The position numbers and the translations under genes were made by a program. DNA of 32,000 nt. Source: Desulfotalea psychrophila LSv54 (lineage in GTDB: Bacteria > Desulfobacterota > Desulfobulbia > Desulfobulbales > Desulfocapsaceae). Below, piece by piece: positions 1 through 32,000 of the stretch (positions are counted from its first letter, which is position 1; each line of letters opens with the position of its first letter). The DNA lies in the NCBI RefSeq assembly GCF_000025945.1, contig NC_006138.1:1410001-1442000 (forward strand), given 5' to 3'. The notes below the pieces were generated by a model, which saw only the letters and a list, made by a program, of their open reading frames with translations, ran no database searches and was not told where the DNA came from.

Positions 1-371
1 GGTCTTCATCTTCTATAAAATAAAGAATATACGTCTTTTTTTCTCTTGTCAAAAGAAAGAGGATTCTCTTTGCTATGGTTAGGCCTCATGATTCTGTCCT
101 TGCTTTTAGACGACGAATAAAATTACTCTGGGCTCGCCCGCTGCTTGGTTAAGTTTTGTCTTGGCTTGTTTTTGCTGTATAAACTTAACAAAAGGCTTGC
201 TAGTGAGGGGCTCTTTGAGGTAGTTTGAGAACGTTCGTTGATTATAATGACTATTAAGCTTGTAAAGCTGTCTTTTGCACATGTTTTGCAGCTACTTGTG
301 ATTGAAATTATAGAAATTGTTTTATATTTAATGTGGGCTGTGGTGGTAAGGAGCAGGTCACCTCAGACAAT

Positions 372-2216
372 ATGTGCTTATCAGGAGATATTGTGACTAG
401 CAGAGAGAAAAAAACAGAGAGTGAATCCATGCTTTGGATGTCAGGTAATGAGGCTATCGCCCTTGGAGCCTACGAGGCAGGCGTGAAGGTGGCCTCAGGT
501 TATCCCGGGACACCTTCAACGGAAATTATGGAGAATTTGTCCACCTATGACTCGGTTTATACCGAGTGGGCGCCCAATGAAAAGGTAGGTCTTGAGGTTG
601 CCATTGGTGCCTGCTTTGCCGGAGCTCGGAGTCTGGCGACCATGAAGCATGTCGGGGTGAATGTGGCAGCAGATCCACTGCTTACCGTTGCTTACACGGG
701 TGTTCGTGGTGGCTTGGTGGTGGTCAGTGCCGATGATCCTGAGATGCATTCCTCGCAGAATGAGCAGGATAATAGAAACTTTGCCCTTCATGCTAAGATA
801 CCCTGTATAGAACCCTCCGAACCTGCCGAGGCAAAGGCCATGATGAGGCTTGCCTACGAGTTGAGTGAAGATCTTGATACTCCCATTATGTTTCGCATTA
901 CTACCAGGGTCGCCCATGTGAAGGGTGTGGTCGAGAGGGGAACTCGGCTAGAGGGGCCTGTTGCCTGTGGCCTTGAAAAGGTGCCGAGCAAGATGGTTAT
1001 GCTTCCCGGTCTGGCCAAAAAACGTCGTGTCTTTGTTGAAGAGAGGATGGACCGTTGTAAGACCATTGCCGAGACGGCTGATTTTAACCGGATAGAAGAG
1101 GGTAGTACTAAACGTGGATTTATTACTGCGGGTGTTGCCTATCTCTATGTTAAGGAGGCCTTTCCACAGGACTCTGTGCTTAAATTGGGGATGACCTGGC
1201 CTCTTCCGGAGAAGAAGATCCGTGAGTTTGCCGCTTCGGTTGATGAACTTTATGTGGTGGAAGAGCTTGACCCATTTTTGGAAACGCAGATCAAGGCCAT
1301 GGGGATCAGCTGTCACGGTAAGGATCTTATTCCTAATCAGGGTGAGCTCAATACGGCCATTGTCCGTAAGGCGATCACCGGTTTAACGGATCTTGAGCTT
1401 TTTGAAGCTGTCGATCTGCCCATGCGCCCGCCTAATATGTGTGCCGGCTGTCCGCACCGTGGCATTTTCTTTAACCTGTCGCGGATGAATGTCTTTGTCT
1501 CGGGCGATATTGGTTGTTACACCCTGGGATTTTTACCACCGCTCTCGGCGATGGATGCCTGTGTTTGTATGGGCGCATCGGTACCCATGGCTCACGGTAT
1601 GGCCAAGGCCCTTGGTGAGGGGAGCCATGATAAGGTTGTTTCGGTGATCGGTGATTCCACCTTTATCCATTCAGGCATAACTGGCCTTATTAACACGGTA
1701 TATAATAACTCTGCCTCAACCCTTATTATTCTTGATAACCGCATTACGGCAATGACGGGTCAGCAGCAGAATCCTGCCACCGGTTATAATATCAAGGGTG
1801 AGGCGGCCAACGCTCTGGATCTTGAGGCGCTCTGTCGAGCCGTCGGGGTAAAGCATGTTTATACCGTTGACCCCCATGATATTATTAAAACACGTGAGGT
1901 GATGAAGGAGGCAGTTGCTCTTGATGAACCTTCGGTGGTTATTTCCCGGGCACCCTGTGTCCTCATACCGGAAATGAAGAGCCGTAAGACTGTTTCCTAT
2001 TTTACAAATCTGGATAACTGTGTTGGTTGCATGGCCTGTGTTCGACTTGGCTGTCCGGCAATTAGTTGGGAACCATTTGCCGAAGGTGAGGCGGAAGAGC
2101 GTGGTTACCCTGCAAAGCAAAAAGGAATCGCTAGGATTGCAGAGGTGCAGTGTAATGACTGTGGGCAGTGTGCCTCACTCTGTAAGTTTGATGCTATTAC
2201 CAGAGGAGAGGAATAA
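372..2216 (+). CDS. iorA: indolepyruvate:ferredoxin oxidoreductase, alpha subunit
   Basis: ORF 333..2216 (627 codons). Contains GNEAIALGAYEAGVKVASGYPGTPSTEI (2-oxoacid:ferredoxin oxidoreductase core), a TPP-binding region (GDIGCYTLG ... GDSTFIHSG) and a C-terminal double ferredoxin motif (CVGCMACVRLGCP / CNDCGQCASLC), which is the IorA layout. iorB follows 2 nt after the stop. Start uncertain: GTG 333, ATG 372 or ATG 429; the AAGGAG at 347-352 is too far from any of them. Confidence 0.9.
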   Translation: MCLSGDIVTSREKKTESESMLWMSGNEAIALGAYEAGVKVASGYPGTPSTEIMENLSTYDSVYTEWAPNEKVGLEVAIGACFAGARSLATMKHVGVNVAADPLLTVAYTGVRGGLVVVSADDPEMHSSQNEQDNRNFALHAKIPCIEPSEPAEAKAMMRLAYELSEDLDTPIMFRITTRVAHVKGVVERGTRLEGPVACGLEKVPSKMVMLPGLAKKRRVFVEERMDRCKTIAETADFNRIEEGSTKRGFITAGVAYLYVKEAFPQDSVLKLGMTWPLPEKKIREFAASVDELYVVEELDPFLETQIKAMGISCHGKDLIPNQGELNTAIVRKAITGLTDLELFEAVDLPMRPPNMCAGCPHRGIFFNLSRMNVFVSGDIGCYTLGFLPPLSAMDACVCMGASVPMAHGMAKALGEGSHDKVVSVIGDSTFIHSGITGLINTVYNNSASTLIILDNRITAMTGQQQNPATGYNIKGEAANALDLEALCRAVGVKHVYTVDPHDIIKTREVMKEAVALDEPSVVISRAPCVLIPEMKSRKTVSYFTNLDNCVGCMACVRLGCPAISWEPFAEGEAEERGYPAKQKGIARIAEVQCNDCGQCASLCKFDAITRGEE

Positions 2217-2218
2217 CA

Positions 2219-2800
2219 ATGGAAACAACAGGTAATATTCTCTTTTCAGGGGTTGGTGGACAGGGAATTCTTTTGGCCTCAGAGATTACAGCCATGTCCC
2301 TCCTTGCTGCGGGATATGATGCGAAAAAAAGTGAAGTTCACGGTATGGCTCAGCGTGGAGGTTCGGTGGTCGCTGAATTGCGCTATGGAAAGAAGGTCTA
2401 CTCTCCCCTGATTGAACCGGGCTGTGTTGATATTCAGGTAGCCTTTGAAACCCTGGAGGCGGTGCGATATCTGCCCTATCTGCATAAGGGCTCTCAGGTT
2501 GTGGTAAATACCCAGAGAATACTTCCTCCCTCCGTGGCAACGGGGCTTGCCACCTATCCGGAAGGGATTTTGGATGAGCTACGTAATCGTGGCATAAATG
2601 TGCTAGAGGTCGATGCCTTCGAGCTTGCCCAGGGGGTGGGCGAGATACGCACTGCAAATGTGGTACTGGTGGGGGCAATGTCAAAATTCTTGCCCGTTGA
2701 TGAGGCTGTTTTTGCAGAGGTTATTGCCCGGCGTGTTCCGCCTAAGTTCAGGGATGTTAATATGCAGGCCTTTCAGGCTGGTCGAAGGAGCTGTGAATAG
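2219..2800 (+). CDS. iorB: indolepyruvate:ferredoxin oxidoreductase, beta subunit
   Basis: 193-aa ORF with the N-terminal NILFSGVGGQGILLASE motif and a size typical of IorB. ATG 2219 lies 2 nt after the iorA stop, with an AGAGGAGAGGAA SD at 2202-2213. Confidence 0.9.
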   Translation: METTGNILFSGVGGQGILLASEITAMSLLAAGYDAKKSEVHGMAQRGGSVVAELRYGKKVYSPLIEPGCVDIQVAFETLEAVRYLPYLHKGSQVVVNTQRILPPSVATGLATYPEGILDELRNRGINVLEVDAFELAQGVGEIRTANVVLVGAMSKFLPVDEAVFAEVIARRVPPKFRDVNMQAFQAGRRSCE

Positions 2801-2817
2801 GTAGGTGCTTTAGACTT

Positions 2818-2880
2818 GAGGAACCTTGAAAAGAAGCCATATAGGGCTGAGGTTTGCAGAGAAGTATTTTCAAGGTCCTC
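2818..2880 (+). other. long stem-loop in the iorB-paaK intergenic region
   Basis: GAGGAACCTTGAAAA (2818-2832) pairs with TTTTCAAGGTCCTC (2867-2880): a 14-bp stem with one bulged base and a ~34-nt loop. No T-tract follows. An alternative CTGAGG (2846-2851) / CCTCAG (2877-2882) pairing uses part of the same 3' arm. Confidence 0.4.
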
Positions 2881-2912
2881 AGGGATAGATGGATATTGTT
2901 CAAGGAGATATG

Positions 2913-4223
2913 ATGTCAGTAAAATATTGGGATGAAGAGATAGAAACACTTCCTCGTGAAGGTCTGGAGTCAATCCAGCTGAGCCGACTGAAGAAGTTGG
3001 TGGCGCGGATGTATAAGACAGTTGTCCCCTACCGGGAGAAGATGGAGGCGGCTGGGGTAACTCCTTCTGATATAAAGAGTCTTGCCGATCTTGCCAAACT
3101 GCCCTTTACCGTAAAGGACGATCTGCGCGACAACTATCCCTTTGGTCTTTTTGCCGTTCCCATGGATGAGGTAGTACGCGTTCATGCCTCATCGGGTACC
3201 ACCGGAAAACCAACGGTTGTGGGCTATACTCAAGATGATATCGTTCTCTGGTCCAATGTCATGGCCCGGGCCCTCACCTGTGCTGGTGCCTCAAAAAAGG
3301 ATATGATCCACAATTCCTACGGTTATGGACTCTTTACCGGTGGTTTGGGTGCTCATTATGGAATCGAGCGACTTGGGGCAACGGTAATTCCTGTTTCCGG
3401 TGGTAATACCAAACGCCAGATCACCGTTATGAAGGATTTTGGGGCAACCGTGCTTCTGGCAACACCTTCCTATGCCCTTAATCTTGCAGAGACCATGGAC
3501 GCCATGGGGGTTGATCCTGCAACCATGCCTCTGCGTATAGGTGTCTTCGGGGCTGAGCCTTGGAGCGAGAATATGCGTGAAGAGGTTGAGGCTAAGCTCA
3601 ATATAAAGGCAGTGGATATTTATGGACTCTCGGAGGTCATGGGACCTGGAGTTGCCATGGAGTGTTTACAGAGTGAGCGTGGCATGCATATCTCCGAGGA
3701 TCATTTTTTACCCGAAATCATCGATCCGGTAACTGGCGAAGTGCTTCCTCCTGGCTCCGAGGGTGAGTTGGTTTTTACCACCCTTACTAAGGAAGCCTTT
3801 CCGATTATTCGTTATCGGACCAGGGATATTTCCCGTCTCTACTATGAGAAATGTGCCTGCGGCAGAACCCTGGTGCGTATGGAGAAGGTGTTGGGCAGAA
3901 CCGATGATATGCTCATCATTCGTGGGGTCAATGTCTTCCCTTCTCAAGTAGAACATGTACTTATGAGTGTTGATGGTGTTGAACCTCACTATCAAATCGT
4001 GGTTGACCGCATTGGAAATCTTGATACCATGTCAGTACAGGTAGAGGTCAGCGAGGATATTTTCTCCGATGAAATAAGAAAGCTTGAAAAGCTGACTCAG
4101 TTCATTCAAAGAGAAATTAAAGACCTCCTCGGTGTATCCTGTAAGGTGCAGCTCGTGGAGTCCAAGACCATTCAGCGATCTGAAGGCAAGGCAAAGCGAG
4201 TCATTGATAATCGTAAAATTTGA
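2913..4223 (+). CDS. paaK: phenylacetate-CoA ligase family (arylacetate-CoA ligase), paralogue 1
   Basis: ORF 2889..4223. PaaK-type adenylate-forming enzyme: [87 protein letters not shown]. Start set at ATG 2913 (AAGGAG 2902-2907, 5-nt spacer); ATG 2889 and 2910 are also in frame. Confidence 0.85.
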
Positions 4224-4238
4224 TATGGGGAGATGTCC

Positions 4239-4670
4239 ATGGAGGTAGAACAACTGGCAGTTTTTTTGGAAAATAAGTCGGGAAGGCTTGCTGAAATAAC
4301 TTCAATTATTGCTATAGAGGGAGTGAATATCAGGGCCCTCTCTGTTGCAGATACCGCAGATTTTGGCATCCTGCGTCTTATCGTAGATGATGTGGAGAAG
4401 ACCCAGAAGGCTCTGAAGGCAAATGGCTTTACCGTGGGCAAGACCAATGTTCTTGCCGTTGAGGTTGAGGATAAGACGGGTGGACTGGCAAATGTCCTCA
4501 AGGTTATCCATGAGGTTGATTTAAACGTTGAATATATGTACGCCTTTGTCAATAAAACAGGGGAAAATGCTGTCCTGATCTTTCGTTTTGAAGATATGGA
4601 AAAGGCCCTTGTTGCCCTGCAGGAGAGAAATTTTACCCTGCTGACAGGAGAGCAGATTTGCGCCCTGTAG
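4239..4670 (+). CDS. ACT domain-containing protein (two tandem ACT units)
   Basis: ORF 4233..4670. Two ACT-like units: LAVFLENKSGRLAEITSIIAIEGVNIRALSVADT..GILRLIVDD and LAVEVEDKTGGLANVLKVIHEVDLNVEYMYAFV. Sits directly after paaK, an arrangement I recognise as recurrent. GGGGAG at 4227-4232 favours ATG 4239 over ATG 4233. Confidence 0.8.
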   Translation: MEVEQLAVFLENKSGRLAEITSIIAIEGVNIRALSVADTADFGILRLIVDDVEKTQKALKANGFTVGKTNVLAVEVEDKTGGLANVLKVIHEVDLNVEYMYAFVNKTGENAVLIFRFEDMEKALVALQERNFTLLTGEQICAL

Positions 4671-4785
4671 GAGTCTGTTGTGGCATATTGAAAAGGCATG
4701 AATTTTTTCAATAAAGATCGGATGAGTACCTATACTGAGGTCTGAGGAACAGCTCTTCTCTAAATCTCTGTATTAGCCAGGCAAG

Positions 4786-4816
4786 GCCGGGATCCTCAGT
4801 TCTAAGGGTTCCCGGC
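4786..4816 (+). terminator. possible weak terminator or attenuator hairpin between the ACT gene and livH
   Basis: GCCGGGA (4786-4792) pairs with TCCCGGC (4810-4816), 17-nt loop, followed by pyrimidine-rich TCCCTCCTCTTTT. Lies in a 190-nt gap that separates the two halves of the cluster. Confidence 0.3.
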
Positions 4817-4860
4817 TCCCTCCTCTTTTAAGAGATCATAATAAATTAATCAATGCCACT

Positions 4861-5751
4861 ATGAGTAGCCAGTTATTTGTCCAGTATTTACTTGCCGGTA
4901 TTACCTATGGTTCCATGTATGCCATTGTCGCCATAGGCTTTAATATTATTTATAATACCACAGGGATTATAAATTTTGCTCAGGGGGAGTTTGTCATGCT
5001 GGGGGGGATGCTCTCCATCTCTCTCTTGCAGTTTATGCCCCTGCCTTTGGCCATTGGCCTGGCAGTGGTGCTGACCATGGCTGTCGGCGGTCTGGTGGAG
5101 ATACTGTTTATCCGTTGGTTAAAAAATCCCGGTGTACTGCGCATGATTGTGATCACCGTTGGCCTCTCTATTCTCCTGCGGGAAATCGCCCTCCATATTT
5201 GGGGTGAGGGTGTTTATTCACTGCCCTATTTTTATGGTAATGAGATCAGCACGGTGGTTATTTTGGGGGCACGGGTATCACCACAGATTTTATGGGTCAT
5301 AGGTGTCTGTCTCCTTCTTGTTGTCCTGCTTCATCTTTTTTTCAAGACTTCCCCCATGGGGCGGGAGATGCGTGCCTGTGCGGTCAATAAAAAGGCTGCC
5401 CTACTCTGCGGGATCAATGCCCGTAATATGGTCACCTTCTCCTTTATGCTCAGTGCCGGTATTGGTGCCCTGGCCGGTGCGGTTATGTCACCTATTACCT
5501 ATACTCAGTATGATTCGGGCGCCGCCCTTGCCATTAAGGGTTTTACCGTGGCTATTCTTGGTGGTCTGGGCAATCTCTTTGGTGCCGTGGCGGCGGGAAT
5601 ATTGCTCGGGGTGTTGGAGGCATTTTCGGTCTCTGTTCTACCCCTGGCCTTTCAGGATGCCATCGCCATTAGCCTGCTCCTTGTTATTCTCTGTGTGCGT
5701 CCCCATGGTCTCTTTGGCTCAGCAACGGCCGCCGGTTTAAAGGATTTTTAG
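4861..5751 (+). CDS. livH: branched-chain-amino-acid-type ABC transporter permease (LivH family)
   Basis: 296 aa, multi-TM, LivH-like blocks GIINFAQGEFVMLGG and AILGGLGNLFGAVAAGILLG. Followed by livM, livG and livF. Confidence 0.85.
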   Translation: MSSQLFVQYLLAGITYGSMYAIVAIGFNIIYNTTGIINFAQGEFVMLGGMLSISLLQFMPLPLAIGLAVVLTMAVGGLVEILFIRWLKNPGVLRMIVITVGLSILLREIALHIWGEGVYSLPYFYGNEISTVVILGARVSPQILWVIGVCLLLVVLLHLFFKTSPMGREMRACAVNKKAALLCGINARNMVTFSFMLSAGIGALAGAVMSPITYTQYDSGAALAIKGFTVAILGGLGNLFGAVAAGILLGVLEAFSVSVLPLAFQDAIAISLLLVILCVRPHGLFGSATAAGLKDF

Positions 5752-5782
5752 TGATGAGAAAATTGGAATACGGAGGCAGCGG

Positions 5783-5800
5783 CCCTCCCTGCAGGGAGGG
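5783..5800 (+). promoter_or_regulatory. perfect 18-nt palindrome whose 3' arm is the livM Shine-Dalgarno
   Basis: CCCTCCCTGCAGGGAGGG is self-complementary at all 9 pairs. The 3' arm GGGAGGG (5794-5800) is the only SD for GTG 5806. The structure is certain from the sequence; a regulatory role is inferred. Confidence 0.5.
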
Positions 5801-5805
5801 AACCA

Positions 5806-6873
5806 GTGAAAAATAATATCTCCTTGTTTTTGTTTGTGATAGTCATTGTTGGCCTTCATCTTCTTACCGCCAGTACGGGTTCTCTCTACCTACTGACCCA
5901 GTTGACCATGTCCGCATATTATTCCCTGCTGGCCATAGGCCTCTGCCTGCTTATGGGCCATGCTGGACAGATATCCATGGGCCATGCCGGTTTCTTTGCC
6001 ATTGGTGGCTATCTGTCGGCCAGTCTCACCACTCATAATATGGTCTCCTCTGCTGAAACAGGCTGGGTGCAAGGCCTCTCATCTCTCGGCCTTTTACATG
6101 CAGGCGAGGATATGTTCGGTGATGCCCTCCTCGTCTTGGCGCCATGGCCTGCCTGCCTAATGGCTATTGCCGTTGCCGCTCTGGTGGCCCTCCTGCTTGG
6201 CATTCCCATCTTGAAGCTCAAGGGCCATTATCTTGCCATGGCGACCCTGGGCTTTGGCATTATTGTCTACCGCCTGGTCCTGGCCACGGAATTTTTTGGT
6301 GAGGCAGATGGCATTTCCGATGTACCTGCCTTTGCTATCCTGCCTGGCTTGAGCATTGTTGGAGATTTGGATGTGCGGGTGGAAAATTATTATATTGCCG
6401 CCGTAATCCTCTTCTTCGGCTTTGTCCTTTTAAGAAATCTGACCAGGTCTCGGGTAGGTAGGGCCTTACGGGCAATACACAGCGCCGAAGATGCGGCCGA
6501 TTCCATGGGGATAAATGTTGCCCACTATAAGTTGATTACCTTTGTTCTATCCGCCGTTTTTGCCGCCTTTGCCGGTGTTTGTCTGACTCACTATAACGGT
6601 GGCATCGGGCCTTCGGAGGCGGGGATGATGAAATCCGTTCGTTATGTGGCCATTGTTGCCGTGGGAGGAATGGCAAATCTCTGGGGAGTGCTGACCATGA
6701 GCATGGTGCTGAACTACCTCTCCCTTCGTGGCATCTTTGGCAGTTATGATGATGCCGTTTTTGGCACCGTCCTGGTCTTGGTGATGCTCTTTGCTCCCGA
6801 TGGAATTTTTAGCATTAAGCTTCGTGCCGGTCTTGCCCAACTCCGGGCGAAATATGGAGAGGATCTCTCATGA
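5806..6873 (+). CDS. livM: branched-chain-amino-acid-type ABC transporter permease (LivM family)
   Basis: 355 aa, GTG start with a GGGAGGG SD 5 nt upstream. LivM-like blocks GHAGQISMGHAGFFAIGGY and FAPDGIF. The stop overlaps the livG start (ATGA). Confidence 0.85.
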   Translation: MKNNISLFLFVIVIVGLHLLTASTGSLYLLTQLTMSAYYSLLAIGLCLLMGHAGQISMGHAGFFAIGGYLSASLTTHNMVSSAETGWVQGLSSLGLLHAGEDMFGDALLVLAPWPACLMAIAVAALVALLLGIPILKLKGHYLAMATLGFGIIVYRLVLATEFFGEADGISDVPAFAILPGLSIVGDLDVRVENYYIAAVILFFGFVLLRNLTRSRVGRALRAIHSAEDAADSMGINVAHYKLITFVLSAVFAAFAGVCLTHYNGGIGPSEAGMMKSVRYVAIVAVGGMANLWGVLTMSMVLNYLSLRGIFGSYDDAVFGTVLVLVMLFAPDGIFSIKLRAGLAQLRAKYGEDLS

Positions 6874-7628
6874 ACCCTCTTTTGCAAATAGATGGACTCT
6901 CTAAGGCCTTCGGTGGTCTTCAGGCGCTAAAAAATGTCTCCTTTGCAGTGAAGAGAGGGCAGATTAAGGCCGTTATTGGTCCCAATGGAGCAGGGAAGAG
7001 TACCCTCTTTAATCTCATCTCAGGAACCCTGAAACCGAGTTCTGGTTCTGTGACCTTTATGGGGAGATCTCTGTTGGGGAAAAAGCCCTACCAGATCGCA
7101 GAGCTTGGGATGGCCAGAACCTTCCAGAATATTAAGATGTTCTCCGCTATGACTGCCCTGGAAAATGTGATGGTGGGGCGTCATATCAAGAGCAGATCCG
7201 GTTTTATCTCCTCTCTGCTGATGTCGCCTTGGGCGACAAGGGAGGAGGGGCGGATTCGGGATAAATCTCTTGCCCTGCTCGGGAGCCTTGGCCTGGGTGA
7301 ATATGCTCAGGTTCCTGCGGAAAATCTGGCCTTTGGTCAGCAGCGGGGGGTGGAGCTGGCCCGGGCCCTGGCTCTGGAGCCGGAAATCCTTCTCCTCGAT
7401 GAACCTGCCGCCGGTCTGAATATTTATGAGACAGCAGAGCTTGCCAGGATGATCTCTGCCATCCGCGATATGGGTGTGACTGTCCTTTTGGTGGAGCACG
7501 ATATGTCCCTGGTGATGGACATTTCCGATGAAATACTGGTGCTCTCTTTTGGCCAGAAGATTGCTGAAGACATTCCCCGGGCCATTCAGCAAAATGCTGA
7601 AGTTATCAAAATTTATCTTGGAGGCTAG
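6870..7628 (+). CDS. livG: ABC transporter ATP-binding protein (LivG type)
   Basis: Walker A GPNGAGKST, signature-like LAFGQQRGVELARAL, Walker B LLLDEPAAGL, H-loop VLLVEHDM. 252 aa. Confidence 0.9.
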   Translation: MNPLLQIDGLSKAFGGLQALKNVSFAVKRGQIKAVIGPNGAGKSTLFNLISGTLKPSSGSVTFMGRSLLGKKPYQIAELGMARTFQNIKMFSAMTALENVMVGRHIKSRSGFISSLLMSPWATREEGRIRDKSLALLGSLGLGEYAQVPAENLAFGQQRGVELARALALEPEILLLDEPAAGLNIYETAELARMISAIRDMGVTVLLVEHDMSLVMDISDEILVLSFGQKIAEDIPRAIQQNAEVIKIYLGG

Positions 7629-7629
7629 G

Positions 7630-8358
7630 ATGTTACGTATCAGAAACCTTGAGGCGGGCTACCGTAATCTCCGGGTACTTAGAAGTGTCTCCATGCATGT
7701 CAACATGGGCGAAATTGTTGCCATTGTTGGGGCCAATGGGGCGGGAAAGACCACCCTTCTTTCAACCATATCTGGTCTCGTCACTGCCACCGGCGGTGAG
7801 ATTGATTTTCTGGGGCGGCCCATCGGCGATATGGCTGCCGATAAGATTCCCTTTCTGGGTTGTCTCATGGTGCCCGAGGGCCGACAGGTCTTTGCCAGTA
7901 TGAGCGTGGAAGAGAATCTGATACTTGGTGGTCATCTGATTCAGAAAGAGGGGCGGAAGGTGGTACAGGCGATGATGGAGAAGCAGTATGATCTCTTTCC
8001 CATCTTGGCAGAACGGCGTAGTCAGTACGCGGGAACCCTCTCCGGCGGAGAGCAACAGATGCTGGCCATGGCTCGGGCCCTGATGGGGAGGCCCACTCTC
8101 CTGATGTTGGATGAACCCTCAACGGGGCTAGCGCCTCTTATTGTCCGGGAAATTTTTAATATTATTGTTCGGCTGCGTGATGAGGGTAATACCGTACTCC
8201 TGGTGGAACAAAACGCCAAGGCCGCCTTGGAGGTTGCCGATCGGGGTTATGTCCTTGAAACTGGCAAGGTGATTCTGCAGGGGGCGAGCGAGGATTTACT
8301 GCAAAACAGCGATGTACAACGAGCCTATTTGGGACGTGAGAGAGTAGAGGCGAGATGA
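7630..8358 (+). CDS. livF: ABC transporter ATP-binding protein (LivF type)
   Basis: The tracked ORF starts at 7528, inside livG. ATG 7630 lies 1 nt after the livG stop with GGAGG at 7620-7624. Walker A GANGAGKTT, LSGGEQQMLAMARAL, Walker B LLMLDEPSTGL, LLVEQN. Confidence 0.9.
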   Translation: MLRIRNLEAGYRNLRVLRSVSMHVNMGEIVAIVGANGAGKTTLLSTISGLVTATGGEIDFLGRPIGDMAADKIPFLGCLMVPEGRQVFASMSVEENLILGGHLIQKEGRKVVQAMMEKQYDLFPILAERRSQYAGTLSGGEQQMLAMARALMGRPTLLMLDEPSTGLAPLIVREIFNIIVRLRDEGNTVLLVEQNAKAALEVADRGYVLETGKVILQGASEDLLQNSDVQRAYLGRERVEAR

Positions 8359-8410
8359 GGCTTTTGGCCTGATTTTTATAGGTTTTTAAAACAAAAATTA
8401 GAGCAACGAT

Positions 8411-9709
8411 ATGTTTTGGGAAAAAGATAAAGAATGTATGGGCCGAGAGGAGCTGGAACAGCTCCAATTAGAGAGATTACAGTCAGTCCTTTACCGTGTG
8501 GGAACCCACGTGCCCTTTTATCGGCAGAAGTTTAACGAGCTCAAGGTGAACTATGACTCTTTTACCAGCCTTGATGACCTGCGCAGCCTGCCATTTACCA
8601 TGAAGCAGGATCTGCGGGATAATTATCCCTATGGTCTCTTTGCTGTGCCTCTGCGTGAAGTTGTACGTTTACACTCCTCCTCCGGGACAACGGGAAATGC
8701 AACCGTTGTTGGCTATACCAAAAATGATATTAATACCTGGTCAAACCTGGTTGCCCGCATTCTCTGCTGTGCTGGTCTGACTGAGGATGATGTAATCCAG
8801 ATAGCCTTTGGTTATGGACTCTTTACCGGTGGTTTTGGTCTGCACTATGGAGCAGAACGTCTCGGTGCTTCGGTGATTCCTATTTCTGCGGGCAACACCA
8901 AACGTCAGATTCAGATCATGCAGGATTTTAAAACCACCGCCCTGGTCTGTACCCCCTCCTATGCCCTGAAAATGGCCGATGAGATGATGGATATGGGCAT
9001 TAATCCTGCTGGGCTCTCCCTCAAGTTTGGTCTCTTTGGGGCTGAACCCTGGTCCGAGGCCATGCGTCGTGAGATCAGTGATCGTCTTGGTCTCAAGGCA
9101 ACGGACAACTACGGACTCTCCGAAGTTATGGGTCCGGGGGTGGCCGGTGAATGTACGGAGTGTAATGGTCTGCATGTAAATGAGGATCATTTTCTGGTTG
9201 AGATACTTGATCCCCAGACTCTGGAGCCCATGCCTCCTGGAGAAATTGGTGAGATGGTCATTACTACCCTGACCAAGGAGGCCTTTCCCCTTATTCGTTA
9301 TCGTACCCGCGACTTGACCCGCTTCCTGCCGGGAGACTGCCCCTGTGGGCGTACCTCTCGTCGTATTGAGCGTATTCTTGGTCGTAGTGACGACATGCTC
9401 ATTATCAAGGGGGTAAACGTCTTTCCTACCCAGGTGGAATCGGTTTTGTTTGATATTGATGGCACTGAACCTCATTATCGTATAATTGTAGAGCGGGAAA
9501 ATAATGTTGATAGGGCAACTGTGCTTGTGGAGGTAAATGAGACGACCTTTTTCCATGAGATGAAAAAGCAGAGAGCCCTTATTAACGAGATAAAACGCCG
9601 TTTGACCAGTGAAATTGGAGTGGGCTTTGAGGTGAAGTTTGTTGAGGAGAGAACCTTAGAACGTTTCGAAGGCAAGGCCCAACGGGTTATTGATAAACGT
9701 AAGTTATGA
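8411..9709 (+). CDS. paaK: phenylacetate-CoA ligase family (arylacetate-CoA ligase), paralogue 2
   Basis: 432 aa with the same motif set as 2913..4223 ([61 protein letters not shown]). A bit over half of positions are identical to paralogue 1 by eye. Confidence 0.85.
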   Translation: MFWEKDKECMGREELEQLQLERLQSVLYRVGTHVPFYRQKFNELKVNYDSFTSLDDLRSLPFTMKQDLRDNYPYGLFAVPLREVVRLHSSSGTTGNATVVGYTKNDINTWSNLVARILCCAGLTEDDVIQIAFGYGLFTGGFGLHYGAERLGASVIPISAGNTKRQIQIMQDFKTTALVCTPSYALKMADEMMDMGINPAGLSLKFGLFGAEPWSEAMRREISDRLGLKATDNYGLSEVMGPGVAGECTECNGLHVNEDHFLVEILDPQTLEPMPPGEIGEMVITTLTKEAFPLIRYRTRDLTRFLPGDCPCGRTSRRIERILGRSDDMLIIKGVNVFPTQVESVLFDIDGTEPHYRIIVERENNVDRATVLVEVNETTFFHEMKKQRALINEIKRRLTSEIGVGFEVKFVEERTLERFEGKAQRVIDKRKL

Positions 9710-9731
9710 TGATTTACATAGAATGAGGTTA

Positions 9732-9752
9732 CGGGGAGAATTTTTCTCCCCG
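9732..9752 (+). other. GC-rich hairpin between paaK' and rph, with no T-tract
   Basis: CGGGGAGAA-TTT-TTCTCCCCG: 9-bp perfect stem, 3-nt loop, followed by CAGAAGAT. May be a processing or stability element, or a leaky terminator. Confidence 0.35.
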
Positions 9753-9760
9753 CAGAAGAT

Positions 9761-10471
9761 ATGGTAATGAGACAAAATAATAGAACAGCAGAGAGCCTTC
9801 GCCCTATTTCCATAGAGCGTGGAGTGCAGCTCCACGCAGATGCCTCTGTCCTGATCAGGATGGGTAATACCCATGTTATCTGTGGCGTCAGTGTGGAGGA
9901 GAGTGTGCCTCCCTTTATGCGGGGCAGTGGTAAGGGATGGATTACGGCAGAATACGGTATGTTGCCCTGTGCAACGGACAGTCGCTACCGTCGTGAGACC
10001 AATGGCCGTTCTGGTCGGACCATGGAGATTCAGCGACTCATTGGTCGCAGTCTGCGCATGATGGTGGACCTTGAGACCATCGGCGAGAGAACCCTGCGTG
10101 TTGACTGTGACGTGCTTAATGCCGATGGTGGCACTCGTACCGCCTCCATCACCGGAGGAGCCCTGGCCCTGCGTGATGCCTTTACCAAGCTGCATACAAC
10201 GGGCCTCTTGGAGAAGATGCCCGAGATAATGCCCGTTGTGGCTATTTCCGTGGGCATGAAGGATGGCCAGGCCCTGCTTGATCTGGACTATGTCGAAGAT
10301 TCCAGTGCCGATGCCGATGCCAACTTTGTCATGGCAGGTGATGGTCGCTGGATCGAGGTTCAGTCCACCGCCGAAGGTCGTCCCTTCTCCCATGATCAGT
10401 TTCTGGCCATGGCAGACCTTGCCCAAAAGGGTTCTGCAGAGCTTCTTCAGCTCTGGCGGGATCAGGAGTAG
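9761..10471 (+). CDS. rph: ribonuclease PH
   Basis: [74 protein letters not shown]. 236 aa. Start is ATG 9761 or 9767. Confidence 0.92.
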
Positions 10472-10487
10472 TGAGTTTTTGATTTAT

Positions 10488-10526
10488 CGGTGGAATTCAT
10501 CTTAGATGGATTCCACTGGCCTTTTT
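10488..10526 (+). terminator. rho-independent terminator after rph
   Basis: CGGTGGAATTCAT / ATGGATTCCACTG stem (about 13 bp including G-U pairs), then GCC and TTTTT. Confidence 0.6.
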
Positions 10527-10743
10527 CCCCACCTCCCCCTCCTCTGTTCCTTAAGCGTCCTTTTTCCCGTTTCCATACTTTCTGAAAAAGAGGGAAAAAA
10601 ATACGTATAAGTTACTTTTTCCCTAGATATTTTTCTGATTTCGTAATGATCGTCCCTCTTTGACTGCTTTATCTCTTGAAAGAGAAGCGTCTTGTAACTA
10701 AGGTGGGCGGAAATTTAACAGTAAATATCAATGGGGAGGTCTC

Positions 10744-12171
10744 ATGCTTGGTTCTTTAAGAGGTGCAGTGGATGCAGCAATTGGTGTCGCAAATGGTTTG
10801 TTATGGGGTAAGTTGCTGATCTATGTCCTCGTCCTGACTGGTTTATATTTCACTCTCCGCCTTGGCTGTATTCAGTTACGTCTCTTTTTTCATGGGGTTC
10901 AACTTGTTCGTGCTGGTCGTGAAAAGGTAAATGGTATCTCCTCTTTTCAGGTCTTCTGTACCTCCATGGCTGCCCGGGTAGGTACGGGCAATATGGCAGG
11001 TGTTGCCGTTGCTATTACCGTCGGGGGGGCAGGTTCTATTTTCTGGATGTGGCTCATTGCCCTGTTGGGTATGGCAACAGCCTTTGTCGAATCCACCCTT
11101 GCCCAGCTGTACAAGATAAGAGGTGTGGACGGTACCTATCGTGGTGGCCCTGCCTACTATATGGAACAGGGGCTTGGCATGCGTTGGATGGGCATTCTCT
11201 TCTCTATCCTCCTTATCATTGCCTTTGGTTTTGCCTTTAATTCAGTGCAGGCAAATACCATCACCGACGCCCTCAATAATGCCTTTGGCTTTAATAAGAC
11301 CATTGTTGGTATTATTATTGTGGCCTTTACCGGATATATCATCATGGGTGGCCTGAGGAAGGTTGCCCGGGTCTCTGAGATTATTGTCCCCTTTATGGCC
11401 GTGCTCTACCTGCTTATTGCCCTGACCGTGGTTGTCCTTAATATAGAAAAAATACCAACAGTACTGGTCCTTATCTTCGATAGCGCCTTTGGCATAAGAG
11501 AGGCCACCGGTGGTATGATGGGCGCCCTGATGGCCGGTGTTGCCCGGGGACTCTTCTCCAATGAGGCGGGTATGGGAAGTGCTGCCAATGTTGCCGCCTC
11601 TGCCACCCCAAATCCCCATCATCCGGCCTCTCAAGGATTTGTCCAGATGATAGGTGTCTTTGTCGATACCCTTGTTATCTGTACTGCCTCAGCGGCAATT
11701 ATCATGCTCTCCGGTGTACTTGATGCCCCGGCCGGTGAGAGGGGGATCGGTCTCTTGCAACTGGCCTTGACCAATGAGATAGGCCCTTGGGCGACATACT
11801 TTCTCGCCTTTGCCATTATCATGTTTTGCTTTAGCTCCATCATTGCCAACTATAGCTATGCAGAAACCAATATTATGTTTCTCACCAAGAGCAGGCGGGT
11901 CATGGTGACCTTTCGCTTTGCCGTGTTAGCCATTGTTATGACCGGTTCCGTGGCTTCTCTGCAGACCGTGTGGAACTTTGCCGATGTCTCCATGGGTCTG
12001 ATGGCCCTGGTTAATATCGCCGCCATTCTTATGCTCTCCGGCGTGGCCTTTGCCGTGATTAAGGATTATGAGGGGCAGATGAAGGCGGGCAAAAAACCAG
12101 ATTTTGATGCCAATAAGTTCCCTAAAATTCATGCCCAGCTCTCCTGCAATACCTGGAAGAGGGAGGAGTAG
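10744..12171 (+). CDS. sodium:alanine symporter family (AGCS) transporter, tandem copy 1
   Basis: 475 aa, about 11 TM helices. AGCS signature FQVFCTSMAARVGTGNMAGVAVAITVGGAGSIFWMWLIALLGMATAFVES and GLFSNEAGMGSAANVAASA. GGGGAGG SD before ATG 10744. Confidence 0.9.
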   Translation: MLGSLRGAVDAAIGVANGLLWGKLLIYVLVLTGLYFTLRLGCIQLRLFFHGVQLVRAGREKVNGISSFQVFCTSMAARVGTGNMAGVAVAITVGGAGSIFWMWLIALLGMATAFVESTLAQLYKIRGVDGTYRGGPAYYMEQGLGMRWMGILFSILLIIAFGFAFNSVQANTITDALNNAFGFNKTIVGIIIVAFTGYIIMGGLRKVARVSEIIVPFMAVLYLLIALTVVVLNIEKIPTVLVLIFDSAFGIREATGGMMGALMAGVARGLFSNEAGMGSAANVAASATPNPHHPASQGFVQMIGVFVDTLVICTASAAIIMLSGVLDAPAGERGIGLLQLALTNEIGPWATYFLAFAIIMFCFSSIIANYSYAETNIMFLTKSRRVMVTFRFAVLAIVMTGSVASLQTVWNFADVSMGLMALVNIAAILMLSGVAFAVIKDYEGQMKAGKKPDFDANKFPKIHAQLSCNTWKREE

Positions 12172-12182
12172 CAGCATGTTCT

Positions 12183-12202
12183 GAGCTCTGCTCGCAGAGC
12201 TC
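12183..12202. other. 20-nt palindrome GAGCTCTG-CTCG-CAGAGCTC, 11 nt after the AGCS-1 stop
   Basis: Perfect 8-bp arms around a 4-nt centre. Repeated at 13960-13979 with only the centre changed (CCCG). Not followed by a T-tract. Confidence 0.6.
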
Positions 12203-12229
12203 TACTGTAAACCAGCTCTTTGTGGACAG

Positions 12230-12253
12230 CCCCCCCCACCACCACACCACCAC
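12230..12253. repeat. C8 homopolymer followed by a degenerate (CCA)n tract
   Basis: CCCCCCCCACCACCACACCACCAC, read directly. On the minus strand it is a G-rich GGTGGTGTGGTGGTGGGGGGGG tract. Lies in the spacer between the two AGCS paralogues. Confidence 0.8.
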
Positions 12254-12290
12254 AGTTAAGATTAGCCGGTACCCTCATTGACTGGGCAGC

Positions 12291-12327
12291 GAACCTGTGA
12301 TAGACCTTTGTTATAGGGTTCTTTTTT
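12291..12327 (+). terminator. candidate terminator for AGCS copy 1
   Basis: GAACC (12291-12295) pairs with GGTTC (12317-12321), with additional imperfect inner pairing, followed by TTTTTT (12322-12327). Confidence 0.4.
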
Positions 12328-12529
12328 GATCAGCCGGTTTCATCTGTTTCTTCTCCCCGTGGTCTATGGACCTACGATCCTCTCTTTGCTTCTCGCTCAG
12401 ATCCTGTACAGCCTTTAGTAGCACCGATCTCCCCCCTCCAGAGTGCGTTGCCACCTCTATTTCGCAGTGAGGTGGCTGGCAACTAATGGTGGCTAAAAAA
12501 TCAACAGTAAGTTTGAATGATGAGGTCCT

Positions 12530-13948
12530 ATGTTTGATTCTTTCCAAGCTGTAGTTGCTACTGTACATAATTTTCTATGGGGTCACTTGCTGACCTATGT
12601 TCTGATTCTAGCCGGTCTCTATTTCACCTTCCGTCTTGGCTTTATCCAGTTACGTCTCTTTTTCCATGGCCTAAAGGTTCTACGTCTTGGTCGTGAAAGG
12701 GTAGAGGGTATTTCTTCTTTTCAGGTTTTCTGTACATCTATGGCTGCCCGGATAGGTACGGGCAATATAGCGGGTATTGCCCTTGCCATTACCGTTGGTG
12801 GTCCGGGTGCCATCTTTTGGATGTGGATCATGGCCATTTTTGGGATGGCAACATCCTTTGTCGAATCCACCCTGGCCCAGTTGTACAAGGTAAGAGGGGT
12901 GGAGGATGACGTTTATCGTGGTGGTCCCGCCTACTATATGGAACAGGGGCTCGGCAGGCGTTGGATGGGCATTCTTTTCTCTATTCTTCTCATCATCACC
13001 TATGGTCTTGCCTTTAACTCTGTCCAGGCAAATACCATCACCGATGCCCTTGATCATGCCTTCGGTTTTGACAGGACTATTGTGGGTATTACTGTTGTGG
13101 TCATTACCGGATATATCATCATGGGTGGCCTGAAGAAGGTTGCTCGGGCAGCTGAGGTCATTGTCCCCTTCATGGCCGGACTCTATCTGCTTCTGGCCCT
13201 GGTGGTGGTGGTTCTTAACATAGAAAAAATACCCGCAGTATTGGCCCTTATCTTTGACAGTGCCTTTGGCCTGCAAGCGGCCAGCGGTGGTATGTTGGGT
13301 GCGCTAACAGTGGGTGTTTCCCGGGGACTCTTCTCCAATGAGGCGGGTATGGGAAGTGCTGCCAATGTCGCTGGATCTGCCACCCCAAATCCTCCTCATC
13401 CGGCCTCCCAGGGTTTTGTCCAGATGATTGGTGTCTTTGCCGATACCTTCATCATCTGTACAGCTTCGGCGGCAATTGTTCTGCTCTCCGGGGTAATTGA
13501 TACAAAAACCAGTGAGACGGGAATAGGCCTGGTGCAACTGGCCCTGACCAATGAAATGGGCCATTGGTCAATCTATTTTCTCACCTTTACCATTATCCTC
13601 TTCTGCTATAGTTCTATCATTGCCAATTACGGTTATGCAGAGTCCAATGTTCTCTTTCTCACCAGGAGTAGGGGCGCCGTTCAGGCCCTTCGCCTCTCTG
13701 TTCTGGCCATTGTCATGATCGGTTCCATCTCCCCTTTCCAGGCAGTGTGGAGTCTTACCGATATTTCCATGGGCCTGATGGCCCTGGTGAACATCATTGC
13801 TATTTTTATGCTCTCGGGTGTGGCCGTGACGGTGATTAGGGATTATGAAAGGCAGATGAAGGCGGGTAAGCTACCGGAATTTGATGCCGGTAAGTTCCCT
13901 GAAATTCATGCCCAGCTCTCCTGTAATACCTGGAAGGGGGAGGAGTAG
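12530..13948 (+). CDS. sodium:alanine symporter family (AGCS) transporter, tandem copy 2
   Basis: 472 aa, roughly three quarters identical to copy 1 by eye (25 mismatches in a 105-residue stretch I counted). Same AGCS signatures and the same C-terminus HAQLSCNTWK(R/G)EE. Confidence 0.9.
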   Translation: MFDSFQAVVATVHNFLWGHLLTYVLILAGLYFTFRLGFIQLRLFFHGLKVLRLGRERVEGISSFQVFCTSMAARIGTGNIAGIALAITVGGPGAIFWMWIMAIFGMATSFVESTLAQLYKVRGVEDDVYRGGPAYYMEQGLGRRWMGILFSILLIITYGLAFNSVQANTITDALDHAFGFDRTIVGITVVVITGYIIMGGLKKVARAAEVIVPFMAGLYLLLALVVVVLNIEKIPAVLALIFDSAFGLQAASGGMLGALTVGVSRGLFSNEAGMGSAANVAGSATPNPPHPASQGFVQMIGVFADTFIICTASAAIVLLSGVIDTKTSETGIGLVQLALTNEMGHWSIYFLTFTIILFCYSSIIANYGYAESNVLFLTRSRGAVQALRLSVLAIVMIGSISPFQAVWSLTDISMGLMALVNIIAIFMLSGVAVTVIRDYERQMKAGKLPEFDAGKFPEIHAQLSCNTWKGEE

Positions 13949-13959
13949 CAGCATGTTTT

Positions 13960-13979
13960 GAGCTCTGCCCGCAGAGCTC
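13960..13979. other. second copy of the 20-nt palindrome (GAGCTCTG-CCCG-CAGAGCTC)
   Basis: Same position relative to the stop codon as 12183-12202. Arms identical, centre differs by one base. Confidence 0.6.
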
Positions 13980-14011
13980 TACTGTAAACCAGCTCTTTGC
14001 TGAAAGAAAGA

Positions 14012-14045
14012 GGGGCCCCATCGTCTGATGGTTGGCCCTTTTTTT
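14012..14045 (+). terminator. rho-independent terminator after AGCS copy 2
   Basis: GGGCCCCAT ... ATGG(TT)GGCCC stem (5+4 bp with a 2-nt bulge) followed by T7. Confidence 0.75.
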
Positions 14046-14377
14046 ATACCCATGGATGGGTTGTATACTGCGATGGCAGAGATGCCAAGGAGCAGTGATG
14101 CTAGGACGTTCCCCTCGCCAGCCCAATTCTCATCTCATTCTCTAATTGGATGATTTTGAGCTGAAATCTGAAGTATAGGTGCGTTGATGAGACGAAAAGC
14201 TGGAATTAACTAGATGCGAAATCTTATTTCCTGATAAACACCGTATGGTGTGAGGTCTCCTCAAACAGGGCGCGATTTGAAGTTTAAAAGCCACAAGAGC
14301 TGACCTAAATCCTCAACAGGAACTGTCAAAAAGTCTGTTCCCATAGGCCAACTTCCTCCCCTTGCTAGTATAAGATG

Positions 14378-14404
14378 AAGTTATTGTTCCAATAACTTTT
14401 TTTT
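14378..14404 (+). terminator. orphan rho-independent terminator in an ORF-free region
   Basis: AAGTTATTG-TTC-CAATAACTT: perfect 9-bp stem, running into a T8 tract. Plus-strand polarity (the minus strand has no T-tract after it). No ORF of 60 aa or more ends here; the nearest upstream gene already has its own terminator at 14012-14045. Confidence 0.55.
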
Positions 14405-14718
14405 ATGGTATCTTTCTTGTCATAACAAATTTTCAGGGCGCGAGTATGCTTTTAAAGGCATTTAATTCGGTAACTTTTTGTGTTTTAAAGGGTTTTTTCA
14501 GGATACCAGTTTTATGCAATTACTCATGGGGTATCTTGCCCTTGTGCGGGAAAATCGTTCGCCAATTAATCAACAGGTTTGCTTGATGTTGTTATGTAGG
14601 AAAACTGTAATCAGTTTCTATTGTCAGAAAAGCGCAAGAGGCTGATTCTGAAAATAAGAAGGTCTGCAGTAGATTGGAACGAAGTCAGGGATAATAATAG
14701 AGTTAAAGGGGACCAAGG

Positions 14719-16731
14719 ATGAGAGCAAAAATTAATACAAGATCATTATATTTCAAACTTGTCGCAGGTGGAATTTTAGCAGTACTCTTGCCTCTGCTCA
14801 TTGTCGGTTTTTGGGTAGTACATAAGACAAATGAGACTCTTTTTGAGATAAGTAGAGAAGTTCTACAGAACGAGGCAAAACAATTAAGTGGTTATGTTGA
14901 AATATCACTGGATCTTCAACGGGAAGTGGCCGCTGCCTTCACCACGGATCTATTGACGCTTGAAGTAATTGAGAAGGTTAATAGGGTTGGTGTTGCAAGC
15001 GCAGGAGATGATATTGCCGTGCTACGCAGGGCGATGAAAGATAAGTATGCTCTTCTTGATAATAGTCGTTATTTGGGTGTTTTTGTAACCGATAAAAAGG
15101 GTCTTCTTATCACCGGTGAGCTGGCCAGTGGGAAAGAGTACAGGGGCAGCAATATTGCCAGTCGTGGCTACTTTCAAAGGGTAAAGAGCAGTGGCGAGGT
15201 TGTGGTTGGAGAGATAGCAAGATCAAAGAGTACCGGCAAGATTATCTATGTGGTCTGTGCTCCCATTGTCTCTGGTGATCATCGCTTTCAAGGTGTTATC
15301 GGTCTTGCCGTCAGTGCAAAATTCTTGCTGGATAAATTTGCAGAGGTCGCACCGGGTGCCACCGGATACTCCTCCATGGTGAATAGGAGAGGTGTGGTCA
15401 ATATCCATCCAAATAAAAAACTTATCTTGCAGCATGATTTAAGCCGTGATGATGGTTTGGAAGAGTTAAGTAAAGCCATGCTGGCCGGTGAAACGGATGT
15501 GATCAGTTACAGTTATAAGGGGGATGCTAAGGTGGCAGGTTTTGCTCCTGTTCCCAGTCAGAAATGGAGTGTTATTGTAACCCAGGAACAGGATGACTTT
15601 TTAGGGGCAGCCCATGAAATCAGAGATTCAGTGAGCTTTATTACCCTGATTTCTCTTATAGCTGTAGCCGTTGTGGTGTTTTTTGCTTCACAAACTCTGG
15701 TACGACCAATGCAGAGGGTGGTGGAGGGCCTAAAGGATATTGCCCAGGGCGAGGGCGATTTAACCATGCGTCTTCAGGTGACTTCAAAGGATGAGGTAGG
15801 AGATATTGCCCTGTGGTTTAATGTTTTTATCGAGAAGTTACAGCAAATTATAATTAGGCTTTCGGAAAATAGTACTCCGGTGGCTGTCAGTGCTGGTCAA
15901 CTTTCGGTTATTGCCCGTGAGCTTTTGGTTAATGCAGAGGATACATCCACCCGCTCTGATAATGTCGCTGCGGCGGCAGAGGAGATGAGTGCAAATCTCA
16001 ATACTGTTTCTGCTGCCATGGAGCAGTCTTCAGCTAATATAGGTATGGTGGCATCTGCATCCGAGGAGATGACTGCAACTATTGGTGAAATCGCAGAAAG
16101 TGCGGGGAAGGCTCATGCTGTTTCAAGTTTGGCTGTTGAACAATCACAAAGTGCATCTGAAAAAATGGATGAGTTGAGTAGTGCAGCAGAAAAAATTGGT
16201 AAGGTCACGGAGACTATAACTGAGATATCAGAGCAGACAAATCTCTTGGCATTGAATGCCACCATTGAGGCCGCAAGGGCTGGTGAGTCTGGCAAGGGTT
16301 TTGCTGTGGTAGCCAATGAAATTAAAGAGTTGGCTAAGCAAACAGCCGAGGCAACATCTGATATTAAAAATGTTATTGGCAATGTGCAGCATACTGCTAA
16401 AATGGCAGAGGGTGAAATTGAGCAAATTACCAGGGTAATAGAGGATGTAAATGAAATCGTAGCCACGATAGCAGCGACCGTTGAGGAACAGTCGGTGACC
16501 ACCCGAGAGATAAGCGCAAATATTGTTCAGGCAAGTGCCGGTATTCAGGAGGTGAATACAAACGTAAGTGAGAGCTCCGTTGTTTCAGGTGAAATGACAA
16601 AGGATATTAGCGGTGTTTCCCAGGTGTCCCGGACCATAGCTACCAAGGGGCGAGATGTTCAGCAAAGTGCCGATGACCTACTGGGATTGTCGGCTGAACT
16701 GGCTAAGATTGTTAAGCTGTTTAAAGTTTAG
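14719..16731 (+). CDS. methyl-accepting chemotaxis protein with periplasmic Cache-type sensor and HAMP domain
   Basis: 670 aa. TM1 [21 protein letters not shown], a ~270-aa periplasmic region, TM2 [21 protein letters not shown] ([25 protein letters not shown]), and the invariant signalling hairpin [35 protein letters not shown]. Confidence 0.9.
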
Positions 16732-16780
16732 TGGGTTCCACTGTCCCTGTAGCAAATCTACTGAACATTTTCATAGGAAA

Positions 16781-16818
16781 GGCGAATAAACCACTTGGGT
16801 TTATTCGCCTTTTTTTTT
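16781..16818. terminator. terminator shared by the convergent MCP gene and cstA
   Basis: GGCGAATAAACC-ACTTG-GGTTTATTCGCC: 12-bp perfect stem, followed by T9 on the plus strand. An A9 run precedes it, so it gives a weaker TTTCC tail on the minus strand. Confidence 0.9.
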
Positions 16819-16835
16819 GCAAGCTTGTTAAACCC

Positions 16836-18266
16836 TTACTCTTCTATCTTCCAAAGATGCGCGCCCTCTTCCAGGGGCTTGGTGTAGATGAGGAAGGCGA
16901 CGAGGACCGCTATGGCAATAACTACGCCAGCGATATTTGACAGGGTAGAGTCCAGCTCAAAACCGATCTTGGCCTGGAGGATGAATGCTGCATCAACCGC
17001 GGTCATAAAGGTGGCAGGGATGGTGCATATCCAGTGAAGTTTTCTCTTTTTGACCAGATAGATGGCTGCCGTCCAGAGCATCATCATGGAGAGCATCTGG
17101 TTGGACCAACCAAAGTAGCGCCATACGGTGGTGAACTCGACATTACTGATGGCAAAGGCCACGGCAAAGAGGGGGATGGCAATTATCAGTCGCAGGCCAG
17201 GTCGGTTCTGCTTGATATTAACGATCTCTGCAATAATCAAACGGGTGGATCGAAAGGCCGTATCACCACTGGAGATAGGCAGGATGATAACGCCCATGAT
17301 TGCCAGAAAACCACCGACGGGGCCCAGCAGGGTGTTACATGCTTCATTGACCACTGCGGCAGGGGAGCCGGTAGCAATTACAGCACTGAGTGCCTCGGGG
17401 GTCTGGTAGAAGGAGAGACCAATGGTAACCCAGACAAGGGCGATAATACCCTCCATGATCATTGAACCATAGAAGACGGATCGGCCGTGGGACTCATTTT
17501 GTACGCAACGTGCCATCAGCGGTGATTGGGTGGAGTGAAAACCACTGATCGCACCGCAGGACAGGGTGATGAAGAGAAGAGGCCAGATAGGCTTGTCTGC
17601 CGGGTGAGTATTGGTGAAAAAATCAAGGTTTGGCAGAATCTCATAGCCGTGGAAGATCAAACCGCCAATAACGCCAAAGGTCATGAATATGAGGAGGGCG
17701 CCGAAAAATGGATAGAGACGACCAATGATCTTGTCGATGGGGAGGATGGTGGCGATGAAATAGTAAAAGAAGATACAGCCGATCAGTATCTGAACATTGA
17801 CTCCCGTCAGCTGGTGGAGAAGCTTTGCCGGTCCCAGGATGAAAACAACACCAACAAGGAGGAGGAGGACGATGGAAAATATGCGCAGGGTCTGTCGTGC
17901 CGGCATTCCCATAATGTCACCAACTACCTCAGGGATAGACTTTCCGCCGCTACGCAGAGAAAGCATACCACTAAAATAGTCGTGGACAGCGCCGCCAAAG
18001 ATACAGCCAATAACTACCCAGATGAGGGCAGATGGGCCGTATAGAGCACCGAGGATTGGTCCGAATATGGGGCCAAGTCCCGCAATATCAAGGAGCTGGA
18101 TGAAGAACACCTTCCAGGTCGGCATGGCGATATAGTCAACGCCCTCTTCCTTGGTGCTACAGGGGGTTGCCCGGTTGCGGTCAATGCCAAAGATCTTTTC
18201 AACAAAGACCCCGTAGGTGAAGTAGCCCAAGATCAACAGGCCAACACAGGTAAAAAAGAAAAGCAT
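16836..18266 (-). CDS. cstA: carbon starvation protein CstA family transporter (short form)
   Basis: 476 aa, polytopic. CstA blocks FIQLLDIAGLGPIFGPILGALYGP, GAVHDYFSGMLS, SCGAISGFHSTQSPLMAR. Shorter than the ~700-aa E. coli CstA/BtsT type. GGGAGGAAA SD before the ATG. Confidence 0.88.
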   Translation of the reverse strand: MLFFFTCVGLLILGYFTYGVFVEKIFGIDRNRATPCSTKEEGVDYIAMPTWKVFFIQLLDIAGLGPIFGPILGALYGPSALIWVVIGCIFGGAVHDYFSGMLSLRSGGKSIPEVVGDIMGMPARQTLRIFSIVLLLLVGVVFILGPAKLLHQLTGVNVQILIGCIFFYYFIATILPIDKIIGRLYPFFGALLIFMTFGVIGGLIFHGYEILPNLDFFTNTHPADKPIWPLLFITLSCGAISGFHSTQSPLMARCVQNESHGRSVFYGSMIMEGIIALVWVTIGLSFYQTPEALSAVIATGSPAAVVNEACNTLLGPVGGFLAIMGVIILPISSGDTAFRSTRLIIAEIVNIKQNRPGLRLIIAIPLFAVAFAISNVEFTTVWRYFGWSNQMLSMMMLWTAAIYLVKKRKLHWICTIPATFMTAVDAAFILQAKIGFELDSTLSNIAGVVIAIAVLVAFLIYTKPLEEGAHLWKIEE

Positions 18267-18322
18267 TTGTTTCCTCCCTAGGTAAATGTGAATAAAACTA
18301 CTTTAGTTATGTTAGCACTCTA

Positions 18323-18366
18323 GGGGGGGGGATGTCGTTTTTTTTTGTGAGGGGGAATATTTTTTT
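18323..18366. repeat. homopolymer cluster G9-T9-G5-T7 upstream of cstA
   Basis: Read directly: G9 at 18323-18331, T9 at 18338-18346, G5 at 18351-18355, T7 at 18360-18366. This is 57-100 nt upstream of the cstA start; on the coding strand it reads A7-C5-A9-C9. Confidence 0.85.
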
Positions 18367-18411
18367 GGTGAAAGGTCGTTTTTTAGTGGTGTGCGGTCAT
18401 AACGGGAGGGC

Positions 18412-18423
18412 GAAATGCATTTC
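18412..18423. promoter_or_regulatory. perfect 12-bp palindrome GAAATGCATTTC upstream of cstA
   Basis: Self-complementary 12-mer about 150 nt upstream of the cstA ATG. Flanking GGTGAAA (18367-18373) and TTTCACC (18420-18426) form a second, wider inverted repeat. Function unknown. Confidence 0.3.
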
Positions 18424-18433
18424 ACCAGCAGGT

Positions 18434-18458
18434 AGAGACGTCGATTTATCGCGTCTCT
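18434..18458. other. hairpin AGAGACG..CGTCTCT downstream of the HD gene
   Basis: 7-bp outer stem plus a 3-bp inner stem (CGA/TCG) with one bulge and a 4-nt loop. Lies about 100 nt after the HD gene stop on the minus strand. No U-tract on either strand. Confidence 0.3.
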
Positions 18459-18553
18459 TCTACAGGTAAGCATTGCTGGTAGATGGCATCCAGCATGGAA
18501 GAGAGGCGATATCGGCGTCCTGTAGCAGAGAGGGGCGTGGAGGCTTGTTTCTC

Positions 18554-19159
18554 CTAGAGAGAGACATCTGAAACAGATAAAATAGTCTTTTCTGGCGGAA
18601 AATCAAGGAAAGAAAAGAGCAGATCTTCAAGCAGATAACAGGTCGAGAAGTTGACTCGTATGGCTGCTATGATAGCAGGATCTTTTTTACCATATCTGTC
18701 AATGATATAGACCAGTCTTTCATCTAAAGAGACGACCTGGTCGTGTAGCACCCTCTTATCTGCGTAGTAGACCAGTCCGCGGGCGTCAATATAGCCGTCC
18801 CGATATCTCCCAGGGTCAAAAGAGCTGTATATGACATGTTCAGAGACAATCTGGGCGATTTCAGGAAAACCAAGATCTAGGCAGATTTGGCCACCGATCT
18901 CGGCATGACGACAGCCCTCCCGTAGACAGCGTGTCTTGGCAATGTCATGGAGGAGGGCTCCGGCAACGACCAGTCCTCTTTCAGGCAACTCTCTTACGCT
19001 TGGTACGAGGCAGAGCTGATCGGTGAGTGCCGCTGCTACCCGTGCCACTTGGCGAGAGTGGTCCCGGATATTATCCAGCATGGCAAAGTCCTCAATATAT
19101 TGTAAACACTCGCTGACGCTAGGATAGTTGGCAGCGAGCATTTTGGTTGAAGATGTCAT
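18554..19159 (-). CDS. HD-domain metal-dependent phosphohydrolase (HDIG/YqeK-like)
   Basis: The tracked ORF 18554..19243 overlaps hemE. ATG 19159 lies 1 nt after the hemE stop (TAA-T-ATG). HD motif series: HSRQVARVA, GALLHDIAKT, HAEIGG, SEHV, YYADKR. Confidence 0.75.
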   Translation of the reverse strand: MTSSTKMLAANYPSVSECLQYIEDFAMLDNIRDHSRQVARVAAALTDQLCLVPSVRELPERGLVVAGALLHDIAKTRCLREGCRHAEIGGQICLDLGFPEIAQIVSEHVIYSSFDPGRYRDGYIDARGLVYYADKRVLHDQVVSLDERLVYIIDRYGKKDPAIIAAIRVNFSTCYLLEDLLFSFLDFPPEKTILSVSDVSL

Positions 19160-19160
19160 A

Positions 19161-20180
19161 TTATTTGCAGCTGAGCTCATGGACGGCATCAACGGCAATC
19201 CTGGCCTGTTCAGGCGGGGTAAACTGGTGAATTCCATGTCCAAGATTAAAGATATGTCCCTTTACCTCCTTGGCATCCTCGAGGATTGTACCAATGCGCT
19301 TACGGAGTTTATCCTTGGGCAGGAGAAGGGCAAATGGATCAATATTTCCCTGTAGGGCAATGCCTGGAACTCTTTTGCCCGCATCACCGATATTTATCCG
19401 CCAGTCAAGGCCGAGAACACTGGCTCCTGAGCTTGCCGACATTTCAAGCAGGGTCGAACCATTATTGGCGAAATAGATAATGGGCAGGTCAAACTGCTGG
19501 AGGCTGGCGATAATTCTTCGCACGTAGGGCAGGGCAAAGACCTCAAAGTCGCAGGGGGCAAGTACACCTGCCCAACTGTCAAAGATCTGCAGGGCCTGGG
19601 CCCCGGCTCGTGCCTGCGCCTGCAGGTAGAGGATGGTCGCCTGAGTGATTTTTTCCATGATGCCATGGAAAAGCTCCGGCTGGGTGAACATCATCTTCTT
19701 GGTTTCCCAAAATACCTTGGAGGAGCCACCTTCAATGAGGTAGGTGGCACAGGTAAAGGGAGCGCCGGCAAAGCCGATCAGCGGTACCTGTAACTCTCCC
19801 CTGAGAAGACGGATGGTCTCCATTACAAATCCCGTCGCATCATCAGCATCGGGGATGATCAGGGCATCGAGTGCGGTTTGATCTTTGATGGGGTTGGGGA
19901 ATACAGGGCCACAACCCTCGTTGAATTCCAACTTGGCCCCCATGGCCTCCATGAGAATAAGGATGTCTGAAAAGAGGATGGCAGCATCCATGCCAAGGAG
20001 GTCAACGGGTTGCAGGGTCACCTCAACACAGAGCGCAGGGTTCTTGCAAAGCTCTAAAAAGCTCACCTTGCCACGGATTTTTTGATAAGCAGGTAAGTAA
20101 CGACCTGCCTGGCGCATCATCCAGATAGGGGTATAGTCGGTTTTTTCGCCGCGACAGGCCTTTAAAAAAGTATCATTCAT
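19161..20180 (-). CDS. hemE: uroporphyrinogen decarboxylase
   Basis: 339 aa. URO-D signature PIWMMRQAGRYLPAYQ, QPVDLLGMDAAILFSDIL, GFAGAPFT, FDSWAG, NLGHGI. Confidence 0.92.
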   Translation of the reverse strand: MNDTFLKACRGEKTDYTPIWMMRQAGRYLPAYQKIRGKVSFLELCKNPALCVEVTLQPVDLLGMDAAILFSDILILMEAMGAKLEFNEGCGPVFPNPIKDQTALDALIIPDADDATGFVMETIRLLRGELQVPLIGFAGAPFTCATYLIEGGSSKVFWETKKMMFTQPELFHGIMEKITQATILYLQAQARAGAQALQIFDSWAGVLAPCDFEVFALPYVRRIIASLQQFDLPIIYFANNGSTLLEMSASSGASVLGLDWRINIGDAGKRVPGIALQGNIDPFALLLPKDKLRKRIGTILEDAKEVKGHIFNLGHGIHQFTPPEQARIAVDAVHELSCK

Positions 20181-20211
20181 AGGAACTCGATATCTATAGG
20201 GTTATTATTAT

Positions 20212-21270
20212 TTATCTCATCTTTTTCGGGGTGTAACTGCAGAATGGCTCTTCTGCAAGGTAGTCACCGGTCATAGCATAGGCTCTGGCCCGGCAGCCGC
20301 CGCAGACATTGACGTATTCGCAACAGCCACAGCTTCCCTTGTAGTTTTTGAAATCCCGTAATTCCTTGAACAGTGGGGCATCTTCCCAGATATGTTGGAA
20401 GCTTTCCGTCTTTATGTTGCCAGCAGATTTTGGGAAGTAGCTACAGGGGAGGACTTCGCCATCCACATCAATGAGGCAGATGAGTTGGCCGGCAAGACAA
20501 CCCTTGGAACCTCCCGTTGAAAACTGGAGATTACGGCGGGTAAAGGTTTCTCCCTCTTCCTGGGCCTTTTGTCGAACGATTCGGTAGTAATGGGGGGCAC
20601 AGGTGGGACGCATGAGCAGGGCGTCTTCATTTTTTTCTGTCTGATAATGCCATTCCAGTATCTCGTCGTAGACATCCACAGGGATGAGCTCTTCCATGAT
20701 CTCTTCACCCCGCCCCGTCGGCACAATCATAAACATATACCAGGCAGTTGCTCCCTTCTCCTTTACCAGGCGGTAGATGTCGGGGATTTCGTGCCGGTTG
20801 CGAACGGTGAAGGAGGAGTTTACCAAAAATGGAATATCATATTTTTGAAAGAGTTCGATGGCGTGCATTGTTCCGGTAAAGGCCCCCTTTTGATTGCGGA
20901 AATCATCGTGGGTGGCGGCAGTTGCTCCATCCAGGCTCAGGGAGACCATGCGGATATTTGTCTTCTTTATTTTCAGGCAGACCTCATCTGTCACCAAGGT
21001 ACCGTTGGTGGCAAGGCACATACGCAGGCCCTGGTCCGTGCCATATTGGGCGATATCAAAAATATCTTCACGCAACAGGGGCTCACCACCGGAGAGCACC
21101 AGTACAGGCTTGGCATATGAGGTGATCTTGTCGATGATTTGTTTGGCCTCCTGGAGGCTGAAATCCGGATGGGCCACAACGTCCAGCTCAGATGAACTGC
21201 GACAGTGTACGCATTTAAGGTTGCAGCGTCTTGTTGTTTCCCAGGCTATCCATTTTGGTTCAAAATTCAT
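20212..21270 (-). CDS. ahbD: radical SAM/SPASM protein of the AhbD/NirJ type (putative anaerobic coproheme decarboxylase / heme b synthase)
   Basis: 352 aa. Radical [11 protein letters not shown] (CX3CX2C), a [10 protein letters not shown] block, and a C-terminal SPASM-type Cys cluster ([42 protein letters not shown]). I recognise this pattern from AhbD/NirJ tetrapyrrole-modifying enzymes. The family call is fairly secure; the exact reaction is not. Confidence 0.65.
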
Positions 21271-21661
21271 CGTATTATAAGGCTCCTTGCAGGTGGATCT
21301 TGCCGTTTAAGACAAAGTCCAAGTCTTTTTTATTCATAATGTTATGGGCATTGAGATTGTGATTTTGCAATATTCTAACTATATTACCCTTTTGGCCAAT
21401 GCGCAAAGCTAAATTCAATATGCCGGGTCAGTAGTATGTCGTTTTCATAGAAATCAGACTTATCTTTTATAAGTTGCTCTCCCACCTTTTTTTTATGGAA
21501 CTAATAGCGTATATTGCATAATTTGGTGTGGTTTTCAGAAGTATACGGGCGTGAAAAAGAGTGACTGATGAACATTGTTCTGCCGTATACAGTTTGGTGC
21601 GGTTATTCCTCTTTTGGAGGAAGCTTAAATAAAAATTTGGAAGTGAAATAGCGAGGTTTCG

Positions 21662-22966
21662 ATGCTCATAGAACCTAAGATGATAGGTAGTTCTGAGGGC
21701 CAGGCCCTCCTTGAGAGTCTGCTGAACCGTTTTCAGATAGGTGATTCTGGTTGCCAATCTGCGGTCGAAGATATTTTAACTGCTGTAAGGCAGGAGGGTG
21801 ATGCGGCAGTTGTTAAGTACTGTCGCCGCTTTGATTGTCCTGATATGACGGCCTCGGCCCTGGCTGTGACTGCGGCAGAGATAGCTGCGGCCTATGAGCT
21901 TGTCGATGCGGCTTTTCTTGAGACCCTGGCAGCCGCGATTGAGCGTATCCACTCCTTTCATGAGCGGGAGATGGAAGATTCATGGATGCAGACCCGTGAG
22001 GATGGGACCATTGTTGGTCGCCTTGTCCGTCCCGTTGATTCGGCTGGGCTCTATGTGCCGGGCGGTACGGGCGGGTCAACCCCGTTGGTCTCTTCGGTGT
22101 TGATGAATGGTATTCCGGCGGGTATTGCCGGGGTGACTACTCGGGTTATGGTGACTCCGCCTGGTAAGGATGGTAAGATCAGCCCCCATCTTCTCGTTGC
22201 TGCAACAGAAATAGGTATTACTGAGATCTATAAGGCAGGTTCTGCCTGGGGCATTGCCGCCCTTGCCTATGGCACGGCCACCATTCCCAGGGTAGATGTT
22301 ATTGTCGGCCCGGGTAATCAGTTTGTCACCGAGGCCAAGCGATTGGTTTCCGGCATGGTGCGTATCGATATGATTGCCGGACCATCCGAGGTACTTATCG
22401 TGGCCGATGAAACGGCAGACCCTGTCTATATAGCAGCGGATATGCTTGCTCAGGCAGAGCATGATCCTCAGGCCCTCTCCATTCTTCTTACAACGGATAG
22501 GCAGGTGGCAGAGGCCGTTCCGGCTGAGATAGAGCGTCAGCTCAAAACCCTCTCTCGGGCTGAGATTGCCGAGAAATCCATCGTTGATCGTGCTGTTATT
22601 TTGGTGGTGGCGGATATCGAAGAGGCCATTGGTTTGGCTAACGATATTGCCATTGAGCATCTTGAATTGATGATTGTCGATCCCTGGGCGCAGGTGCCGC
22701 ATATTCGCCATGCAGGGGCCATCTTTTTGGGCAGTCATACCCCCGAGGCGGCAGGTGATTATTTTGCCGGGCCAAATCATGTGCTTCCCACCATGGGGAC
22801 GGCTCGTTTTGCCTCTGCCCTTGGGGTGGAAACTTTTTTGAAGAAGAGTTCTATTATTAGTTATTCCCAGACAGCCCTGCAAAATGATGCCGAGCATATT
22901 CAACGTCTGGCAAACCTGGAAGGTCTTACCGCCCACGCAAATTCCGTGGCCGTACGAGTGAAATAA
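21662..22966 (+). CDS. hisD: histidinol dehydrogenase
   Basis: 434 aa. GPGNQFVTEAKR, IDMIAGPSEVLIVAD, AQAEHD, EHLEL, GDYFAGPNHVLPT. GAGG SD 5 nt before ATG 21662. Confidence 0.92.
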   Translation: MLIEPKMIGSSEGQALLESLLNRFQIGDSGCQSAVEDILTAVRQEGDAAVVKYCRRFDCPDMTASALAVTAAEIAAAYELVDAAFLETLAAAIERIHSFHEREMEDSWMQTREDGTIVGRLVRPVDSAGLYVPGGTGGSTPLVSSVLMNGIPAGIAGVTTRVMVTPPGKDGKISPHLLVAATEIGITEIYKAGSAWGIAALAYGTATIPRVDVIVGPGNQFVTEAKRLVSGMVRIDMIAGPSEVLIVADETADPVYIAADMLAQAEHDPQALSILLTTDRQVAEAVPAEIERQLKTLSRAEIAEKSIVDRAVILVVADIEEAIGLANDIAIEHLELMIVDPWAQVPHIRHAGAIFLGSHTPEAAGDYFAGPNHVLPTMGTARFASALGVETFLKKSSIISYSQTALQNDAEHIQRLANLEGLTAHANSVAVRVK

Positions 22967-22967
22967 T

Positions 22968-23621
22968 ATGAGTTTTGATTTTTATAATGAGCTTTCCCGT
23001 GGTTGTCAGGCCATGGGCATAGAGCTTGATCGACCAGGGCAGGAGAGGCTCTACACCTATTTTGTTGAGCTGAAGAAGTGGAGTCAAAAGGTAAATCTCA
23101 TTGCCAAGGGCACAGGCGAGGCCGAGATTGTCGAGAATCATTTTTTAGATTCCTTGGCCCTTCTGCCCCTCCTGCCCGAGGGTGCCGGTCTGCTCGATAT
23201 TGGTACCGGTGCTGGCCTGCCGGGCCTTATCTGTAAGGCGGCCCGTCCCGATCTCCGCCTGTTTCTGGTGGAGCCCCGAGCCAAGCGGGTGAGCTTTTTG
23301 CGGCATATAGTCCGTACCCTGCAACTTGAGGGGGTGGAGATCTATTGTAGTCGGATTGAGGATGAACCAGAGCTGTTTGCGTCGGAGGATATTAGTTATA
23401 TCACCAGCCGGGCTGTTTCTGATATCAGTGGATTTCTGGCTATGACGGAGGGTTTTAAGTCTCCCCATATTCGTCGTCTCTGTTTGAAGGGTCCGCGCTG
23501 GCAGGAGGAACTTGCCGAGGCAGATGAGGTGCTTGCGGCGGGTAATTATCAGCGAGAAAAGGTGGTGGAGTATCTTCTCCCCTTTTCCGGCGCCGAACGC
23601 GCAATTGTGGTACTGCGATAG
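22968..23621 (+). CDS. rsmG: 16S rRNA (guanine527-N7)-methyltransferase
   Basis: 217 aa. GidB/RsmG blocks LKKWSQKVNLIA, ENHFLDSL, SAM motif LLDIGTGAGLPGL, VEPRAKRVSFL. ATG lies 1 nt after the hisD stop. Confidence 0.85.
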   Translation: MSFDFYNELSRGCQAMGIELDRPGQERLYTYFVELKKWSQKVNLIAKGTGEAEIVENHFLDSLALLPLLPEGAGLLDIGTGAGLPGLICKAARPDLRLFLVEPRAKRVSFLRHIVRTLQLEGVEIYCSRIEDEPELFASEDISYITSRAVSDISGFLAMTEGFKSPHIRRLCLKGPRWQEELAEADEVLAAGNYQREKVVEYLLPFSGAERAIVVLR

Positions 23622-23701
23622 CCCACCGCTGTTTTAGCCGGTTGAGGTTTTATGTGGTTGTCCCTCTTGGGGTGATCACCTGTAAAGAAGACAAAGAATA
23701 A

Positions 23702-24784
<1,083 letters not shown>

Positions 24785-24884
24785 GACTTTCTGCAAAATT
24801 TTATGCAGGCCTTGCAGCCGGGGTTGCTCTTTATTGAAAAGCCCCATTTTTTAAGCGACCCAGATAATTGTTTTTTGTAGGATG

Positions 24885-24913
24885 AACCCACCATTTTTAT
24901 GGTGGGTTTTTTT
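24885..24913 (+). terminator. rho-independent terminator after leuB
   Basis: AACCCACCAT-TTTT-ATGGTGGGTT: 10-bp perfect stem, running into a T-tract (T7). Confidence 0.88.
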
Positions 24914-25077
24914 ATGCCTAGCGGATTTTATTCATTATTTTTGCCGAGAAACATATTTGGACAGATGATCATATACTTGCTAAGGTTAAATAAATTAATA
25001 GACCTTGTCCGGATCTATTATTTCTGTTGAAGAAATGTGTTTTAGATTCTTTACTTAAAAAAAAAACCCCTCTTTTT

Positions 25078-27723
25078 ATGAAAAAAGAAAGCATTGAAAA
25101 ACATCTACAGTGTTCTGTCCTCTTTCAAGATCTTTCTCCAGAGGAGATAGGTCGGTGCAGTGAGATGGCGATGGTGGAAATTGTGCCGATGGGGGAGTAT
25201 GTCTATCGACAGGGAGGGCAGACTGATCTGCTCTATCTTGTGGCAGTTGGTGAGGCAGAGCTTGTCTTTGAGTTTGATACCAGTAGTGTCAGCGCCGTTG
25301 GTCGGGTTGGACCTGGTGGCCATTTTGGTGAGACGGCCCTTCTTACCGGAAAACCTCATGCCGTGGCCGTTCGAGCCCTCTTTGATCTTGTCCTTCTCAT
25401 TTTTAAAGGCTCGTTTTTTAAGGATTTGCTTGAAAGAAATCAGTGTGTGCGCAGACGGGTAGACCTTTTTTTGGCAGAACGGTTGCGGGTGGCCTTTGCC
25501 GATCAGGCAGATATGTCACGAAAACAGATTGGCAGGCAGGATATTACCTTCGCCAGTGAGATGGTTTTGTTCAGGCAGAGAGGGACTGCCAATATTGATT
25601 TAGAGAAGGCCAGCGATCTTAACTCCGGCAAGAATGAGTATGTTGCCAGAACCAGTCGTCGAACCCATGCGGAAATAGATAGAATTGCCAGTAATCAGGA
25701 GCCGTTTTTTTTAAATGGGGAGGAGGGGACGGGCAGGACAATCATTGCCAAACAGATCCATCTGCAGTCGATTTGTGCCGATGCTCCCTATCGAGAGATT
25801 GATCTACGTGAATACCCCTCGGCGCTTCTTTTAGAAAAAAAGCTCTTTGGAGCAGCTCAGGATACCTATCCTTTTTTTCAAACTCAACAGGCCGGTTTCT
25901 TTGAGAAGACCTGTGGGGGCACCCTGGTTTTTTGTCATGTGGAGTTGCTTCCCATAAGTCTTCAGGAAAAGCTTCTTAAGGTGATTGCCAGCAGCGTCTT
26001 TACCCATCTTGATTCAAAGCAGCAGATAGCCATGCAGTCACGACTTGTCTTTATCAGTGACTTCAGCCTTACCTATTTACGGAATTCTGGCAAAATTATT
26101 CCAGAGTTTCTTGCCATTTTAGAAAGGCAAAAATTTACCGTTCCCGCCGTTCGTGAGCATAAAAAAGATTTACCCCAGCTGATAGACCACTATTTGAAGC
26201 GTTTTAGCAGGGAGTATGGCAAGGAGGTCACAGCTGTCAGCCCTGAGACCCTTGGGGTCTTGATGAACTATGATTGGCCGGGTAACCTCACTGAGCTGTC
26301 AACGGTAATACGACGGGCGGTGATGTTGGCTGCAACGGCCGAGGTTCATGCCGAGGAAATTTTACTGGGTCTGCCCAAGTCAGAGGGTAAGTGGGAGTTC
26401 AATCTTCTTCGTTTTCCCTGGGTGCGTAGCTTTATAACAAGCAAGAGGTTTCCCCAGGTACCACAGATAGTTATTGGTGGCGTTTTGCTTCTGGCTGTCT
26501 TTGTCCTCTTTTTTGGTCCACGCTCGGCCGAGGCCAATCTTGGACTGACTATTAGCTGGTCTATTGGCTGGCCTCTGATGTTCTTCTCCTTTTTCTTTCT
26601 GGCCAGAATCTGGTGCAGTGTTTGTTCCCTTGCCATGCCAGGTATGCTTTTGCAGAATATATTTCCCTCCAAGAGAAAGACACCGGCTTTTATCAAGAAA
26701 AACTCCGGTTGGCTTATGGCCATACTCTGTGTTCTGGTTTTTTGGGTGGAAATAGTCTGGGATGCCTATGAAAACCCCCTGCTTACTGGCATGATTATTC
26801 TTACTATCACCTTTGGTTCCATTATTTTTAGCCTTCTCTATTCAAGAAGGACATGGTGTCGCTATCTCTGTCCCTTAGGTGCGGTTAATGCCATCTTTGC
26901 CATGCCCTCTATTTTGGAACTGCGCTCAAATAAAGATGTCTGCCTGAATAAGTGTCAGGATCATGCCTGTTATGCAGGGGGAGAAGAGAGTGATGGCTGC
27001 CCCATGTTTCGTCATCCTTATCTTGTTGATAATAATAGAGATTGTATCATCTGTGGGGAGTGTGTAAAAAATTGTAATAATAGTGCCGTACAACTCAATT
27101 TGCGGATTGCCCCTCAGGAGCTCTGGAGTCTGCAGACGCCTCGTCTTGCCGATAGTTTTCTTATAGTTGCCCTCGGTGCCATCTTTTTTCCCTTTGCTCT
27201 GCACACTGATTTTGTGACAAAGGCCCGGGCTGTTCTCGGGCAGCTGGAGTTTTTTTGGGGAGTGAATATTCCCTATGGCCTTGGTGCGACCCTTATTTTT
27301 TTTCTTTTGATCCTCTTCGCCTTTAGTCTCTACTATGGAATGGCTACTGCTCAGGCAAGGTTTGCCGGGGGGGGGAGAGAGAAGATTGCTGCCCTGTTAG
27401 GTTACGGTTTTATCCCTGTCGTTTTAGGCGCTTATCTTGCTATTCATCTTGAAATATTTGTCGTCGGTGCAGGCAGGCTTATCCCTCAGCTAGAGGCCAT
27501 GATGGGTTGGGCTGTATCCTATGAAAACTGGCAGCTCATGAACGATGACAGTACCTTGGTATTACAGGTCATATCAATATTTGGTGGTCTCTTTGCCTCC
27601 ATGTACGCCATCTATCGTATTATTGAAAGATTACTGGAGCCCATCTCCATCAGCTCTCGTGCCCTTGTTCTGCCCTACTCTTTTTTGCTTCTCCTTACAA
27701 TTAGTTATCTCTCTATGCTTTAA
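25078..27723 (+). CDS. fusion protein: cyclic-nucleotide-binding domain + degenerate sigma54-interaction-type AAA+ domain + polytopic membrane domain with NapH-like CX3CP and ferredoxin-type Cys clusters
   Basis: One uninterrupted frame 25027(TTG)..27723; the first ATG is at 25078. cNMP barrel: GEYVYRQGGQTDLLYLVAVGEAEL, GHFGETALLTGKPHAVAVRA. AAA+ region: GEEGTGRT, LFGAAQDTYPFF, GGTLVFCHVE, YDWPGNLTEL. About 9 TM helices follow, carrying RTWCRYLCPLG, CLNKCQDHAC..GCP and CIICGECVKNC. No HTH is present. Start uncertain (no SD before either candidate). Confidence 0.8.
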   Translation: MKKESIEKHLQCSVLFQDLSPEEIGRCSEMAMVEIVPMGEYVYRQGGQTDLLYLVAVGEAELVFEFDTSSVSAVGRVGPGGHFGETALLTGKPHAVAVRALFDLVLLIFKGSFFKDLLERNQCVRRRVDLFLAERLRVAFADQADMSRKQIGRQDITFASEMVLFRQRGTANIDLEKASDLNSGKNEYVARTSRRTHAEIDRIASNQEPFFLNGEEGTGRTIIAKQIHLQSICADAPYREIDLREYPSALLLEKKLFGAAQDTYPFFQTQQAGFFEKTCGGTLVFCHVELLPISLQEKLLKVIASSVFTHLDSKQQIAMQSRLVFISDFSLTYLRNSGKIIPEFLAILERQKFTVPAVREHKKDLPQLIDHYLKRFSREYGKEVTAVSPETLGVLMNYDWPGNLTELSTVIRRAVMLAATAEVHAEEILLGLPKSEGKWEFNLLRFPWVRSFITSKRFPQVPQIVIGGVLLLAVFVLFFGPRSAEANLGLTISWSIGWPLMFFSFFFLARIWCSVCSLAMPGMLLQNIFPSKRKTPAFIKKNSGWLMAILCVLVFWVEIVWDAYENPLLTGMIILTITFGSIIFSLLYSRRTWCRYLCPLGAVNAIFAMPSILELRSNKDVCLNKCQDHACYAGGEESDGCPMFRHPYLVDNNRDCIICGECVKNCNNSAVQLNLRIAPQELWSLQTPRLADSFLIVALGAIFFPFALHTDFVTKARAVLGQLEFFWGVNIPYGLGATLIFFLLILFAFSLYYGMATAQARFAGGGREKIAALLGYGFIPVVLGAYLAIHLEIFVVGAGRLIPQLEAMMGWAVSYENWQLMNDDSTLVLQVISIFGGLFASMYAIYRIIERLLEPISISSRALVLPYSFLLLLTISYLSML

Positions 27724-27874
27724 GGCCTTTCCTCACGTTCAATGTCCTTTTTCAGGGCAGAGTAAAAAGATTTTACAAAAATGAATAGATCATAATAAAC
27801 AAAGAGTTAACTGATATTTCTTGCAGTAAATATTTTTAGGAATAATTTTTTTTGTTTATTACTTCATTTCGGGC

Positions 27875-27891
27875 GATATATATGATATATC
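27875..27891. promoter_or_regulatory. inverted repeat GATATAT-ATG-ATATATC in the AT-rich region upstream of the third AGCS gene
   Basis: Perfect 7-bp arms with a 3-nt spacer, 160 nt upstream of ATG 28051. Function unknown. Confidence 0.25.
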
Positions 27892-28050
27892 TAATTAATA
27901 TCTTTAATCTTGTCAGGAAAAATCTCTTTTTCACGTAACTAATATATTATAAGTATTATTGCATTAAAAATTGTTGGTATGGCTTAGGCTGTTTTTCTAA
28001 GCCTTTCTAGGGGCAGACAACCCCTCATCAAACAAGAGAGAGGAGAACGA

Positions 28051-29403
28051 ATGGATTTCATTGCAACGCTAGACGTCTTTATTGGGAAAATCAACGCCTT
28101 TGCTTGGGGACCACCAATGCTCATCTTGCTTGTTGGTACAGGTTGTTGGTTGACCTATAAGCTTCGTGGTTTACAGTTTAGAAAACTTGGTCATGCCCTG
28201 TGGCTTGCCTTTGTAAAACGTAAGGCTGATGATGATGAACCTGGTGATATTTCTCACTTTGCGGCACTGATGACGGCCCTTTCAGCAACGGTGGGTACAG
28301 GTAATATTGCCGGAGTGGCAACAGCAATCGCCATTGGCGGACCAGGAGCCCTCTTCTGGATGTGGATGACTGGTCTTGTCGGTATGGCAACCAAGTATTC
28401 CGAGGCTATCCTGGCTGTAAAGTATCGGGTTAAAGATGAAAAGGGTGAGATGTGTGGTGGCCCGATGTACTATATTGCCCGGGGTCTGAATATGCCCTGG
28501 CTTGGAGTTGTTTTTGCCGTATTTGCCTCAATTGCCGCCTTCGGTATTGGTAATATGGTTCAGTCAAACTCGGTGGCCGATGCCATGGAGTCCACCTTTG
28601 GCATTGAGCCAATGATCACCGGCCTTGTTCTTATGGCATTTACCGCTGCAGTTATCCTCGGTGGTATCAAGTCTATTGGTCGGGTAACCAGTATTATCGT
28701 TCCTGCCATGATTGCCTTCTATACCCTTGGCGCCCTTTATATCATTTTTAGCCATATCAGCATGGTGCCTGCAGCCTTTGTTACCATCGTAAAGTTAGCC
28801 TTTAACCCAACTGCCGCAACCGGTGGCTTTGCCGGTGCAACTATCATGCTTGCCATTCGTATGGGTGTTGCCCGTGGTGTTTTCTCCAATGAATCTGGTT
28901 TGGGCTCGGCTCCTATCGCAGCGGCTGCGGCGAAAACCAAGAGTCCTGCAACCCAGGCACTTATCTCCATGACCCAGACCTTTATTGATACCATCATTGT
29001 CTGTACCATGACGGGCTTGGTTATTGTTATCTCAGGTCTCTGGAAAACTGGTCTCACCGGCGCGGAGTTGACGGCTAAGTCCTTTGAGGCAACTATGCCC
29101 GGTGGTGCCTATGTGGTTACCATTGGTATTATTTTCTTTGCTTACTCCACCATGCTCGGCTGGTGTTACTACGGTGAGAAGTCCATTGAGTATCTCTTTG
29201 GTACCAAGGTCATTTTGCCATATCGTTTGGTCTTCGTCTGTTTTGTTGGTCTTGGGGCGGTGGCAAAGCTCAGCTTTGTCTGGAATCTCTCCGATACTCT
29301 CAATGGTCTGATGGCTATTCCAAACTTAATTGGTCTTCTTCTCCTTACCCCTGTTATTGTCTCTGAAACTAAGAAGTATTTTGGTAAAGACAAGGAGCTG
29401 TAG
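28051..29403 (+). CDS. sodium:alanine symporter family (AGCS) transporter, third and divergent copy
   Basis: 450 aa. AGCS signature [42 protein letters not shown] and [26 protein letters not shown] at 28041-28045, 5 nt before the ATG. Confidence 0.9.
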
Positions 29404-29455
29404 ATCTTTAAAAAAGAGATGCCCTGTAAACTATGATTTGTGGGCAGTAGTAGGT

Positions 29456-29500
29456 AAAGGGCCACAGTTTCTTAAGAGACTGTGGCCCTTTTTGCTTTTT
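29456..29500. terminator. rho-independent terminator after the third AGCS gene
   Basis: AAAGGGCCACAG-(12 nt)-CTGTGGCCCTTT stem followed by TTGCTTTTTT. Abuts the stop of the doubtful minus-strand ORF 29500..29805. Confidence 0.85.
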
Positions 29501-29805
29501 TAGAATCTCCTGGATAGGCAGGTAACACCTTTTTCACAAGGGCAATTATTGTCTTCCAGAGTTCGTCTCTCATTTATCTGATAAAAAAGGGCTTCAGCCA
29601 TATCTGCCATTGACTTCAGGATGGGAGAAGTTGTCTGTCGTCGTCCTATGTTCCCACTCTTCTGTTCGCGTCCTGTACAGATGGCGGCTACGGCTGGTTC
29701 AACAAAGAAATGATGGATGGGGGCTTTGTCAGGACATGGATGCATGATAGGATAAAGGGTAAGCCAGTCGTTTTTTTTTTGCCTCATGAGCCAGGGATGG
29801 GGCAA
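29500..29805 (-). CDS. hypothetical Cys-containing small protein (doubtful)
   Basis: The only ORF of 60 aa or more in a 450-nt gap. TTG start (ATG at 29787 is in frame), no convincing SD, no family recognised. Contains an A10 run (29771-29780) near the 5' end. The stop abuts a terminator hairpin. Confidence 0.3.
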   Translation of the reverse strand: MPHPWLMRQKKNDWLTLYPIMHPCPDKAPIHHFFVEPAVAAICTGREQKSGNIGRRQTTSPILKSMADMAEALFYQINERRTLEDNNCPCEKGVTCLSRRF

Positions 29806-29854
29806 TCTCGCTGTTTAATATCTTGATTAATCACTGTTTATAAGGTGGCGATTT

Positions 29855-30703
29855 ATGAAGGATGAGAGAAAAATTAAATTGATATTAACCCGTCAACCGA
29901 TCACGGAGGGTGCAGGGGTTCATTTGAACCGGCTGTTTGGACACAACGAGGCCCCGACCTTGGATCCCTTTCTGCTCCTCGATGATTTCCGTTCTGACAA
30001 GCCCGAGGATTATCTGCAGGGTTTTCCGTGGCATCCTCACCGTGGTATCGAGACAATTACCTATGTGCTGAAAGGTGATGTGGAACATGGAGACAGCCTG
30101 GGCAACAGGGGGGTTATTTCTTCGGGGGATGTGCAATGGATGACCGCCGGCAGCGGTATTATCCATCAGGAGATGCCGAAAGGGGATGCTCAGGGCGCCA
30201 TGCATGGTTTTCAGCTATGGGCCAATCTGCCGGCATCCCAGAAAATGATGGCCCCAAAATATCGCGACATCACGGCTGGCCAAGTGCCGGAGGTTGAAGT
30301 TGGCAACGGTATTTGTATCAAGGTCATTGCAGGTAATATTGCCGGCGTGCAGGGGCCCATGGATGATATTGTCATTGATCCTGAATACTTTGATTGCTCT
30401 GTGCCGGTCGGTGAGACCTTTGTCCATAAAACAGATCCAGGCTACACGGCCTTCGTCTATGTTATCGCCGGAAAAGGAGAAACCGATGGTACAGATGTTG
30501 AGAATGGAACATTGGTTCTTTTCGATCAGGGAGAACAACTGTCGGTAAAGGCCCTGGATGAGTCTCTGAGATTCCTGCTCTTAACAGGCAAACCGCTGGC
30601 TGAGCCTGTGGCCTGGCAGGGCCCCATTGTCATGAATAGCCAGGCTGAACTGACAACGGCATTCCTGGAATACCAAGATGGTACCTTTATCAAAAATAGA
30701 TAG
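29855..30703 (+). CDS. pirin family protein
   Basis: 282 aa. Pirin cupin motif FPWHPHRGIETITYVLKGDVEHGDSLGNRGVISSGDVQWMTAGSGIIHQE. AAGGTGG SD before ATG 29855. Confidence 0.9.
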   Translation: MKDERKIKLILTRQPITEGAGVHLNRLFGHNEAPTLDPFLLLDDFRSDKPEDYLQGFPWHPHRGIETITYVLKGDVEHGDSLGNRGVISSGDVQWMTAGSGIIHQEMPKGDAQGAMHGFQLWANLPASQKMMAPKYRDITAGQVPEVEVGNGICIKVIAGNIAGVQGPMDDIVIDPEYFDCSVPVGETFVHKTDPGYTAFVYVIAGKGETDGTDVENGTLVLFDQGEQLSVKALDESLRFLLLTGKPLAEPVAWQGPIVMNSQAELTTAFLEYQDGTFIKNR

Positions 30704-30796
30704 TTTGGGGTCGGCATGCATCTGTCATCACTGGACTATTTTAAGTGAGTATTGAACTCTTTGTTAAGCGATCATTTAAAAGAGAAGGGAGAAACC

Positions 30797-31726
30797 ATGA
30801 GCTCAAAATTTGACCAAAATCCAGTGGCAGCCGGTGATTTGCGTGCCTTTTTAATCGAAAAACCTGAAACGGTGCTCATCGATCTGTTGCCCCCGGAACA
30901 TTTTGTCAGCCGCCATGTCCCCGGTGCCCAAAATGCCTGTGTGTTTCACGTTTCATTTTTGGATGATTTAGCAGCTATCGTTTCAGATAAACGGCTTCCA
31001 ATTGTAGTTTATGGTTCCAGCGTCCGTAGCCGTGATGCAGCAGTGGCGCTTGAGAAGATGGATCGGGCCAACTTTGAGCAGGTCTCATTTCTTAAAGGGG
31101 GAGTTGAGGCATGGCATGGAGCTGGATATGACCTTGAGGGGGAGGCTCCTTATCAGCAGGATCTGCAGACGATGGTGAACTTAACCGACGGGCAATACAC
31201 GGTTGACTGTGAGGCAAGTGAGTTGGAATGGGCCGGGCGTAATCCAAATTGCCGTCATATTGGCACGGTGGATATTGCCAGGGGCGAGATTGAGATCAAA
31301 GGTAGCGTTATCACCGGTGCGATTGAAATTGATATGAACACCATTCATAATATCAACTTGGAAGGAGATGAATTACAGCCGGTGCTGGAAGCTCATCTGC
31401 GCTCGGACGATTTTTTCTTTACCAAAATGTTTCCCAAGGCGGTATTAAGCATCAGGCAAGTTAAACGGATTGAACCGTGTTGGTTGACCGGCCCCAATCA
31501 CCATGTCAAAGCTGAGTTGAGTTTGCGGGGTGTTTCAGTCGACCTTGAATTTGATGCCACCGTTGCCCTCATTGAGGGTGATTCTTTCGTTTTGGAGGCC
31601 CATTTCGATATTGATCGGACGCGTTGGAATGTGATCTATGGATCAACCCGTTTTTTCGAGTATTTGGGGATGCATAAGGTTTTTGACTTGATCAGTTTGC
31701 AATTGCGATTGGTTGCCGGTCACTAA
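30797..31726 (+). CDS. rhodanese-homology domain (no active-site Cys) fused to a YceI-like domain
   Basis: ORF 30752..31726. ATG 30797 has an AAGGGAG SD 5 nt upstream. The N-terminal ~120 aa is rhodanese-like (LIDLLPPEHFVSRHVPGAQN ... PIVVYGSSVRSRDAAVALEKM ... LKGGVEAWHGAGY), with Gly where the catalytic Cys normally sits. The C-terminal ~190 aa is YceI-like (YTVDCEASELEWAGR..H.GTV, LRSDDFFFTKMFPKAVL, AELSLRGVSVDLEFDATV, FDIDRTRWNV). No signal peptide. Confidence 0.7.
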   Translation: MSSKFDQNPVAAGDLRAFLIEKPETVLIDLLPPEHFVSRHVPGAQNACVFHVSFLDDLAAIVSDKRLPIVVYGSSVRSRDAAVALEKMDRANFEQVSFLKGGVEAWHGAGYDLEGEAPYQQDLQTMVNLTDGQYTVDCEASELEWAGRNPNCRHIGTVDIARGEIEIKGSVITGAIEIDMNTIHNINLEGDELQPVLEAHLRSDDFFFTKMFPKAVLSIRQVKRIEPCWLTGPNHHVKAELSLRGVSVDLEFDATVALIEGDSFVLEAHFDIDRTRWNVIYGSTRFFEYLGMHKVFDLISLQLRLVAGH

Positions 31727-32000
31727 ATCCGGATAGCTGGCAGGGACGGGCTTGCTAGCCCCGTTCCTACCATACGAGCTATACTTGAAATGAGAACCAT
31801 TGGCAAAGGACCGCGAAAACTTCGTTGCCGCTCCAGCGGCTGGTTCGGGTATCCTGGCTGAGAATTTAGTTGTTTCTTGTGCAGTGGCTGGAGCATCTCA
31901 TCGAGATTGGGGCCATTTTTTTCGTTTACTCTTGAGAGAAACTCCAGGCGATGAACCGGCTTATCTTCTGGCCCTGGGCCATTTCCACAACCTTGATTCG

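What the first reader, a model, noticed from the sequence alone, without database searches (positions are those of the whole stretch)
25027..27723. Membrane-anchored pseudo-enhancer-binding protein: cNMP sensor + catalytically degenerate sigma54-type AAA+ + NapH-like polyferredoxin membrane domain in one ORF
A single uninterrupted 898-codon frame joins three modules that I do not know to occur together. (i) Residues ~27-145 form a Crp-type cyclic-nucleotide-binding barrel. (ii) Residues ~215-435 are clearly homologous to the AAA+ module of sigma54 activators and end with the family-typical YDWPGN-x-x-EL. The functional motifs are nevertheless substituted. Walker A GESGTGKE becomes GEEGTGRT (Lys to Arg, nt 25717-25740). 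ELFGHEKGAFTGA becomes KLFGAAQDTYPFFQTQ, so the GAFTGA sigma54-contact loop is missing (nt ~25846-25896). Walker B GGTLFLDE becomes GGTLVFCHVE (nt ~25915-25944). PPLRER becomes PAVREH, and WPGNVREL becomes WPGNLTEL. (iii) In place of the usual C-terminal Fis-type HTH there are about 9 TM helices (residues ~478-898). They carry RTWCRYLCPLG (nt 26851-26880), the CX3CP motif of NapH/MauN/NosR-type membrane Fe-S proteins. They also carry a variant ARIWCSVCS and two ferredoxin-like clusters, CLNKCQDHAC..GCP and CIICGECVKNC (nt 27043-27075). The protein therefore looks like a cyclic-nucleotide sensor coupled, through an apparently ATPase-dead EBP scaffold with no DNA-binding domain, to a membrane redox module. 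The gene is monocistronic: a strong terminator lies at 24885-24913 and a 327-nt AT-rich spacer follows it. Context therefore gives no functional hint.
Basis: partly seen in the sequence, partly recalled or inferred. Interest (0 to 1): 0.7.

Follow-up and report, generated by a model that had tools for sequence, protein, structure and literature searches.

The report
Membrane iron-sulfur protein with dead EBP ATPase
This Desulfotalea gene encodes a real, widely conserved but unstudied membrane protein in which a cyclic-nucleotide-type sensor fold and a catalytically dead copy of the sigma-54-activator motor are fused to a nine-helix iron-sulfur membrane module; it is annotated as a transcription factor but almost certainly is not one.

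Summary
One intact gene joins a CNB (cNMP-binding) fold, a sigma54-type AAA+ core with its lid, and a 9-TM NapH-like polyferredoxin. The true start is ATG 25078, giving 881 aa; the 898-codon frame is the maximal ORF. No HTH is present.

The window is Desulfotalea psychrophila. The protein is annotated 'sigma 54-interacting transcriptional regulator'.

- Walker A Lys->Arg is specific to the Desulfotalea-like clade.
- Walker B is DE->CH with no insertion.
- Both arginine fingers are also lost.
- The key CNB phosphate-binding Arg is His here, so cNMP binding is uncertain.
- The architecture is not rare: 436 clusters at 50% identity, in many anaerobic phyla.
- It is also widespread in cyanobacteria, which lack sigma54.

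Across the family the catalytic Walker B Glu, the Arg fingers and GAFTGA are missing, while 12 membrane-domain cysteines are invariant. The membrane module also occurs alone. N-terminal inputs vary (cNMP, GAF, FHA, REC).

Best reading (confidence about 0.4): a sigma54-independent one-component device. A sensor fold acts through a hydrolysis-dead AAA+ scaffold to control a membrane Fe-S electron-transfer module.

I found no functional study and no solved structural relative of the membrane part. I file it as a new variant of known kinds, of moderately high interest.

The parts
25078..27723 (+). Gene for the 881-aa CNB / pseudo-AAA+ / polyferredoxin protein (D. psychrophila CAG36014.1 / WP_011188526.1). 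The maximal ORF starts at TTG 25027.
24884..24919 (+). Intrinsic terminator of the upstream leuB gene (11-bp stem, T run). It separates the target from the hisD-rsmG-leuB block.
25183..25440 (+). Cyclic-nucleotide-binding (CNB) fold, Pfam PF00027.
   Evidence: PKA-R and CRP matches
25324..25377 (+). Phosphate-binding cassette FGETALLTGKPHAVAVRA. The Glu is kept; the key Arg is replaced by His (codon 25357-25359).
25498..25647 (+). Poorly conserved linker between CNB and AAA+, predicted flexible (27% mean identity, pLDDT <50).
25657..26091 (+). Sigma54-type AAA+ core (PF00158), catalytically degenerate.
25717..25740 (+). Walker A GEEGTGRT (Lys->Arg; clade-specific).
25840..25887 (+). L1 loop region KLFGAAQDTYPFFQTQ. 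GAFTGA is replaced by a different motif that is conserved within orthologs (x-F/Y-P-F).
25915..25944 (+). Walker B GGTLVFCHVE (Asp-Glu -> Cys-His).
26089..26121 (+). Arginine-finger region GKIIPEFLAIL; both Arg are lost.
26152..26361 (+). AAA+ lid (PF25601) with YDWPGNLTEL and the conserved sensor-II Arg (VIRRAVM).
26365..26412 (+). Juxtamembrane connector LLGLPKSEGKWEFNLLR, conserved among orthologs.
26458..26835 (+). TM helices 1-4, the NapH-like part. WCSVC (26602-26628) lies at the cytoplasmic end of TM2.
26836..27144 (+). Cytoplasmic Fe-S loop. It holds WCRYLCPLG (26848-26880), CLNKCQDHAC..GCP (26941-27003) and CIICGECVKNC (27043-27075). With WCSVC these give 12 Cys invariant in 46 diverse homologs.
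27145..27720 (+). TM helices 5-9. This extra five-helix bundle is absent from NapH and always accompanies the module, including in stand-alone versions.
27724..28050 (.). 327-nt, 70% A+T spacer before an Na+:alanine symporter gene. No terminator-like site was found in it.

Best explanation
The protein is a sigma54-independent, one-component membrane redox device.

Working part. The C-terminal 9-TM polyferredoxin is a NapH-type four-helix core plus a five-helix extension. Twelve invariant cysteines on the cytoplasmic face are predicted to hold two ferredoxin-type [4Fe-4S] clusters plus a CxxC/CX3CP site. I infer that it moves electrons between cytoplasmic partners and the quinone pool or a periplasmic or metal substrate.

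Scaffold. The EBP-derived AAA+ module has lost ATP hydrolysis and the sigma54-contact loop. In most members it keeps the P-loop glycines, the Walker A Lys and the sensor-II Arg. I infer that it acts as a nucleotide-binding oligomerisation or scaffold domain.

Input. The N-terminal input fold is CNB here; elsewhere it is GAF, FHA or REC. I infer that the scaffold relays the state of this input to the membrane module and switches its assembly or activity.

Shown: the architecture, the motif losses, the conservation pattern, the predicted topology, the existence of stand-alone membrane modules, the variable inputs, and the occurrence in a phylum without sigma54.

Inferred: Fe-S binding, electron transfer, the direction of signalling, oligomerisation, and the identity of the ligand. 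cNMP binding is doubtful for this particular protein.
For: 1. All canonical catalytic or sigma54-contact features are missing in the window protein. Among 134 representatives of the family, the Walker B Glu position is Asn in 71, His in 29 and Glu in only 7. The Arg fingers are absent, and GAFTGA is replaced or deleted.

2. The AAA+ module is nonetheless under constraint. Among orthologs the core is 55% identical and the lid 70%. The P-loop glycines and sensor-II Arg are kept; Arg is present in 117 of 134.

3. Apart from a few Gly and one Trp, the only invariant residues across 46 members at 22-64% identity are 12 Cys of the membrane module. In cyanobacteria RRFWCRYLCPIGG occurs in 117 of 119 sequences.

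4. The same 9-TM Fe-S unit exists as a stand-alone 447-485-aa protein covering 92-98% of the domain. It sits in non-signalling contexts: a quinone-biosynthesis/DoxX cluster and MgtE-protease operons. The module therefore has a function of its own.

5. N-terminal inputs are interchangeable (cNMP; cNMP+GAF; FHA+cNMP; FHA+GAF; HisKA+REC), while the AAA+ and membrane parts are constant. This is the usual logic of input followed by output.

6. The full three-module protein is widespread in cultured cyanobacteria. Cyanobacteria have no sigma54 (PMC3162934; PMC2853384).

7. Most members are monocistronic with variable neighbours, as expected for a self-contained device.

8. No HTH is present.

9. Topology prediction puts the Fe-S loop and the sensor modules on the same, cytoplasmic side.
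Against: - There is no experimental datum for any member.
- The substrate and partners of the membrane module are unknown, and its fold has no solved relative.
- The CNB cassette lacks the key Arg here and is degenerate in whole clades. The 'input' may therefore be structural or bind something else.
- Neighbours of distant members are mostly signalling genes: CHASE2-cyclase, RsbU/W/V-like genes, Usp, and HK/RR/EBP genes. That fits a sensor role at least as well as an effector role.
- The full-length AF2 model gives no information on domain packing (pTM 0.45).
Confidence: 0.4

Rival explanations
1. The protein is a membrane redox or energy sensor. The polyferredoxin reports the redox state of the quinone pool or membrane. 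The CNB fold and the nucleotide-binding but non-hydrolysing AAA+ add second-messenger and ATP/ADP inputs. The output is a protein-protein interaction made by the AAA+ surface, for example with partner-switching phosphatases or kinases or with two-component proteins. No enzymatic output domain is needed.
For: - Neighbours of distant members are signalling genes. In two Bacillota there is a tight operon with a HAMP-SpoIIE phosphatase, an RsbW-like kinase and a STAS protein. In anammox bacteria a CHASE2-cyclase lies immediately upstream. Usp pairs, REC, and HK-RR-EBP genes occur in Desulfobulbales and Desulfomonile.
- The L1 loop is not simply deleted in the orthologs. It carries a different conserved motif (F/Y-P-F in 24 of 25), which suggests a new partner.
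- The Walker B Glu->Asn/His state resembles classical ATP-trap mutants, that is, binding without turnover (the comparison rests on established AAA+ knowledge).
Against: - A protein with up to three sensor modules and no recognisable output would be unusual.
- The stand-alone membrane module sits in non-signalling operons.
- No neighbour is conserved across clades, so no universal partner is visible.
- The L1 loop is deleted in cyanobacteria.
Confidence: 0.3
2. The protein is a membrane-tethered decoy or anti-activator of the sigma54 system. The dead AAA+ co-assembles with genuine EBPs, or binds sigma54, and sequesters them at the membrane in response to redox or cNMP signals.
For: - The AAA+ is clearly EBP-derived (115 bits to NtrC1).
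- In three Desulfomonile loci a genuine REC-AAA+-HTH EBP with its HK and RR lies directly upstream.
- Most host phyla possess sigma54 and many EBPs (general knowledge; PMC3162934).
Against: - The same architecture is widespread in cyanobacteria, which lack both sigma54 and EBPs.
- GAFTGA is absent, so direct sigma54 contact is unlikely.
- EBP adjacency is seen in one genus only.
- This model gives no reason for 12 invariant cysteines and a 9-TM domain if the membrane part were merely an anchor.
Confidence: 0.1
3. The protein is a conventional sigma54-dependent transcriptional activator, as annotated, acting from the membrane without DNA binding (like the HTH-less activators FlgR and CtcC).
For: The Pfam and NCBIfam hits to EBP families, and the database annotation.
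Against: - The Walker A Lys (in this protein), Walker B Asp-Glu, both Arg fingers and GAFTGA are all substituted.
- Every NCBIfam EBP score is far below its cut-off, for example 127 against 714.
- Homologs occur in cyanobacteria, which have no sigma54.
- There is no sigma54-type promoter pattern or enhancer logic nearby.
Confidence: 0.02
4. The gene is a decaying gene, or a fusion artefact of assembly or annotation.
For: The degenerate motifs. One paralog in a long-read MAG appears split.
Against: - The gene lies in a finished genome.
- More than 400 full-length homologs on independent contigs share the same architecture.
- All domains are strongly conserved.
- The apparent split in L007 is a frameshift: the family sequence continues in another frame.
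Confidence: 0.01

Closest known systems
Bacterial enhancer-binding proteins (NtrC1, PspF, ZraR, FlrC; Pfam PF00158 + PF25601)
   Same: The AAA+ core and lid are homologous: 115 bits to Aquifex NtrC1, with an alignment covering Walker A through sensor II. The order input-AAA+-C-terminal module is the same. YDWPGN..EL and the sensor-II Arg are kept.
   Different: The Walker A Lys (this clade), the Walker B Asp-Glu, both Arg fingers, the sensor-I Asn and GAFTGA are substituted. The HTH is replaced by a 9-TM Fe-S domain. Homologs occur in sigma54-free cyanobacteria.
EBP-type regulators that work without sigma54 (TyrR, VpsR, Rhodobacter NtrC). That they act with sigma70 is my own knowledge; TyrR and VpsR appear among the hits.
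   Same: They are precedents for an EBP-derived AAA+ that has lost or altered GAFTGA and no longer remodels sigma54.
   Different: Those proteins keep an HTH, bind DNA, are soluble, and keep nucleotide-binding motifs. This family is an integral membrane protein with no DNA-binding domain.
NapH/MauN quinol-dehydrogenase-type polyferredoxins (TIGR02163, PF12801)
   Same: The TM region carries Cys motifs at the cytoplasmic helix ends (CX3CP), followed by two ferredoxin-type Cys clusters. The profile match covers positions 70-253 of 255. The predicted cytoplasmic orientation is the same (the NapH topology is from the literature, my own knowledge).
   Different: The score is far below the family cut-off (47 against 213 bits). 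The first motif is CxxC(S/P), not CX3CP. There are five extra TM helices. There is no NapG/NapC partner or nap operon. The module is fused to cytosolic signalling domains.
CcoG/FixG cupric reductase and NosR/NirI/RdhC membrane polyferredoxins (my own knowledge of the families; weak NosR hit)
   Same: They belong to the same Fer4_5 superfamily of membrane Fe-S proteins that carry electrons to periplasmic or metal substrates. NosR and NirI were also once annotated as 'regulators'.
   Different: There is no FixG_C Ig-like domain, no periplasmic FMN-binding domain, and no cco, nos or rdh context. The C-terminal helix bundle is different.
CNB-domain-gated membrane proteins (MloK1/SthK channels, CNB-fused transporters); the CNB 'AAA_Atpase' family in the census of Kannan et al. 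2007 (PMC2246266)
   Same: A cytoplasmic CNB fold is fused to a membrane effector. The census already noted a prokaryotic CNB family fused to AAA ATPases, with a variable cassette Arg and TM regions, and assigned no function.
   Different: Here an entire pseudo-AAA+ module lies between the CNB fold and the membrane part. The membrane part is an Fe-S protein, not a channel. I could not verify that the census family is the same as this one.

Membership tests
Bacterial enhancer-binding protein (sigma54 activator) | Homology to the sigma54-interaction AAA+ domain (PF00158) and lid | tested here: met
   PF00158 at 81.6 bits (cut-off 20.2); PF25601 at 69.7 bits; NtrC1 at 115 bits
Bacterial enhancer-binding protein (sigma54 activator) | Walker A GxxxxGK(T/S/E) with the catalytic Lys | tested here: not met
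   GEEGTGRT in the window. Lys is kept in 19 of 25 orthologs and 105 of 134 representatives, but the preceding Gly is Glu in 34 of 134
Bacterial enhancer-binding protein (sigma54 activator) | Walker B hhhhDE with the catalytic Glu | tested here: not met
   Cys-His in the window. At the Glu position: Asn 71, His 29, Glu 7 of 134
Bacterial enhancer-binding protein (sigma54 activator) | GAFTGA L1 loop that contacts sigma54 | tested here: not met
   DTYPFF in the window; GAFSFA-like or GALPFA-like, or deleted, elsewhere
Bacterial enhancer-binding protein (sigma54 activator) | Trans-acting arginine fingers (FREDLYYRL) | tested here: not met
   IIPEFLAIL in the window. No Arg in 25 of 25 orthologs; Arg at the second position in 8 of 134
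Bacterial enhancer-binding protein (sigma54 activator) | C-terminal Fis-type HTH (usual, not universal) | tested here: not met
   No HTH_8 or other DNA-binding family at E<=1; the lid is followed by TM1
Bacterial enhancer-binding protein (sigma54 activator) | ATP hydrolysis and sigma54-dependent activation | not testable with these tools
   Needs biochemistry. Occurrence in sigma54-free cyanobacteria argues against it
CNB (cyclic-nucleotide-binding) domain, PF00027 | Beta-barrel fold match above the Pfam cut-off | tested here: met
   52.4 bits against 27.5; PKA-R and CRP hits; AF2 pLDDT about 83 with strands
CNB (cyclic-nucleotide-binding) domain, PF00027 | Phosphate-binding cassette Glu and Arg that bind the ribose-phosphate | tested here: inconclusive
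   Glu is present. The Arg is His in the window and in 10 of 25 orthologs, and Arg in 15 of 25. Ligand binding itself was not tested
NapH/MauN family (TIGR02163) | Score at or above the curated family cut-off | tested here: not met
   44.9-47 bits against a cut-off of 213
NapH/MauN family (TIGR02163) | Four TM helices with two CX3CP motifs plus two C-terminal 4Cys ferredoxin motifs | tested here: inconclusive
   One CX3CP (WCRYLCPLG) and one CxxC (WCSVC) are present, and both ferredoxin-type motifs are present. There are nine TM helices, not four
NapH/MauN family (TIGR02163) | Operon with napG/napC/napAB or mau genes | tested here: not met
   Neighbours are leuB and an alanine symporter; no nap or mau genes are in the window ORFs scanned (10744-31726) or in the related loci whose neighbours were scanned
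CcoG/FixG | C-terminal periplasmic Ig-like FixG_C domain and a ccoGHIS context | tested here: not met
   No such Pfam hit; the C-terminus is a 5-TM bundle
NosR/NirI/RdhC | N-terminal periplasmic FMN-binding domain and a nos/nir/rdh context | tested here: not met
   The N-terminus is CNB plus AAA+. The NosR model scores 17.8 bits against a cut-off of 1000

The most novel reading that the evidence does not exclude
The EBP AAA+ ring has been exapted as a non-hydrolysing, ligand-controlled clutch. It would assemble or gate an oligomeric membrane Fe-S electron conduit. That would make it a previously unrecognised class of second-messenger- or energy-state-gated redox module. The class is present in sulfate reducers, anammox bacteria, Nitrospirota, Acidobacteriota, Bacillota and most cyanobacterial lineages, and is currently mis-annotated everywhere as a sigma54 transcription factor.
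Probability: 0.3. Interest if true: 0.8.

Novelty: new variant of a known kind. Interest (0 to 1): 0.6.

Why it matters
1. Thousands of database entries carry a probably wrong annotation ('sigma 54-interacting transcriptional regulator', 'nitrogen assimilation regulatory protein'). Some are in cyanobacteria, which have no sigma54. Counts of EBPs per genome and inferred sigma54 regulons are inflated accordingly.

2. The family is a natural example of a pseudo-AAA+ derived from the EBP clade. Its lesions copy the classical laboratory trap mutations (Walker B Glu->Asn/His, loss of the Arg fingers). It is therefore a test case for what an AAA+ ring does when it can bind but not hydrolyse nucleotide.

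3. It links signal-sensing folds directly to a NapH-type membrane Fe-S module. No member of that superfamily has a solved membrane structure, and its members (NapH, NosR, CcoG) are central to anaerobic respiration and metal handling. If the module is gated post-translationally, this would be a new level of control of membrane electron flow in environmentally important anaerobes and phototrophs.

Tried and rejected
- Structure search. Foldseek of a good AF2 model of the membrane domain (pLDDT 86) against the PDB gave no match at E<=1e-3; the best TM-score was 0.16. A profile search against PDB sequences matched only the 20-30-residue CxxCxxCxxxCP stretch of ferredoxin-type subunits.
- Full-length AF2 model (pTM 0.45). 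It gave no usable inter-domain geometry.
- Literature. Eight full-text searches covered architecture terms, accession numbers, and cyanobacterial cNMP/AAA terms. None found a functional study. The Desulfovibrio sigma54 regulome paper was irrelevant. Only open-access papers are searchable, so absence is not proof.
- 'Split' orthologs. P0126 and P0129 seemed to lack the CNB domain, and in P0126's locus (L007) a separate 111-aa CNB ORF lies upstream. Reading the L007 DNA shows a frameshift in a long-read MAG, with the family sequence continuing in another frame. P0129's locus was not examined. This is not evidence for separable genes.
- DoxX as a conserved partner. It lies next to the stand-alone module in Clostridium and next to one cyanobacterial member. 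It is absent from four other cyanobacterial loci. I rejected it as a general partner.
- The prs-like upstream gene. It is present in the orthologous loci but absent from the window, with no remnant by tblastn. A functional link is untested.
- Sigma54 promoter scan of the window. Matches were no more frequent than chance, and none lies upstream of the gene.
- The maximal 898-codon frame as the true protein. I rejected it in favour of ATG 25078.

Full report
THE GENE. The frame 25027..27723 (+) is open for 898 codons from a TTG. All 24 aligned full-length homologs start at the position of its Met18 with MK(K/R)E. The GenBank entry is 881 aa: Desulfotalea psychrophila CAG36014.1 / WP_011188526.1 / UniProt Q6ANR0, named 'sigma 54-interacting transcriptional regulator' or 'related to nitrogen assimilation regulatory protein'. 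The gene is therefore 25078..27723. Residue numbers below refer to the 881-aa form unless stated otherwise.

An 11-bp-stem terminator at 24884-24909 ends the upstream leuB gene. Downstream, a 327-nt, 70% A+T spacer precedes an Na+:alanine symporter gene. No sigma54-type promoter lies upstream.

DOMAINS. Pfam gives four hits above their gathering cut-offs (898 numbering):
- cNMP_binding, residues 53-138.
- Sigma54_activat, residues 211-355.
- AAA_lid_14, residues 376-445.
- Fer4_5, residues 588-625.

No DNA-binding family appears even at E<=1. NCBIfam matches about twenty EBP equivalogs at roughly 54-127 bits, far below their cut-offs of 440-1000. It also matches NapH/MauN at 45-47 bits against a cut-off of 213.

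Hydropathy with the positive-inside rule predicts nine TM helices: 461-479, 500-518, 543-561, 568-586, 690-708, 733-751, 775-796, 827-849 and 863-881. The 100-residue Cys-rich loop between TM4 and TM5 falls on the cytoplasmic side, the same side as the sensor modules. An AF2 model of residues 440-881 (pLDDT 86, pTM 0.87) shows the same nine helices.

AAA+ MOTIFS. I used the HMMER alignment to Aquifex NtrC1.
- Walker A GESGVGKE becomes GEEGTGRT.
- The L1 loop GAFTGA becomes DTYPFF.
- Walker B Asp-Glu becomes Cys-His.
- The arginine-finger segment FREDLYYRL becomes IIPEFLAIL, so both Arg are lost.
- The sensor-I Asn becomes Asp.
- YDWPGN..EL and the sensor-II Arg (VIRRAVM) are kept.

FAMILY-LEVEL PICTURE. 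Twenty-four orthologs at 52-65% identity come from Desulfotalea, Desulforhopalus, Desulfopila, Desulfosediminicola, Desulfocastanea and Desulfoprunum. They show which lesions are general:
- GAFTGA is absent in all. It is replaced by a conserved x-(F/Y)-P-F motif.
- The Walker B Glu position is His in 24 of 25.
- No Arg occurs at either finger position.
- The Walker A Lys->Arg change occurs only in six Desulfotalea-like sequences. The other 19 keep GTGK.

An exhaustive HMMER scan of 1.84 billion representative proteins finds 436 clusters at E<=1e-30. Many are about 30% identical over the full length. In 134 representatives:
- The Walker B Glu position is Asn (71), His (29) or Glu (7).
- The Walker A Lys is kept in 105.
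- The preceding Gly is Glu in 34 (GTEK).
- The sensor-II Arg is kept in 117.

Across 46 members at 22-64% identity, the invariant columns are a few glycines, one Trp and twelve cysteines of the membrane module: C513, C516, C594, C598, C622, C626, C631, C641, C656, C659, C662 and C666.

Mean identity to the window protein among its orthologs, by domain:
- Fe-S loop: 76%
- Lid: 70%
- Juxtamembrane connector: 69%
- TM1-4: 68%
- AAA+ core: 55%
- CNB: 49%
- TM5-9: 46%
- Linker: 27%

The cytosolic modules are therefore constrained, not decaying. The membrane Fe-S module is the most conserved part.

THE CNB FOLD. The phosphate-binding cassette reads FGETALLTGKPHAVAVRA. The ribose-contacting Glu is present, but the phosphate-contacting Arg is His. 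It is His in 10 of 25 orthologs and Arg in 15 of 25. It is Cys in anammox members, even though a CHASE2-class III cyclase gene lies immediately upstream of them. In 119 cyanobacterial members the cassette has neither Glu nor Arg. 'Cyclic-nucleotide sensor' is therefore plausible for part of the family and uncertain for this protein. A 2007 census of CNB domains listed a prokaryotic CNB family fused to AAA ATPases, with a variable cassette Arg and TM regions, and assigned no function (PMC2246266). I could not verify that this is the same family.

DISTRIBUTION AND ARCHITECTURE VARIANTS. Hosts include Desulfobulbales, Desulfomonile, Syntrophaceae, Desulfuromonadales, Nitrospirota, the anammox Scalindua and Brocadiaceae, Armatimonadota, Acidobacteriota, Bacillota (Desulfosporosinus, Desulfotruncus), Dehalococcoidia and Myxococcota.

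Longer members carry other inputs before the same AAA+-membrane unit: cNMP+GAF, FHA+cNMP, FHA+GAF, HisKA+REC and AIM24+cNMP.

The 9-TM Fe-S unit also occurs alone, as 447-485-aa proteins about 30% identical over 92-98% of the domain. Hosts are Clostridium, Paradesulfitobacterium, Chloroflexota and Desulfobulbia.

The full three-module protein (about 840 aa) is widespread in cultured cyanobacteria. Examples are Crocosphaera subtropica ATCC 51142, Gloeothece verrucosa, Limnospira, Moorena producens, Cyanobacterium stanieri and Geminocystis herdmanii. There the P-loop is GEPGLEK, the L1 loop is deleted and Walker B is Asn-Asn, while RRFWCRYLCPIGG is present in 117 of 119 sequences. Cyanobacteria have no sigma54 and no EBPs (PMC3162934; PMC2853384). 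In that phylum, at least, the family cannot act through sigma54.

CONTEXT. In orthologous loci the order is hemE / radical-SAM (minus strand), then hisD-rsmG-leuB, a divergent ribose-phosphate diphosphokinase, and the target. Downstream genes vary. The window lacks the prs-like gene and holds no remnant of it.

Elsewhere the neighbours are as follows:
- A paralog group in Desulfobulbales is preceded by two Usp genes or a REC gene.
- Anammox members are preceded by a CHASE2-cyclase, with a gap of 3 nt or an overlap of 34 nt.
- Desulfomonile members follow an HK, an RR and a genuine REC-AAA+-HTH EBP.
- Two Bacillota members head a tight operon with a HAMP-SpoIIE phosphatase, an RsbW-like kinase and a STAS protein.
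- Four cyanobacterial loci share no neighbour.
- Stand-alone modules sit in a polyprenyl-synthase/DoxX/YtkA/UbiA/UbiE cluster in Clostridium estertheticum, and in MgtE-HtrA-like-protease operons in Desulfobulbia.

One apparent 'split' paralog is a frameshift in a long-read MAG.

INTERPRETATION. The protein is not a sigma54 activator. I favour a self-contained membrane device (confidence about 0.4). In this reading the constant AAA+-membrane unit is the machine, and the Fe-S membrane module is the effector, because it exists and is conserved on its own. The hydrolysis-dead AAA+ would be a nucleotide-binding or oligomerising scaffold, and the interchangeable N-terminal fold would be the input.

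The main rival (about 0.3) reverses the direction. The Fe-S module senses membrane redox state, and the AAA+ surface signals to partner proteins. The signalling-rich neighbourhoods and the conserved replacement of the L1 motif speak for this.

A sigma54/EBP decoy role (about 0.1) fits the Desulfomonile context but not the cyanobacteria. A conventional activator role and a pseudogene or artefact are effectively excluded.

Every mechanistic step beyond architecture, conservation and predicted topology is inference.

KNOWN RELATIVES AND NOVELTY. The parts belong to known superfamilies: the EBP AAA+, CNB, and NapH/NosR/CcoG-type Fer4_5 polyferredoxins. The protein fails the defining tests of each functional family (see the membership table). 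The membrane fold has no solved relative. I found no functional study, but only open-access text could be searched.

I classify it as a new variant of known kinds, and as a widespread, mis-annotated and uncharacterised family rather than a one-off oddity of this genome. Interest is 0.6. A specialist would be surprised by an EBP-derived pseudo-ATPase fused to a membrane polyferredoxin and by its prevalence in cyanobacteria. No mechanism is established yet.

Noticed in passing
L001, L002, L003, L009, L012-L017, L023 (gene directly upstream of the target); window 24785-25077 for comparison: Orthologous loci carry a divergent ribose-phosphate diphosphokinase (about 305 aa; TIGR01251 at 163 bits, below the equivalog cut-offs) 3-124 nt upstream of the target. 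The D. psychrophila window lacks it and holds no remnant. A functional link to the nucleotide-sensing protein is possible but untested.
   Followed up: partly
window 10744-12171, 12530-13948, 28051-29403: Three paralogous Na+:alanine symporter (AgcS family) genes lie within 32 kb, two of them in tandem. A dCache-HAMP-MCP chemoreceptor gene (14719-16731) and a cstA gene (16836-18266, minus strand) are also nearby.
   Followed up: no
L074, L075, L077, L078, L080, L081 (stand-alone polyferredoxin loci): In Desulfobulbia and other Thermodesulfobacteriota the stand-alone 9-TM polyferredoxin is the last gene of a tight MgtE / HtrA-like serine protease / polyferredoxin operon (gaps of 0-73 nt between the protease gene and the polyferredoxin gene, and 2-171 nt between mgtE and the protease gene where mgtE is present). 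A CNNM/CorC-type gene is divergent. This is an unexplained link to Mg2+ or metal transport.
   Followed up: partly
L004 5007-10642: In Clostridium estertheticum the stand-alone module sits in a cluster of polyprenyl synthase, DoxX, YtkA, [polyferredoxin], UbiA prenyltransferase, Rce1-like protease and UbiE methyltransferase genes. This suggests a quinone-related role. A CopA/CsoR/HMA copper locus lies 4 kb downstream.
   Followed up: partly
L007 6424-7001: A paralog in a 2.4-Mb long-read MAG contig appears as a separate 111-aa CNB ORF plus a 692-aa AAA+-membrane ORF. The DNA shows the family sequence continuing in another frame. It is a frameshift, either a sequencing error or a pseudogene, not a natural split. 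An HDOD-GGDEF gene follows.
   Followed up: yes
L035, L046, L047 (anammox Scalindua and Brocadiaceae): A CHASE2-class III nucleotidyl cyclase gene immediately precedes the family member in L035 and L047 (gap of 3 nt or overlap of 34 nt; in L046 it is the nearest upstream gene). Yet the CNB cassette there has Cys in place of the phosphate-binding Arg (EPCCAT).
   Followed up: partly
L050 and L057 (Bacillota; Desulfotruncus alcoholivorax): The family member is the first gene of an operon with a HAMP-SpoIIE (RsbU-like) phosphatase, an RsbW-like HATPase_c_2 kinase and an RsbV-like STAS protein. It may be an input to a partner-switching cascade.
   Followed up: partly
stand-alone homologs in alignment A3 (region aligned to window 27400-27465): The stand-alone modules have a His-rich TM7 consensus (IPLDLAGHxAHNLFHLLAEGK). 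Only one of these His survives in the window protein (AIHLEIF). This may be a heme or metal site that is lost or altered in the fused family.
   Followed up: no
window 25027-25077: The 17-codon N-terminal extension from TTG 25027 is carried in one public database entry (898 aa, MetaClust UPI0002F156BC). No homolog supports it.
   Followed up: yes
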